Virus record (IMG/VR): IMGVR_UViG_3300036766_000032
Location: 1-64,000 of that record
Source of the DNA: a virus
DNA: 64,000 nucleotides
Direction: 5' to 3' (one strand)
The stretch's first letter is position 1; each line of letters starts with the position of its first letter. The notes under the pieces are model-generated. The model saw only the letters and a program-made list of their open reading frames with translations, ran no database searches and was not told the DNA's origin. This document shows, piece by piece, positions 1 to 64,000 of this stretch. The translations under genes and the position numbers were made by a program.

Positions 1-44
1 CCCCCCAAACACTCCAACTGCCGATCAACCATCGAGAAGTCCTC

Positions 45-275
45 ATGACAACCCTGAACGAAGCATGGCTAGAGCTCGAGAACGTAGCTTTACAGAATGC
101 GACGATCCTGCGACGCTTAGAGGCGCAACGAGTCTTCTACGCGGGGGCGTCGGTTGTGCTCGGTGGACTGGTGCGCGCGGGGGAAGCCGAAGGGGGTGCA
201 GCGTTTGGTGAATTGCGCATGATGCTAGCCGAGTGCCGTGCGTTTTCCAAAGCTGTAGAAGAGGGGCGCGCTTGA
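45..275 (+). CDS. hypothetical phage protein
   Basis: 76-aa ORF with GAGAAG upstream; same strand as neighbouring small genes. Confidence 0.55.
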   Translation: MTTLNEAWLELENVALQNATILRRLEAQRVFYAGASVVLGGLVRAGEAEGGAAFGELRMMLAECRAFSKAVEEGRA

Positions 276-304
276 CGTACTTACCGAACCCGAGGAGAAG
301 CTGA

Positions 305-532
305 GTGTATAAGTGTAGACGGTGTCACAAGAAAACGAAAACCAGAGCCGAGCTGAAGTGCACTCGGTGCGACGAGACGCTGGCAGCGGAGGCTGGCACG
401 ACTCCGACGTGGACGACCGCTCATTATGAGATGGTCCCCGACCCGAAGGGATTCTCCGGAGGCGGGGGCAGCTTTGCAGGTGGTGGCGCAAGTGGGCGTT
501 GGGAAGACAGCGGTTCGAGCGGGGGAGATTGA
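305..532 (+). CDS. small Zn-ribbon protein with Gly-rich tail
   Basis: CRRC...CTRC pair; C-terminal FSGGGGSFAGGGASGRW; GAGGAG RBS. Confidence 0.5.
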   Translation: MYKCRRCHKKTKTRAELKCTRCDETLAAEAGTTPTWTTAHYEMVPDPKGFSGGGGSFAGGGASGRWEDSGSSGGD

Positions 533-535
533 CTG

Positions 536-1093
536 ATGTATGCTTACTATACGGAGGGCGGGAAAAAATGGAAGACTACGATGACTGACTTCAGAGAAGA
601 TCCCTCGGTGCAGGACTGGCTCAATAAAGAGATGGACAAGCAGTATCCGCAAGGCTCAGTGCTGCCCGAGGGTGGATTCGTCTCGTTCGCGGTAGGCTCC
701 GAGCGGGGGGTGGTCATGATGCGATTCCCATACCCTATCCGCTGGTTGGAATTCCCTCCAGAGGGCGTGATCCATGCGGCGTACACTCTGTTGAACCACG
801 CTAGGCGAGCGGGACACTCGGACGTCCCGGAGTTGAAACATCAGTTGAAGTGGCTCCCCTCTCCGTGCGTTCCCGGACTCTACTACTTCCATCCGCACGG
901 AGCTCCGACGGACCAGACGCAACTGGCACAGGTAGTTCCGACCAAGAGTTCGGGCCTGATTGCAGGCATCCTCGGCGTTCCGGGACTGCGTTCGTTGGGG
1001 GAGTTACTCGGTAACTGGTGGGGACCACTGCCGGAGCCTGTGGGGCCACCGCCGGAGTCGTCCAGAATATTCACGCCAAGGATAGTACGATAG
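536..1093 (+). CDS. hypothetical phage protein
   Basis: 185-aa ORF, GGGAG RBS, tightly packed. Confidence 0.55.
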   Translation: MYAYYTEGGKKWKTTMTDFREDPSVQDWLNKEMDKQYPQGSVLPEGGFVSFAVGSERGVVMMRFPYPIRWLEFPPEGVIHAAYTLLNHARRAGHSDVPELKHQLKWLPSPCVPGLYYFHPHGAPTDQTQLAQVVPTKSSGLIAGILGVPGLRSLGELLGNWWGPLPEPVGPPPESSRIFTPRIVR

Positions 1094-1147
1094 AACTGTG
1101 AAGCCCGCGCACAGTCAATCCTCGCGGGCACATAGGAGGTAGCAAAG

Positions 1148-1753
1148 ATGAGTGAACAAGACGCAGCGAAGTTAAGTGAGTACGACTTCATCGTGATGAT
1201 TGACAAGTCCGGGTCGATGAGCGAGCCAGACATGCCGGGCAAGCGGTCACGGTGGGATTACGTACAAGAGACCGCGATCGCGTTCTGTCGTGAAATCGAG
1301 AAAATCGACAGTGACGGTCTCGGGTTGGTCCTGTTCAGCGGCACGAACATCGTCAAGGAGGACGGAGTCAACACCGACAAGATCAAGGCTGTCTTCGCAG
1401 CGAACCGCCCCGGTGGCTCAACCCCACTAGCGGAAGCTCTGGAGGCCGCGTTCCAACTGGCGGGTAAGTCATCCAAGAAGGACTTCATCATCTGCTTTAC
1501 CGACGGCATCCCGGATGACGGGGCCAAAGTGGCACAGCTGATCAAGAGCCACGCGGCCAAACAGGACACCGACGACGCGTGCACGATCCTGTTCGTACAG
1601 GTAGGCTACGACGCAGGAGCTTCGAAGTATCTGAAGAGTCTGGACGACGACTTGACGGGAGCGAAGTTCGACATCGTGGATACCAAGACGATGTCCGAGG
1701 CGGAGAAGTTTTCATCGGTGGTCGACTTGATCATCACAGCCATTAACGACTGA
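1148..1753 (+). CDS. von Willebrand factor A (vWA) domain protein
   Basis: MIDAS DKSGS, GGSTPL and FTDG motifs; AGGAGGT RBS. Confidence 0.85.
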   Translation: MSEQDAAKLSEYDFIVMIDKSGSMSEPDMPGKRSRWDYVQETAIAFCREIEKIDSDGLGLVLFSGTNIVKEDGVNTDKIKAVFAANRPGGSTPLAEALEAAFQLAGKSSKKDFIICFTDGIPDDGAKVAQLIKSHAAKQDTDDACTILFVQVGYDAGASKYLKSLDDDLTGAKFDIVDTKTMSEAEKFSSVVDLIITAIND

Positions 1754-1764
1754 TAACCAGGAAT

Positions 1765-1790
1765 GAAGGGCGCTTCAGCGCTCTTCCTTT
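1765..1790 (+). terminator. probable intrinsic terminator
   Basis: GAAGGGCGC-TTCA-GCGCTCTTC stem-loop followed by CTTT, right after the vWA stop. Confidence 0.5.
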
Positions 1791-1802
1791 ACAGGAGCAG
1801 AC

Positions 1803-1940
1803 ATGATAGACCTTATTCTTTTAGCGTTCTTTCTCGGGGTGTACTATCTGGGATTCTGGTGCGGGAACAGATTCCACACGTTGACGGCGATGAAGGACGC
1901 CGTAGTGAAGTGGGTCGGCGACTGGAACCGTAGACCGTGA
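1803..1940 (+). CDS. small membrane protein (45 aa, not in ORF track)
   Basis: AGGAG RBS; MIDLILLAFFLGVYYLGFWCG hydrophobic N-terminus; stop overlaps next start (GTGA). Confidence 0.55.
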   Translation: MIDLILLAFFLGVYYLGFWCGNRFHTLTAMKDAVVKWVGDWNRRP

Positions 1941-2260
1941 TCCAGTTCGAGCGCAGAACAGTAGACCGCACGGATCTGATGGTGATTAAATACTTCTTCA
2001 TTCAGACCAATCGCGGGGAGGTGAAGGCGGTGAAGCTACGGGGTCTGCATGCACGCTGGACACTGGTAGTGGACGGCGTGCCCTACGGACCGGACGATCG
2101 AGTTCCGTGTACGCAGCTCGGGATGTCTGCACGCGGAATGGACGTAGCGGTTGTAGCGCGCCCCGCTGTGACGCTCGATCCGAGATTCGCTGCTCGCATG
2201 GTGCGAGCGTATTGCGACGCGCCAATTCGGCATGCGTATAGAAATCAACTGGAGTTCTAA
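1937..2260 (+). CDS. hypothetical phage protein
   Basis: 107-aa ORF translationally coupled to neighbours. Confidence 0.5.
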   Translation: MIQFERRTVDRTDLMVIKYFFIQTNRGEVKAVKLRGLHARWTLVVDGVPYGPDDRVPCTQLGMSARGMDVAVVARPAVTLDPRFAARMVRAYCDAPIRHAYRNQLEF

Positions 2261-2929
2261 GTGATGAAGATCAAGCATGTAACGAGCCAACACCGCAATG
2301 ACTTCACAGCGCTCATGGAGTGCGAGTACTGCGGAGGCACGCAGAACCTGCCACGCGGGTACGACGATGCGCACTATCACGACAAGGTGATCCCAGCGAT
2401 GACGTGCAACCACTGCGGGAAGGACCGCTCCGGAGCAGCGCCAATGTACGGCAATGACGGGACTGCACAAGCTGCGCGCGAGCTAGAGCTGTCCGTCATG
2501 CTGACGACCATGTACGCTGACCTTCCCGAGCAGGCTCTGAAGCTGGCGATGAATCCGGCACTGTCGGAGTTGGCGCGCGTGGAGCTGCTGGAGGAACTGG
2601 TAGGAGCCGCTCTGCGCAACGGAGCCGCTCGTCTGAGCGAGGCAGGATTCGCAGCGGAGCATGCGGCGCTTGTCAAGGGGTCGGAGGAGACGTACCAGAA
2701 TATGCGCGCCATGTGCAGAGCCAGCAGCGTCCCGGAGATACTGTTCGCGGACGGCGACGATGTCCTGACGTACCGCCCAGAATCGCCTGTCCGAGAAGCG
2801 TGCTTCATGCTCCGCCTTGGCGCGCGGCACAAGCGCACGGAAGGGGACGGGATGGTCTCTGTTGCGATCCACCCGCTGACACCGCTGCACGCCGCTCTAT
2901 ATGACCTGTACAGCCGGAGAAAGCCATGA
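2261..2929 (+). CDS. hypothetical protein with N-terminal Zn ribbon
   Basis: CEYC...CNHC motif; coupled to neighbours. Confidence 0.55.
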   Translation: MMKIKHVTSQHRNDFTALMECEYCGGTQNLPRGYDDAHYHDKVIPAMTCNHCGKDRSGAAPMYGNDGTAQAARELELSVMLTTMYADLPEQALKLAMNPALSELARVELLEELVGAALRNGAARLSEAGFAAEHAALVKGSEETYQNMRAMCRASSVPEILFADGDDVLTYRPESPVREACFMLRLGARHKRTEGDGMVSVAIHPLTPLHAALYDLYSRRKP

Positions 2930-3190
2930 GCATCACTCACGGTCAGGAAGAATCTAAGCGCATGCTGGAAGAGATAGCGAAGCACAGGGCTGATCTGGGT
3001 CCCGCAGAAGCAGACCTCATCGAGGACGCGTCTGAGGCGCTTCTAGTGGGGCTAAACTCACGCTCATGCAACGTGAATGGCTAGGGGAGATATGGGACCG
3101 CTTGAGACTGGGGAAGGTGCGATGACAGACGCTGGATGGGTAGCGGAGATCAGCAAGATGTACGGTCTAGGCCGGAAGATGAATTCGTAG
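2926..3190 (+). pseudogene. frameshifted/truncated duplicate of the two genes at 3199-3593
   Basis: MSITHGQEESKRMLEEIAKH matches MGVVHSQAESKRMLEKIMKH; after a frame change near 3047 it reads GAKLTLMQREWLGEIWDRLRLGKVR, matching GGRLTPKQREKIGEVWDRLRLGVVR; 3122-3190 MTDAGWVAEISKM resembles MTNDKWIDKINGM. Confidence 0.7.
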
Positions 3191-3198
3191 GAGACATA

Positions 3199-3399
3199 AT
3201 GGGCGTCGTGCACAGTCAAGCAGAATCTAAGCGTATGTTAGAGAAGATCATGAAGCATGGGTCGAACTTGAATGAGTGGGAGTACGACTTCGTCAACAGT
3301 GTTACCGAGGTGGTCAATGAAGGCGGTCGACTCACTCCCAAGCAGCGCGAGAAGATCGGAGAAGTCTGGGATCGACTACGCTTAGGAGTAGTGAGATGA
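3199..3399 (+). CDS. hypothetical phage protein
   Basis: AGGAGA RBS before ATG 3199 (track start 3136 is probably too long). Confidence 0.65.
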   Translation: MGVVHSQAESKRMLEKIMKHGSNLNEWEYDFVNSVTEVVNEGGRLTPKQREKIGEVWDRLRLGVVR

Positions 3400-3593
3400 C
3401 GAACGACAAGTGGATAGACAAGATTAATGGGATGTCCCACGTTGAGCTGGCGACGCTGTATAGGTTTGCCCCTGCGGGTCACCCGGAGTTCACGGCCGAT
3501 TCCCCGGTGTCCGCGACCTTCGAGAAGAGATTCAAGGAACTTGGTGGTATGACTCCGAGCGTATCAAAACAGGTAGGATGGGGCGAACAATGA
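3396..3593 (+). CDS. hypothetical phage protein
   Basis: AGGAG RBS, ATGA overlap with previous gene. Confidence 0.6.
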   Translation: MTNDKWIDKINGMSHVELATLYRFAPAGHPEFTADSPVSATFEKRFKELGGMTPSVSKQVGWGEQ

Positions 3594-4039
3594 AAAACAT
3601 AGGGGACTACGTGGATAAGGTCTTATGTGGGATCGCGAAACATGATTGGAGCCTTTTACCTCCTAAGGCGGACCACTGCAACCGGAAAGTTCGAGTGTGC
3701 CTCCGGTGCGGATCGCGGGAGTTCTTCGAGACCGACGCGTTCCATACGACTCCCGAAGGGGTGGACTGGATCCGGCTAAGACCTTCCGAGACCGTAGGGC
3801 AAGGACGAAGTTCGTGGGCGGCTCGTCAGTTGGATTCCATGGACGATGATTTGATAGATCCAGAATTCGAATTGACCCGGGCCTACATTCTCCGATGGAA
3901 TCGCCTGGTTAAAATAGAGAACGACCCGGGTCATATAAAGAAGATGATCCCCATGTGCGCGCTCGAACCCCATGAGTTCGTTCTCGGTCGCTGTCTGTGG
4001 TGCGGGAAAGACCCCCAGGCGGTAAGACGTGGGAGTTGA
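3590..4039 (+). CDS. Cys/His-rich hypothetical protein
   Basis: ATGA overlap; CLRC and CLWC motifs. Confidence 0.5.
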   Translation: MKNIGDYVDKVLCGIAKHDWSLLPPKADHCNRKVRVCLRCGSREFFETDAFHTTPEGVDWIRLRPSETVGQGRSSWAARQLDSMDDDLIDPEFELTRAYILRWNRLVKIENDPGHIKKMIPMCALEPHEFVLGRCLWCGKDPQAVRRGS

Positions 4040-4544
4040 CCGGAGGACCTTGGCGGTCCGGAGGCTGGTGGAGGTACTGTCCAGGAAGTATCAGTTCAAC
4101 CAGGACCAGGTCGAGTCTTACGTTCGAGGATTCACCGCCACTCGAACCAAAGACGCTCTGGGGGAAACATCCGTCGACGGGATTGAGGAGATCATCAGAT
4201 TTCACGGGGAGTTCGACCCCCGGGAGAAGTTATCTTCCCCAAGACCGAAAACTAAGGATGGTTTGAGAAGGGTCGTTGATGTTCCGGTCGGTTCCTCGGA
4301 CAAGGGGGTCAGGCCAGGACGCGTCGCTATCCCGAGGAGAGAATTCAGCATCTGGGTCCATGACCCCGAAGTTAAGTCTAAGTCCACGTTGATCGGGACC
4401 GTGAAGGCCAGGACGTTCAAGGAGTCGATAAGATTCCTAGCCAAGGAGGACCGCAAGTTCTCCCGGAGATTGGACTTCGAGACTCTGACCTACGAGGGGC
4501 GCGTACTGCACGACAACCCTACCGACGCCAAGAAGGATAAGTGA
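4029..4544 (+). CDS. hypothetical phage protein
   Basis: 171-aa ORF ending before an AT-rich promoter region. Confidence 0.5.
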   Translation: MGVDRRTLAVRRLVEVLSRKYQFNQDQVESYVRGFTATRTKDALGETSVDGIEEIIRFHGEFDPREKLSSPRPKTKDGLRRVVDVPVGSSDKGVRPGRVAIPRREFSIWVHDPEVKSKSTLIGTVKARTFKESIRFLAKEDRKFSRRLDFETLTYEGRVLHDNPTDAKKDK

Positions 4545-4592
4545 TCTGTGATCCTCGGTGTAAGTCCATGATTTTATTACCGGTTAAAGATG

Positions 4593-4631
4593 TTTACATT
4601 ACTCTTCTAATAGATGTATGATGGGGTCATC
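4593..4631 (+). promoter_or_regulatory. sigma70-like promoter
   Basis: TTTACA (4593-4598), 18 bp, TG-TATGAT (4617-4622), AT-rich upstream; same pattern recurs at 11985, 22471, 25211. Confidence 0.6.
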
Positions 4632-4654
4632 AAGTCAACCAGGAGAAGATTTCG

Positions 4655-5683
4655 ATGGCACACCAACTAGATATGAGTAATAACAGGACCAACATGGCAT
4701 TCGTTGGCAACCTCCCATGGCACGGGCTGGGCTTCCAGCTACGCCAAGGCGCCACGATCGAGGAGTGGACGCACGCTGCGGGCTTAGCGTGGAGCGCGGT
4801 CAAATCCACCGTGCGCTACGCTGCACAGGACGGGGACGCCACGCGGGTCCTGGACTTCCCGGACAAGGTCGTGGTGTTCCGCGACGACACGTTCAAGCCG
4901 TTGTCCGTGATGACCAAGAACTACAAGGTTCACCAGCCGAAGGATATTCTGGACATGTTCCGGGGATTGACCGAGTCGATGGGATTTGAGATGGAGACGG
5001 CGGGGTCACTATACGGCGGGCGCCGCATCTGGGCCCTGGCCAAGACCGGGAAGGACTTCAAACTTCCCGGAGGGGACGAGGTCCGCGGGTATCTTCTGGT
5101 GGCGACCAGTTACGACGGTTCACTCCGGACGATCGGGAAGTTCACTTCCATCCGAGTGGTGTGCAACAACACCCTGGGGTTCGCCATGGCCGACGGGGAG
5201 AAGAAGTCAGGTCTGACTCACATGCAAACGTTCAGCGCTAACAAGTTGAAGGATCAGCTCGGATTGGTCGATAAGAGTTGGGAACACTTCTCTGAGTTCG
5301 CGAAGGAGTCCGCCAAACTCCGTCCGACCAAGGACATGGTCGGAGAGTTCCTGGTCAAGGTGTTCGGAGACCCGAAGGCTACCGCGGACGACCAACCGAA
5401 GCGCGTGTTCAAGCAAGTGTGGGATGCCGTTACGAACTCCCCCGGAGCCGCGATGAAGTCGTCCGACGGGACAGCCTGGGGGTTGCTCAACGGTGTCACC
5501 TACTACGTCGACCACGTCATGGGTAACAAGCAGGACACGCGACTGGACTCGGCGTGGTTTGGTCGCGGGGAAGCGTACAAGTCGAAGTCGATGGTGATCA
5601 TCGACGAGTGGATGCGAGTGGACGCCAACGAACGCGAGCTGGTTCCGGCGGCTGCGGTGTCCGACATTTTTCCGAATCTATAG
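4655..5683 (+). CDS. DUF932 / phage-plasmid TIGR03299-like protein
   Basis: PWHGLG, ETAGSLYGGRRIWALA, SYDGS, IRVVCNNT, GTAWGLLNGVTYYVDH motifs. Confidence 0.85.
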   Translation: MAHQLDMSNNRTNMAFVGNLPWHGLGFQLRQGATIEEWTHAAGLAWSAVKSTVRYAAQDGDATRVLDFPDKVVVFRDDTFKPLSVMTKNYKVHQPKDILDMFRGLTESMGFEMETAGSLYGGRRIWALAKTGKDFKLPGGDEVRGYLLVATSYDGSLRTIGKFTSIRVVCNNTLGFAMADGEKKSGLTHMQTFSANKLKDQLGLVDKSWEHFSEFAKESAKLRPTKDMVGEFLVKVFGDPKATADDQPKRVFKQVWDAVTNSPGAAMKSSDGTAWGLLNGVTYYVDHVMGNKQDTRLDSAWFGRGEAYKSKSMVIIDEWMRVDANERELVPAAAVSDIFPNL

Positions 5684-5844
5684 AGGAGAATCCCTTGTTC
5701 GGTAAAGAAAAAGTTCTGCTGGATAGGAGCACGAAGCAACGCTGCCACGACTCCTGGAGGAGAGGAATACTCCAGGGATTTCTGCTCGTGATGTTCGTGG
5801 CGGGGGCCATGGTATATCTGATTAACCAACTGAGGTAGACTAAG

Positions 5845-6357
5845 GTGACTAGAGCGACGAAGCCCTCTCGAGGGGAAACTACGGTTAAGATTACTGACAT
5901 CAAGTTCAACAAGCCGAAGAAGAAACACGTGACGAAGTCTGGGCGTACTGAGTTACCTCCGGAGGTCCCCGTCGGAACCCTCGTTGACAGTCTCCGGAAG
6001 TTGGAGATGAAGAAGGATATTTACAAGGCCCGAATAAAGGAGGTCGAGGTCGAAATCAAGGTCATTGATGAAGAGATTGTCTCCCTCAAGGGAGTAATGT
6101 TTACCGAGTTCGCCAGGTCGGAGATCGACGGAGCGATCGGTAAGTTAGCGAGGGCCGAGGTCAAACGGGAGTTATTCCCCCAGGCGACGGACTGGGCGAG
6201 ATTCTATGAATACGTCAAGAAGAATGATGCGTTCCACCTCCTTCACAAACGGCTGTCGATTGACGCCTATCGTGAAGTCCGTGATTCTGGAGCAATAATC
6301 CCGGGACTCGTGGACTTCGTTAAGATGGACATCAAAGTCACGCCGATAAATAAATGA
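5845..6357 (+). CDS. conserved phage replication-module protein
   Basis: coiled-coil N-half; DWARFYEYVKKNDAFHLLHKRLS motif; located upstream of PolA. Confidence 0.55.
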   Translation: MTRATKPSRGETTVKITDIKFNKPKKKHVTKSGRTELPPEVPVGTLVDSLRKLEMKKDIYKARIKEVEVEIKVIDEEIVSLKGVMFTEFARSEIDGAIGKLARAEVKRELFPQATDWARFYEYVKKNDAFHLLHKRLSIDAYREVRDSGAIIPGLVDFVKMDIKVTPINK

Positions 6358-6614
6358 ACTACGAAGGTCTTACCGACGAAGAACTTATCTCGGCTGGGGG
6401 CCGATCCGTCGACCCCCTCGTCCTGGAATTGGTGAAGCGACTCTCCGCCAAAACCAGAACATCGACGAGACACTTTCAGAAAATGGTAGCCGATTACCGG
6501 ATCAATTTAAAGAGCAACCGGCGGGCTCGACCGAGCTCGTCATCAACCGAGGAGAAGAAAGATGCCCAGATCACCGAAGAAGACCGTGTTGAAGACCCCA
6601 GCCAAACCGGGTAA
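6354..6614 (+). CDS. hypothetical phage protein
   Basis: ATGA overlap with previous gene. Confidence 0.4.
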   Translation: MNYEGLTDEELISAGGRSVDPLVLELVKRLSAKTRTSTRHFQKMVADYRINLKSNRRARPSSSSTEEKKDAQITEEDRVEDPSQTG

Positions 6615-7407
6615 GACGGGGACCGCGATGGCGGTGTCACAGGGAGTCCAAGACAAATTACGCGTGCGTCTCCAGCAGGACGTCGAACGCGGCGTCCATG
6701 GGGAGAATAACAATATCTCAATCAGCACCCGCGGGTTCACGTTCAAGGGAAACGATCTCGGGTCCGAGTTGGCCATTGTGGTCGTCGACCAGGCCTATCT
6801 GAACGAATGGTATGATCGCCCGTACGACCCGGAGAATCCATCCACCCCGGCGTGCTTCTCGCTATCGTACAAAGGCCCCGTGGTAGATGAGATGATCCCT
6901 CATCCGGATTCCCCGTTGCCACAGGCGGATACCTGCAAGAACTGCGGGCACAACCAGTTCGGGTCGGCCAACACCGGGAAGGGTAAATCCTGTCGGAATC
7001 GTATCCGCCTGGCGCTCATCCCGGCGGACAACCTGCCCGGGGTTGCCACCGCTGAGATGGCGTTCCACTCGTGTGGAGTTAACAGCGCGCTCTCGTTCGA
7101 GACGTACCGGAAGTCTATCCAGCGACTGGACAAGGTCCCCGTCTGTGGAGTGGTGACGCGACTGTTCATCAACACGGACTTCGAGCAACCGGTGGCGGGA
7201 TTTGAGAAGCTCGGGAACATCGACGATGAGAAAATCATCGATTCGATCATGGATAGAACCGCCGAGGCGAACGGTCCCTTGATGCAACCGTATGACAAGT
7301 CGAATTGGACCGCATCCGAAGAAACCCCTAAGAAGTCGGGTCGGACCTCCAGCCGGGGTTCTCCTCCGAAAGGTCGTACCGGTAAAGCCAGCAAGTTCTC
7401 AAAATGA
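6562..7407 (+). CDS. conserved phage protein, possible ssDNA-binding/annealing protein
   Basis: PACFS...CKNCGHNQFGSANTGKGKSC motif; directly upstream of PolA; function inferred from position only. Confidence 0.5.
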   Translation: MPRSPKKTVLKTPAKPGKTGTAMAVSQGVQDKLRVRLQQDVERGVHGENNNISISTRGFTFKGNDLGSELAIVVVDQAYLNEWYDRPYDPENPSTPACFSLSYKGPVVDEMIPHPDSPLPQADTCKNCGHNQFGSANTGKGKSCRNRIRLALIPADNLPGVATAEMAFHSCGVNSALSFETYRKSIQRLDKVPVCGVVTRLFINTDFEQPVAGFEKLGNIDDEKIIDSIMDRTAEANGPLMQPYDKSNWTASEETPKKSGRTSSRGSPPKGRTGKASKFSK

Positions 7408-9233
7408 GTCCCCGACCGGTAGCGGTCGACTTTGAGACCAAGAAGATCGAGGACCGCCCGGAGTACCCCCCGGAGCCCGTCGGGGTAGCTATACGCGACG
7501 GCTCCGAGAAGGTGTACTTAGCTTGGGGGCATCCGGACGGGAACAACTGCACTAAGAGAGAAGCGATCGGGAAGATCAAGACTGCGTTCAAGGGCCCATG
7601 CGTTTTCCACAACGCCACGTTTGACGTTGAGGTAGCCGTTAGGAAACTAGGTCTCGACCCACCTAAGTCGGTCGACGATACTCTAGTGATGTCGTTCTTG
7701 GATGACCCAAGGTCCTTGTCGTTGGGACTCAAGGAGTGGGCCGCCGAGCATCTCAATATGCCGGCAGATGAACAGAATGAGCTCAAGCTCTGGATTCTGG
7801 AGAATGTCCCGGGGTCTAAAAAGAGCGACTGGGGCGCGTACATCTCGGAGGCCCCGGGAGGATTGGTGGGGAAGTACGCCATAGGGGATGTGGACCGCAC
7901 GCTCAAGGCGTACGACGTCCTTGAGAAGAGACTTAAGAAGGCGGGGATGCTTTCGGCGTACCAGCGCGAGATGGAGGTGATGCCGATCTTCATGACCATG
8001 TCTCGTGACGGGATCAAGGTAGCGGTCTCGAGATTGGCGAGGGACCTTAAGAAGGCGGAGCTCGAGATCGAATTTCTTCATCGAAGTATCTGTAGGGCCC
8101 TCAAGGTGAAGGACTTGAACCTTGATGCCCCGAACGATTTCGCGGACGCTCTTGAAAGCGCCGGTAAAGTCACCGAATGGGTGAAGACGGCGAAGGGAAA
8201 ACGTAGCGTCTCGAGAGAGAATCTACTGTCCTCGATCAACGACTCAAAATTGATGGACACCATCAACCGGCACGGGATGCTCTCAACGTGCGTGACAACG
8301 TTTTTCAGACCGTGGCTCGAGATTGCTAACAGAGCGGGGGGAAGAATCTACCCGACGTTCCACCAGACCCGTAACGCGGACAACACCCGGGGAACGCGAA
8401 CAGGTCGACCAAGCAGCACGAAGCCGAATCTTCTGAACGTTCCCAAGGATCCTTTCGACCCCGACAAGCCGTGGACGGCGAATCTACCAAACATGCGCGA
8501 CTACCTGGTCCCGGACGATGATTGCGTATTCCTGATACGGGACTACGATCAACAGGAACTTCGGATCCTGGCCCACTACGAAGATGGTCGACTACTCCAA
8601 GAGTACCTGGACGACCCGAGCTTGGACGTTCACAACTTCGTTCAGCGGATGATCCGAGAACTCACGGGGGTGACACTTGCCCGTAAGCCGGTGAAGATTC
8701 TGAACTTCGGCGTCATCTACGGAATGGGGATTCCTGGCATCTCTCGGAAGCTGGACATTGACGCCGACGAGGCTAAGCACTTCAAAGGACTACACTCGAA
8801 GGCTCTTCCGGGAGTCTCTGAGCTGGCCAAGTTGATCAAGTCCATCGTGAAATCCGGGGAGCCGATTCGGACGTGGGGTGGGAGGCTGTACTACGTCGAG
8901 GAGCCATTCATGAAGGACGGTAGACTCTGGACTTTCGACTATAAGATGTTGAACTACCTCATTCAGGGAAGCGCGGCGGACATCACGAAACAGGCGATGA
9001 TCAACATCTCAAAACGTTGTTCCGGTCGAACAGTCCTTCAAGTATATGATGAGGTCATTCAGTGCGTTCCAAAGGATGAAGTCGAGGTCCAGATGAAGGA
9101 GATGAGGGAAGCTATGTTTGACATCGAGGGGATCGATGTTCCCATGCTGTCGACGGGAGCTCTTGGGATAAAGAGTTGGGGGTCGGCTAAGAAATATCTC
9201 GACCCTAAAGACTGGTACCTGGGTCTCCGATGA
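7404..9233 (+). CDS. polA: family A DNA polymerase (3'-5' exonuclease + polymerase)
   Basis: Exo I DFET, FHNATFD, TRTGRPSS-PNLLN, motif A DYDQQELR, motif B RKPVKILNFGVIYG, IQGSAAD, motif C VYDE. Confidence 0.95.
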   Translation: MSPRPVAVDFETKKIEDRPEYPPEPVGVAIRDGSEKVYLAWGHPDGNNCTKREAIGKIKTAFKGPCVFHNATFDVEVAVRKLGLDPPKSVDDTLVMSFLDDPRSLSLGLKEWAAEHLNMPADEQNELKLWILENVPGSKKSDWGAYISEAPGGLVGKYAIGDVDRTLKAYDVLEKRLKKAGMLSAYQREMEVMPIFMTMSRDGIKVAVSRLARDLKKAELEIEFLHRSICRALKVKDLNLDAPNDFADALESAGKVTEWVKTAKGKRSVSRENLLSSINDSKLMDTINRHGMLSTCVTTFFRPWLEIANRAGGRIYPTFHQTRNADNTRGTRTGRPSSTKPNLLNVPKDPFDPDKPWTANLPNMRDYLVPDDDCVFLIRDYDQQELRILAHYEDGRLLQEYLDDPSLDVHNFVQRMIRELTGVTLARKPVKILNFGVIYGMGIPGISRKLDIDADEAKHFKGLHSKALPGVSELAKLIKSIVKSGEPIRTWGGRLYYVEEPFMKDGRLWTFDYKMLNYLIQGSAADITKQAMINISKRCSGRTVLQVYDEVIQCVPKDEVEVQMKEMREAMFDIEGIDVPMLSTGALGIKSWGSAKKYLDPKDWYLGLR

Positions 9234-9589
9234 ACAGGATAAAATCAAGAAGGACGGTCGGGGTAGAGCGCCTGGCCATCCGAATCCGGGAATTGCATAG
9301 GGAAGACTCGTTCGACCAGTACACCACGGTCGTCGTCAAGCATGGGTATCGATTGGCTCAAGCGTTCTTAGCGGTTAGAAAAGAAAGGTGGTTTGACTCT
9401 AAACTTAAACTTCCTAAGAAGAATCAAACTGTGGTAGTCTACACGGATAGGGGGGAGATGATGTTCGCTAAATTGGTAGGGTCAGAACCTTTGTGGGTAG
9501 TGGAGTACGAGGAGTCCACAATAACGTCAAACGTCCGATACTGGAAGATTAAACCCACCCCCCCTGGACCTTGGAAGGTAAGAAAATGA
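9230..9589 (+). CDS. hypothetical phage protein
   Basis: ATGA-coupled between PolA and the nuclease. Confidence 0.55.
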   Translation: MNRIKSRRTVGVERLAIRIRELHREDSFDQYTTVVVKHGYRLAQAFLAVRKERWFDSKLKLPKKNQTVVVYTDRGEMMFAKLVGSEPLWVVEYEESTITSNVRYWKIKPTPPGPWKVRK

Positions 9590-18332: not shown

Positions 18333-19111
18333 AACTATATTCTGACCCAGAAGAAGCTATCAAAGCGACGACGACTCAGATTCAGAGGATGAACCACCTA
18401 ATTCACACGGAGAAGTGGCAGGGATTCGACATCTCGAAGAAACCGGAAGCTGAGATGCATGAGATTCTGGAGTGGGATTTCAAATTCCCCATGGTGGCCG
18501 AAGACCTCGGGTACTACCGGAAGCAGATCCAGCCGAACATCCCATGGGCCGACGACCACTTCGAGGAACGCGTCTCGGGGGAGCCGGTCAATCCCGGAGA
18601 GACGTGGAAGAACTGGCCTTGGGCTAACAAGGCGGATGAGTCCCGAATCTTCGACGGGAAGTTCAGTCACACGTACATGGAACGGTACTGGCCGAAAGTT
18701 ATGAACGGGGTTGGCGTAGAGGGGCACCGATTTCTATATGGAGACTTGGACGACGTCGTCGCGCTTCTGACTAACGAGCCCCTGACTCGTCAGGCTTACC
18801 TCCCAATCTTCTTCCCGGAAGACACGGGAGCGGTCCACGGTAATCGGATTCCATGCACACTAGGCTATTGGTGGATCCGACGAGGGAACCATCTCCACGT
18901 CCACTACCCGATCCGATCATGCGACTTTTACCGTCACTTCCGAGACGACATCTACCTTACGGTTCGTCTTACGATCTGGTTGCTCAAGGAACTTCGAGAG
19001 AAGTCTCCGGAGAAGTGGAACAACGTCAAACTCGGAACTTACTCTATGTGGATCGGAAGTCTTCACCTGTTCCGAAACGATTTCATAAAACTGTTTGGAG
19101 CGACCAAATGA
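18329..19111 (+). CDS. thymidylate synthase homologue, dCMP-modifying type
   Basis: TRQA, catalytic PC, RSCDFYRHFRDD, GSLHLF; GGAG RBS before ATG 18329. Confidence 0.85.
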   Translation: MKLYSDPEEAIKATTTQIQRMNHLIHTEKWQGFDISKKPEAEMHEILEWDFKFPMVAEDLGYYRKQIQPNIPWADDHFEERVSGEPVNPGETWKNWPWANKADESRIFDGKFSHTYMERYWPKVMNGVGVEGHRFLYGDLDDVVALLTNEPLTRQAYLPIFFPEDTGAVHGNRIPCTLGYWWIRRGNHLHVHYPIRSCDFYRHFRDDIYLTVRLTIWLLKELREKSPEKWNNVKLGTYSMWIGSLHLFRNDFIKLFGATK

Positions 19112-19680
19112 GACCGACAAGAGATTCTATTAACCTGAGCATCGCTCGGGTAGTAGCAACCCGGTCGACGTGCCTCAGGCGGTCGGTCGGTTGTGTTCTG
19201 ACAGATGTTAGTGGTCACATACTTTCGACGGGTTACAACGGGGTGGCGCGAGGAGTCCCCCACTGTAATGACTCTATGGTCGCCCGGTTCCATCACTTCA
19301 CCGAGTTCACCTTCGCAGTTGACGGGTTGCGCGCCTCAGGAGTAATCACCAAGGACGCCCAGGTGGAGCCCGCTCCAGAAGGGCCGTACATGGTGTCGTA
19401 TTACCCCGATGCGTGTCGAGGATCGAACTCTCCCAGCGGTACGAACTTAGATGGGTGTGGGGCGATCCACGCTGAGCAGAATGCTTTGCTACAGTGTCCG
19501 GACGTGTCGTTGATCCACACTTGTTATTGCACGACCGCGCCGTGCGTTACCTGCACGAAGCTTCTGATGAACACCGGTTGTCAACGGATCATCTTCATTG
19601 AGGACTATCCCCAGTCAGGAGCGTCGAAGGATCTTGCTGAAAGACGAGGTATATTATGGGAACAAGAACTAATGGTTTGA
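19108..19680 (+). CDS. dCMP deaminase
   Basis: RSTCLRRSVGC, TGYNG, HAEQNA, PCVTC. Confidence 0.9.
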   Translation: MRPTRDSINLSIARVVATRSTCLRRSVGCVLTDVSGHILSTGYNGVARGVPHCNDSMVARFHHFTEFTFAVDGLRASGVITKDAQVEPAPEGPYMVSYYPDACRGSNSPSGTNLDGCGAIHAEQNALLQCPDVSLIHTCYCTTAPCVTCTKLLMNTGCQRIIFIEDYPQSGASKDLAERRGILWEQELMV

Positions 19681-19991
19681 TAGAATCTCTCGGCCTTAAA
19701 CGAATCGGGATTCGAAACGTTAGCGGCTTCGTGGGAGTGTCGGTCGGCCGGGATCGAGTCACGGGAAGAATCAAACTGTGGGTGGCTAGTTGTTTGGACG
19801 GGAAAACCGGACGTCAGTTGAATGTAGCGTACTCGGTGTCAAAGAATGGATTCAAAGGGGCCTTTCGACTGGCCGTCACCAAGAGGTCCGAGTGGATCCT
19901 GGGGCGGAAGCTGACCCCCACTGAAGTCGCATCCATCCAACGAAGAGCCCCCGCTATCCCGGAAGGTGTCCCTCATGATCGAATTGATTAG
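19656..19991 (+). CDS. AP2-like DNA-binding domain protein
   Basis: NVSGFVGVS...WVAS...YSVSKNGFKGAFRLAVTKR pattern. Confidence 0.6.
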   Translation: MGTRTNGLIESLGLKRIGIRNVSGFVGVSVGRDRVTGRIKLWVASCLDGKTGRQLNVAYSVSKNGFKGAFRLAVTKRSEWILGRKLTPTEVASIQRRAPAIPEGVPHDRID

Positions 19992-20193
19992 GTTCCTGGT
20001 AGCTCTCAAACGGATCAAGAAGCGGATGGCCGAACACGCTGTGGACTTTGAAAAAATTCTTCTTCACCCTCTATTCGAAAGAGCCCTACATTTATACTTT
20101 CTTAAGGTTCTCTCCCTCGAACGATTGGTGGAGGACTCGGCCTACATAAATAAGAATTGTAACTTCATCTACTCTAGAGGATTACTCGCATGA
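19966..20193 (+). CDS. hypothetical protein
   Basis: fills the gap, ATGA-coupled to the DHH gene. Confidence 0.35.
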   Translation: MSLMIELIRFLVALKRIKKRMAEHAVDFEKILLHPLFERALHLYFLKVLSLERLVEDSAYINKNCNFIYSRGLLA

Positions 20194-21080
20194 ATACAGA
20201 ATCAAAGAAGGGACTGTGCATCTATCACGGAGGCGGATGCCTCGACGGTTTCACTTCGGCGTGGGTCGTCCATGAACAATTCGGGGAAGACCTTGAGTAT
20301 CACCCTGGAGTATACCAAGAAGCGCCGCCGGACGTGGCCGGACGGAATGTCCTCCTGGTCGACTTCTCGTACAAGAGAGACGTGATCCTAAAGATGTTAA
20401 TAAATGGGGCCAAGTCGATCATTATTCTGGATCACCACGAGTCGGCCGTAAGGGAGCTGCAACCTTTACTCGACGACGAAGTGATAGATGGGATTCTTGA
20501 CACGAAGAAGTCTGGGTGTCGCCTGACGTGGGAGTGGTTCAACGGTGCGTCGACATCCGTCCCAGAGATACTCTTACGCGTCGAGGACCGCGACCTATTC
20601 CGGTTCCAGTACGAGGACACGAACGAGGTGGTGGCCGCGCTAGCGTCATACCCGCAAGACTTCGAGACGTGGAGTGTGCTTATGAAGGATCCGACTCCAG
20701 AGATGGACTTGTCGGACGAAGGTCGCCACATACTGCGTAAGCATCACAAGGAGGTCCACGACGCAGTCAATGACCCGTCGCGAAGACTGACTCTGACCAT
20801 TGGCGAATATACCGTCCCCGCTATCAACGCTCCTCATACGCAAGCGTCTGACATCGGTCACGAACTGGCGAAGGGGGCACCGTTCGGCGTGGTGTTTCAC
20901 TTAACTGCTGACGGCGGTGTTAGCTTCAGTCTGCGCTCTGAAAAGGGCAGCGGCACCGACGTCTCTCTCATAGCCGAGCAGTTTGGTGGAGGAGGGCACC
21001 GTAACGCGGCTGGGTTTAAGAGTAGTCTAGACGTTCTCTGCGGATTTATGGGCCATGGTCTTATGGGATGCGGACTATGA
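20190..21080 (+). CDS. DHH/DHHA1 phosphoesterase
   Basis: CLDGFTSA, VDFS, LDHH, EDRDLF, SLRS, GGGGHRNAAGF. Confidence 0.9.
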   Translation: MNTESKKGLCIYHGGGCLDGFTSAWVVHEQFGEDLEYHPGVYQEAPPDVAGRNVLLVDFSYKRDVILKMLINGAKSIIILDHHESAVRELQPLLDDEVIDGILDTKKSGCRLTWEWFNGASTSVPEILLRVEDRDLFRFQYEDTNEVVAALASYPQDFETWSVLMKDPTPEMDLSDEGRHILRKHHKEVHDAVNDPSRRLTLTIGEYTVPAINAPHTQASDIGHELAKGAPFGVVFHLTADGGVSFSLRSEKGSGTDVSLIAEQFGGGGHRNAAGFKSSLDVLCGFMGHGLMGCGL

Positions 21081-21364
21081 ACGGAGAACTGGAACCCGGA
21101 GTCCCACATCCTTGCGCGCTCGACGCTGTTCGGTGGATCCACGAGAATCTCAGCGCGGTAGATCTGCTTCAATGGCGTGAAGCGTTCGCATCTTCAGCAC
21201 TGGCGGGGAGCGTAATCGGTGACGTGTGCGGAGAGACGCTGGACCGCTTTCTAGATAACAAGCCCGTCTCGGACAGGTATGTCCTTGGACTCGCATGGAT
21301 GCTTCGTGAATGCCACGTTCCTAACGCATCCGAGAAAGACCACAGCCAGGAGGAGTCGCAGTAA
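21077..21364 (+). CDS. hypothetical phage protein
   Basis: ATGA-coupled. Confidence 0.55.
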   Translation: MNGELEPGVPHPCALDAVRWIHENLSAVDLLQWREAFASSALAGSVIGDVCGETLDRFLDNKPVSDRYVLGLAWMLRECHVPNASEKDHSQEESQ

Positions 21365-21561
21365 TGCTTAAACATGTAGGATGTATCCTTGGGATTCATA
21401 AGTGGGTCCAGAGCCGTCCTCTAGTACAGGCCGACGCGTTCCCACCACCATTCGTGAAATACGACACACCGACGCGCAAGTGTGAGCACTGTAGTAAAGG
21501 ACAGAACTGGCTCCCAGGTTACGGAGGTAGCGAATTCGGATGCTGGATAGACAAAGTATGA
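21364..21561 (+). CDS. small Cys/His-rich protein
   Basis: CILGIHKW...CEHC; AGGAG RBS. Confidence 0.5.
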   Translation: MLKHVGCILGIHKWVQSRPLVQADAFPPPFVKYDTPTRKCEHCSKGQNWLPGYGGSEFGCWIDKV

Positions 21562-22442
21562 GGCCGATGCTTGCAGCCAAACTGGACGACATGCCCGCGC
21601 GCTATCCTCTCCTCGCATCCCCGAAGTTGGACGGAGTGCGTGCCTTGATCATCAACGGGGAAGTGCTGAGCCGTTCACTGAAGCCGATACCGAACCAGCA
21701 CGTCCAGGAACTGTTCGGGCGTCAGGCACTAGAGGGATTCGACGGCGAGTTGATCGTCGGCTCTCCGGTAGCGTCGGACGCATACCGCGCCACGATGAGC
21801 GGAGTCATGAGCCAGAGCGGCGAGCCGGACGTGACGTTCCACGTGTTCGACAACTACACGTTAGCGTACGAAACCTTCGATGTCCGGTTGGCTTCCGTGG
21901 TCCGCGCGATCATTAAACTGCGAAACGGAAACAGGCGCATTCACAGCGTCCCCCACATTCTGGTGTCGCACGACGAGGATCTATTACGGTACGAGACGTG
22001 CATGCTATCAGAGGGTTATGAAGGGGTCATGCTCCGTCACCCGGACGGGGTCTACAAGCATGGGCGAGCTACCTTGCGCGAAGGGTCGCTAATGAAGTTG
22101 AAACGTTTCGAAGACTCCGAGGCCGTGGTACTGGGATGCGACGAGCTGATGCACAACGCCAACGAGGCGACGCGCGACGAATTGGGGCGTACGAAGCGAT
22201 CGAGTCACAAAGCGGGTAAGGTAGGGCGTGGCACTCTCGGAGCGCTCCACGTGCGGGATGTCAAGTCTGGCGTTGAGTTTGACATCGGCACGGGATTCGA
22301 CGACGCGACGCGCAAGGCGCTGTGGGGTGTTCGCACTACCTTGCCGGGGAAACTCGTCAAGTACAAGTATTTCCCCAGCGGTTCGAAGGACAAACCCAGA
22401 TTTCCCGTGTTCTTAGGTTTCCGAGACCTTACCGATCTGTAA
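21558..22442 (+). CDS. minimal ATP-dependent DNA ligase
   Basis: PMLA, motif I KLDGVR, FDGEL, HVFD, EGVMLR, MKLK, OB domain IGTGF and PRFPVFLGFRD. Confidence 0.92.
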   Translation: MRPMLAAKLDDMPARYPLLASPKLDGVRALIINGEVLSRSLKPIPNQHVQELFGRQALEGFDGELIVGSPVASDAYRATMSGVMSQSGEPDVTFHVFDNYTLAYETFDVRLASVVRAIIKLRNGNRRIHSVPHILVSHDEDLLRYETCMLSEGYEGVMLRHPDGVYKHGRATLREGSLMKLKRFEDSEAVVLGCDELMHNANEATRDELGRTKRSSHKAGKVGRGTLGALHVRDVKSGVEFDIGTGFDDATRKALWGVRTTLPGKLVKYKYFPSGSKDKPRFPVFLGFRDLTDL

Positions 22443-22533
22443 GTTGTTGATTGTAGGTATATTAAAACGCTTTACTTAGAGGGCTTCATCTGGTGTATGA
22501 TTAATCATACCCACTGGAGAGAAAGCCATGAAA
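22440..22533 (+). repeat. 94-bp direct repeat copy 1 (promoter + RBS + ATG cassette)
   Basis: 3 mismatches vs 25180-25273; TTTACT, TG-TATGAT, perfect palindrome GTATGATTAATCATAC (22495-22510), GGAGAGAAAGCCATGAAA. Confidence 0.9.
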
Positions 22534-22806
22534 GCCCTAGTCCAAGCCACTGAGACCTTCCTAGATGGTTCCAACGATAAGACAAGTCGTGAAGCTATTT
22601 CCCTCTATACACTGACTAGCAAGAAGTTCTTCCCCTGGACTAACGGAGTCCCTTCTGATCCCAACGAAGTCCTGTCGATAATGGGCATCCCGAAGAGTCT
22701 GGTCTCCGACGTTCACTACTTAATCAGCGGTAATGGCCGCGTCCTTGTTGCTACCTACAACAACGAAACCCAGCTAGTGGTCAACGTCACCCCGATAGAG
22801 GAGTAG
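22528..22806 (+). CDS. early hypothetical protein
   Basis: starts within the promoter/RBS repeat. Confidence 0.65.
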   Translation: MKALVQATETFLDGSNDKTSREAISLYTLTSKKFFPWTNGVPSDPNEVLSIMGIPKSLVSDVHYLISGNGRVLVATYNNETQLVVNVTPIEE

Positions 22807-22811
22807 CCATC

Positions 22812-23069
22812 ATGGGAATTTACAAGTACGAAGTAATCGAGTCCCGCCGCTACGTACGCGATGACGGCGCAAAGGCTTCCATCTACGGTGCCTGTCCGTG
22901 GCAGAGCGCGGCTGAAGAAGCTCGCTGGAAGATTGAGACCGTAGGATACACGGTGCGCAATCCGTACACCGGACAAGTCGGTATCGGCCGTGCCCCCTGG
23001 AAGACTAGCGAAGAGGCGCAAGCCTTCGCCAACCAATTCCCCGCAAATCGCACTCCTATAGGAGACTAA
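22812..23069 (+). CDS. early hypothetical protein
   Basis: GAGGAG RBS. Confidence 0.65.
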   Translation: MGIYKYEVIESRRYVRDDGAKASIYGACPWQSAAEEARWKIETVGYTVRNPYTGQVGIGRAPWKTSEEAQAFANQFPANRTPIGD

Positions 23070-23070
23070 C

Positions 23071-23373
23071 ATGCCCCCAAGATCGTTCGACGACGCAATC
23101 TGCAACGCGATAGACCGAGTTCCTATCCCACCCCCGGACCACATCAAGACGCTAGGTTTCGTGTTCCAGCTCATCCAAAACTCGGAAGACTGGATGCTTT
23201 CGATCGACACGACTATACCCAAGACCATGACCGCAATAGTGCGCGAGTCCATCATGTACTACGTCGGGGTGGAGCCGACATTCACCGAGGTCAGCGCGAA
23301 AGCAGTACGCGTGACGTCCATCGGGCGTCGTGCTCAAATGTGTGAACAGTTCGTAGCGAGCATCCTCCCATGA
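23071..23373 (+). CDS. early hypothetical protein
   Basis: AGGAG RBS. Confidence 0.6.
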   Translation: MPPRSFDDAICNAIDRVPIPPPDHIKTLGFVFQLIQNSEDWMLSIDTTIPKTMTAIVRESIMYYVGVEPTFTEVSAKAVRVTSIGRRAQMCEQFVASILP

Positions 23374-23840
23374 CGATTAAGTTCGAACTCGGTGAACGTG
23401 TCGGCATACAACCTGCCCGCACATACGCAAACGCCGAGCTCTGGTCAACTGGGACAATAACGAGAGTCACGAAGACCTTGGTCGAAGTGACTACGGACAG
23501 CGGGTCGAAGAAACGCTTCCGCATCTCGGACTGGCGCGACGCCGATTCTTCATCCGAGTGGAATCGAGCCTTCCTTTGCATCGAAGCGCATGCTCTGGAA
23601 CACAATGTCTCGGCCAGGAAGAAGCAAGAGACTCAGCGCGCTCGCACTGAGTTAACCAAGACAATCGCGGAAGCTTCCCCTGACCACGTGCTCAGGCTCC
23701 GTGCGCTGGTGGCTGCGTTCATGGTCGATGAAGCTGAGCGTGTTAGAATTCAAGGACTCGTCGATGCGAAGTTACAGGGTGGGGGAACGACTTGCGAGGA
23801 AGCGCGCTCTGCCTCTACGGACAGCTACCTGGATAAGTGA
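23370..23840 (+). CDS. early hypothetical protein (N-terminal SH3/KOW-like beta pattern)
   Basis: ATGA-coupled; FELGERVGI...GTITRVTKTLVEV. Confidence 0.55.
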   Translation: MTIKFELGERVGIQPARTYANAELWSTGTITRVTKTLVEVTTDSGSKKRFRISDWRDADSSSEWNRAFLCIEAHALEHNVSARKKQETQRARTELTKTIAEASPDHVLRLRALVAAFMVDEAERVRIQGLVDAKLQGGGTTCEEARSASTDSYLDK

Positions 23841-23864
23841 TTGTCCTGCAATTAGATTTAGATG

Positions 23865-23902
23865 TTTACTTTCCTATCTAACCTGGGTGATTATTAATCA
23901 TC
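23865..23902 (+). promoter_or_regulatory. probable promoter with palindrome
   Basis: TTTACT at 23865; TGATTATTAATCA inverted repeat at 23888-23900; AT-rich; CCAGGAGAGAAG RBS downstream. Confidence 0.45.
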
Positions 23903-23929
23903 AGCTAGAAACAACCAGGAGAGAAGACC

Positions 23930-24058
23930 ATGCGCAAGACCCGACTCACCGACCGCCGCTACATCAAGACCCTGATCAAGATGTACCTGCGAATCAAATA
24001 CGCCGAATTGATGCTGGCGCTAGACGCCGCACCCACTTCACTGAAGTTCGCCGCTTAG
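23930..24058 (+). CDS. small basic protein (42 aa, not in ORF track)
   Basis: AGGAGAGAAGACC-ATG; MRKTRLTDRRYIKTLIKMYLRIKY... Confidence 0.55.
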   Translation: MRKTRLTDRRYIKTLIKMYLRIKYAELMLALDAAPTSLKFAA

Positions 24059-24069
24059 GAGAATGCAAA

Positions 24070-24318
24070 GTGTCTAACTACGAAACGTTCCTGTCTGTCT
24101 ATGGAAATCACTTGAAGTACTACATTCAGAAATATCCAAACTCGTATTCATACCAAATAGAAGAAGTTCCATCAGTGGCGTTGAAAATGGTAGCCGCGCT
24201 GAAGAAAGGCTCTGCGAGCATCGTATCCCCGGCTATTCGGCAGACGTGCAAAGACTTAGACATCCGATGCAGCGTCTCAAGTATAGTGAGTTATTTAAGC
24301 GAGGAGAGAAAGCCATGA
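24070..24318 (+). CDS. early hypothetical protein
   Basis: AGGAG RBS before GTG 24070; 3' part of track ORF 23701-24318. Confidence 0.55.
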   Translation: MSNYETFLSVYGNHLKYYIQKYPNSYSYQIEEVPSVALKMVAALKKGSASIVSPAIRQTCKDLDIRCSVSSIVSYLSEERKP

Positions 24319-24965
24319 AAACATTAATCGCCGGAGTCGTTCTGCTTGTCAGTGCTGTACAGGTCCAGGCTTCATGCAAAGAATTCCTGGAAGAGGTCAA
24401 GCCTTATCAGATCAACTATGCAGTGGCCACTACGATTTTCCAACAACAAGCAGCCTTGACGGGTATGCTCCTGGTCCAGAATCAGCACTCCGGGGAAGCT
24501 TGTAAATTCGATCCCAGTGCCTACGCTGGACAGGTCGCCAAGGAGCGCGCTCGGGTTCGAAGGAACGAGGAGGAAGCTGCGCGTAGGGAGGAGGAAGAAA
24601 AGATCAAAGCCGACGTTCAATCAATAATAATGGAACACAAGAAGGCGACAAAGGAATACAACCTCTGCGTCAAGACACAGACGGGGGACGTCCTGTCATG
24701 GTGTACCGAGATAATGACCAAAGGCTCTTCGATAGAATATCTGAAGAGTCAGTCTCTGGCAAGGAAGCAACGATCCGAACAGGCTGAGACAGTCAGGATT
24801 GCCGCCGCCCGTCAGGTTGAGTCTGAGATTAAACGACGCCAAGAATTCGATCTTTGCTTGACGTCCACCAACTTCGAACTGATCAACCGCTGCCGCGAGT
24901 TACTGAGAAATAAGGAGCTCACTCTGGAGACCCTGAAAGCCAACGTCGAAGGGAGCCTCCGATGA
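24315..24965 (+). CDS. exported/periplasmic helical protein
   Basis: GGAGAGAAAGCC-ATG; signal peptide MKTLIAGVVLLVSAVQVQA; paired Cys. Confidence 0.65.
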   Translation: MKTLIAGVVLLVSAVQVQASCKEFLEEVKPYQINYAVATTIFQQQAALTGMLLVQNQHSGEACKFDPSAYAGQVAKERARVRRNEEEAARREEEEKIKADVQSIIMEHKKATKEYNLCVKTQTGDVLSWCTEIMTKGSSIEYLKSQSLARKQRSEQAETVRIAAARQVESEIKRRQEFDLCLTSTNFELINRCRELLRNKELTLETLKANVEGSLR

Positions 24966-25174
24966 GTTCCTACAGTTACTGTGTGACCTGCGAAGTCCCG
25001 ATACACCCTGCTACCCTGTGGGAGATTATCGACGGAAAACAAGAGTGTGTTTCTGGGCATGTCAATCCACCGAACAGAACTAAGGACGAATTCTTACTGG
25101 ATTTGGCAGAGCGCGTACAAGTGCTTGAGATGCTGGGTCGGCAGCGTAGCGACAAATTGAAGAGTAATCTATGA
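24962..25174 (+). CDS. small Zn-finger-like protein
   Basis: CVTC...CVSGH; ATGA-coupled. Confidence 0.55.
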   Translation: MSSYSYCVTCEVPIHPATLWEIIDGKQECVSGHVNPPNRTKDEFLLDLAERVQVLEMLGRQRSDKLKSNL

Positions 25175-25179
25175 AGTAC

Positions 25180-25273
25180 TAAGTTGTTGATTGTAGGTAT
25201 ATTAAAACGCTTTACTTAGGGGACTTCATCGGGTGTATGATTAATCATACCCACTGGAGAGAAAGCCATGAAA
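25180..25273 (+). repeat. 94-bp direct repeat copy 2 (promoter + RBS + ATG cassette)
   Basis: near-identical to 22440-22533; palindrome at 25235-25250. Confidence 0.9.
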
Positions 25274-25534
25274 AACAAAGACCGAGTTGTCGAAGTCGCT
25301 GCCAAAGCTTTCAAAGTCTCGGGCCAATATAAATCTGTCCTCGAAGCCGCCCGTGCCATTGCGCAGTATCGGTCAGAATCTGAAGCCGCTTATAAAGTCT
25401 ATCTGGAGTCTGAAGGTCAGGTGTCTCAGGAGGCTTACAAGGACGCAGCTCTCGCAGTACAGAGAACGAATGTAGCCTACAAGGCTTATAAAGCATTCCT
25501 GGTCGCTGAACTTTCCGCAGCTCGCGCAAGCTAG
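25268..25534 (+). CDS. early hypothetical protein
   Basis: starts within the repeat; last + strand gene, stop overlaps the convergent lysis gene. Confidence 0.65.
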   Translation: MKNKDRVVEVAAKAFKVSGQYKSVLEAARAIAQYRSESEAAYKVYLESEGQVSQEAYKDAALAVQRTNVAYKAYKAFLVAELSAARAS

Positions 25535-25893
25535 GTCTGCTTGGCAGGGGCGTAGTACCTGCGCAGCGCCGCCTTGTCCGCGTTGCAGCGCTCTAGCGTC
25601 TTCAGCAACGCCTTTGCTTTGGTCCGGCGCGGCAGTGGGCAGTCCTCCAGCAAGTAAGCGGGTGGTGGAGGTGCGCTACGCGTCAAGGCGTCCAGCGCGG
25701 ATCGCAGAGCGACGTCACCCCCCTGTAGCCGCGTGTCTCCGTCGCTCACTTGCGACGCCATGAAGCCCGTCGAACCGGTCAGCGCTGCGATGAGCGCGGT
25801 CACAGCCAGCACCGCCGTCTTCGTTCCCATCAGTTGCACGATGCCGTCCACTACGACTACAACACGGTTCTTTGGTTCTGCGGTCATGTTCAT
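25531..25893 (-). CDS. spanin-like lysis protein (Rz1-like C-terminus)
   Basis: hydrophobic N-terminal segment; PPAYLLEDCPLP...CNADKAALRRY; downstream of endolysin; GGAGG RBS. Confidence 0.55.
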   Translation of the reverse strand: MNMTAEPKNRVVVVVDGIVQLMGTKTAVLAVTALIAALTGSTGFMASQVSDGDTRLQGGDVALRSALDALTRSAPPPPAYLLEDCPLPRRTKAKALLKTLERCNADKAALRRYYAPAKQT

Positions 25894-25904
25894 GCACTAC
25901 CTCC

Positions 25905-26390
25905 TCACGTTTGCACTGTTACCGGCGCTGCGATCAGGCTGAGCAACTCAATGAACCGCCTTCTTGCTTCCGGTCCGGAGTTCGGGTACACGTACGCTCC
26001 GTCCTTGTCCCGCGCCCAGAGCGTCTTGCGTCCGTTCAATAGCGGCCTCAGGTCCAGGTGCAGCATCGGCCCCGGATGCGTGAACGGGTATAGTCCGATC
26101 CCGCCCCACCACTCCTCCATCTCCACAGCGAGCAGCCACGCCTCACTGACGTCCCCCTTGGGGAATACATCGACTGCGTCGGATAGACGTCCCACGGCGT
26201 AGTGGCGTGACGTTGGCGCCCCGTCTAGGCGTGCGAGCGCGCCCTTGGCCGGTGACGGGGTCAGTGGGTGCTTATAGATCTCGCGGAAGTTGTCGAGTAG
26301 CAGAATCAACGCCGGGTCCGCATACGTGTCCGGGTCTTCTGGGAACTCTGACGGTTTGAAGTACTTGATCTCGGTCCAGTCTATCGGCAC
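25905..26390 (-). CDS. endolysin, peptidase M15 family
   Basis: KYFKPSEF, SRH...AVD, GGIGLY, LHLDLR Zn-peptidase motifs. Confidence 0.85.
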   Translation of the reverse strand: MPIDWTEIKYFKPSEFPEDPDTYADPALILLLDNFREIYKHPLTPSPAKGALARLDGAPTSRHYAVGRLSDAVDVFPKGDVSEAWLLAVEMEEWWGGIGLYPFTHPGPMLHLDLRPLLNGRKTLWARDKDGAYVYPNSGPEARRRFIELLSLIAAPVTVQT

Positions 26391-26405
26391 GTGGGCATCC
26401 TCCTG

Positions 26406-27344
26406 TTAGCGAATCACACAGCCGCTGCGCACGCCGCTGTGCATTGCGGTACATGCCATCTGCCCGGCTGCGTTGAGGGCGTTGATCATGTACGTGTCGG
26501 GCAGAAGCAAGGGTAGGCCAGACGACCAGACAGCGCCGGTGCTCCCCAGCGCACCAACGTACACACCCGAGTCGTTGATGTCCGCCGCAAGCGCTCCCTC
26601 CTCCGTGTAGTGCGCACCGTCTGCGTAGTCCACGATGGACATCGGTACTCCGTAGAAGACGAACCCGACGACTGCGTCCCCATGATTGTTGATCGCAGCG
26701 GTCTTCGGAGTGCCGAAGGCGAAGAATGCCGTTGCCGAGTCCTCTGTGTCTTGGTCGCTGAATCGCGCGATGCCGTTCTCATCCGAGCCGACGATAGTCT
26801 TGTGACACACTCCGTCGCCGAGGTCATTGAGTGCGTAGACCTCTGCGCACGTCGCAGGCTTGATGTTCATGCCGTCGTACGTGAGTGCCGCCCCGCCGCT
26901 GCTGTAGGCGGTGTTGCTGACTGCGTCAACCTGCAACCCAATAACCTGCGCAGGAGCGCCGTTGGTCCATAGGGTAGCCACCGGCAGACTCGCCTTAGCC
27001 CCTTGACTAGCGCCACCGATGTGGATGCCGTCGGAGCTGACCGCTGTTACACGCGTGTCCGTCTTACCGGCGGCCGGAGTCAGCCACGCTATCTCATTGG
27101 CGGAGTCGAACCGGAACGAGAAGTTGCGCTGGTAGCTGCAACAGAAGCGGTTGACGTACTTCTTCCATGTGTAAGTCGCGTTGCAATAAGCGTTCCCGTA
27201 GTCATCGACTGCCACACACTCCACAGAGCGAGTCGCTGTCGTTGGAACTGTAGACGTAACCGGTGGAAGAGGACTGACTTCAACGACTGCCGCCTGTGCG
27301 AAGGACAAGACGAAGCTCAACACTAACAGAATCAGAATACGCAT
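26406..27344 (-). CDS. secreted HAF-repeat-like beta-propeller protein (moron-like)
   Basis: signal peptide MRILILLVLSFVLSFAQA; repeats ALNDLGD, AINNHGD, DINDSGV, ALNAAGQ. Confidence 0.6.
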   Translation of the reverse strand: MRILILLVLSFVLSFAQAAVVEVSPLPPVTSTVPTTATRSVECVAVDDYGNAYCNATYTWKKYVNRFCCSYQRNFSFRFDSANEIAWLTPAAGKTDTRVTAVSSDGIHIGGASQGAKASLPVATLWTNGAPAQVIGLQVDAVSNTAYSSGGAALTYDGMNIKPATCAEVYALNDLGDGVCHKTIVGSDENGIARFSDQDTEDSATAFFAFGTPKTAAINNHGDAVVGFVFYGVPMSIVDYADGAHYTEEGALAADINDSGVYVGALGSTGAVWSSGLPLLLPDTYMINALNAAGQMACTAMHSGVRSGCVIR

Positions 27345-27368
27345 ATCTATTCTCCTTTCGTGGTTGTA

Positions 27369-28187
27369 CTACGTTGTCGGTTCACTAATAATCCACGCTA
27401 CGCTCGACGTGTCCGCTCCGCTAGTGGACGTTATGTTGAACGACGTGCCCGGTGTACGCGCGGAGACATAGAGCGCTCCAGGCGTACCCCCAACTACATT
27501 AGAGGTCAGGAAGATGCGGCTAGTCGTCGTCACTGCCGTGGTAGGGACCGTGATCGTCCCGCCCGACAGTGCGATTAGTCCCTGTCGATCATCGCCAGCT
27601 CCCAGCTCCTTCACCTCCAGCCCCAACTTCTCCACCTTTTCATCTTGCAACTCTCGCAGCGCCGCATGCACCGTCTGGGCTATGAGTCCGCCGGTTGTAG
27701 AAGAGAACGCTACCTGCTCAGCAGTTAGAGCTATTATCTCATCATGGAGTTCCCGCAGCGCCGCACCTACCGTCTGCGCTAGTAGCCCACCCGTGGCGGA
27801 GGAGTAGGACAGGTTCTCTGCACTGTGTGCAGTGCCCGACGCTAGATGGCTGCTTAGGGCAGCGTCGACATCGAGTATCTCGTCCTGTAACTCGATCAGC
27901 GCCGCATGCACCGTCTGGGCTATGAGTCCGCCCGTGGTGGAGGAGAACGCGATTTGACTGGCAGCTAGAGCTAATATCTCGTCCTGGAGTTCCCGCAGAG
28001 CGCCAGCTACCGTAACCGATACGATGCCTCCGGTAGCGGACGTGAACGTAATCATCGTTGCGTCGATGTAGTCAATGAAAGCAGCGAGAGTCAACTTGAA
28101 GTTGCTGCCCGCCTGAACGACCACGACCAACTCAGAACCGTCTAGCGCCGCTGCCGCTGATAGCTGACTGATCTTCTGGTTAGGCAT
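27369..28187 (-). CDS. tail fibre/spike-like protein with internal repeats
   Basis: MPNQKISQL N-terminus; four repeats of FSSTTGGLIAQTVHAALxELQDE; beta-rich C-terminus. Confidence 0.6.
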   Translation of the reverse strand: MPNQKISQLSAAAALDGSELVVVVQAGSNFKLTLAAFIDYIDATMITFTSATGGIVSVTVAGALRELQDEILALAASQIAFSSTTGGLIAQTVHAALIELQDEILDVDAALSSHLASGTAHSAENLSYSSATGGLLAQTVGAALRELHDEIIALTAEQVAFSSTTGGLIAQTVHAALRELQDEKVEKLGLEVKELGAGDDRQGLIALSGGTITVPTTAVTTTSRIFLTSNVVGGTPGALYVSARTPGTSFNITSTSGADTSSVAWIISEPTT

Positions 28188-28368
28188 TGGCAGTCACCTT
28201 CCTTAGTTCGTCGAGGATCGGACGGAACTCTATCCAGCCGTTCTCAGTCAGTTCTTCATCTGTCTTCGCCTGCATCAGCAAGCAAGTCTCAGCCGTTGCA
28301 GTCAAGGTTCCGGACCTGTCACGGCGAAGCACAAGGTCGCCTCCTACGTATTTGAGTTCCATACTCAC
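28180..28368 (-). CDS. small tail-associated protein
   Basis: coupled within the tail operon. Confidence 0.45.
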   Translation of the reverse strand: MSMELKYVGGDLVLRRDRSGTLTATAETCLLMQAKTDEELTENGWIEFRPILDELRKVTANA

Positions 28369-28375
28369 ACCCCCA

Positions 28376-28993
28376 CTAAGTTAACATCCGTTGCCACTCT
28401 AACGTGACGGCCCCGTTGCGAGCAGCCAGAGTCACATTAACTCCGTCCGACCAAAGAAACCCCATTCGCAAAGGGGAGCCAGATTCCACCCACACCCCTG
28501 AAAAATTCAGTCGTAGACGCACACCAGACCCAGAGGTGGCAAAGTTGTACCATCCTGGAGCATCCGCGACCCATCCGGTATTATTTGGCATGTACAGACT
28601 TCCTACAGTTCCGGAGGACTTGTCTACGTCTCCACCGACGAACCCGATCCCATCCTGAATGCCCGTATATGGGATCACAGCTCCATCTCCCCCGTCGTGA
28701 TTGTGACTGTACCCGTTGGTCACCATCTTTGACGAAACATCAGTCGCAAGAGTTGCAGCCGTGACGCTTCCCAATGCGAACTTCTCGTCCGTAGCGGCTT
28801 GATCTCTAACGGTTGCCGCCGTCACCGCCTGAACTCCCGATCCTTGATCCAGTGCTGCTGCCTGGATCCGTGGCGCTGTCGCACCACCGTCAGAGATCGC
28901 CAGAGGATTGTCCCGAAGCGCCACGAGCAGCGCAGACGTGATCGGGCTGCGCGGGTCAATGTCGGTCTCAATGATCGTTGTGAATGCAGTCAT
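28376..28993 (-). CDS. tail fibre paralogue 3
   Basis: shared N-terminus MTxxTTI...SP...L..NPlAi..G...AP and NGxSHxHxGGDG motif. Confidence 0.65.
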   Translation of the reverse strand: MTAFTTIIETDIDPRSPITSALLVALRDNPLAISDGGATAPRIQAAALDQGSGVQAVTAATVRDQAATDEKFALGSVTAATLATDVSSKMVTNGYSHNHDGGDGAVIPYTGIQDGIGFVGGDVDKSSGTVGSLYMPNNTGWVADAPGWYNFATSGSGVRLRLNFSGVWVESGSPLRMGFLWSDGVNVTLAARNGAVTLEWQRMLT

Positions 28994-28997
28994 GAGC

Positions 28998-29627
28998 CTA
29001 GCCTATGGTGTAATAGTAAATGTAACGGGTGTCGCCGGACGTGTTGTAGATCCGTTGATTTTCTCCATCGTAAATGAGACTGACGCATAGTTGTGAACTT
29101 GAAATTGATGCTACGCGCCACCCCCACGAGAAAGTGTACAGCTCCAACCTTAGTAAATTATTTGGATCTAGAAGCATGATCAATCCCGGTGGGATGGCGT
29201 CCTGCGGTAAGTAGTCATTCCCTCCGATTGTGGTCACGCCCGCATGTCCTACCCCCTTGTAGATCTTCGCATTCCGGATAGTGTTAGCTAGAATGGAGGT
29301 CGTGTTTACCTGTCCTCCATCTCCTCCGGCGTGGTCATGACTGCTACCATTAGTGACCAGACCTGCGGAGATCGCTGCCGACACTTTGGCTAGCGACACG
29401 GCGAGTGCGCCAATCTTCGCAGTCGTAATGTCCGCATTGCGAATGTTCGCAGTCGCGACCGCCTGCGCACTCGCTACCTGATTCAGCGCCGCCGTCTGGA
29501 AGCGGGGAGCTCCCGCAGCGCCTTCTGCAATCGCGAGCGGGTTGTCACGGAGTCGCTTCTTCAACGAGTACACAATAGGACTCTCTGCGTCTACTTCCGT
29601 GCTTGCGATGGTTGTGAATATGGTCAT
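28998..29627 (-). CDS. tail fibre paralogue 2
   Basis: same conserved N-terminus, different C-terminus. Confidence 0.65.
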   Translation of the reverse strand: MTIFTTIASTEVDAESPIVYSLKKRLRDNPLAIAEGAAGAPRFQTAALNQVASAQAVATANIRNADITTAKIGALAVSLAKVSAAISAGLVTNGSSHDHAGGDGGQVNTTSILANTIRNAKIYKGVGHAGVTTIGGNDYLPQDAIPPGLIMLLDPNNLLRLELYTFSWGWRVASISSSQLCVSLIYDGENQRIYNTSGDTRYIYYYTIG

Positions 29628-30290
29628 CTAGTAGTCCCACTTCTGGTAATAGACATACCTGGTCGGTCCGGTAAAGTTATTGTTGTACACGTACGTGTAG
29701 AGTCCATCGAACCAGAATAGACCATTGGTCCACGCATTTATAGAGCTGAACGGTTGTCCTGGAAAGATCATAATCAGCACTACATTATCACTGACCGTGT
29801 TCCAATCCATAACGATGTTGTAGAATCCTTGTGCGGGGGTATATGCGGTGTTGGGTGGCAGGGTCCACCGACCGTTAATAACATTACCGTTCCGGTCCTG
29901 CATCAAATTAGGGTAGACCTTCGCTCCTCGAAACGCGTCCGCTGCGAAAGCTGCGTTTCCCAGCGGATCCCCACCACCCGCTCCTAGATATGATGCATGA
30001 TTGTGTGCGTCCCCGTTAGGAACCAGTTTCTGCTGTCCCGATGCGTCCAGCTTGTTCACGGCGAGCGTAGCGTTCGAGATCTTGGCAGTGGTGAAGCACC
30101 CGTCGCGCATAGTCGCCGTTGTCACCGCTGCGCTCGCTCCCGTCTGAAGCCCTCCCGACAACACCTTCGGCGCGCCTGCCGCGCCCTCCGTCATCGCGAT
30201 CGGATTGTTCGCGAGTCGTTGATAGAGCGACTCCTTCAGACAGGACTCCGGGGACACTTCCGAATCTGAAATAGTTGTGTAGGCGGTCAT
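29628..30290 (-). CDS. tail fibre paralogue 1
   Basis: same conserved N-terminus, different C-terminus. Confidence 0.65.
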   Translation of the reverse strand: MTAYTTISDSEVSPESCLKESLYQRLANNPIAMTEGAAGAPKVLSGGLQTGASAAVTTATMRDGCFTTAKISNATLAVNKLDASGQQKLVPNGDAHNHASYLGAGGGDPLGNAAFAADAFRGAKVYPNLMQDRNGNVINGRWTLPPNTAYTPAQGFYNIVMDWNTVSDNVVLIMIFPGQPFSSINAWTNGLFWFDGLYTYVYNNNFTGPTRYVYYQKWDY

Positions 30291-30303
30291 GTGTCTCTCT
30301 CAC

Positions 30304-32619
30304 TCATGTAATCTTGTAGCACGTTGCATCGTCAGAGAACACCCCAGACTCGGGACTGATCCATGAATATTGCGCTTTAAGCGCGTCGGACGCACCGACT
30401 TCCGTAGCGGACTCCAGCATCAGAAAGAATCCAGTCTCCAAAATAATGAACGCTCCCGACTCCATGAGTAGGTAGTCGGAACTGTAGTTCGGAAGCGTCA
30501 CTAAGTAAACACTCGTCCCGTCCGGAGTTACGGCCCACGGAGTGATCACTGCTGCAACGCGCGTCGCCCCCGTGTACGCGATCACTTCGTTGGTCTGCCC
30601 AGCTCCAGTGCCGGAAACGATTCGGACGACGTGGCCAACGTACACCCCATCTTCGCTAGATGCGCTGGATGCGAACGTAATCGTGTCAGGGGTAGCAGCG
30701 ACTACCAGCGCGGTATCGTCGAACCCGATGACGCCGTACTTGCCGGTGAACGCGTACTCCTGCGCTAGATACTCCACCGTCGAACCGACCATCGTCTCTT
30801 TAGTTTCAAGAATGACGACGTCCATCAACAGATTTGACCCGTCGAAGTTCTGAATAGACTGAGTATCTAGCGTGTAGTATTCCCCAGTCTCGACGGAGTC
30901 CTTCGCGTCCAGACTGAATTGGATAACGCGCGGGTTGTCTTTGAACAATGTTAGCGTTCGACCTGCTAACTGGATCGACAGTGCCGCCGACGGGATCCAA
31001 CGGCTGCGAATAATGCGCGCCTTGGTCTCGTCGTACTTATCTATTCCCTCCGCGTCTACGTCGAGCTGAATATACAGGTACTGATAGTTCCACGCCTCCT
31101 TCTCAGTCCAGTCGTCCGGAGCGTACCACACCCACACCTGTGTCACGCGTTGCGCGGGGTCGTCCTTGACTGCCACCGTGTCCGCGAGCAGGTTGTTCTG
31201 GTCCGTTAGTGTTCCAACAGACTGATTCGGAGAGACAGCCTTTATTCGAACCACGGTCGCCAGTTCATCCCACCAGATAGAGAACAGGCAGTTCTCCACG
31301 AGCTCTTCTATCAGCGTGCGCACCCCGACAGGTTCCGACAACACCGAAGTTAGATTGACGGAATTCAACCATGCGACTTTCTCTGCGGTCCACCCGGTCA
31401 AGTCTAACCACACTGTAGCGAGCCCGGCGTTCCGTGTGAATCCCGGCGTCGTCTGATACGCAACGTCCAGAAGTTGCTGGAGGATCGTTACTACATTCAC
31501 CTCGTCCCACACCATACAGAACTGGATGTTGTCTCCTATCTTGTGCGCGTCTGCTGTAGTCCCTTTCTGTGCGCGCGCGGAGATTGTAATCGAAGACACC
31601 GTGCGTGCTGAGTAAGCGAAGATCTCCCGCCCGAAGCGAGCGAAGCCGGACGTTGCGAACTTGGAGGTTTCCAGGTCCAACACTGCGACGGTGCCAATCT
31701 GTATGTCTGTCAGGACTGCGTTAAGAGTCGCGATCGTCGGCTCCGGCACTTGCGATCGGTCGTCGTCGGCGAACTTCAATACGTCCTTGGCTGTTATGGT
31801 GACATTCCCCGCCCGGTCGGGTCCATCGATCCGTTCTATGATGTACGTTCGAGTCTGGAAGTTGGCCGCGTCGTATGCTCCCGTCTCTGTCAGATACCCG
31901 GTGTAGAGAACGAGTTCGCGTCCTTGGTAGTATTTGTTGCGCGTCAGGAACTTCCCCCAGAACGTTCCCTGCTCTTCCGGCGTGTACTGCCGGTTCGCTG
32001 TGTAGAGGTCTGTTCCCCGGTCGTGGTGCGCGAAGTCCTTCAGTCGTACCTGGATCGCAGCGCGATAGCCGAGCCCGACACCGAGTCCCATCCTGGTGGG
32101 CGCGCGCTCAATCCCCATAAGACACGGGGACACGAGCGCGACGTTTGGGACACTCCAGAGAGACTTCGGGAAGTCCGATGACAGTGTGGTGAAAAGGTAA
32201 TTATGGGAGGTTCGGCTAGGAGCGTAGTTGGTAGAGTTCTGGCACGTTGCTCGCGTGTTGTAACACGCCGCCGTTCGGTTCACGATCACGTACTGACTCG
32301 TCGCATCCGGGACGATAGTCCAGGTTCCCCGGATAGTGGCAACGCGCGTTCCGCCAACATAGCCGGTGATGGTCTTCTCCTGTCCGGTGCCGGTGCCTGC
32401 GTAAATCGAGACGGTGTGGCTGTTGTAGACTCCCGTCAGGCCGGAAGCGGTTGCATCGAGAGTGATCGTGTTCGAGGAGCCCGCTGTCGCCGTGCCAGAG
32501 GACGCTCTCCCCGCTGTGCATGGGCTGACTCCATACGCATTCGAACACCAGTCCAGCTTGAGCCGGATCATCTCGAATGGTCGGCGCCCTATCCTCTTCT
32601 TTTCGGCGGTGTACGTCAT
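30304..32619 (-). CDS. tail tip / baseplate hub protein
   Basis: second gene after the tape measure; CSNAYGVSPC and CYNTRATC motifs; duplicated GTGxGQ insert domain. Confidence 0.7.
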   Translation of the reverse strand: MTYTAEKKRIGRRPFEMIRLKLDWCSNAYGVSPCTAGRASSGTATAGSSNTITLDATASGLTGVYNSHTVSIYAGTGTGQEKTITGYVGGTRVATIRGTWTIVPDATSQYVIVNRTAACYNTRATCQNSTNYAPSRTSHNYLFTTLSSDFPKSLWSVPNVALVSPCLMGIERAPTRMGLGVGLGYRAAIQVRLKDFAHHDRGTDLYTANRQYTPEEQGTFWGKFLTRNKYYQGRELVLYTGYLTETGAYDAANFQTRTYIIERIDGPDRAGNVTITAKDVLKFADDDRSQVPEPTIATLNAVLTDIQIGTVAVLDLETSKFATSGFARFGREIFAYSARTVSSITISARAQKGTTADAHKIGDNIQFCMVWDEVNVVTILQQLLDVAYQTTPGFTRNAGLATVWLDLTGWTAEKVAWLNSVNLTSVLSEPVGVRTLIEELVENCLFSIWWDELATVVRIKAVSPNQSVGTLTDQNNLLADTVAVKDDPAQRVTQVWVWYAPDDWTEKEAWNYQYLYIQLDVDAEGIDKYDETKARIIRSRWIPSAALSIQLAGRTLTLFKDNPRVIQFSLDAKDSVETGEYYTLDTQSIQNFDGSNLLMDVVILETKETMVGSTVEYLAQEYAFTGKYGVIGFDDTALVVAATPDTITFASSASSEDGVYVGHVVRIVSGTGAGQTNEVIAYTGATRVAAVITPWAVTPDGTSVYLVTLPNYSSDYLLMESGAFIILETGFFLMLESATEVGASDALKAQYSWISPESGVFSDDATCYKIT

Positions 32620-32620
32620 G

Positions 32621-33382
32621 TCAGTCTCGAATACCTCGGATACTTACACCGACGTCCAGAAGACTGGCCGAGCTGTACGCAGCCGGACGCGGGTTCCCCT
32701 CCATCCACGCCAAGATAGCGTCGTCGCTGTAAGCCGGGTTCCACGCGAAGAACCACGGTCTAAGCTTGGCATGCTCGACGAACGTACGCCACGCACCGCG
32801 TACGAACGTAAGCGTTTGAAGAGTGAATACCAAGTCCGTCGCTACACCCTGCCGAATCACGGAGCGACCCAGGAATTGTCCACCCTCCGAGACCTGATTG
32901 ACGTACTTGTCGTCGTGCGCCTCATGTGGGAGTATGAAGCCGGAACCCACCGCGCGATCCAACTCCAACGCTTGACCGATGAACGCCAGTCCGATGAACG
33001 GTGCACTGCCTGTGGACGTGATGACGAGACGCCAGTAACGATACGAGGCGGAAGTGAATGTGACGAACATCGGAGCGTTGGTAGTGGGAGTCTTCAGCAC
33101 CGACGCGTCGGTCCACGACGACCCATTCGAACTGTACTGAACCTTGACCGTACCACTGACGTCCGCGAGCGTGTGCGCTACTAGCGCGAAGTAGTCTGCG
33201 ACGTCCGCCGAACCGCGATCCACCGTGAGATAGGCGGTGCCTGCTGCCGTTGGCGACCACCCGTCTACTGTGTTCCAGTCGTAAGCGTTCTCCTTCGGGA
33301 ACCCCGATGCTTCACTGGACGCGGTGACTACGCTTCCACTCAGCGCGAAGAAGTTCTCATACCCGATGCGGGGTGCGCCCAT
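32621..33382 (-). CDS. distal tail protein with discoidin-like domain
   Basis: directly follows the tape measure; TASSE...NAYDW...VQYSSNG..W...YRYWRLVI. Confidence 0.6.
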   Translation of the reverse strand: MGAPRIGYENFFALSGSVVTASSEASGFPKENAYDWNTVDGWSPTAAGTAYLTVDRGSADVADYFALVAHTLADVSGTVKVQYSSNGSSWTDASVLKTPTTNAPMFVTFTSASYRYWRLVITSTGSAPFIGLAFIGQALELDRAVGSGFILPHEAHDDKYVNQVSEGGQFLGRSVIRQGVATDLVFTLQTLTFVRGAWRTFVEHAKLRPWFFAWNPAYSDDAILAWMEGNPRPAAYSSASLLDVGVSIRGIRD

Positions 33383-33392
33383 CGTTATATCC

Positions 33393-35801
33393 TCACGTGA
33401 CTCTAATTCCAGTGATATTCATATCCCCGGCCTCATCCCGCAGACGCTCGAACAGCCGCCTCACCGCGCTCTTGCTGATTAAGTCGTCTCCGGAGCCTAG
33501 GTTGATCGACACCCGCGCACCCCGTGGAGCACCCAGCACGGGCGTCGCCGGTAGACTGGGTGCCGACGGCTGTGCAGTTACGGGGGGTGGAGCTCCGCCC
33601 CCTGCACCACCTCTGCCGCCGCCACCTCCCGCACCACCACCACCCGCCGCAGCGCCGCCCCCACCCCCACCCCCGCCGCCTCCACCGCCTCCATACGAGG
33701 TAGACCGGATCTTCTGCACGCGGGCCATACCGGCTGCGGTCGCCGTAGCGGCTGCCACTGCACCGAGCGCGTATCCGACGTAGGGAATGCCCGCTAGCGA
33801 TTTGAACGCTGCCTGCGCGCTCGCAATTGTATCAATGACGGCTTGCGCTATTGCGATCTTCTTGCCGATCTCGAATTGCTTCTTACCCCCACTCATCAGA
33901 ACACTGGCGATGTTCCCCATCATCTGACTGACGACCTGTGCTTTCCCCTCCCACCCGGACTCCCAGAGGGCGTACTCCGCCGATTGACCCGCGTTAGTAA
34001 TTGCTTGCGAGTCCGCACTGTATTGCTGTTGGAGCGCTAGCATGTCTTGGTTCTGCTGTTCCGTGCTCGCTTGGATCGCTCCGTGATACGTCGTCAACGC
34101 TTGAGCTTTCAGTGCGTAGCTAGCGTCGAGTTCCGCTTGCTGAGAAATCGCACCCTCCGATAACGAGGCACCTTGCGCTGCGATGGAGCTGGTCAACCCT
34201 ACCCCTTGAGAGTCGAGGTGTGCGTTGACCTTTGCTGTGTACTCCTCCCAGGATATGTTTCGCATTTGAAGCTGCTTGGTCAACTCGACTGTGTAGTCCT
34301 GCTCTTCGGTCAAACTCTTGTCAGTGTTTGGCATCGGACCCGGTGCTCCTGCGACTGGAGCCTCGAGCACGGGTAATAGTTGATTAGGATTCGGCATTCC
34401 TTTCTCAACCATCTTGTTCTGAATCCTGAGAAATTGCAGAGCAGATAGAACTCCACTATCCATGGCCTTCTGTGCCAGATCTAATTCCTGAGCGAACAGT
34501 TCGGCCGGTGTCTTCAGATCCTCTAACGCTTTCTTAGCGTAGTCGAACACTGTCAGATCTTCCTGGCTGAGGGGTTTGTTCATTTTTCCCCACGCTACGG
34601 ATACCTTGGCGGCTCCTTCTGCACCAACAGTAGCCATGTCGCGAAGCTTGTCAGTTAACTCTACGAGCTTGGTTTTTGTGTTGTCGAGACTCTTCCCGAA
34701 GTCTCCCCAAAATTTAGGGTCTACCTTCGCGGCGATCAGGCCGTCCTGTTGCTTCTTCATAGTCTTTAGGGATGCTTCGGTTTTAAGAATCTCTTCTTGA
34801 AGTTTCCCATAGGGTGCGTTAGCCAATAGGTCAACCCCATTCATCTTCATAGCTAAGATGAGTCGATTGACGTCATCCAGTTTAGAAGGATCTATGTCGG
34901 AGACATTAAATCCATATGCCTTAATGATAGCGGCGTTCGTTTCAATGACAGATGAGAACTTCTCTTGTGCTGTGCTGTTCTCTTTTGACATTGATATGAA
35001 GTTTCGCAGAGCGTTGGTGCCCTCCACGATTGCACCCGCGAACGTAGCCACGACGGAGGCGGCGGCAGCTTTCACGGTTCCCTCCAGCCGCGTGAACGCG
35101 TCATTAGCTTCTTGAAGCTTCGCTAAATCGGTAGCAGAAATCTTCTGACCCATCTCGTCTATGTCAGACGTGATCTTTTTAAATCCAGAGGAACCGGATT
35201 CGATAATCCCCGCGAGCTCCTTAGCTCCTCTACCGAACACTTCCGTAGCTGCACTGGTCTTTGCTGCTTGAGTCCCCAGTTTATTGATCGCATCAGCGGC
35301 TACAAAGAACGCTTCTTCCGGCTTAAGTGTAGACAGATAGTCAACACTCAGGCCAAGATCCTGAAACTTCTTAGTCGCCTCGACTCCTCCAGATGCTGCA
35401 TTGCCTAGTGTACGGTTGAAGATTGACATGGCCGAAGTCAAGTCCCCGGCGGACGCCCCGTTCAATTCGGCCATCTGGTTCAGTGCTTGAAGAGCGTCGG
35501 TAGTCACGCCCACCGAGCGCGCTGCATTGACCAAGGCGTCCCCGGATGCGATGACTTCCTTGGTGAAGTTGGCGATGTACGCCACCCCCGCCACGGCGAA
35601 CGCCGTCTGGATTGCTCCCTTGACTCCGGAGATCGCCCCCGTAATGGTGTCCAGGGACTTCCCTAGACTCTTCCCGAGTCCATCTCCCATGCCCTTACCG
35701 GCTTTCTCGGCCTCCTTCGAAGCAGCTTGGAATCCCTTCTTCAGATCCCCGAGGTCAGCCGTCAGGCGGTAGATTAAAGTTTCAACGTCTTCACTAGCCA
35801 T
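33393..35801 (-). CDS. tape measure protein
   Basis: 802 aa, Ala/Gly-rich helical; follows the tail chaperone pair; Gly-rich linker near C-terminus. Confidence 0.85.
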   Translation of the reverse strand: MASEDVETLIYRLTADLGDLKKGFQAASKEAEKAGKGMGDGLGKSLGKSLDTITGAISGVKGAIQTAFAVAGVAYIANFTKEVIASGDALVNAARSVGVTTDALQALNQMAELNGASAGDLTSAMSIFNRTLGNAASGGVEATKKFQDLGLSVDYLSTLKPEEAFFVAADAINKLGTQAAKTSAATEVFGRGAKELAGIIESGSSGFKKITSDIDEMGQKISATDLAKLQEANDAFTRLEGTVKAAAASVVATFAGAIVEGTNALRNFISMSKENSTAQEKFSSVIETNAAIIKAYGFNVSDIDPSKLDDVNRLILAMKMNGVDLLANAPYGKLQEEILKTEASLKTMKKQQDGLIAAKVDPKFWGDFGKSLDNTKTKLVELTDKLRDMATVGAEGAAKVSVAWGKMNKPLSQEDLTVFDYAKKALEDLKTPAELFAQELDLAQKAMDSGVLSALQFLRIQNKMVEKGMPNPNQLLPVLEAPVAGAPGPMPNTDKSLTEEQDYTVELTKQLQMRNISWEEYTAKVNAHLDSQGVGLTSSIAAQGASLSEGAISQQAELDASYALKAQALTTYHGAIQASTEQQNQDMLALQQQYSADSQAITNAGQSAEYALWESGWEGKAQVVSQMMGNIASVLMSGGKKQFEIGKKIAIAQAVIDTIASAQAAFKSLAGIPYVGYALGAVAAATATAAGMARVQKIRSTSYGGGGGGGGGGGGGAAAGGGGAGGGGGRGGAGGGAPPPVTAQPSAPSLPATPVLGAPRGARVSINLGSGDDLISKSAVRRLFERLRDEAGDMNITGIRVT

Positions 35802-35804
35802 ATC

Positions 35805-35978
35805 CTAACCCTCGTCCGGGAACTTGTCCATCAGGTCTTGGAACTCATTCGGGGTCATCCCCTCTTCTTTCTTCGGATACTGCGACGAGTGCCCGCGCGC
35901 GGCTGCGAATGTCTCGAATGACGTAGACCTCCAGAATACTTCCGGGGTCCATTTGAGCACTCCGAGCGCGAACTCCAT
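35805..35978 (-). CDS. tail assembly chaperone, T part (not in ORF track)
   Basis: MEFALGVLKWTPEVFWRST...LMDKFPD; open in the -1 frame from the slippery site. Confidence 0.7.
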   Translation of the reverse strand: MEFALGVLKWTPEVFWRSTSFETFAAARGHSSQYPKKEEGMTPNEFQDLMDKFPDEG

Positions 35979-35986
35979 GTCCCGTT

Positions 35987-36421
35987 CTACCCAGTGGCGT
36001 CCGTCGTCTGGGTTGGGACGTTTCCCGATTCACCTTCCGGCTTGGCTACGGGGGGAACGTCCGGGTCGATCCCTAATGCGCCGATCAAGAATCGAGCTAG
36101 AGTGTTCTTGCTGTCGCCGTGAGTCAGCGTCTTAATGATACCACTAGCGAAGATCTTATCACCCATCTGCTCCAGAGTGAGATCGAGCTTCGGATTAGCT
36201 GCGCTTGCCCCTGCCCAGACGATGGTTGTCATCTCGAATAGCGTCAGGCCGCGCGTACGCGTGGATACGACCAAGTCCCCCAAAGTTCGATCTAACCGGG
36301 CTTCGATCTCAACGACTGCCGTGTATGTCGGGCGGAGCGTGAACTTCTCCGACCCGACTTCGATTTCTACTTCACCTCTGAACTTGTTTGCCACCTTCGC
36401 TACCTCCTGTTGATTAAACAA
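35987..36421 (-). CDS. tail assembly chaperone, G part (GTA gp10-like)
   Basis: ANKFRGEV...LRPTYTAVVEIE; true start probably GTG ~36394 after AGGAGG. Confidence 0.75.
   Translation of the reverse strand: MFNQQEVAKVANKFRGEVEIEVGSEKFTLRPTYTAVVEIEARLDRTLGDLVVSTRTRGLTLFEMTTIVWAGASAANPKLDLTLEQMGDKIFASGIIKTLTHGDSKNTLARFLIGALGIDPDVPPVAKPEGESGNVPTQTTDATG
36020..36026 (-). other. programmed -1 frameshift heptamer G GGA AAC
   Basis: X XXY YYZ in frame (TCG GGA AAC) near the chaperone 3' end; -1 frame reads GKRPNPDDGRHWVERDMEF. Confidence 0.75.
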
Positions 36422-37844
36422 TTATGTCTGCGCACGCTAATCCATACCAAGGGAAAGAAGTGAGCGGTGTGAGACTTCCCGTGATGTCAGTGAACGTATT
36501 CCCATTATTAGTGGACCGAATCGTTTCTCCATTGAAGAACCGGATCACCCAAACCCCCCCCCTGTCGCACGCTACAGCAACGGGTAGATTGATCCCAGCC
36601 AGTGGGTAGAGGGGAACCGTTCCGGGGACACTACTCCCGATGTTCGTCCACGCACCCAATCCCACCTTCCTGACAATGACGAACGCGTCAACGGCTTCAG
36701 TCACGGCCCCGACGACGATCCACGTGTCTGTGGATACGCAGTAGTCCAACGACTGAAATTCAAATCCCAGTGTCCCGAGTCCTCCTCCCCAGAAATCTCC
36801 GGCTGCGACGTAGTCCAGCGCATACGTTGCCCCATCATCGTCCGACCTCCAAATGGTAGCCCATCCAGCCACTGCATAAGTCACACCATTAGCGCTCAAG
36901 ACGTCGGGGATAGTCAGGCCCCCGGGATATGGGAGAAAGAATGAGTTCTGACTCCACGAGTTACCGAAGTTGTCCGTGTAGTAAATGCCGTAGTCTGAAC
37001 CAACAACCACTCTTCCGGTGTCCGTTCTAGCCAACCCGAACAGATCATAGAGAGCATCCGTACTAGTGAAGTTCGCCGAGATGTCCGTCCATGTGAGACC
37101 GTCATCGAGTGAGCGGGCTACGTACCCCGCAACGCTAACTATGAGCCACGAACCGAACCCGTTCGAGATCACGCTACTGACATACGCCGCCCCCGGTATC
37201 GCCGGAACTGCGATCATCGCCCACGTAATCCCTCCGTCCGTGGATCGAGCGACGAAGTTTCCCGCAGTGCCCGCGAGCCACGTTCCAGTGACCGGATCTC
37301 GGTAGGGAATTCTACCGTTGAATGTGGGTCCACCGGGACCAGCTTGAAGAGTCCACGCCAATCCATTAGTTGATCTGTCTATCCGGTCAAAGTTCAACGC
37401 AATCCATTCTTGTGTGTAAGCGACGCCCGGAATGGGGCCGGAGCGCGCGAATATAGACATCTGGGAACTGACTAACGCGAGCGTCCATCCCTCTTCGGCG
37501 ACGTGCTCGCCCGGCTTCTCGATCGTAGCGACGAAGAAGTATCCGCTAACTACGTCCCCGTTCTCGAACATAACCCTGAACTCACCCCCCACGCCCGACA
37601 TCGATAGCTCCTCGATGTACTTCTGCGCGGCTGCATTCTTAAACACGGCCGCTCCACTGATACTAAGCTGACGCGCTCCAGCGTCACTCAGCAAGTCCCG
37701 CCAAGGTGCCTCGTCACTGGAGGTGGTATCGACAGTATCGTTGTCCACGACGATGGTGCGGGTTCGTATACCGGCGATCGTGGTGTATACCCCGCCGAGT
37801 AAGACCTTTACCAACACGTTTCGTCCCTTTGCGGCCATCGTCAA
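36414..37844 (-). CDS. tail tube paralogue fused to an Asp-box beta-propeller
   Basis: N-terminal ~130 aa parallels 40138-40551; STDGGITW, SLDDGLTW, TDNFGNSW, SDDDGATY repeats. Confidence 0.75.
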   Translation of the reverse strand: MTMAAKGRNVLVKVLLGGVYTTIAGIRTRTIVVDNDTVDTTSSDEAPWRDLLSDAGARQLSISGAAVFKNAAAQKYIEELSMSGVGGEFRVMFENGDVVSGYFFVATIEKPGEHVAEEGWTLALVSSQMSIFARSGPIPGVAYTQEWIALNFDRIDRSTNGLAWTLQAGPGGPTFNGRIPYRDPVTGTWLAGTAGNFVARSTDGGITWAMIAVPAIPGAAYVSSVISNGFGSWLIVSVAGYVARSLDDGLTWTDISANFTSTDALYDLFGLARTDTGRVVVGSDYGIYYTDNFGNSWSQNSFFLPYPGGLTIPDVLSANGVTYAVAGWATIWRSDDDGATYALDYVAAGDFWGGGLGTLGFEFQSLDYCVSTDTWIVVGAVTEAVDAFVIVRKVGLGAWTNIGSSVPGTVPLYPLAGINLPVAVACDRGGVWVIRFFNGETIRSTNNGNTFTDITGSLTPLTSFPWYGLACADIIV

Positions 37845-37892
37845 TCCTGTAGAGTCTTAAATGAAACACGTGGTTTGTTTGCCACCTGTTGA

Positions 37893-40133
37893 TTAAGCCA
37901 TTGCATCTACAAACCCAAGCCCACCGATACCGCTCACCAACGGTGGGTTTAAAAGCGTCGACCATGTCGATCCGTTATCCAGCGAATCCATGACATATAA
38001 GTCAAACCCAATCGCCCATCTTCCGTTCCCGAATTTCATGGTATACGCATGATCTATGCTCACTCCCGGTGTGATTTCGAACCACGTTAAACCATCATCG
38101 GTCGATTTCAGTATGAACAGTTCCCCACCCGCTTCGGCATGATTTCCAACAATCATCATCACGCCGGCATCGTTCGAAATGCCGCTTACAGTCGTTCCTG
38201 TATTTACAGTTCCGATCAATGTCCATGTCGACCCTTGATCCACTGATCGCCAAACGTCCGAACCTGTCGTCCCTGAAACGCAAATGATTATTCCGGTCGC
38301 GATGTTGTGAATTAAAGTTCCACCTCCACTGTTCGCCCAACCAACAGGGGTGACATTGACCCAGTTGAATCCGCCGTTTGTTGACTTATTCAAATAGGCA
38401 GTATTCCCCAGCGAAACATAATTGCCTGCCTGACCCGCAACGACGCCGACAATGTCTTCACTCGATATCGTCGGTCCTAAGCAGGGGGTCCATGTGAACC
38501 CCTCATCTACAGACACGACCGCTGCGACGCCGCCATATCCGACGATGACGATATCAGTCCCACGATGTCCGGCGATGTGGAATGTTCCATTCGGAAGATT
38601 TCCACCTTTCGAAATAATCGACCATCCAGTCTCACCTTTCCTGTGTGTGGTCGAATAGACGATTCTTTGTTCCCACACAACAAGCCAGCGGGTTCCTGTC
38701 CAGTACGGATCGAGTAAAATCGTGACCGGACTATCCGGGCTATACGTCAGGGATGATCGATTGCCGACACCCATCTGCGCGTTCAGTGTCCATGTGCCGC
38801 CATCATCGTCCGATGTGACCGTGTTGTAATTGTCATCGGTGAACGCGAAATATCCGTCCCCGTAAACAAGAGTCTGCACGTTGCCAAGCGCGACTGATGC
38901 TCCCAAATCAGTCCACGTCAGCCCGTTATCGTCTGACACCCATGTTCGCAAGTTCGTACCGCTGTCAACTCCGACGACTACAGCGCGGGAGCCGGGCTTG
39001 AACGCAACCTTTATGGGACTCTGGGTCGGCGAAAGAACTATCGCCCAAGTCGCGCCGCTATCTGTCGAACGAAAAACTGAAACGCTGTTACACGCGAGGA
39101 AGGTTCCGGTTATCGGGTCTACCGCTACGCCGCCACGTGACACCGTGCCCCATAATGAAGGGGTGACTACCGTCCAAGTCGCTCCAGCAACCGAACGGAT
39201 CACGCGCCCCTTACACGCGGCAACCCAATAAGACGCCCCACGCGCGAAGCCGAATATGCCGGTGTGATTCAATGATACCGACGATGCCAACCATGATTCA
39301 CCTTCGTCGTCGGAATAGTAAATTGCCTTTGCGGTTTCACCGCCTGAATAATAATTTCCGGCGACTATGCGTCCATTCACCGGATCGTACCCAAGCGCCC
39401 CGAACGAATAGCCTGCGCTCCCCAACGTTTGCCCGTTCCATCCCCAGAAATCAGCCCCTGCCTTATCGCTGGTCTTAATCACACCTCTAAAGATGTCGAC
39501 TACAACCCAATTATTCCCCGTCCATATCGCATTGGCATCGGTTTCAGCCGCGCCGCTGTGATAGAACGTGGTCGGATCAAAGCCATATGCTCCATTGTAC
39601 TCATCTGCCTGTGTCACGCCTGACGACATCAACACCCACGCCGCCGTAGTCAGTTGATAGAACGCGCTCCACCCATCAAAGTAAGCCGTCCAATCGACTT
39701 CCCCCGCATAGCCGATCAACAGCCAATTGGAGTACCGTGTGAGCGTCACCGGTCCTGTGCTCGACATCGCGAAGTCAAAGTTCTGTGTGTCCCCGACGCC
39801 TCCTGTATTCGACATGGACGTAACCCGGAAGCTGCCGTCGATGGTGTCGCCATTGCCGAATAAGATTCGGAACACTCCGCTGCGCAACCCCCACGCTAGG
39901 TCTTCCATGTGCTGCGTAGTCACTCCGGTCTTGTACGCACCAGACCCGGAGATGGAACACGATCGGAGTCCGTAGCCGCCTTGCTTCAACTGCCGCCAGT
40001 CTCCGGACTCCGAGTTCGTGATGTCCACTGTATCCCCGCCGATCGAGAACGACTTCGAGCGGACAGCGGCGACCGTAACGTACTGGCCGCTGATGTACGC
40101 CTTAAGAAGAAAGTCTCGGCTGCGAAAAGCCAT
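37893..40133 (-). CDS. tail tube paralogue fused to Asp-box beta-propellers
   Basis: N-terminal tail-tube domain (TVDITNSESGDWRQL..G.RSCSISGSG); about ten SxDxGxTW-type boxes. Confidence 0.75.
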   Translation of the reverse strand: MAFRSRDFLLKAYISGQYVTVAAVRSKSFSIGGDTVDITNSESGDWRQLKQGGYGLRSCSISGSGAYKTGVTTQHMEDLAWGLRSGVFRILFGNGDTIDGSFRVTSMSNTGGVGDTQNFDFAMSSTGPVTLTRYSNWLLIGYAGEVDWTAYFDGWSAFYQLTTAAWVLMSSGVTQADEYNGAYGFDPTTFYHSGAAETDANAIWTGNNWVVVDIFRGVIKTSDKAGADFWGWNGQTLGSAGYSFGALGYDPVNGRIVAGNYYSGGETAKAIYYSDDEGESWLASSVSLNHTGIFGFARGASYWVAACKGRVIRSVAGATWTVVTPSLWGTVSRGGVAVDPITGTFLACNSVSVFRSTDSGATWAIVLSPTQSPIKVAFKPGSRAVVVGVDSGTNLRTWVSDDNGLTWTDLGASVALGNVQTLVYGDGYFAFTDDNYNTVTSDDDGGTWTLNAQMGVGNRSSLTYSPDSPVTILLDPYWTGTRWLVVWEQRIVYSTTHRKGETGWSIISKGGNLPNGTFHIAGHRGTDIVIVGYGGVAAVVSVDEGFTWTPCLGPTISSEDIVGVVAGQAGNYVSLGNTAYLNKSTNGGFNWVNVTPVGWANSGGGTLIHNIATGIIICVSGTTGSDVWRSVDQGSTWTLIGTVNTGTTVSGISNDAGVMMIVGNHAEAGGELFILKSTDDGLTWFEITPGVSIDHAYTMKFGNGRWAIGFDLYVMDSLDNGSTWSTLLNPPLVSGIGGLGFVDAMA

Positions 40134-40137
40134 TTAA

Positions 40138-40551
40138 CTACGCTCGCATCAACGTTGCGATTCCTGCGCTCTCCATACTGACGGAGTAGGTCTGCTCTGA
40201 AGTGTGCTCACCCGCGTATTCAAACGAGGTTACCTGGAACAGCCCCTGAATGATGTCGCCGTTGCCGAACACCACTTGGAACTCCTCAATCAATCCACTG
40301 AATGCCAAGTTCTCAACGGTGTTGATCGCAGCCTCGTCCTTGAAGACGCCGGAGCCGCTTAGTGACACCGAGCGCAAGCCCGTGTCACTCATCAACTGAC
40401 GCCACGGAGCGTTGTCACTGTCTGTGATGTCCACCGAATCGTTGTTGATGCTGATCGTACGCGACCGGATACCTCCGAGCGTGCTAAATGTTTGCGGGGA
40501 AACTCCATTGCCTATCTTCAAAAGTATACTGCGTCCTTTCTGAGCGGTCAA
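40138..40551 (-). CDS. major tail (tube) protein, TP901-1/GTA type
   Basis: AQKGRSILLKIG, SVDITDSD..PWRQL, SLSGSGVF, GLFQVTSFEYAGEH, SMESAG. Confidence 0.85.
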   Translation of the reverse strand: MTAQKGRSILLKIGNGVSPQTFSTLGGIRSRTISINNDSVDITDSDNAPWRQLMSDTGLRSVSLSGSGVFKDEAAINTVENLAFSGLIEEFQVVFGNGDIIQGLFQVTSFEYAGEHTSEQTYSVSMESAGIATLMRA

Positions 40552-40568
40552 GATACACCTCCTAATTT

Positions 40569-41228
40569 TTAGTCGAATATGAAAACTCGGTCAGCCCGCA
40601 TTCGCAGAACCTCCCGAGCGCCTAGTGATACTAGATACTTCTCTACTGCGTCGTCCAGATATCCGAACCGCGCACCGTAGCCCTGCTTCACTTCTACAAT
40701 CACCATCGGGTGACAGGTTTTGATCATATACTCCGCGCCCTTCAACGCGAGCAGTTCCGCTCCTTCTATGTCCAGCTTCAACAGATCGACGTCCTGGATG
40801 TTTAAGTCATCGAGTCGGTTAACTGCCAGCGCGCCGCTCCCATTGACGTTCATCCGTATGTACTTCGAACCGGTGTTCCCATCCGCTTGGTGGCGCCGGT
40901 CCCATCCTATGGACGCTGTTCCGTTGACGTCACTCAGGGCGGATTCGCGGGTAGTGATGTTCGAACAGCCCCGCTCACGGATGTTGGCTACCAGACAGTC
41001 GAACGTCTCGCGGATGGGCTCAAAGGCGTACACGCGCTCGAATGATGCTGCCATGCTGACCGCCCACGTGCCGATGTGAGCTCCGCCGTCGATCGCCGTG
41101 CGGAAGTTGTTACAGAACGAAAGCGCTTGCGCTAGTCGGTCGAGTTGGAACCCTTCCGGGTCTGTCGCCAGAAACGCTTCAAAGTAATTATCGTCGTCTG
41201 GCAAGTTCCATCCATGAATCAGTCGCAT
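40569..41228 (-). CDS. FkbM-family methyltransferase
   Basis: IDGGAHIG, YAFEP, RLDD, LLKLDIEGAE. Confidence 0.88.
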   Translation of the reverse strand: MRLIHGWNLPDDDNYFEAFLATDPEGFQLDRLAQALSFCNNFRTAIDGGAHIGTWAVSMAASFERVYAFEPIRETFDCLVANIRERGCSNITTRESALSDVNGTASIGWDRRHQADGNTGSKYIRMNVNGSGALAVNRLDDLNIQDVDLLKLDIEGAELLALKGAEYMIKTCHPMVIVEVKQGYGARFGYLDDAVEKYLVSLGAREVLRMRADRVFIFD

Positions 41229-41995
41229 GCGATATCTCCTCCAGGGAGTTCCGGTGATCGTCCCATACCCTTTCGATTCCCCTTCAGGTGGTCCATGTAG
41301 GTCGCCAGCGGGGACGTGATCCAGACATGCCCGTGTAACGCACGGGACAGGTTATTGGACTTTATGCGATAGCGGCTGCGCACCACGTCGAACACGAACG
41401 AGTCGTGCCACTCCGGCAGATCGAACACGGTGCCGTTAACATAGGTGTCTGCGAAGTCAGTTACGAAGTCGCGCACATCTGAGTTGCTGAGGTCGTAGCC
41501 CACGAAGCCGCACTCGCTATGCGTGCCCTTCCTGCCGAGGTGACACATTTGATAGCCCTCCGGGATGAGCTCGTCCAGGAATTCAGCAGGCATCGGCCTT
41601 AGCGCAACGACGTCCGAGTCGACCCAGAACAGCCGACGTTCTTTAAAGCGCAGCGACGCGTCGAATATGGCGAACACTTTACGGCAAAACTTGTTAGCGT
41701 CGAAGCGGAAGTTGTACCCGACGTCTATCTCCTTCGTCTTCCACTTACCGATGCACGAGTCCTTTCCAAACACGATCGGCGCGCGGTACTTCGCAACGAA
41801 CTTTCTGTAGTAAGGAATGTCTTCTATCTCGAATACGGAGCCTGCGTCAATGCCCGGCACTTCGACCTTGTCTTCACGATAAACTACCAAGTCAATCTCA
41901 TCGAGCGGCCAGTGCTTCTGCACGGACGTCATAAAGCGGCGCCCATACTGCTCGTAGCCCTTGGCGCTGAAGCTTGTCACCACGAGAGGTTTCAC
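41219..41995 (-). CDS. GT-A fold glycosyltransferase-like protein
   Basis: WVDSD DxD, KFCRKVFA, SECGFVG, EWHDSFVFD, DHLKG. Confidence 0.7.
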   Translation of the reverse strand: MKPLVVTSFSAKGYEQYGRRFMTSVQKHWPLDEIDLVVYREDKVEVPGIDAGSVFEIEDIPYYRKFVAKYRAPIVFGKDSCIGKWKTKEIDVGYNFRFDANKFCRKVFAIFDASLRFKERRLFWVDSDVVALRPMPAEFLDELIPEGYQMCHLGRKGTHSECGFVGYDLSNSDVRDFVTDFADTYVNGTVFDLPEWHDSFVFDVVRSRYRIKSNNLSRALHGHVWITSPLATYMDHLKGNRKGMGRSPELPGGDIACD

Positions 41996-42516
41996 TCACC
42001 GTCCTCCGTGAAGGACAGTCTGTACGAGGTGTCTTTGGCGCTACGCCCCGCTGCCTCGCGGACGCGCTGCTGCCACCATGCGCGCTCCCGTATCGTGACA
42101 TGACAGTCGCGCCCGTCTGGCAGAGTCTTGTGTGACGGCGACGTGGAGACGCCCAAGAACACGAAGCGAGTAGCGAGTGAGAATACCGCGTCCAGCGTTG
42201 CGGCGACCTCTTCCTCAGGGACGTGCTCCATTACATCATTACAAATCACTCCGTCAAATGGTCCGTCGGGCAGAGTGCTCATGCCCATGACGCCGGGATC
42301 ATAGCAGTGCGGCAATATGCCACCCCACAGCATGTGATAGCGCCGGACGAGGTACTGATGCCCGCGCCCGCACCCGTAGTCGAGAAGCGTCTCCGCCTCC
42401 GTGACACGTACGAGCTCTGCGATCTCAGTCAAGTGTCGCTTGATAGAATGCCCGTGGAACCTCTTCGGGTTCGCGTGCATCTGCTGATATTGCTTAGCTA
42501 GCGATTCCATGATCAC
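41992..42516 (-). CDS. class I SAM-dependent methyltransferase
   Basis: LLDYGCGRG, YDPG, FDGVICNDVMEH. Confidence 0.85.
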   Translation of the reverse strand: MIMESLAKQYQQMHANPKRFHGHSIKRHLTEIAELVRVTEAETLLDYGCGRGHQYLVRRYHMLWGGILPHCYDPGVMGMSTLPDGPFDGVICNDVMEHVPEEEVAATLDAVFSLATRFVFLGVSTSPSHKTLPDGRDCHVTIRERAWWQQRVREAAGRSAKDTSYRLSFTEDGE

Positions 42517-43148
42517 CTCACATCACTGCGAACGGTAGAGAGGAAATAGTCAGGCTTCTCCAGATCAACTACTCTGTACCCAAGCTCTCTCAGATACGCG
42601 AGAGACGTCATCTGTGCTGCGTTCATTCTTTTCTGAACCAGCCAGATAGCCGGGCGCGCCGAGATGATCAACTCGCGCGCGCCCTTCAGCACCTCCAACT
42701 CGGCGCCATTGGTATGTATCTTTAGCAGGTCTACGTTCTTGAGTTGCTCATCGTCTAAGCGCACACAAGGCACGTCGCCATCCACACTGGCGCCGCCAGC
42801 TTGCGACCCGATCCGGCCTTTCGCTCCGACCGAGAAGTGCACCAGCCCATTGACGGTCCCGCATGCTGTGTTCTTTACAACCACGTTCTTAAGAGGGCGG
42901 GTGTTCATCAAGAGCGCTTCGAAGCTCAGCGGGTCCGGCTCGTACGCAACGACGCGCTCGAACAGCCCCGCCAGCTCAGTAGTCACCGTGCCGACGAACG
43001 CCCCGATGTCTACTGCGGTGCGCCATGCGCGGCACACCTTCCGCAACCGTCCTGTCCTCCCCATCCGGTAGCCAACCTCCGCTTCGCGTAGCGTCTTCGT
43101 GCGTATTCCTGCATCCGACGGGTAGTACCAAGTGCCTATCTGAATCAT
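42513..43148 (-). CDS. FkbM-family methyltransferase (divergent)
   Basis: VDIGAFVG, AYEP, RLDD, LLKIHTNGAE (usual DxEG altered). Confidence 0.75.
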   Translation of the reverse strand: MIQIGTWYYPSDAGIRTKTLREAEVGYRMGRTGRLRKVCRAWRTAVDIGAFVGTVTTELAGLFERVVAYEPDPLSFEALLMNTRPLKNVVVKNTACGTVNGLVHFSVGAKGRIGSQAGGASVDGDVPCVRLDDEQLKNVDLLKIHTNGAELEVLKGARELIISARPAIWLVQKRMNAAQMTSLAYLRELGYRVVDLEKPDYFLSTVRSDVR

Positions 43149-43861
43149 GGAATTGACCGTAACAGGTGCATGTTATTCTCTTCCGGTGTTGATCCATCTA
43201 CCATCTTACGCGCCTCAGCTATCCACTGGTCCGTGTACCCACTCTTCGCCCACTGCTTCCACCACGGACCCCCTAGGGTGTAGTGTACATTAGCTGGATC
43301 ACTGAGCGGTGGTTCTACATCCACTAGATGGTTCCACTTGGCGGGAAGCTCTCCTATCTCTTCATCCGCCAACCAACGGAGCTTTCGCAAGTAGTCCGCT
43401 GGAACGGCGTTCACCAGTTCCGGCGTCAGCACCTTACACCGCGCACAGTTGAAAATCATAAAGCTGGTCCAATTCTTTCGTTCATACTTCGTCTGCGCCT
43501 GTCCCAGCATCTTGGTCTCTTCCACCGGACGCTGGTCATGCTTCACGACCTGTACGGAATATGCCTTGCTGCGCAACGACCAGAGTTCCTCGACGTCGTC
43601 CAGGATCAACATATCGCAATCCATGAAGAGCGCGAACCCTTGGTAGTTCATCAGATATGGAACGAGGAACCGAGTGAAGCTGAACTCGGTCGATTGCACA
43701 TCGTTAGAACGGCCTTCGAAAACGCTACGGAGCTGCCGCTTAATGAGCGGGTGAATCGTCACCGGGAAACTCGCCCGTGTCATCAGGCTGTCCACCGCCA
43801 CGTGGAAGGCCAAGGATTCCGAAGAATCGTATCCAATGAAGACATCAATAGGAGACATCAC
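43145..43861 (-). CDS. GT8-like glycosyltransferase
   Basis: VFIGYD, STEFSFTRFLVPYL, FMDCDML, RKNWTS, WNHLV, HYTLGGPW. Confidence 0.85.
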   Translation of the reverse strand: MMSPIDVFIGYDSSESLAFHVAVDSLMTRASFPVTIHPLIKRQLRSVFEGRSNDVQSTEFSFTRFLVPYLMNYQGFALFMDCDMLILDDVEELWSLRSKAYSVQVVKHDQRPVEETKMLGQAQTKYERKNWTSFMIFNCARCKVLTPELVNAVPADYLRKLRWLADEEIGELPAKWNHLVDVEPPLSDPANVHYTLGGPWWKQWAKSGYTDQWIAEARKMVDGSTPEENNMHLLRSIP

Positions 43862-44679
43862 AGCGCCCTCCCCGGCTTCAGCCGTTCCCAGACCAGTCCG
43901 GATGCGATCTCCTCAAGCGTCCACTGCGAGTAGGCCAGATTGAACGCCCACTGTTCGCGGTCCGGCATTCGCGGCTCAGCTATACGATTCAGATCACTCT
44001 CAGCCACTGGCCACGCGATCGAGCCCTGATCCATCGCAATGACCGGGATGCCCTTCAGCACCGCCAGCCCCGCACTGGTTGAGTTCCACGTCACGACGGC
44101 CCAAGCAAAGTCCAGGTCGTCAGCGTACGACCGTACTGAGAACTGAGTTCCAGGTATCTTGGGTGTCTCGTGCACGGCTAGAGGATGAGGTCGGAACACG
44201 ACGGGGCGATCCGTCAGCTTCTGTATCGCATACGCAGTAGAGACGCACCACTCAACGATGTTGATATTCCGCACCGACCCGTCCCAAGGAACTTGCCCGA
44301 TCAGTAGGACGTGATCTCCGTTGCTGCGCCACGGCTCGATCTCAATACCAAAGTCGTACCAACGGTCAGCCGGACTGCACTCATTCATGAAATCAGCGTT
44401 CCCCATGATGTCATCCCAGCCGACTGTCCAGTGGCTGAAGCCGTCCCCGAGGACTCCATAGTCCAGGAACAGCGCGCGCCCGCCTTCCCGCTCTACGTGT
44501 TCGATGATCCAAGGGTGCGCGACAGAGGAGTAACCGAACACGACACCCACGTCGCAGTTAGTCGGCTTGTCGCGTATGTCCGCGATGCGGTAAGACTCGC
44601 CATTAGCCGCGAGTCCTTTCGCAAACGCCATCAAGAGTTTGTGCTGAATCTTGTCCCCGGTGGTGAAGATGGTGATCAT
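43858..44679 (-). CDS. capsule-biosynthesis-like (GT-B) glycosyltransferase paralogue 4
   Basis: GQVPWD, FRPHP, VVTWNSTSAGLAVLKGIPV, AYSQWTLEEI. Confidence 0.7.
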   Translation of the reverse strand: MITIFTTGDKIQHKLLMAFAKGLAANGESYRIADIRDKPTNCDVGVVFGYSSVAHPWIIEHVEREGGRALFLDYGVLGDGFSHWTVGWDDIMGNADFMNECSPADRWYDFGIEIEPWRSNGDHVLLIGQVPWDGSVRNINIVEWCVSTAYAIQKLTDRPVVFRPHPLAVHETPKIPGTQFSVRSYADDLDFAWAVVTWNSTSAGLAVLKGIPVIAMDQGSIAWPVAESDLNRIAEPRMPDREQWAFNLAYSQWTLEEIASGLVWERLKPGRAL

Positions 44680-45542
44680 ACGAACCTCCTTACAAAGCGC
44701 CACATGGCGCCGCTCGCCAGCTCCGGAATGGTCCACTGCCACCAGCAGATGTTAGCGATCCACTTTTCCCGGTCTGCCTCACTTGGAACATATAGGGAGT
44801 TAATCATATCTAAACCCCGACTGGAAATCGGTCTAGCAATGCTTGGTCCCAGGGAGATAACAGGCACTCCGTCCAGCGCCGCTTCTACACACGAATTGCT
44901 GTTGTGAACTATGAACACGCGAGCATCCGCCAATATGGAAGACAGGGTCTCAGGAGGAGTAGAGAATCTGGAACCCTTTACGGGGGCCGCCCCTCCCCAA
45001 CTCTGCTTCGGACGATAGATTATCGGAGCGTCAGTCAGTTCAGTAATGGAGTCGATGACCAGATTCGCGTACTCCGTTGCGTCCCCTAATCCATGAAATT
45101 CCGCGTTCTTCTGCGAGGGACCGGCATACACCACGTTCAGTCCACATTTGCGAATGGGATGTATCATCTTCCCGAATGTTTCTTTGATTCGCTCCCACCT
45201 ATCCGCTGGTCGGGCATCCGTCATCAAGTAAGTCAGAGGTTGAAACCCATTCAAGCTGACCTTTACATATTCCATCGAGATACCATCCTCTATGGTGGAC
45301 GGAAGGCGCAAGTAGCCCTTGTCCACGTACAGCACGATCTTTCCAGCAGCTCGATATTCTTCGATCACTTGACGAGTTCTTCCAACGACTCCTCTAGTAA
45401 CCGCAACGTCGACTCCTGGCTCAATCCCAGCGTACTTGTCCCGAAACGAGACACGTACACCCTCCGCAGCAAACCCGCTAGCAATGGCTCCTAGCACGAC
45501 GTGATCAAAGCCTTTGTCAGACATGTAGATTGCCACTTTCAC
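44676..45542 (-). CDS. capsule-biosynthesis-like glycosyltransferase paralogue 3
   Basis: DKGY, YRPK, VHNSNSCVEAALDGVPV, QWTIPEL. Confidence 0.65.
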   Translation of the reverse strand: MKVAIYMSDKGFDHVVLGAIASGFAAEGVRVSFRDKYAGIEPGVDVAVTRGVVGRTRQVIEEYRAAGKIVLYVDKGYLRLPSTIEDGISMEYVKVSLNGFQPLTYLMTDARPADRWERIKETFGKMIHPIRKCGLNVVYAGPSQKNAEFHGLGDATEYANLVIDSITELTDAPIIYRPKQSWGGAAPVKGSRFSTPPETLSSILADARVFIVHNSNSCVEAALDGVPVISLGPSIARPISSRGLDMINSLYVPSEADREKWIANICWWQWTIPELASGAMWRFVRRFV

Positions 45543-46372
45543 AAATGCTCCTCCAAGAACGACTGGAAGATACCGCGCCGCATCTCATAGACGTTCCACT
45601 GACAACACGCAACCTTCTCGAGAAAGTTCTCCACAGCTTGTACGTCCGGGCGTAGCGGAGTTTCTATCTTGTCCAGGGGACGGCTGAATCTCATCGCGAT
45701 GCCGTCATCCAAGAACACCGGGACTCCGCACTCCAGAGCCTTGATAGAAGCGTTCGAGTGATGGGACACCAGTGCCCACGCACCGGGCAGCACCGCCTCT
45801 AGTTCCCCGTCATGGTACTGCGTTCCGTCGATGGGTTGCCGGTCGTCGAACGTGTGCTTTGGAACGTACACGATCTTCCTGTCCGTGTGAAGCCGCAGCG
45901 TTTCGATCGTTTCCGTTTCCCACTGCTCCGGTGCGAATCCATAGACCTTTGCCGCCTTGGCGGACTGCCCTTGCAGGACGATGTGACCCTTCCCAGTCAC
46001 GGAGAAGTCCTTCAGTCGGGAAGCGAATTTCCGATATCGGCCCTTGGGGACTATCCGATCGAAGTTCGGAGTGCCGTGCAGACCGTCCACGGCGAATCGG
46101 TGATAGCCAGTCAATCGCCCACCCTCGGTCCTTCCCCAGTAGCCAAGATCAAGAAGCACCGTCCGGCGTCCTGCGGTCATGTACGCCTTGCGAATTTCGT
46201 TAAGTCTGCCGTGTAACCCGTAGAAGATCGCTACGTCGTGGTCAGGGACGGCGAATCCGCCGTGATATATCGCGCTCGGCGAAATATGAATGTGCGGATA
46301 GCCGCCTGTCACGGCTGAGCACAGCATCCGGGAGCGCTGCTTATCATCGTAATAGAAGGCGACTGTCTTCAC
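45539..46372 (-). CDS. capsule-biosynthesis-like glycosyltransferase paralogue 2
   Basis: DLGYW, YVPK, SHHSNASIKALECGVPV, QWNVYEM. Confidence 0.65.
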   Translation of the reverse strand: MKTVAFYYDDKQRSRMLCSAVTGGYPHIHISPSAIYHGGFAVPDHDVAIFYGLHGRLNEIRKAYMTAGRRTVLLDLGYWGRTEGGRLTGYHRFAVDGLHGTPNFDRIVPKGRYRKFASRLKDFSVTGKGHIVLQGQSAKAAKVYGFAPEQWETETIETLRLHTDRKIVYVPKHTFDDRQPIDGTQYHDGELEAVLPGAWALVSHHSNASIKALECGVPVFLDDGIAMRFSRPLDKIETPLRPDVQAVENFLEKVACCQWNVYEMRRGIFQSFLEEHL

Positions 46373-47181
46373 TGGAGCAGCCTCCGGAACGGCTCACCAG
46401 ACTCAAGTTCTGCAACGGACCACTGCGAGTCGGCGACGTGCTCCAGGAAGTCTTCTCGGTCTTCCGGATAGTACGGAGACTCAATGGAGTCGATAGAGTG
46501 CATCGCCATGCGCCGCGCGATGCTGTACGGACCAATTACGAACACTGGTACACCGTGGATCAAAGCGAGCATAGCGGCCTTGGAGCTCCACGTCACCAGC
46601 GCCCAACAGTCTGCAAGGAGCTGCGGAATGGGCGCTCGGTCGATCCGCACGCCGTCCCCTGTGGTATAGGGGTCTTTGCTCCCAGGCTTCGGGTGAATGA
46701 GGATCGGGCGATCCGTACGGTGACGAAGTTCCGTATGAATTGATTCAAGCCATTTAACAGGCATAGACACCGTGGTGTCCCGATGCCCCATCTGGCCAAC
46801 AACAAGAATGTGACTGCCCGTCTTCCTCCATGGCTTGATCTCGTGCCCGAGGGCGGCGAAGCGCTCTCGGTTATCGGAGCCGTGGTCCCCCCTCCCGTTG
46901 TAGCCTTCCCGCCCTACCGTGTAGACCTTCCTACCGTCTACAGGAGTCACATACCCGTTTTCCATGACGAGCCACGAACCTCCACCAGCGGCGTGCCCCT
47001 TTCCGAGCTTCTCGGCTAGAGAGCCACGCCACGGAGTCCACGTCACCAGCGCGCATTCGGGTCGGCGGTCGAACATGTTGGTTCGTCTTAGACCCATGAC
47101 AGTCATACCCTTGTCGATGCTCGCGTGGGGATACGGGTCTACCCTCCGAACCATGTTAAAGAAAGAGGTCGCGGAGGTCAT
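46369..47181 (-). CDS. capsule-biosynthesis-like glycosyltransferase paralogue 1
   Basis: ENGY, IHPK, TWSSKAAMLALIHGVPV, SQWSVAEL; start may be 47211. Confidence 0.65.
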   Translation of the reverse strand: MTSATSFFNMVRRVDPYPHASIDKGMTVMGLRRTNMFDRRPECALVTWTPWRGSLAEKLGKGHAAGGGSWLVMENGYVTPVDGRKVYTVGREGYNGRGDHGSDNRERFAALGHEIKPWRKTGSHILVVGQMGHRDTTVSMPVKWLESIHTELRHRTDRPILIHPKPGSKDPYTTGDGVRIDRAPIPQLLADCWALVTWSSKAAMLALIHGVPVFVIGPYSIARRMAMHSIDSIESPYYPEDREDFLEHVADSQWSVAELESGEPFRRLLQ

Positions 47182-47289
47182 GTGTGGGGGCCTACGATGC
47201 GAAGAATGCATGTACCTAGAGCCGGAGGAATAGCTCGCAGATTTCCGGATTTTAGAAGCTCACGTGTGTTCTCTTCACGCTGATGGACT

Positions 47290-47844
47290 CTAGCAAAATT
47301 CATCTATCGTCTCTTTTCTAAAGCACTCAAGGGCTGAGTCTGGGTTAGCGTTCACGATGTCTATTCCCAGTTCCTTAAGAGGTTCGACCAGCGTGGGGAA
47401 GAAGGCGATCATCTTCTCTATACGCCCGGACCGCACCGGATAGCCGTCATGCCAATGCGTCCGGTCCGTGTACTTCATGTCATAGCCTAGCAGAACGATC
47501 TTGCTTGGCTTCATCTGAGCCGCCAAGTTGATCGCTGCGAATCCGCTAGAATTGCCGGTGCGTAGCTGTCCAGGAATCAAGTCTAGCCCAAATGTCCCGG
47601 TGGCTCTGTAGTTAATCACGTCCTTGTCCTTAACCTGTCTGTCCACGGTGATCTTTATCCCTGCGTGGAGGCGGAGCGCCCCCGCGTACCAGTTCCAGAA
47701 CCGCGCATCGCTGAAGTATACGTACTCGGCGCATGGGACGACCTCAAACGCACGGTTGACGGCGATGACGAACTGCCCCTTCAGCACGCGCCAATCGAAC
47801 CCCACCAATGAAGGGCCACCACCGACACAGAAGATGGTCTTCAT
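47290..47844 (-). CDS. DUF115/Maf-like (sialyltransferase-like) transferase
   Basis: VGGGPSL, IAVN, SSGFAAINLA, IVLLGYD. Confidence 0.7.
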   Translation of the reverse strand: MKTIFCVGGGPSLVGFDWRVLKGQFVIAVNRAFEVVPCAEYVYFSDARFWNWYAGALRLHAGIKITVDRQVKDKDVINYRATGTFGLDLIPGQLRTGNSSGFAAINLAAQMKPSKIVLLGYDMKYTDRTHWHDGYPVRSGRIEKMIAFFPTLVEPLKELGIDIVNANPDSALECFRKETIDEFC

Positions 47845-48224
47845 ACGCGCACCCGAAGCGTCTTGAAGTTTAGTGACAGCTTCGGGCGATAATTTGCATC
47901 GTACCCTAACGGAGTCGGTCCGCTGCTCACGTAGACGAACGTGGAGTTTGGCAGGGCGGAGTCGTTAAGCGCTGCGAACACTCCGTCTAGCTTGGTCCGA
48001 GCATCTTCATACCTGTACGCCGCTGCGCGGACCTGTATCTGAAACGTTATCTCATCCACCCGCGTACCTTCCGTCTGGTCCGCTGGTTCGCCCCCCGTCT
48101 CTGTTACGGCTACCGCTTGATCCGGATCGGGAGGTAGGTAGCCGAGGAATAGCGTCCAGCCGGTTACACCGCCGACGACTCCCGCATTGACCAGAACAGT
48201 TTGAATGTCCGTCAGGAGACTCAC
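47841..48224 (-). CDS. tail terminator
   Basis: position after the HK97 gp10-like gene; PDQAVAV.ETGG, FQIQVRA, LGYD..RP..S.NF. Confidence 0.7.
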   Translation of the reverse strand: MSLLTDIQTVLVNAGVVGGVTGWTLFLGYLPPDPDQAVAVTETGGEPADQTEGTRVDEITFQIQVRAAAYRYEDARTKLDGVFAALNDSALPNSTFVYVSSGPTPLGYDANYRPKLSLNFKTLRVRV

Positions 48225-48598
48225 TTCTTGCCCCCTCGAATGTCATTAAGAAGCTCCCGCTGAGCCTCCCGATAAGGACGTCCCAGATAGTCCGCTTGAC
48301 CGACCTTGTGCTCCGCCAAGGCGTCCTCGTGGACGAACACGGCATAGGGTGCGGCGGGTCCGCCGTAGCCTAGCTCTACAGTAAACCGCTCCCCCTGTTC
48401 GCGGACTTGCACACTGCCAGAATCCTTCAGAGCTCCAGTGAGTACCGGGACCAGCTTCTTAGATTTCGCCATGATCTTCTCTCCGTGCTGATACAGCAAT
48501 CGGCAGATGCGCTTATATTCAGAAGTCGCGCGTTTAGTCATAGCCACCTGTAATCGATCCGGGGCGAGGAGGGTCAGCGTAACGACGGGCTTAGCCAT
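48221..48598 (-). CDS. HK97 gp10-like neck protein
   Basis: VPVLTGALKDS, YAVFVHE, GQADYL. Confidence 0.75.
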   Translation of the reverse strand: MAKPVVTLTLLAPDRLQVAMTKRATSEYKRICRLLYQHGEKIMAKSKKLVPVLTGALKDSGSVQVREQGERFTVELGYGGPAAPYAVFVHEDALAEHKVGQADYLGRPYREAQRELLNDIRGGKK

Positions 48599-48603
48599 GA
48601 GCT

Positions 48604-48921
48604 CTATCCAAAGTAGATTTTGGTGTGGTGGTGCCCCACTTCATCCGACTGTCTCTCCAGCATCACAATCGCTGGAGTGCTGCCGTCTGGGAGCGTGATC
48701 CGGTCGTCCTCTTTGACCAAGACGTACACGCTCAACCAAACGTACCCATTCACCAGAATGTCCGATCCGTCGGCAGCCTTCACCTTAGACGCTTTATGCA
48801 CGACACGCGCCGAGTACGCTACTGGAGTCCCATACAGCGGTTCGCCGTGATCTGTTCTACCGATGAGCGAGGAGTGCTCTACAGTAAACGGCATCATGTC
48901 TGCCCAGTCAGAAACCGGCAT
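48604..48921 (-). CDS. head closure (stopper) protein
   Basis: position and size; DHGEPLYG, DRITLPDG. Confidence 0.65.
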   Translation of the reverse strand: MPVSDWADMMPFTVEHSSLIGRTDHGEPLYGTPVAYSARVVHKASKVKAADGSDILVNGYVWLSVYVLVKEDDRITLPDGSTPAIVMLERQSDEVGHHHTKIYFG

Positions 48922-48950
48922 GGGAAGCCTCTGACCTGTACTGTGTTAGG

Positions 48951-49017
48951 ACCGACCCCGCCTGACGAGTCACCATGGAGGTAGCGAAGGTCTGACTTCT
49001 CACCAGACGGGGTCGGT
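48951..49017. other. intergenic long hairpin
   Basis: - strand ACCGACCCCGTCTG pairs with CAGGCGGGGTCGGT (14 bp, one G-U) plus inner AGTCA/TGACT. Confidence 0.6.
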
Positions 49018-49031
49018 TTTCGGTTGATCGA

Positions 49032-49487
49032 TTATAGATAGTCATCATCCCGGTCCTCGTTAACTGCCGGACGAGGATTGTCATGCAGTCCTCTACGGAA
49101 GTTCGGCTGAACTCGGTCATTGTCCCGTTCCCGCGTATCCTTGTCAGAGACACTGATGCCCCCCGAATACGGTCGTGGAGTCAGCGTACCGGCCATCGGG
49201 TCATTGGCTGAAGCGATCAGATCCTTGGACAGTGCTAGATAGTGGTCGTACCTCTGCGAGTAGCTGATACTAAGATCGCCCACTGACCGGTCCGCTTTCC
49301 GGGCAAACTTGGCCGCGATCGCCGCCGCTACTCCGCCCGCTGCGAGTAGAGTTGTGCCGGTAGTAGTCACCGAGTACGTGATCTCTTCGTCGGAAACCAA
49401 CTGGTCAGTTGAGTCCGTATCCCCCACTAGGAAACGAACTTCGTCGACTGAAGAACTAGACGGATCGCCCGAGTATGACCACGTCAT
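49032..49487 (-). CDS. head-tail adaptor
   Basis: MTWSYSGDP, VRFLVGDTD, SDEEI, SVGDLSISY. Confidence 0.75.
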   Translation of the reverse strand: MTWSYSGDPSSSSVDEVRFLVGDTDSTDQLVSDEEITYSVTTTGTTLLAAGGVAAAIAAKFARKADRSVGDLSISYSQRYDHYLALSKDLIASANDPMAGTLTPRPYSGGISVSDKDTRERDNDRVQPNFRRGLHDNPRPAVNEDRDDDYL

Positions 49488-49498
49488 GTCGTAATCCT

Positions 49499-49798
49499 CT
49501 AGTCGTAGTACGTGACGTTAAGTATCGCCCCGGAAGCGGCCTGAATGAACTTGACCGTAGATAGATTCCCGGCATACACCATGGAGGCACCAACAGCTAG
49601 AGGCATACCCACCGTGCTAGATGGATCCACACTGTCATCCCTCCATCTAACAATCTGCGCCTCTGCCTGAATGACCGCGATCCGTGCAAAAGACGGAACC
49701 GTTAGACCGACTGCTGACGACAACGAGGTAATCTGCTGATAGCCCTTCGGCTTACGACTTGCGTCAATTGAATAGACGCGGCGCTTGTCTGCACTCAT
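49499..49798 (-). CDS. small beta-rich virion protein
   Basis: VRWRDDSVDP...GM; GGAGG RBS; head module. Confidence 0.5.
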   Translation of the reverse strand: MSADKRRVYSIDASRKPKGYQQITSLSSAVGLTVPSFARIAVIQAEAQIVRWRDDSVDPSSTVGMPLAVGASMVYAGNLSTVKFIQAASGAILNVTYYD

Positions 49799-49799
49799 C

Positions 49800-50162
49800 T
49801 CATCCTCCTGTTAGTGGTCCCATAGGACTCTTCAACACCAGTCTCAGAATAACTCCAACCAAACCACTGACAAGACCCAGCATAACAGTGACCACCAGAA
49901 TTCCTATCTTGAACCACCGTGAACTCTCTTCCTTTACTGTGGTCTTGATGTCTGCCTGAATCCCGTTTACAGACAGCCGTATGTCGGACCTGACTTCCTC
50001 AAAGTTATTTTGAATCTGTGCGTATCGCTCGGTACACACTTTCTCATGCCCTTCAATCTTAACCAACGACGTGGTCGCGATCTCTAATGCCCGTGTATCT
50101 ACCGACGACTGGCGCCGATCTTGGTGGTCAGCCAGCGTCACGAACTTCATCCGGCGTAGCAT
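49800..50162 (-). CDS. membrane protein, holin/XhlA-like
   Basis: HEKVCTERY coiled coil then a single C-terminal TM helix; start uncertain. Confidence 0.45.
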   Translation of the reverse strand: MLRRMKFVTLADHQDRRQSSVDTRALEIATTSLVKIEGHEKVCTERYAQIQNNFEEVRSDIRLSVNGIQADIKTTVKEESSRWFKIGILVVTVMLGLVSGLVGVILRLVLKSPMGPLTGG

Positions 50163-50616
50163 CTACTTCTACGATGTCCGCGAAGTTGACTTCCCACTCG
50201 TCCTCGCCGACTGTAACTTCCGCGGTCTTGGCCGCACGAACAACTCGCTTCACGGTCCCAACTTGCTGCACTCCATCCGTCAGAAACGCAACGACTACAC
50301 CCTTGCGAAGCTTCTTAAGTACATCTGCTGAGACTGTCCCCGAATCTGGTGCTTGATTAGAGTCCAGTACTGCTTGCACAGCCCCATCACCACCTTTCTT
50401 CCTTCCTTCCAAAACGTCAATGCGAGCTTCCAATTCAATAAGCTTGTTCCACACCCCATTCTCGTCAGTGAACTCCTCAACGGTACGGGAACCAATCAAA
50501 GCGTTCTGGACCGACGGAGAGATCGCAGCCCATTCGGACTCACTTAGCGTGTCCTGCAGAGCACGACGATTCTTCCCGCCGATCCGAACATTTTTCAAAC
50601 ACCGAATCACCTTCAT
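50128..50616 (-). CDS. hypothetical head-module protein
   Basis: GGAGGAGG RBS. Confidence 0.55.
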   Translation of the reverse strand: MKVIRCLKNVRIGGKNRRALQDTLSESEWAAISPSVQNALIGSRTVEEFTDENGVWNKLIELEARIDVLEGRKKGGDGAVQAVLDSNQAPDSGTVSADVLKKLRKGVVVAFLTDGVQQVGTVKRVVRAAKTAEVTVGEDEWEVNFADIVEVDATPDEVRDAG

Positions 50617-50649
50617 TTGACAGCCTCCTCCGATCCGATTAAAGACTGA

Positions 50650-50904
50650 TTATGCACTAGTGACCAACTTCCAGACTGGACTCGCCTTCGTCCCTCCATT
50701 GAGATACAGCTTCATGTTAGTCGTATCCGTACACTCAGAACCCGGTCCGGCCCATCCTGCACCCGTGCCAGTACCCGCTACACCGTTCGCCGGAATGCCC
50801 ACATTCGTGAACTTCCAAACACCTACTCCGATCTGGACACCTCCTTGGAAACTGCCAGCGCCCTTCGGTCCACTTGAAGAACGACGCTTCGTTGTCGCTA
50901 CCAT
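50650..50904 (-). CDS. small capsid decoration/fibre-like protein
   Basis: AGPGSECTDTTNMKLYLNGGTKASPVW motif; directly after the major capsid gene. Confidence 0.5.
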   Translation of the reverse strand: MVATTKRRSSSGPKGAGSFQGGVQIGVGVWKFTNVGIPANGVAGTGTGAGWAGPGSECTDTTNMKLYLNGGTKASPVWKLVTSA

Positions 50905-50932
50905 GACTTATCCTCCGTCTCGTTGTTAAGTC

Positions 50933-50956
50933 AGCGGCCCGCCTGAGAGGGCCGCT
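50933..50956 (-). terminator. hairpin after the major capsid gene (weak terminator or stabiliser)
   Basis: AGCGGCCC/GGGCCGCT 8-bp stem, poor U tract. Confidence 0.45.
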
Positions 50957-50960
50957 AGCA

Positions 50961-51917
50961 TTACGCCACCGCGCCGCTGAAGAAGTAGCCTGCGTCCGTC
51001 ATGACCACTTTCTGATCATAAGAGAACTCGCCTTCCACGCGGTCCGACTCCAGGTGTTCCATACGGAAGCGCTTAACACGCACGCCACCATTGGCACCTG
51101 AGAACTTCGACCATGTGAACGAGTATCCTGCCGACGGAACCATCAGCCCAGGACTTGGCGCTACGAAGCACAACAGCGCATGCTTGCCAAGTACGAACGC
51201 GTCGACGTCGGTCGCAGCGAGCTCTTCGCTCGTCGTGTAAGACGCTTGTGCTACGATGTACCGATCCACTTCGAAGAAGCGCGCCAATAACGCCGTAGTG
51301 ATCGCATCCGACGTGGTGTGCTTGTACCGATCGGTTATGATCGGATGACGTTTCAAAGCTTGATGCACATCGTACCCGACCACGAGAGTGTTCGGATTCA
51401 GACCGAGAGCCTTGCGGATCTTGGTCTTGCCAGCGTCGATGTCTGCTTCCGGGTCGGATCCACCGTCATCCCAAAGTGCGAAGTCGGTGCTGCCGGTCTT
51501 ATCCGTTCCCCACACGCTGGTGGTGAAATACTTAGTTCCCCAGTTGACTTCTTTCTGGATCAGCATCTGCTGAGTGATGAACTCAGTGGCGCTGCGATCC
51601 ATGTCCAACGAAGGGTCCGCGTTGTTACGGATCTGGTCCGGAACGTCGTGGTGGAACGCGTATACCTCCGCTTTGTAAGTGTCAGTGTCCACGTTGAAGC
51701 CGCTACCGGCGGATTCAGCGCCAGGAGCACGAGGGCGCGCGTTGTTACGACGGAAGTCCCGGCTGCGATACTTGAAATAAGAATCGGACTGGAACTCCAC
51801 GGGAACTGCCGGAAATACTTGCGTCGCGACGAAGTCGGATGCACTCTGAATAGCAGCGACAGCAATGTTAGTCAGTGAACGTACGACGTGCACGTCACCT
51901 CGTGTGGGTTGCGGCAT
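50961..51917 (-). CDS. major capsid protein (HK97 fold)
   Basis: follows scaffold and cement genes; LTNIAV, VFPAVPV, RAPGAES, DPEADI, PNTLVVG, KRHP, PSAGYSF. Confidence 0.85.
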   Translation of the reverse strand: MPQPTRGDVHVVRSLTNIAVAAIQSASDFVATQVFPAVPVEFQSDSYFKYRSRDFRRNNARPRAPGAESAGSGFNVDTDTYKAEVYAFHHDVPDQIRNNADPSLDMDRSATEFITQQMLIQKEVNWGTKYFTTSVWGTDKTGSTDFALWDDGGSDPEADIDAGKTKIRKALGLNPNTLVVGYDVHQALKRHPIITDRYKHTTSDAITTALLARFFEVDRYIVAQASYTTSEELAATDVDAFVLGKHALLCFVAPSPGLMVPSAGYSFTWSKFSGANGGVRVKRFRMEHLESDRVEGEFSYDQKVVMTDAGYFFSGAVA

Positions 51918-51976
51918 TGTTAAATCCTCCTAAATAAAGACTCAAAGTGGTTGGTGTACTTCTTCTACCTTACTGA

Positions 51977-52378
51977 TTACGCGTGTTCAACGATGAACGT
52001 CGGGAACCCGACTGTTACCGTGGCCAGTTCCCCGGTCGCAGCACCGACGAGAACCTGTCCTGCCACGTAGTCACCAAGATCAGCGCCCGTGTACGTCTTC
52101 TCAACCTTCGTTGCCTTGCCTAGCGTGGTGGTCCCCCAGTAGTCACCGGCCACCAGAGCTTCTGCCGCCATGACCTTCGTCACTCCCAACACCATTACTT
52201 CACCCGCCATGCCGGAGTCCGGCTTGTCTTGCAACACACCCAGCAGAACTTCACCGTCCGTGTCACAGAGCGAAAACTGATTGTCCGCCGACACCTTGAC
52301 GCACTTGTACTGATTGCTCGCCATGCTGGCGTTCGCAACCAGTGCGCCGATACTGCCAATCTTCTGTTCCCATGCCAT
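51977..52378 (-). CDS. capsid cement protein (DUF2190-like)
   Basis: LGVLQDKP..G...EV...GVTKV.A; upstream of the major capsid gene. Confidence 0.7.
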   Translation of the reverse strand: MAWEQKIGSIGALVANASMASNQYKCVKVSADNQFSLCDTDGEVLLGVLQDKPDSGMAGEVMVLGVTKVMAAEALVAGDYWGTTTLGKATKVEKTYTGADLGDYVAGQVLVGAATGELATVTVGFPTFIVEHA

Positions 52379-52435
52379 TGCGATTTCCTCTTCAGATTGT
52401 TAAATAGACTACGCAGAATTCCGCTGTATTGACTA

Positions 52436-53395
52436 CTAGCGAACTTCGCGCTCCTGCCGTTCTTTCTTGGCGAGATCTGGGTGCTCATCCAGCGCCTTGA
52501 GGAACGCTTGCTCGATTGTGATTTTACCACCATCACGCTTACGGATTTCCTCAGCCTTGCGAGTGAGTTGATCCGTCGCCGTTGCACGATCGCCTTCAAG
52601 ATCCCCACCGGCCGACCCAAGTTCCTTGAAACTCGCAGACATCCCTTTGTCCGCCGCTTTGAGAACTCGATCCAGTTCTTCATACATTGCAGTCGGCATA
52701 GCTTCCGAAGCAGACTTTAGCACCGGACCGAAGCGCGCGGGGTCCACTGACAGGTGTTTCAGATCCGCAGCTTTGGCGATGAATTCCTTCATCTTGCGTT
52801 CGTCACGCTCCTGCTTCAGTACAGCTTCCGACGTGGCGAGTGCCGCCGTGTTCGCACGGTTCTGCTTCCACAGTAGCTCCACGAACGGGCGCATTGCGAC
52901 TGGGATCTTTTCCGAGTCCAATGAACCGTCTGCCTTCATCACAGCTTTACAGGCTTCATCCTCGGACAATGCCGGATCACCCTTTGCTTTCGATTCCATG
53001 GCCGCGTCCGGTTCCTTTGGCTCTTCCGGATACTTGTATCCCGCCATGTCGGCAAGTGTCTTGATGATGTCTTCCGGGAGTTCCCCTTTGACAGACTCAA
53101 GAGCTTTGAGCGCGGTCTTGACTGCGGTCGTTGCATCTTCTGACAGACCTGCTTTCGCAAGAACTTCGGAAAACTTGACATCGGACTTGGCAACGCTTCG
53201 AAGAATCTTGAGTAAGCCACCGTTACCGGCAACCGACTTCAAGACTTCTGCGTCTTCATCTGTACTGACGTTCAAAATAACTTCGTTCATGAGACCTCCT
53301 GCGTTCTTCAGTAAAATAAATTTCCAGCGGTTTGCTGGGTGGTCAACAACCGAGACTTCTGCTACCTCCAAATCAACTAATTCTTTCTGCGGCAC
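52436..53395 (-). CDS. capsid scaffold with XkdF-type N-terminal peptide
   Basis: MPQKELVDLEVAEVSVVDHPANRWKFILLK then charged helical region ending EHPDL. Confidence 0.7.
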   Translation of the reverse strand: MPQKELVDLEVAEVSVVDHPANRWKFILLKNAGGLMNEVILNVSTDEDAEVLKSVAGNGGLLKILRSVAKSDVKFSEVLAKAGLSEDATTAVKTALKALESVKGELPEDIIKTLADMAGYKYPEEPKEPDAAMESKAKGDPALSEDEACKAVMKADGSLDSEKIPVAMRPFVELLWKQNRANTAALATSEAVLKQERDERKMKEFIAKAADLKHLSVDPARFGPVLKSASEAMPTAMYEELDRVLKAADKGMSASFKELGSAGGDLEGDRATATDQLTRKAEEIRKRDGGKITIEQAFLKALDEHPDLAKKERQEREVR

Positions 53396-53403
53396 CGATC
53401 ACC

Positions 53404-55671
53404 TCACCTAGTTAGCGGGCGGATAGCTTTTTCTGCAAGCCCGCCTATTGAGAATCCAGTCAATTCCCCTTTCTCTACTTTATTCCATGTTTCGTCGTCA
53501 CTGACTTTAACGGTCATCATCCAAGATCCTTGTTTGATCTTTCTACCTTCTATAGTTAGAGAAACGGGAGCCACCCAGCTCTCAACCACGAAGCAGTGCG
53601 GATTCTGTTGGGCGTGCTGTACTCCCACTGCCCGACTCTTTACTAGATAATTGTGCGCAGCTTGTTCGATTACCTCGGAACTCGCATACTCATCTTGAGT
53701 GTCAAGTTCATCTGGCTCCATCACCAGTCCCGTGACGAGCCGCTTCTTCGCGTTCTTCGTAACGATGGTGACGTCGTTCTTGACCGTCTTCAGTTCTATT
53801 AGTTCTGGCTCGGTGCCCGGTTTCGCCCAGATGAGTTTATCGTGACCCCGTTTCTTCAGATCCGCCACAACGTCTTCAAGTTTCTGAGACTCTGCCATCG
53901 GCGTTTGGTCAACCGGCTTACCGATCATCCACACTCTCCGTGCCGGACCCATCGGAACTGACGCAATGATATAGCGCCCATCGAGCTTGTCACCATGTAC
54001 GAACACTTCCGCGAAGTGGCGGTGTCGCACTCCCATCTGGTAAGTGCCGTGATCAAGCGCGAAGAACTTCGCATACGTGTTAGCGGTCGCGCCGACGCCC
54101 GCTGGTTCCACAAGAAGCGGAGCGCGTACACCGACGTCGAGCCACGGCTTCGGCTGTGCCAGTTTGAACGTGCCTTGTAGTTTGTCGTCTGGTGGAAGAT
54201 GCTCTAATCGGTCCCCTTTTCTATTCGCATCTGTGGTGCCTATGAACGCTGAGAAACCCCACAGAGCGTCGTCAGCTTCGAACCGCAGATCCCCGTGTAC
54301 GCTGTGGTCCGTCTTCATGAGTTCCGCATCACTCAACCCAGTCTCATCCAATTCGTCATTCTTCAGCAACCCGCGCCAGTGGTGTTGATATACAAATCGT
54401 CCGTTGCCAGACTTCGGGTAAGTCCGGAACCAGTTATCCCGCCAGAACTTCTCCGCTGACTCCCCATGCGTATCCCCCTCTTCACCGGCTGCCTTTTTGA
54501 CTTCCTTGTCTTGCAACACACTCCCACGCTGCGCTATGTCGATCGCTTGCTTTGCTGCGTACGGAGCCTTGCGAGTGGGGTCTACGTCCATGACGTTAGC
54601 GCCGAGCCACACCAGAGTCTTCTTTTCTTCGTCGGGGATCAACTCAAGCACGCGAACGGTTATGATGTCACCGACCTTCGCTTTCACCTTGGTGTTGAAT
54701 GACCACCCGAGGTCGACGAATCCGTCCTTCGCAAGCGTCACGTTTTCCCAGCCATCGCTGGGTGATGCGCTCAGTCCGCCGCGATAGTTGTACATACCCC
54801 CGGCCACGTCCTTCGTGTCCAAAACCTGTACCTTCAATTCCGCCACCTTCTTGACCTTGCTCCACTCGTTGGTCTCGCCAACCGGGTAGGGTCCGCTCGC
54901 CGTCTTCGCCATCGCGCCTTCAGAGCGTGGGATGCTGTACGCCTGATGCACTGCGTCGACGAGTTTGTCGTGTGTGTCGACCCATTTCACGGGGGACAGA
55001 CGGATGAATCGGTCATCGAAGAATGAATTCGGAAGTTCTTCAAGCTGCTTACGACGTTCTACGAACGGAAGCTCTGATAGGTCATCCGCGTAGTACGGCA
55101 TGTCGAACAAGGTAACTACAGGAACTTCATTTACAACGAAGACGGGTTTATCGGAGTTGAGTCGCATCAGCTCCGGGCGCGCCAAGCGCTTCCCCTCCTT
55201 CTCTATTCCCAGATCAGCGTCAAAGATCCAGGATCCAGGTATCTTTGCAAATGCAGTCTTAAGATTCGGCAACGTCTCGAACAGATTACGGGAAGCGTTC
55301 CCTTCGGTCCACATCTTCAGTCTGTCACCCTTCTTTTCAACGATGACTCGGAACCCGTTCCACTTCGGCTCGATCGCGACTGGGAGCTTGTCCTTTGCCC
55401 AGTCCCACAGTTCGGTCGTCGAGAATATCTCAGTGAGTCCAGCGAGCGAAGGCTTGGCGGGAACGAACGGCTTGAACGGAGACATCGACTTCTGAACTTC
55501 ACGCTTCAACGTCACCAGCAACGGTCCAATCCGCCCTCCAGACTTTGACACCGCCAGTTGCTCAAGCTCATACAACTGACGAATCAAAGCGCGCGGATCC
55601 GCTCCTGGCAGCTCAAGCTTACCAACTAGCTGGTCGATACAGTCAACGATCTCCGCAGTATCATCACGCAT
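53404..55671 (-). CDS. fusion: ATP-dependent ligase + LigD-type 3'-phosphoesterase + XkdF-like prohead serine protease
   Basis: ligase EPKWNGFR, IFDAD, LFD, EGAMAK, WSKVK and OB-like segment; PE FVYQHH, HGDLRFE, DHGTY, GDKLDGRY; protease LVTGLVMEP, DTQDE, ESW, GSW, LTGFSIGG. Confidence 0.8.
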   Translation of the reverse strand: MRDDTAEIVDCIDQLVGKLELPGADPRALIRQLYELEQLAVSKSGGRIGPLLVTLKREVQKSMSPFKPFVPAKPSLAGLTEIFSTTELWDWAKDKLPVAIEPKWNGFRVIVEKKGDRLKMWTEGNASRNLFETLPNLKTAFAKIPGSWIFDADLGIEKEGKRLARPELMRLNSDKPVFVVNEVPVVTLFDMPYYADDLSELPFVERRKQLEELPNSFFDDRFIRLSPVKWVDTHDKLVDAVHQAYSIPRSEGAMAKTASGPYPVGETNEWSKVKKVAELKVQVLDTKDVAGGMYNYRGGLSASPSDGWENVTLAKDGFVDLGWSFNTKVKAKVGDIITVRVLELIPDEEKKTLVWLGANVMDVDPTRKAPYAAKQAIDIAQRGSVLQDKEVKKAAGEEGDTHGESAEKFWRDNWFRTYPKSGNGRFVYQHHWRGLLKNDELDETGLSDAELMKTDHSVHGDLRFEADDALWGFSAFIGTTDANRKGDRLEHLPPDDKLQGTFKLAQPKPWLDVGVRAPLLVEPAGVGATANTYAKFFALDHGTYQMGVRHRHFAEVFVHGDKLDGRYIIASVPMGPARRVWMIGKPVDQTPMAESQKLEDVVADLKKRGHDKLIWAKPGTEPELIELKTVKNDVTIVTKNAKKRLVTGLVMEPDELDTQDEYASSEVIEQAAHNYLVKSRAVGVQHAQQNPHCFVVESWVAPVSLTIEGRKIKQGSWMMTVKVSDDETWNKVEKGELTGFSIGGLAEKAIRPLTR

Positions 55672-58241
55672 TACGCAGCCCTCTTGTTCAGTAGTAACAG
55701 CAACTCATCCTCTGACTTGCGGCGTCTGATGTTCGGTGCTGAGACAATTAGAGGCGCAGAGTGCAGCGTAGCCACCGCGCTTCCTCGCATAAGTATAGGC
55801 CAGATCTCTGCAGAGTACCATAATACCGGCCTCCTGCAAGTCGGTGCACCACCTGCTACCTCTATTCCGCCGTCCGGTTCGTAGCAGTAACAGAGCGCTA
55901 TTCGCGGGTGAACCGACAACCAGCCACGCGGGACGATGCTGATTTCCGCAGCCGGTAAGAAGGTGACGAGCGATGCCCCTCCAGTCTGTAATCCACCAGA
56001 CGCGGTGTATCCGCCGCCGCCTATCAGGGCAGCCTCTGCGGCCCCGCCGCTTTGCAGCCCGCCCGTCGCAGCGTAGTCCTTAGTCTTAGCCTGTGCCGCC
56101 GCGCCGCCGCTGCCTAAGCCACCACCTGCCTCGAACGCTTTGCCCTTGGCTACGCCCGCCGCGCCGCCGCTTTGCAGCCCGCCCAGCGCGGCGAACTCCT
56201 TCGCTTTGGACACCACGGCCACGCCACCCGTCGAAGGACCGCCCGCCGCAATAAAAGACTTTACTTTTACTAAAAAAGAGTATCCGGCGACGTCTATGCC
56301 GCCCTGTGCAGCGAAGTCCTTCGTCTTGGACCAGTCGGCGCCACTGCCCGCAGAGAGGCCAGACACGGCTGAGTACGTCTTGACCTTGACCAGCTCCGCG
56401 ATGCCGCCGCTCTGAAGTCCGCCGCTCGCCGAGTATGAATACGTCTGCCCTCCCCAATAATTTGCGTATCCGTCCGTCAGCACGCCGCCGCTGGAGTCGA
56501 ACGCTTTGGTCTTGGACAAGCCCGCCACACCACCCGTGAGCAATCCACCGGACGCGGAGTAGGCGAGGATGTTCGATTCTGACGTCGTGGCTGCGCCGCT
56601 TACGTCTAGACCGCCCTGCGCAGCGAAGTCCTTGGTCTTAGACCAGTCGGCACCACCGCCCGCAGAGGGACCAGACACGGCGATGTAGTCCTTGGTCTTC
56701 GAATATGGGGACGTCCCGCCTAGAACCGTGCCGCCGAGAACTTCCAGCACCTTCGTCTTGCTTAAACTGGCAGCGCCGCCGCTTTGCAGCCCGCCGCTCG
56801 CAAGGTAGGTATAGACGGCTCCTTCAGACGTGTTCGCCGCGCCGCTTGTTTGCGCGCCTCCTGAAGCTGCGAATGCTTTGGTCTTGGCGAAGTCCGCCAC
56901 ACCGCCGAGCAGCACGCCGCCGCTGACTGCGAACGTCTTCGCCTTCGAGAGCTCCGCCACACCGCCGAGCAGCACGCCGCCGACTCCGGCGTAAGCGTAG
57001 ACGTGCGCACCGACTGAGGTGTTCGCACTGCCGCTCGTCTGTACCAGACCCGTCGCGAGAAAGTCCTTTACCTTCGCAAGCGCTGCAGAACCGGCGACGT
57101 CCACGCCGCCTTGCGCAGCGAAGAGGACAGTCTTAGACCAGTCAGCAGAACCGCCAGTACTCGGACCCGAGACCGCTACGTAGATCTTGACCTTTACTAG
57201 ATCCGCAACGCCGCCAGTTTGAATGCCTCCAGCGGATACAGGCTCCTTCGTCTTTGAAAGACCCGCAACGCCGCCCGTGAGCAAACCCCCGGACGCGACG
57301 TAAACCCCGATGTCGTTCAGCTCAGAAGTAGTTGCCGCGCCGCCTAGACCGATACCGCCGGACGCGATGAAGTCTTTGAGCTTCTGCACACTGGCCGCAC
57401 CATCGAACAGTACGCCGCCCGCGACAGCGTAGTCCTTTGTCTTTGACAGGTCAGCGGAACCGCCAGTAGATAAGCTTCCCGACGCAACGTAGGAGTAGAT
57501 GTTGGACGTGGGGGAAGTGTTCGCGGCACCTCCGCTCTGCAACCCTCCAGCAGCTTCATAAGCCTTGGTCTTAGACAGGTTTGCGGCACCGCCCGTCTGG
57601 ATCCCGCCCACTGCGACGTAAGCACCAACGACGAGACTCTGCTCCGTCGTCGCAATGCCTCCGGTAGAGACGCCACTGACTGCGGAATACGCCTTAGTCT
57701 TCGCGAGATCCGCAACGCCGCTAAGCCCCACCCCGCCGGACGCGATGAACGCTTTGAGCTTAGCGACGTCAGTAGTCCCGCCAGCTAGAACACCGCCGCT
57801 GACGACGTAGTCCTTCGTCTTCGCCAGATCGGCAGCGCCGCTCGCCAGCACGCCTCCAGAAGCGACGTACCCTAGGACGTTGGACTCGGAAGTTGTGGAA
57901 GCGCCGCCCGTGGACACTCCGCCGATTGAGACGTAGGTCTTGGTCTTGGATAGCGCAGGACTGCCGCCAGTGAGCAATCCACCGGAGACCACGTAGTCCT
58001 TCGTCTTGGAAAGTAGTGCTGCACCACCGGAGAGGATTCCTCCGGAAGCTGCGTAAGAACCGATGACGTTTAATTCAGAAGTGGTAGCTGTACCACTAGT
58101 AGAAATTCCACCAGCTACAGTATAGGACTTGGTTCTTGAGAAGTCAGCTACACCACCGGTCTGGAGTCCGCCCGACCCCTCGTACACATAGGTCTGGACT
58201 ACCGACCATCCAAACTGATTCCAGATCTTGACGACATGCAT
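55671..58241 (-). CDS. Gly/Ala/Ser/Thr-rich repeat virion fibre
   Basis: roughly 35 tandem 20-24-aa repeats Y/FxASGGxxTGGxAxxSKTKD. Confidence 0.7.
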   Translation of the reverse strand: MHVVKIWNQFGWSVVQTYVYEGSGGLQTGGVADFSRTKSYTVAGGISTSGTATTSELNVIGSYAASGGILSGGAALLSKTKDYVVSGGLLTGGSPALSKTKTYVSIGGVSTGGASTTSESNVLGYVASGGVLASGAADLAKTKDYVVSGGVLAGGTTDVAKLKAFIASGGVGLSGVADLAKTKAYSAVSGVSTGGIATTEQSLVVGAYVAVGGIQTGGAANLSKTKAYEAAGGLQSGGAANTSPTSNIYSYVASGSLSTGGSADLSKTKDYAVAGGVLFDGAASVQKLKDFIASGGIGLGGAATTSELNDIGVYVASGGLLTGGVAGLSKTKEPVSAGGIQTGGVADLVKVKIYVAVSGPSTGGSADWSKTVLFAAQGGVDVAGSAALAKVKDFLATGLVQTSGSANTSVGAHVYAYAGVGGVLLGGVAELSKAKTFAVSGGVLLGGVADFAKTKAFAASGGAQTSGAANTSEGAVYTYLASGGLQSGGAASLSKTKVLEVLGGTVLGGTSPYSKTKDYIAVSGPSAGGGADWSKTKDFAAQGGLDVSGAATTSESNILAYSASGGLLTGGVAGLSKTKAFDSSGGVLTDGYANYWGGQTYSYSASGGLQSGGIAELVKVKTYSAVSGLSAGSGADWSKTKDFAAQGGIDVAGYSFLVKVKSFIAAGGPSTGGVAVVSKAKEFAALGGLQSGGAAGVAKGKAFEAGGGLGSGGAAAQAKTKDYAATGGLQSGGAAEAALIGGGGYTASGGLQTGGASLVTFLPAAEISIVPRGWLSVHPRIALCYCYEPDGGIEVAGGAPTCRRPVLWYSAEIWPILMRGSAVATLHSAPLIVSAPNIRRRKSEDELLLLLNKRAA

Positions 58242-58247
58242 GAGCCG

Positions 58248-59951
58248 CTAGTCCGTTAATCGTTTGACGAGGATCGCCGCGAAGGCGCACCCGCTGATTG
58301 CTCCGTGGGCGTGGATGTGAAAGTAGCTGCCAACTTCTAGTAGCCACGGCTCATGGGGAGCCCAACTGATTGTAGAGTTCGCTGGTACTCGGATGATGAC
58401 TTCCGTACCGGGCACCGTAGCGTCGTTGATGTCGTGCACTTCGCAGTAGATCGCGGCTGCGACAGAACAGGAGAACACGATTTCGAAGTCGTACAACTCT
58501 TCATTCGCCACACGCGGAGACCTCGCAAGTGTGGTCTCATCCGCGATTGGCGAAGCGCAGATCTCCCCTTCTGTGAACATTGGTAACGTGGAGACCGATA
58601 GCGTGGCGTACCACTCCGTCGTAGCCGCACCTCCCGTCGTGACTCCTCCGGAGACGCTGGTCAACTTGTCCTTTGACACCTCCGCGACGCCGCCAGTCTG
58701 CGCACCGCCGCTGCCCGTGGGAGCTTTGGTCTTGGCGAGCGTGGCGGTGCCCGCTGTCTGCGCGCCTCCAGACGCGATGTAGCTATGCCCGAACAGCGTC
58801 TGCGCGACGCCACTCGCCGCAATACCACCGGAGACGGGGAAGTCCTTGCCCTTCGCTACAGACGCCGCACCGACTGTAGCCGCACCGCCAGAAGCGAGCG
58901 TGGCCTTTACCTTCAAAACGGCTGAGACACCGCCTGATGCCGCGCCGCCGACGCCCGTGTACAAACCCTTACTCGCGAACATCTGGGTCGTGGCGACACC
59001 GCTCGTGGAGGCACCGCCGACACCCGTGTACGTCTTGACCACGGCGGGATTAGTGAAGTAGCCAAGCCGGTAGGAGTCTACACCCGTGTTGGAGATGTTC
59101 CCCTGCGAGACGTACGAAGCATCAACGCCGACCGTGTCGAACGCATGTGACGCGCCGCCAGGATAGTCGAGCAGGGACGTGGCCGAGTCGTCCTTGTCGC
59201 GCACGCCGTACGTGTAAGTCGTCGCACTAGAGATCGTTTCAATGAGTTGCGCAACTGAAGCTGAGGCAGCAGCGTAGTCGATCCACGAGCCGGACGTCGA
59301 TAGTGAGATGTTCGTGGCGTTGGTAGCGTACACTGCGCTCGACTTGACGTACCCGATCAGGAAATACACATCCCCGTTCGAGCCGTAAGCGTCACAGTTC
59401 TCAGTCCCGTCTACCCCGCACTCGCCCCAGATGTGCGCGTCGCACGCCTGCGTTCGATTGTCCGTTGAGCCGTTCTTGCGAAGTCCGACGTTCGCAGCGG
59501 ACACGCGCTCGAAGATTGCTCCTATCGCCGTATCCGCTCCAGTGTCGGCGGAGATATCTACTCCACGCCAAGCGTCGCCCATGCCGCCGCCACTGAGTGT
59601 CTTGGATACGCCGGTGGTGAAGAACACCGCGTCGTCGGTGTGATAGCCGACGAGCCAGATCTGTACAGACGCGTTCCCGACGTACGCTTCGAAGATGTTG
59701 CTCGCATCGACGCCCACCGCACCCATTCCCTGATAGTGGGTGCCGATGTTGGTTATGCGGTTGTCGGCCGAACCGTTCTTCCGCAGACCCACCGCGTACG
59801 AGGTGGCTGTGCTCGTGTTCTTTACGATCAGCTTGACGCCAGAGATCGATCCAGCAAGGCTGGTTACGAAGAAGCTGTCCAGGTCGACGGCTTGCCAAGA
59901 CCCCGTCGTGACTGGAGTTACATTGACCGGCGTGACTGTGAAGTAGGACAT
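58248..59951 (-). CDS. virion fibre-like protein
   Basis: N-terminal duplicated domain (GLRKNGSxDNR twice) then the same SGGxxxxGxA repeats. Confidence 0.6.
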   Translation of the reverse strand: MSYFTVTPVNVTPVTTGSWQAVDLDSFFVTSLAGSISGVKLIVKNTSTATSYAVGLRKNGSADNRITNIGTHYQGMGAVGVDASNIFEAYVGNASVQIWLVGYHTDDAVFFTTGVSKTLSGGGMGDAWRGVDISADTGADTAIGAIFERVSAANVGLRKNGSTDNRTQACDAHIWGECGVDGTENCDAYGSNGDVYFLIGYVKSSAVYATNATNISLSTSGSWIDYAAASASVAQLIETISSATTYTYGVRDKDDSATSLLDYPGGASHAFDTVGVDASYVSQGNISNTGVDSYRLGYFTNPAVVKTYTGVGGASTSGVATTQMFASKGLYTGVGGAASGGVSAVLKVKATLASGGAATVGAASVAKGKDFPVSGGIAASGVAQTLFGHSYIASGGAQTAGTATLAKTKAPTGSGGAQTGGVAEVSKDKLTSVSGGVTTGGAATTEWYATLSVSTLPMFTEGEICASPIADETTLARSPRVANEELYDFEIVFSCSVAAAIYCEVHDINDATVPGTEVIIRVPANSTISWAPHEPWLLEVGSYFHIHAHGAISGCAFAAILVKRLTD

Positions 59952-59961
59952 GACCGCTCCG

Positions 59962-61008
59962 TCAGTTCAGTCGTTCGCGAACACGCATGTTGATCGCGTA
60001 ATGTGTAGACACCGTCAACGCCGTCGGCGTGCGCCACGCCACGCCAGAGCCAGGACGGATGACGACCAGCTCTTCTTCCAAACCGCCGAAGTCCATCCGC
60101 GTATGTGCGTGGTTGTCGCTCAGCGGGAGGGTTACAGAAAGGAGCGGAGTACCGGACGTCGTGATGGTTTCGCCAGCCGCTTCCGCCCGGTACGTTGCGA
60201 GCGCCGTTGAGAAGTCTGTGTCTGTAGGTTCCGCCGTCGCCGCCGTCATCAGTACTCGGTCTGCGGATACGCGAATCAGCTCAAGTGCTAGGTTGGTGTT
60301 TGAGAATCCGCCGCCGCCGACCGGCATGTACGCTGCCGTGATCTCCACGTAGTCGAGCAGCACATCGACGCCCGTAGTGGCTGGATTCCACATCATCATG
60401 ACGCCATTGTTCAGCGCTGGAGCCGCCTCCATGTAGCGCGAAGCGAACAGGTAGCCACCGCGCACGGAGCCGGTCGCAGCTGAGCCAAGGTACTGGCTGA
60501 CCGCGCTCGGCAGTACGGACGCTGCGAACCACGGGTTGAACTTCACAACGATCGACGTGCTCGGTGCTGTAGCTTCCGTGGTGACCTTGACGATCAGATA
60601 TGGAATCGCTCCTGCTAGTCCGTTGACGACGCCTTCCAACTTCACTCCGCTGCGAGGACTGCGAACTACGAACGCGTCGATCGGCTTCGAGAACGCAGTC
60701 ACTCCGTCCAGCGACGGGTAGACCTTTACCCAGACGTTCGTCGAGCCCGTGCCGGAAGCCTCGACGACGAGCGTGTACGCGTTGAAGCCGTCTATCCCTA
60801 GACTCGCCGCGCTCGCCGTGTACGTCGTGTTGATGGCAGGCGCCGCTTGATTAAGGAGCGTCGTAAACCCCGGCTGCATCTGACTCTGGTATGGGATAAC
60901 GCGCTCGCGATACACAAGCAAAGAAGCGACCGTGCTCGCCTCCATATCCAGACGCTTGCCGGTAGAGTCGACTGGAATCTGGACATAGGCATCAGCCCCT
61001 TGCGGCAT
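59962..61008 (-). CDS. virion structural protein (beta-rich)
   Basis: ADAYVQIPVDSTGKR N-terminus; start ATG 61008 preferred over 61068. Confidence 0.55.
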   Translation of the reverse strand: MPQGADAYVQIPVDSTGKRLDMEASTVASLLVYRERVIPYQSQMQPGFTTLLNQAAPAINTTYTASAASLGIDGFNAYTLVVEASGTGSTNVWVKVYPSLDGVTAFSKPIDAFVVRSPRSGVKLEGVVNGLAGAIPYLIVKVTTEATAPSTSIVVKFNPWFAASVLPSAVSQYLGSAATGSVRGGYLFASRYMEAAPALNNGVMMMWNPATTGVDVLLDYVEITAAYMPVGGGGFSNTNLALELIRVSADRVLMTAATAEPTDTDFSTALATYRAEAAGETITTSGTPLLSVTLPLSDNHAHTRMDFGGLEEELVVIRPGSGVAWRTPTALTVSTHYAINMRVRERLN

Positions 61009-61009
61009 C

Positions 61010-61261
61010 TTAGTACCTGCTCTTGACCAAGTCCCACAGCGCCATGAGTAGCGCCCCCTCACCAGCATCGACGGGCAAGTCTACCAACCCGTCTACGGAA
61101 CGGTGCCCGTCCGCTGTCTTGAGCAACGCTTGAACATAGGTGCGCCGCACTTCGACCTTTCGAAGAGCCTGTTCTGAGCTCTCCCCAGACCGAAGGTGCT
61201 CAGCCCCTTCCGACGTCACGTCCCGCGCAACGGCGGAGATCAGCTTAAGCGCGACCTCCAT
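61010..61261 (-). CDS. hypothetical protein
   Basis: tightly packed within the operon. Confidence 0.5.
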   Translation of the reverse strand: MEVALKLISAVARDVTSEGAEHLRSGESSEQALRKVEVRRTYVQALLKTADGHRSVDGLVDLPVDAGEGALLMALWDLVKSRY

Positions 61262-61262
61262 C

Positions 61263-61517
61263 TCAGACGTAGCCTGCTGCGGCCCCTTCTACCTTGGCTG
61301 GACGACGCAACTCTGGGATGTCTGCCAGACTCGCCTGCGTCAGCGCGGAGAGATCGGCGTCCGATAAAGTGACGACCAGCTTGGTGTTTCCTTTATCGTC
61401 CGTCTGGTGGAATTCCTGTGCCGTGAACTCTGCACCGGACTCGTTGGTATACTTGGAAGTCGTATAGATCCCGACCTTGCCTTTCATCTTTACCCACATA
61501 CCGCGACGAAGTGCCAT
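61263..61517 (-). CDS. hypothetical protein
   Basis: AGGAGG RBS before ATG 61517. Confidence 0.55.
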   Translation of the reverse strand: MALRRGMWVKMKGKVGIYTTSKYTNESGAEFTAQEFHQTDDKGNTKLVVTLSDADLSALTQASLADIPELRRPAKVEGAAAGYV

Positions 61518-61524
61518 TTGGTGT

Positions 61525-61632
61525 TTCCTCCTGCTGGTTGAACATCTTTTGAACTTCGGTGTTTGTGACACGTAGAACTTCGTAACCTAGCTTATTCAGA
61601 ACTGTCGTACGCTTCTTGTCACGCTTTAAATA
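61525..61632 (-). pseudogene. remnant C-terminus of a DUF559-like endonuclease
   Basis: reads YLKRDKKRTTVLNKLGYEVLRVTNTEV with an upstream in-frame TAG and no start codon. Confidence 0.55.
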
Positions 61633-61674
61633 GGGGGGCGTAATCGACAGCGGCGCACACCCCTATAGCAAATC

Positions 61675-62079
61675 TTAATCCAAGGTTATTTTAGGCGTGA
61701 CCTTAATCTGATCTCCGTTATTCACGACTTGGTAAGGCCCGTCAGAGAATCTCTCCGCCCACGCAATTCGTCCACTCGACGCACGAGTCATAAAATACCC
61801 GTAGTTATTCTGCGACTGAGAGCCTGCGGTCGATGTGAATGTTTGCTGCGCGTACGCGCCGTCCGATGGAGCTCCTTCGGTTACTACCCAACTCGCTCCT
61901 GTCAACGTCGCCGCTGAGTATCCAGTCCAAGTGGCCTCGGTGTACGTCGCAGCGGTGTCAGTTTCTGCCGGTGTGGTGTTGGATTGATAGAGCCGAAGAA
62001 TTACGTTCTCCGCTGCTGAGAAATTCAAGAGATATTTGAGCATATCTCCTTCGCCATGGTTAGGCACCAGTAGAGTCAC
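61675..62079 (-). CDS. conserved small virion protein
   Basis: LRLYQSNTTP, TEATWTGY, YGYF, WAERF, GDQIKVTP; GGAGG RBS. Confidence 0.65.
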   Translation of the reverse strand: MTLLVPNHGEGDMLKYLLNFSAAENVILRLYQSNTTPAETDTAATYTEATWTGYSAATLTGASWVVTEGAPSDGAYAQQTFTSTAGSQSQNNYGYFMTRASSGRIAWAERFSDGPYQVVNNGDQIKVTPKITLD

Positions 62080-62279
62080 TTTTAAATCCTCCGCCAGCTT
62101 CTAGCTGGTCATTAAGTTAAACGACGATACATCCACCACGCGTGTGGAGGACGCTTTCTGCACCTTCCGACTTCCCTTTAAACCGAGTCTTCTTCAAATG
62201 CGCCTTCCACTTCTCCGATAATTCAAGCCACGGCCAATCCTTATCCCATTCCTGTACCTGTACCTGACCGTCCAACCTT

Positions 62280-62456
62280 CTAACCACTGCCCTCGCATTC
62301 CATATTCGGCTTGTACAAAGCCTCGTTCAACTTCGCCGCTTCCTGCTTGGCTAGTGCTTCATCGAGCGCTTTATCCAGCGCGTCGTCCCATCGATCGAAC
62401 GGATCCTTACCGGGTTCCGCTGTCGACGAGCTTGGGGGTTTCTCCGGTGTTGTCAT
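62280..62456 (-). CDS. small acidic protein
   Basis: GGAGG RBS before ATG 62456, overlapping the end of the Zeta-domain gene. Confidence 0.4.
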   Translation of the reverse strand: MTTPEKPPSSSTAEPGKDPFDRWDDALDKALDEALAKQEAAKLNEALYKPNMECEGSG

Positions 62457-63999
62457 ACTTCCTCCAGGATTTCGCATATGGTTTTAATGCGTCGTAGCTC
62501 TTATCAATACCAGACCCGAATGCCGTGGCCGCGTACACTGGCGGAACAAACCGACCCCCTTTCTTGAACCGCTCGTACGCACGTTGACCGGATTTAAGAT
62601 CGCTGACGTGAACCTGCACCACGTGCACGTCGTACCCAAGTCTGGTCAACTTCTCCGCCATTTTTTCCATCTTTGTGGTATTCTTACCGGTCATATCGAA
62701 CACCGCATTGTGGCGCCCAGCGAGCACCTTACCCATGAAGTCCTTCTCCGCGATGTCCGCCGCGCGCTCGTGATACGCTCCTGCAAGTCTTGGTGTGTAG
62801 CCCGGAAGCGCTTCCATCACTTTGTCCGCGTCTACTGTAGTGTACTCTCCTTTTAGATCCAGATGCTCCTTCCGAACGGTACTCTTCCCAGATCCCGGCT
62901 TGCCCATCATTACGACTGCTTGCGGACGCTCACCCGGAGCTGCCGCAGAATTCGGGTTGATCAACTTGGTCGCAATGTCGGCGTTCTCCGCCTTCGCTTC
63001 AGGTGTGTAGTCCACACCGTTGGTCGTAACTCCAGGATCGTTCTTGTGATCGCCACGGTCCGCGTTCGCCTTGTGCGCTGCGATGACGGCTGGATCTTGC
63101 TCCACTACAATCGAGAAGTCTTTGACAGACGTAGCGGTGAGCGGAGTTACTCCGGTCTCTGTCGATCGCGTTGATGTATCCCCACCACCACCTTCCCCAA
63201 ACCTGCCCGCCTCTCCACGCGGATGCAACGATTCGTCCCAACCGGCTTTCTCGACGGACTCTTCCGTGTTGACAATGCGTACGATGTCGCCTGCTGCGTT
63301 GCGCTCAACCTCCTGCACTGTGCGCGTCGGACGCGGCACGCTGACCTGGATCACTGGAGCGAGTGCTTGTGGAACGTTGACGTGCACTGTAGGCGGTTGC
63401 ACACTGAGCGCCATCGACTTGGAGATCGACTCTAGCAACACCAACGTCTGAGAATAGAATTCCGGGACTGTGTCTTTAGGCCCGATCGTTAGTTGCACAG
63501 GAGTAGGTGCGAACAGCGCACGAGCGGCGAGTAGTTTAGCACGGACCTCGTCGGTGCTGGCCGCCTTGGTGATGCCTCGCAGCGCAGTCGCTACGCGCTT
63601 CATCGTGTTGTCCGGCTTGCGCAGCACGCCATGAACGTTGATCCGATCCCCGCCGCCGATTTCTTCAAGCTCCACTTGCTCGAAACAGGGTCGATCCTCC
63701 ACGAACTTCGGGTTGGTCCAGAACGCGAACGAAGACTTGTTCCAGAACGTCTTGTGGTCTGGGTGTGCGAACGCCCCTTCTCCTCGGGTGGAGGGCGTCT
63801 CGAACTCTAACGTTCCGCCGGGCTTGAGCACTCTGTAAATCTCCCGCATGATCGCGTCGGCGTCAGAACAGTGTTCCAGGAAGTGGAGCGCACGTATCTC
63901 ATCAACCGAGTCGTCCCCGCACGGGATGCCGTTCTCCAAGTCCCATGTGACGTCCGCGTCTGACTCCGGGTTAGAGTCGATGCCGACGAACCCCTCTGC
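62407..63999 (-). CDS. head-associated polyprotein (5' partial): SAM methyltransferase + linker + Zeta-toxin-like P-loop kinase
   Basis: frame open to the window edge (AEGFVGID...); DSVDEI.ALHFLEH, EIYRVLKPGG; WDESLHPRGEAGRF; GKPGSGKST, VDAD, HERA, FDMTG, R...GGRFVP, YDN. Confidence 0.75.
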   Translation of the reverse strand, partial: AEGFVGIDSNPESDADVTWDLENGIPCGDDSVDEIRALHFLEHCSDADAIMREIYRVLKPGGTLEFETPSTRGEGAFAHPDHKTFWNKSSFAFWTNPKFVEDRPCFEQVELEEIGGGDRINVHGVLRKPDNTMKRVATALRGITKAASTDEVRAKLLAARALFAPTPVQLTIGPKDTVPEFYSQTLVLLESISKSMALSVQPPTVHVNVPQALAPVIQVSVPRPTRTVQEVERNAAGDIVRIVNTEESVEKAGWDESLHPRGEAGRFGEGGGGDTSTRSTETGVTPLTATSVKDFSIVVEQDPAVIAAHKANADRGDHKNDPGVTTNGVDYTPEAKAENADIATKLINPNSAAAPGERPQAVVMMGKPGSGKSTVRKEHLDLKGEYTTVDADKVMEALPGYTPRLAGAYHERAADIAEKDFMGKVLAGRHNAVFDMTGKNTTKMEKMAEKLTRLGYDVHVVQVHVSDLKSGQRAYERFKKGGRFVPPVYAATAFGSGIDKSYDALKPYAKSWRKYDNTGETPKLVDSGTR

Positions 64000-64000
64000 C

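Follow-up and report, generated by a model that had tools for sequence, protein, structure and literature searches.

Why should a phage join a ligase and a phosphoesterase to the protease that matures its head? The question is raised by one reading frame of an uncultured sediment phage (genome 75.9 kb, CheckV 100% complete), whose first 64,000 nucleotides are referred to here as the window. The frame (P0001) lies on the minus strand at 53404..55671, encodes 755 amino acids and ends with a stop codon at 53404-53406. In the original prediction it was read as a ligase, a LigD-type 3'-phosphoesterase (PE) and an XkdF protease in one chain, the enzymes being carried in the virion. The domain assignments were upheld by profile searches and, for the ligase and PE, by structure searches. 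For the function, we favor, at about even chances, a head polyvalent protein whose ligase and PE are loaded into the capsid, released by the protease and injected to repair the entering DNA.

The reading frame, its operon and its relatives

The 755-aa frame was found where it had been placed, and its ATG overlaps the TAA of an upstream 856-aa gene (TAATG). It is preceded by an AAGAGGG Shine-Dalgarno sequence, and the two genes are translationally coupled. The motifs on which the three-domain reading was built are all in place: KWNGFR at residues 103-108 (with Lys103), FDAD at 150-153, LFD at 188-190, EGAMAK at 251-256 and WSKVK at 270-274 for the ligase; QHH at 429-431, HGDLRFE at 459-465, DHGTY at 540-544 and GDKLDGRY at 560-567 for the PE; and GFSIGG at 739-744 for the protease. 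Residues 1-95 (55387..55671, minus strand) form an N-terminal helical region. Three helices are predicted in residues 1-60 at a pLDDT of ~60, and the last ~30-45 residues before the nucleotidyltransferase (NTase) domain match many relatives by blastp (for example, 61% over 33 residues in P0003). Two linkers, residues 390-400 and 629-633, are modeled exactly at domain borders with pLDDT <50. The first of them, KEVKKAAGEEG (54472..54504, minus strand), is disordered and is a candidate processing site for the protease. The pattern Φ-x-K-[ASNG] precedes the PE domain in 61 of 177 homologs, and this enrichment is so modest (34% against ~18% expected) that a Φ-x-K-[ASN] cleavage code was not accepted as shown. 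Among sequencing runs, the stretch was found in one DNA run only, probably the source sample; none of the runs listed as carrying it is an RNA run.

The head-operon setting was also confirmed, since the frame lies directly upstream of genes for a scaffold-like protein, a head protein of 133 aa and the major capsid protein (MCP). The scaffold-like protein (52436..53395, minus strand, 319 aa) has its own GTG start behind the Shine-Dalgarno sequence AGGTGAGGTGA. Its N-terminal peptide EVSVVDHPANRWKF (about 53318-53359) is kept in 47 of 57 related scaffold genes and may serve as a docking or recognition element for the protease. A frameshift fusion of protease and scaffold was rejected, because a TGA lies in the scaffold frame just upstream of the GTG and the frame-0 stop comes earlier. 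In one sub-lineage the junction contains a run of G that might be taken for a frameshift site; it is more simply explained as a Shine-Dalgarno sequence followed by a TTG start. The 133-aa gene (51977..52378, minus strand), originally called a cement gene, matches only phrog_673 (E 3.7e-08), named 'head scaffolding protein', and is kept between scaffold and MCP in relatives. The MCP (50961..51917, minus strand, 318 aa; phrog_1005, E 7e-85) covers positions 2-315 of the 315 in that profile with its residues 1-318. No N-terminal extension is seen in this alignment, as would fit a separate scaffold.

The fusion has 87 homologous proteins, and its domain order is common to 80 independent viral contigs in IMG/VR. 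In most of these 80 loci, and in two contigs from metagenome-assembled genomes (MAGs), the order of genes is TerL, portal, MuF, a giant fusion ending in PE-XkdF, scaffold, the 133-aa protein and MCP. In most relatives the giant gene consists of an N-terminal module, sometimes a methyltransferase, the ligase, often a uracil-DNA glycosylase (UDG) or Dam, the PE and XkdF. LigT/2H, Dam, UDG (family 4) and methyltransferase domains all occur in relatives of the fusion, and the PE stands directly against XkdF in nearly all family members.

The phage has a sister gene of 1007 aa, which overlaps the portal stop and runs to genome position 65430; its C-terminal part is within the window at 62407..64000 (minus strand). 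Its N-terminal module (aa 10-200) has no Pfam match. This module is followed by an Acb1 2H phosphodiesterase (aa 201-339, E 4e-25), which is predicted to be anti-CBASS, an RyR domain, a class-I methyltransferase (aa 482-550) and a Zeta/AAA_33 P-loop kinase (aa 832-971). The counterpart of aa 10-200, sometimes with the methyltransferase too, is fused ahead of ligase-PE-XkdF in relatives. By these sequence comparisons, the phage carries a split version of a lineage-wide giant gene, its halves 6.7 kb apart. The 755-aa frame appears to encode the C-terminal one, the whole being a 'head polyvalent protein' specific to the lineage.

Ligase, phosphoesterase and protease domains

The NTase domain of the ligase (aa 96-285; 54817..55386, minus strand) is matched by PF01068 (DNA_ligase_A_M) over aa 98-274 (E 1.7e-13, 51.2 bits against a cut-off of 26.2). 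Motif I is K103-W-N-G-F-R with the catalytic Lys103, motif III is F-D151-A-D153, motif IIIa is F189-D190, motif IV is E251-G-A-M-A-K256 and motif V is K272-V-K274. K103 is kept in 132 of 134 homologs, among which G106, R108, D151, F189-D190, E251-G252, K256, K272 and K274 are conserved. The OB-fold domain (aa 286-389; 54505..54816, minus strand) is all-beta with a pLDDT of ~90; motif VI was not identified in it by eye. By phmmer, the ligase part matches 3gde (E 1.5e-10), and the OB region of 6rar gives a weak match (E 0.18). In a Foldseek search of the PDB, ATP-dependent DNA ligases account for all of the matches listed (~48, ranks 1-50), with E down to 1.9e-16, and the alignments of 375-455 columns are longer than the NTase domain alone. 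Thus, the ATP-dependent ligase with its OB domain is borne out by the Pfam match, motif conservation and a DNA-ligase fold.

It had been argued that the KxNG and DAD deviations leave open whether DNA or RNA is the substrate. The deviations exist, but KxNG is merely a polymorphism of the family (N in 69 and D in 63 of the 134 homologs); at the Glu position of motif III, E is found in 72 and D in 47. Since the structural neighbors listed are DNA ligases and the fused partners UDG and Dam act on DNA, the substrate seems to lean towards DNA. As originally noted, the phage has a second, conventional ligase in its replication module: a small ATP-dependent DNA ligase at 21540..22442 (plus strand; phrog_114, E 5.9e-62; PF01068 and PF14743). 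It is unrelated to the head ligase in pairwise BLASTP (E 2.2).

The middle domain (aa 401-625; 53797..54471, minus strand) belongs to the PE superfamily. It consists of an N-terminal helix, an eight-stranded barrel with a 21-aa insertion and a C-terminal helical tail, modeled by AF2 at a pLDDT of 94.4. With this model, the top seven Foldseek matches are all PE structures at probability 1.00. VIA-align superposes it on 3p43 (Z 13.8, rmsd 1.8 Å, 123/124 residues), 3p4h (Z 13.4, 117/118) and 3n9b (Z 11.9), and the next unrelated fold reaches only Z 3.0. PE structures are likewise the only PDB matches of the family profile, and Pfam LigD_N (PF13298) matches 16 of 25 family members (best E 1.2e-05). 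Pfam gave no match for the middle region of this protein alone, even at E 10, nor did LigD_N in a six-frame search of the genome. The identification as PE, which agrees with the original prediction, is therefore built on the family profile and the fold.

In canonical PE enzymes, the manganese ligands His/His/Asp and a phosphate-binding Arg have been defined (PMC3082917). In HMMER alignments, H459-x-D461-x-R463 falls on the HYDFR motif of 3p43, 5dmp, 3p4h and 3n9b, and all 225 of the sequences compared have H431, H459, D461 and R463. The first three are predicted to form the metal site and R463 to bind phosphate; H431 is assigned from its QxH motif and its place before the first strand, not from residue-level superposition. 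A second, phosphate-binding His and an active-site Tyr (Pae His84/Tyr88) were found to be essential by mutagenesis (PMC3082917). In the phage protein, the His position is Gln506 (Gln in 183 of 225, His in only 8) and the Tyr position is Trp510 (Trp in 223 of 225). This register comes from motif spacing ('H-P-x-x-Y' against 'Q506-P-K-P-W510') rather than structural pairing of residues, because a phmmer search of the PDB with one family member that has the His returned nothing but spurious matches to bacteriophytochromes. K503 and E555 are new, invariant residues of this clade. Because the second His and the Tyr are replaced, the domain is best filed in a divergent clade of the superfamily and not as a canonical LigD PE, and 3'-phosphatase activity is not assured from a pocket so altered. 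The clade includes 398 clusters at 50% identity, with only 5 matches among ~186,000 species genomes, and appears to be a large one restricted to viruses. The chemistry of its remodeled phosphate pocket (Gln/Trp with invariant Lys/Glu) is worth measuring, whatever packaging proves to be.

The C-terminal domain (aa 635-748; 53428..53769, minus strand) is an XkdF-type serine protease (Peptidase_S78_2, PF14550; E 1.4e-32, 112.8 bits against a cut-off of 24). The match spans profile positions 3-124 of 126, so that the XkdF protease ending in GFSIGG is confirmed over nearly the whole profile. In a six-frame search of the genome, this is the sole XkdF domain (117.3 bits), and no S78, ClpP or S49 protease was matched in the complete genome. 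Thus, it is the only prohead protease detected there. D657, H686 and S741 (in GFSIGG) are invariant across 19 XkdF segments, the first two also across 39 full-length relatives, and the three form a candidate catalytic triad. The scaffold sequence 'EVSVVDHPAN' was considered as a final strand that the protease might lack; no such peptide is present in cis in ordinary XkdF proteins, so the domain is regarded as complete. From its place in the head module, with no alternative protease, it is predicted to act in head maturation.

Proposed capsid loading and its alternatives

In the reading that we prefer, the protease domain would co-assemble with the scaffold inside the procapsid, a step required of any prohead protease, and carry the attached ligase and PE with it. 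The protease would then cut the scaffold and the flexible linkers at aa 390-400 and 629-633. The freed enzymes would remain with the packaged DNA and be delivered into the host along with it. There, the PE may convert blocked 3' ends (3'-phosphate or 3'-ribonucleotide) to 3'-OH and the ligase may seal the nick, repairing damage acquired outside the cell or inflicted by host nucleases. We infer each part of this scheme: that the N-terminal domains are taken up, cut free, kept in the capsid and ejected, and that their substrate is DNA.

Several observations support this reading indirectly. The architecture matches the class of polyvalent proteins (PMC5512222). XkdF is the sole prohead protease in a complete genome, and the fusion is kept in the canonical protease slot, from portal/MuF to scaffold/MCP, in ~80 viral contigs. 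None of the three domains varies in its catalytic residues. In relatives, the same polypeptide also holds Acb1/2H, Dam, UDG and methyltransferase domains, and the sister half-protein bears Acb1. However, in well-studied phages the prohead protease degrades itself, and its fragments are often lost from the procapsid. Loading by the protease is also disfavored by two Chloroflexota MAG loci that end at the PE and have neither XkdF nor head genes within 6 kb; the ligase-PE module thus occurs away from a protease as well. The original prediction gave circularization of the genome as one possible use of the packaged enzymes. This found no specific support, and the 127-bp terminal repeat of the genome may be an assembly overlap.

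The strongest rival, which we consider rather unlikely, is that the gene encodes a late polyprotein acting in the cytoplasm. XkdF would free the ligase and PE as an autoprotease, and only the protease piece would enter the procapsid. To allow packaging, the enzymes would clean up and close the nicks in concatemers of replicated, base-modified DNA. The translationally coupled position in a late head operon agrees with this, as do the two MAG loci without XkdF, and phage packaging motors need intact duplex DNA. Against it, a conventional ligase is already present in the replication module, and the adjacency of PE and XkdF in nearly all members is hard to explain by the timing of expression alone. 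In addition, the Acb1/2H, Dam and methyltransferase domains of relatives are cargo typical of injected polyvalent proteins (PMC5512222).

An injected kit for RNA repair is improbable. Together with the 2H, kinase and methyltransferase domains of the sister protein, the enzymes would heal tRNAs cut by host anticodon nucleases. T4 Pnkp/Rnl and bacterial Pnkp/Hen1 heal and seal cut tRNAs, and the set of kinase, 2H, methyltransferase, NTase ligase and phosphoesterase parallels Pnkp/Hen1. Motif I is KxNG in half of the family, and PE enzymes are known to act on 3'-ribonucleotide ends (PMC3082917). However, the Foldseek neighbors listed are all DNA ligases and an OB domain is present, the NCBIfam matches of the ligase part are all DNA-ligase models, and the partners fused in relatives, family 4 UDG and Dam, are DNA enzymes. 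The 2H domain is Acb1-like (E 4e-25), which points to degradation of cyclic nucleotides instead of RNA end healing, and a kinase is fused to the ligase in no relative seen.

It is less probable still that the ligase and PE folds are non-catalytic, serving as internal head proteins that bind DNA or fill space, or as a bulky pro-region regulating the protease. T4-type internal proteins are a precedent for such cargo and the PE pocket is non-canonical, but the NTase motifs, catalytic Lys103 included, all persist in 132-134 of 134 homologs and the PE His/His/Asp/Arg in 225 of 225, and inactive domains normally lose such residues. Finally, an assembly chimera or mis-called fusion, conceivable for a sequence from a single metagenome-derived genome, is effectively refuted by the 87 homologs and the shared domain order of 80 independent contigs, and also by a separate Logan assembly, probably from the same sample, that covers 52300-58400 within a single 60-kb contig and shows no differences there at depth 17.

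Returning to capsid loading, it is possible, at somewhat less than even chances, that the prohead protease of a widespread lineage of uncultured tailed phages serves as a covalent handle for loading an injected DNA-repair kit into the capsid. The kit would include the ligase and the new-clade PE here, with UDG or Dam added in relatives, and would repair the genome on entry or undo the nicks and blocked ends left by defense nucleases. We know of no earlier virion-borne DNA-repair system in phages, so this would be the first; African swine fever virus and giant viruses, whose virions contain repair enzymes, offer a parallel. If the ligase and PE do travel in the capsid, repair of the genome at entry would be a phage strategy in its own right. 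It would bear on the survival of virions over long periods outside cells in sediments, and on resistance to defense nucleases that introduce nicks or leave DNA ends blocked. Loading cargo by fusing it to the prohead protease would then be a general and simple rule, usable to pack chosen enzymes into phage heads.

Comparison with known systems

No description of a prohead protease with the ligase-PE-XkdF architecture was found in the literature searched, and none of the cultured phages in INPHARED has the fusion. Cultured phages labeled 'DNA methyltransferase/prohead protease' were considered as carriers of a fused form and turned out to have plain XkdF genes. The GenBank name 'DNA methyltransferase' on such genes may have been transferred from fused forms; this label, also a PHROG family name, is probably misleading. 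Plain XkdF proteases, such as those of Lactococcus ul36-like and Rhizobium RHph phages, share the domain and the slot between portal and capsid genes, whereas the proteins of cultured phages have only 212-349 aa and no enzyme cargo.

Bacterial LigD also has an ATP-dependent ligase and a PE-fold 3'-phosphoesterase in one chain, and the barrel of the archaeal enzymes CkoPE (3p4h) and MbaPE (3p43) superposes on the phage PE at Z 13.4-13.8, with the Mn-binding His/His/Asp and phosphate-binding Arg conserved. LigD (PE, LIG and POL) acts in non-homologous end joining. In contrast, the only Pfam domains of the phage protein are DNA_ligase_A_M and Peptidase_S78_2, with no primase-polymerase (POL) among them, no Ku was matched in the complete genome, and the domain order is LIG-PE instead of PE-LIG. 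Unlike the LigD and archaeal enzymes, the phage PE is extended by a helix at its N-terminus and a tail at its C-terminus, and 21 residues are inserted between the two histidines that bind metal. It also has Gln and Trp for the second His and the Tyr, and the new, invariant Lys503 and Glu555. The 'ATP-dependent DNA ligase' of the archaeal virus ANMV-1 (KP703175.1, AJP62006.1) aligns by tblastn with aa 98-597 (24% identity, E 5e-15), from the ligase through the PE, but its gene has no XkdF and lies outside any recognizable head module.

The closest class is that of the polyvalent proteins of phages and conjugative elements, for which packaging and injection were predicted and an assemblin-like peptidase was described as 'always at the C termini' (Iyer, Burroughs, Anand, de Souza and Aravind, 2017; PMC5512222). 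As in that class, disparate enzyme domains are joined in one chain beside portal/MuF genes, a prohead-type peptidase occupies the extreme C-terminus, and the domains vary between relatives. The differences are that the cargo here is a set for healing and sealing DNA ends, with UDG or Dam in relatives, that the peptidase is of the XkdF family and the phage's only prohead protease, and that the gene is split in two. The main text of that paper nowhere mentions 'DNA ligase', 'LigD' or 'XkdF'. By its architecture, the 755-aa protein fits the class predicted in 2017, to which it would add a new, DNA-repair cargo. The T4 internal proteins and Alt, P1 Dar and the N4 virion RNA polymerase are also loaded into heads and injected with the DNA (PMC5512222). 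They are separate proteins targeted by short signals or partners, whereas here the enzymes are covalently joined to the protease and are predicted to repair DNA, not to modify the host or to transcribe.

The three-part gene and the head module

The minus strand carries the 755-aa ORF at 53404-55671. An AAGAGGG Shine-Dalgarno sequence lies ahead of its ATG, which shares bases with the stop codon of the 856-aa gene upstream (TAATG). Pfam assigns DNA_ligase_A_M to aa 98-274 (E 1.7e-13) and Peptidase_S78_2/XkdF, a prohead protease, to aa 635-748 (E 1.4e-32), and PHROGs and NCBIfam are consistent with these calls. Every motif quoted in the original prediction was found at its residue, and the observation of a ligase-phosphoesterase-protease ORF is confirmed; its interpretation as a virion-packaged end-repair enzyme is partly supported. 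Also genuine is the second ligase ascribed to the phage (ORF 21540-22442; phrog_114, E 5.9e-62), which is unrelated to the head ligase in pairwise comparison (E 2.2). Genes for a 319-aa scaffold-like protein, a 133-aa head protein (p133) and the major capsid protein (MCP; phrog_1005, E 7e-85) follow downstream. An assembly chimera was ruled out, the domain order being common to 87 homologs and 80 contigs. A sediment-metagenome run assembled separately by Logan, probably from the source sample itself, has one 60-kb contig that covers 52300-58400 with zero differences.

Asp657, His686 and Ser741 (within GFSIGG) of the XkdF domain are invariant. The record IMGVR_UViG_3300036766_000032 is a complete virus genome of 75.9 kb (CheckV, 100% complete). 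It encodes XkdF once, and searches for S78, ClpP and S49 proteases found none. Thus, the 755-aa ORF is the only recognisable source of a prohead protease. The complete genome also gave no match to Ku. The genome ends (position 1 of the window and position 75896 of the genome) bear a "direct terminal repeat" of exactly 127 bp. This repeat may be the assembler overlap of a circular assembly and not true virion ends, so that it is uninformative on genome termini.

The scaffold gene has its own start, and a frameshift fusion of protease and scaffold is ruled out in this phage. Near its N-terminus the scaffold carries the peptide EVSVVDHPANRWKF (scaffold aa 13-26; 53318-53359; family alignment A4). 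Of 57 related scaffold genes, 47 keep the consensus EVSLVDxxANxKKF, in every case just behind the XkdF gene. Ordinary XkdF proteins lack this peptide, which is a candidate element for recognition, docking or cleavage by the protease. In one sub-lineage, the final 20-30 XkdF codons and the scaffold frame overlap across a conserved AGGGGGGT run (related loci L076:1358-1413, L025:7667-7731, L067:9827-9882 and L055:8089-8141). The run is most simply read as a Shine-Dalgarno sequence plus a TTG start; less simply, it might be a slippery run at which a frameshift fuses the protease to the scaffold.

The middle domain and the phosphoesterase superfamily

Searched alone, the middle domain (MID, aa 396-625) has no match in Pfam up to E 10. 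An exhaustive HMMER search with MID gave 398 representative clusters (183 with E < 1e-30), nearly all within proteins of 500-2000 aa. When an alignment of 25 MID sequences (A1) was run as a profile against PDB, the matches were LigD-type 3'-phosphoesterases (PEs) only (3p43, 5dmp, 3p4h, 3n9b, 2lj6), with HGDLR of MID opposite the HYDFR motif of the PE structures. Pfam LigD_N was reached individually by 16 of these 25 members. The AF2 model of MID has a pLDDT of 94.4, and its best seven Foldseek matches are all PE structures. By VIA-align, the model gave Z 13.8 against MbaPE (rmsd 1.8 Å, 123/124 residues) and Z 13.4 against CkoPE, the best unrelated fold being at Z 3.0.

In the PE active site, manganese is bound by two His and an Asp, and the phosphate by Arg and His, together with a Tyr (PMC3082917). 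MID keeps the manganese-binding His/His/Asp and the phosphate-binding Arg: each of 225 distinct MID sequences has H431, H459, D461 and R463. In contrast, the second phosphate-site His is replaced by Gln (183/225; His in 8/225) and the Tyr by Trp (223/225), both assigned from motif spacing and not from residue-level superposition. Lys503 (225/225) and Glu555 (224/225) are further invariant or nearly invariant residues. MID is thus homologous to the known PEs and forms a clade of its own within their superfamily; its predicted metal site is intact and its phosphate pocket remodelled.

Lineage and distribution of the gene

With the MID alignment as query, IMG/VR gave 80 loci. Most of them have the genes arranged as TerL - portal - MuF - one giant ORF - scaffold - p133 - MCP. 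The giant ORF starts with the counterpart of aa 10-200 of another protein of this phage, the 1007-aa polyvalent sister protein, sometimes followed by its methyltransferase, and continues with the ligase NTase-OB, often UDG family 4 or Dam, then PE and XkdF. PE stands immediately before XkdF even in relatives without the ligase. Given the single giant ORF of the relatives, the two-gene arrangement here is a split form, with the sister protein as one half and the ligase-PE-XkdF ORF as the other. The portal-adjacent sister gene occupies 62407-64000 on the minus strand and runs on to genome position 65430 (L082:1411-4431). The first 200 aa of its product match no Pfam family; in more than 60 related phages, they make up the beginning of the ligase-PE-XkdF protein. 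Pfam finds in the sister protein a full-length Acb1 anti-CBASS 2H phosphodiesterase (PF23474, E 4e-25), and also RyR, a class-I methyltransferase and a Zeta/AAA_33 P-loop kinase. Five unrelated genes separate the halves. This 6.7-kb gap in the ancestral polyvalent gene consists of the 856- and 567-aa repeat genes (55671-58241 and 58248-59951, minus strand) and three smaller ones. The two repeat proteins are very large, with Gly/Ala/Ser-rich repeats (e.g. GG..TGG.A..SKTK.Y), and have no match in PHROG or Pfam. Other domains in the relatives are LigT/2H, Acb1 and an intein-like LAGLIDADG insert. For example, the polyvalent protein of L077:5422-9621 has LAGLIDADG_3 (E 1.3e-09) within its ligase OB region, probably an intein.

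Among about 186,000 species genomes, MID occurs in five MAG contigs only, two of them with the same head module. These MAG matches suggest Dehalococcoidia/Chloroflexota and Methanothrix as hosts. In two Dehalococcoides/Chloroflexota MAG contigs (L086 and L087), the ligase-PE proteins stop at PE/MID without XkdF, and no head genes lie within 6 kb of the ligase-PE gene; in the one contig of 175 kb, the module may have a role outside the head. The full fusion is absent from deposited phages, and BFVD adds metagenomic viral proteins without names and nothing else. The archaeal virus ANMV-1 has an 866-aa "ATP-dependent DNA ligase" (L085:2955-5555) that aligns with aa 98-597 of the query at 24% identity; it resembles the 755-aa protein from ligase through PE, but has no protease. 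Its gene adjoins that of a MutT-like hydrolase. Plain XkdF genes are annotated in GenBank as "DNA methyltransferase/prohead protease" in Rhizobium phage RHph_Y1_11 (212 aa; L083, CDS 5064-5702) and as "DNA methyltransferase" in Lactococcus phage 56701 (349 aa; L084, CDS 3998-5047). The methyltransferase label probably spread from fused forms via the shared family name phrog_1530.

Possible roles of the fusion and known polyvalent proteins

During head maturation, the prohead protease acts within the procapsid. The MCP of this phage aligns with its family over its full length, and shows no N-terminal extension. Given such an MCP, a scaffold encoded by its own gene and only one protease, it follows that the protease must act inside the procapsid. 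Covalent fusion to XkdF would carry the ligase and PE into the procapsid, the disordered linkers of the protein would offer natural cleavage sites, and the capsid-delivered enzymes would heal and seal the incoming DNA. In the full-length model (pLDDT 86), linkers of low confidence (77-79, 390-400 and 629-633) lie between the folded modules. Capsid delivery followed by healing and sealing is the favoured reading, and is about as likely as not. The same fusion could also serve late in the cytoplasm, the protease merely freeing the ligase and PE enzymes, which seems rather unlikely.

Repair of RNA by the two enzymes is a further alternative, and the original prediction had left the choice between DNA and RNA open. 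Conservation among 134 homologs of the head ligase extends to Lys103, the nucleophile, and to motifs I, III, IIIa, IV and V. The "KxNG" deviation noted earlier is indeed seen, but it is simply an N/D polymorphism (69 versus 63 among the 134). When the full-length model was searched against PDB by Foldseek, every neighbour among the matches listed was an ATP-dependent DNA ligase (archaeal enzymes, human Lig1/3/4 and T4 DNA ligase). At 375-455 columns, these alignments are long enough to cover the OB domain too. These structural neighbours of a predicted model tilt the substrate towards DNA over RNA, and RNA repair is judged quite improbable. Non-catalytic or artefactual readings carry little weight.

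As a precedent for capsid delivery, packaging and injection have been predicted for those polyvalent proteins whose prohead-type peptidase lies "always at the C termini" (PMC5512222). "DNA ligase", "LigD" and "XkdF" do not occur in the main text of that paper, and no description of the ligase-PE-XkdF combination was found in the literature searched. Compared with the published polyvalent head proteins, the 755-aa protein falls in the same class, and what would be new within it, as far as domain composition suggests, is the DNA-repair cargo, the XkdF carrier and the new PE clade.
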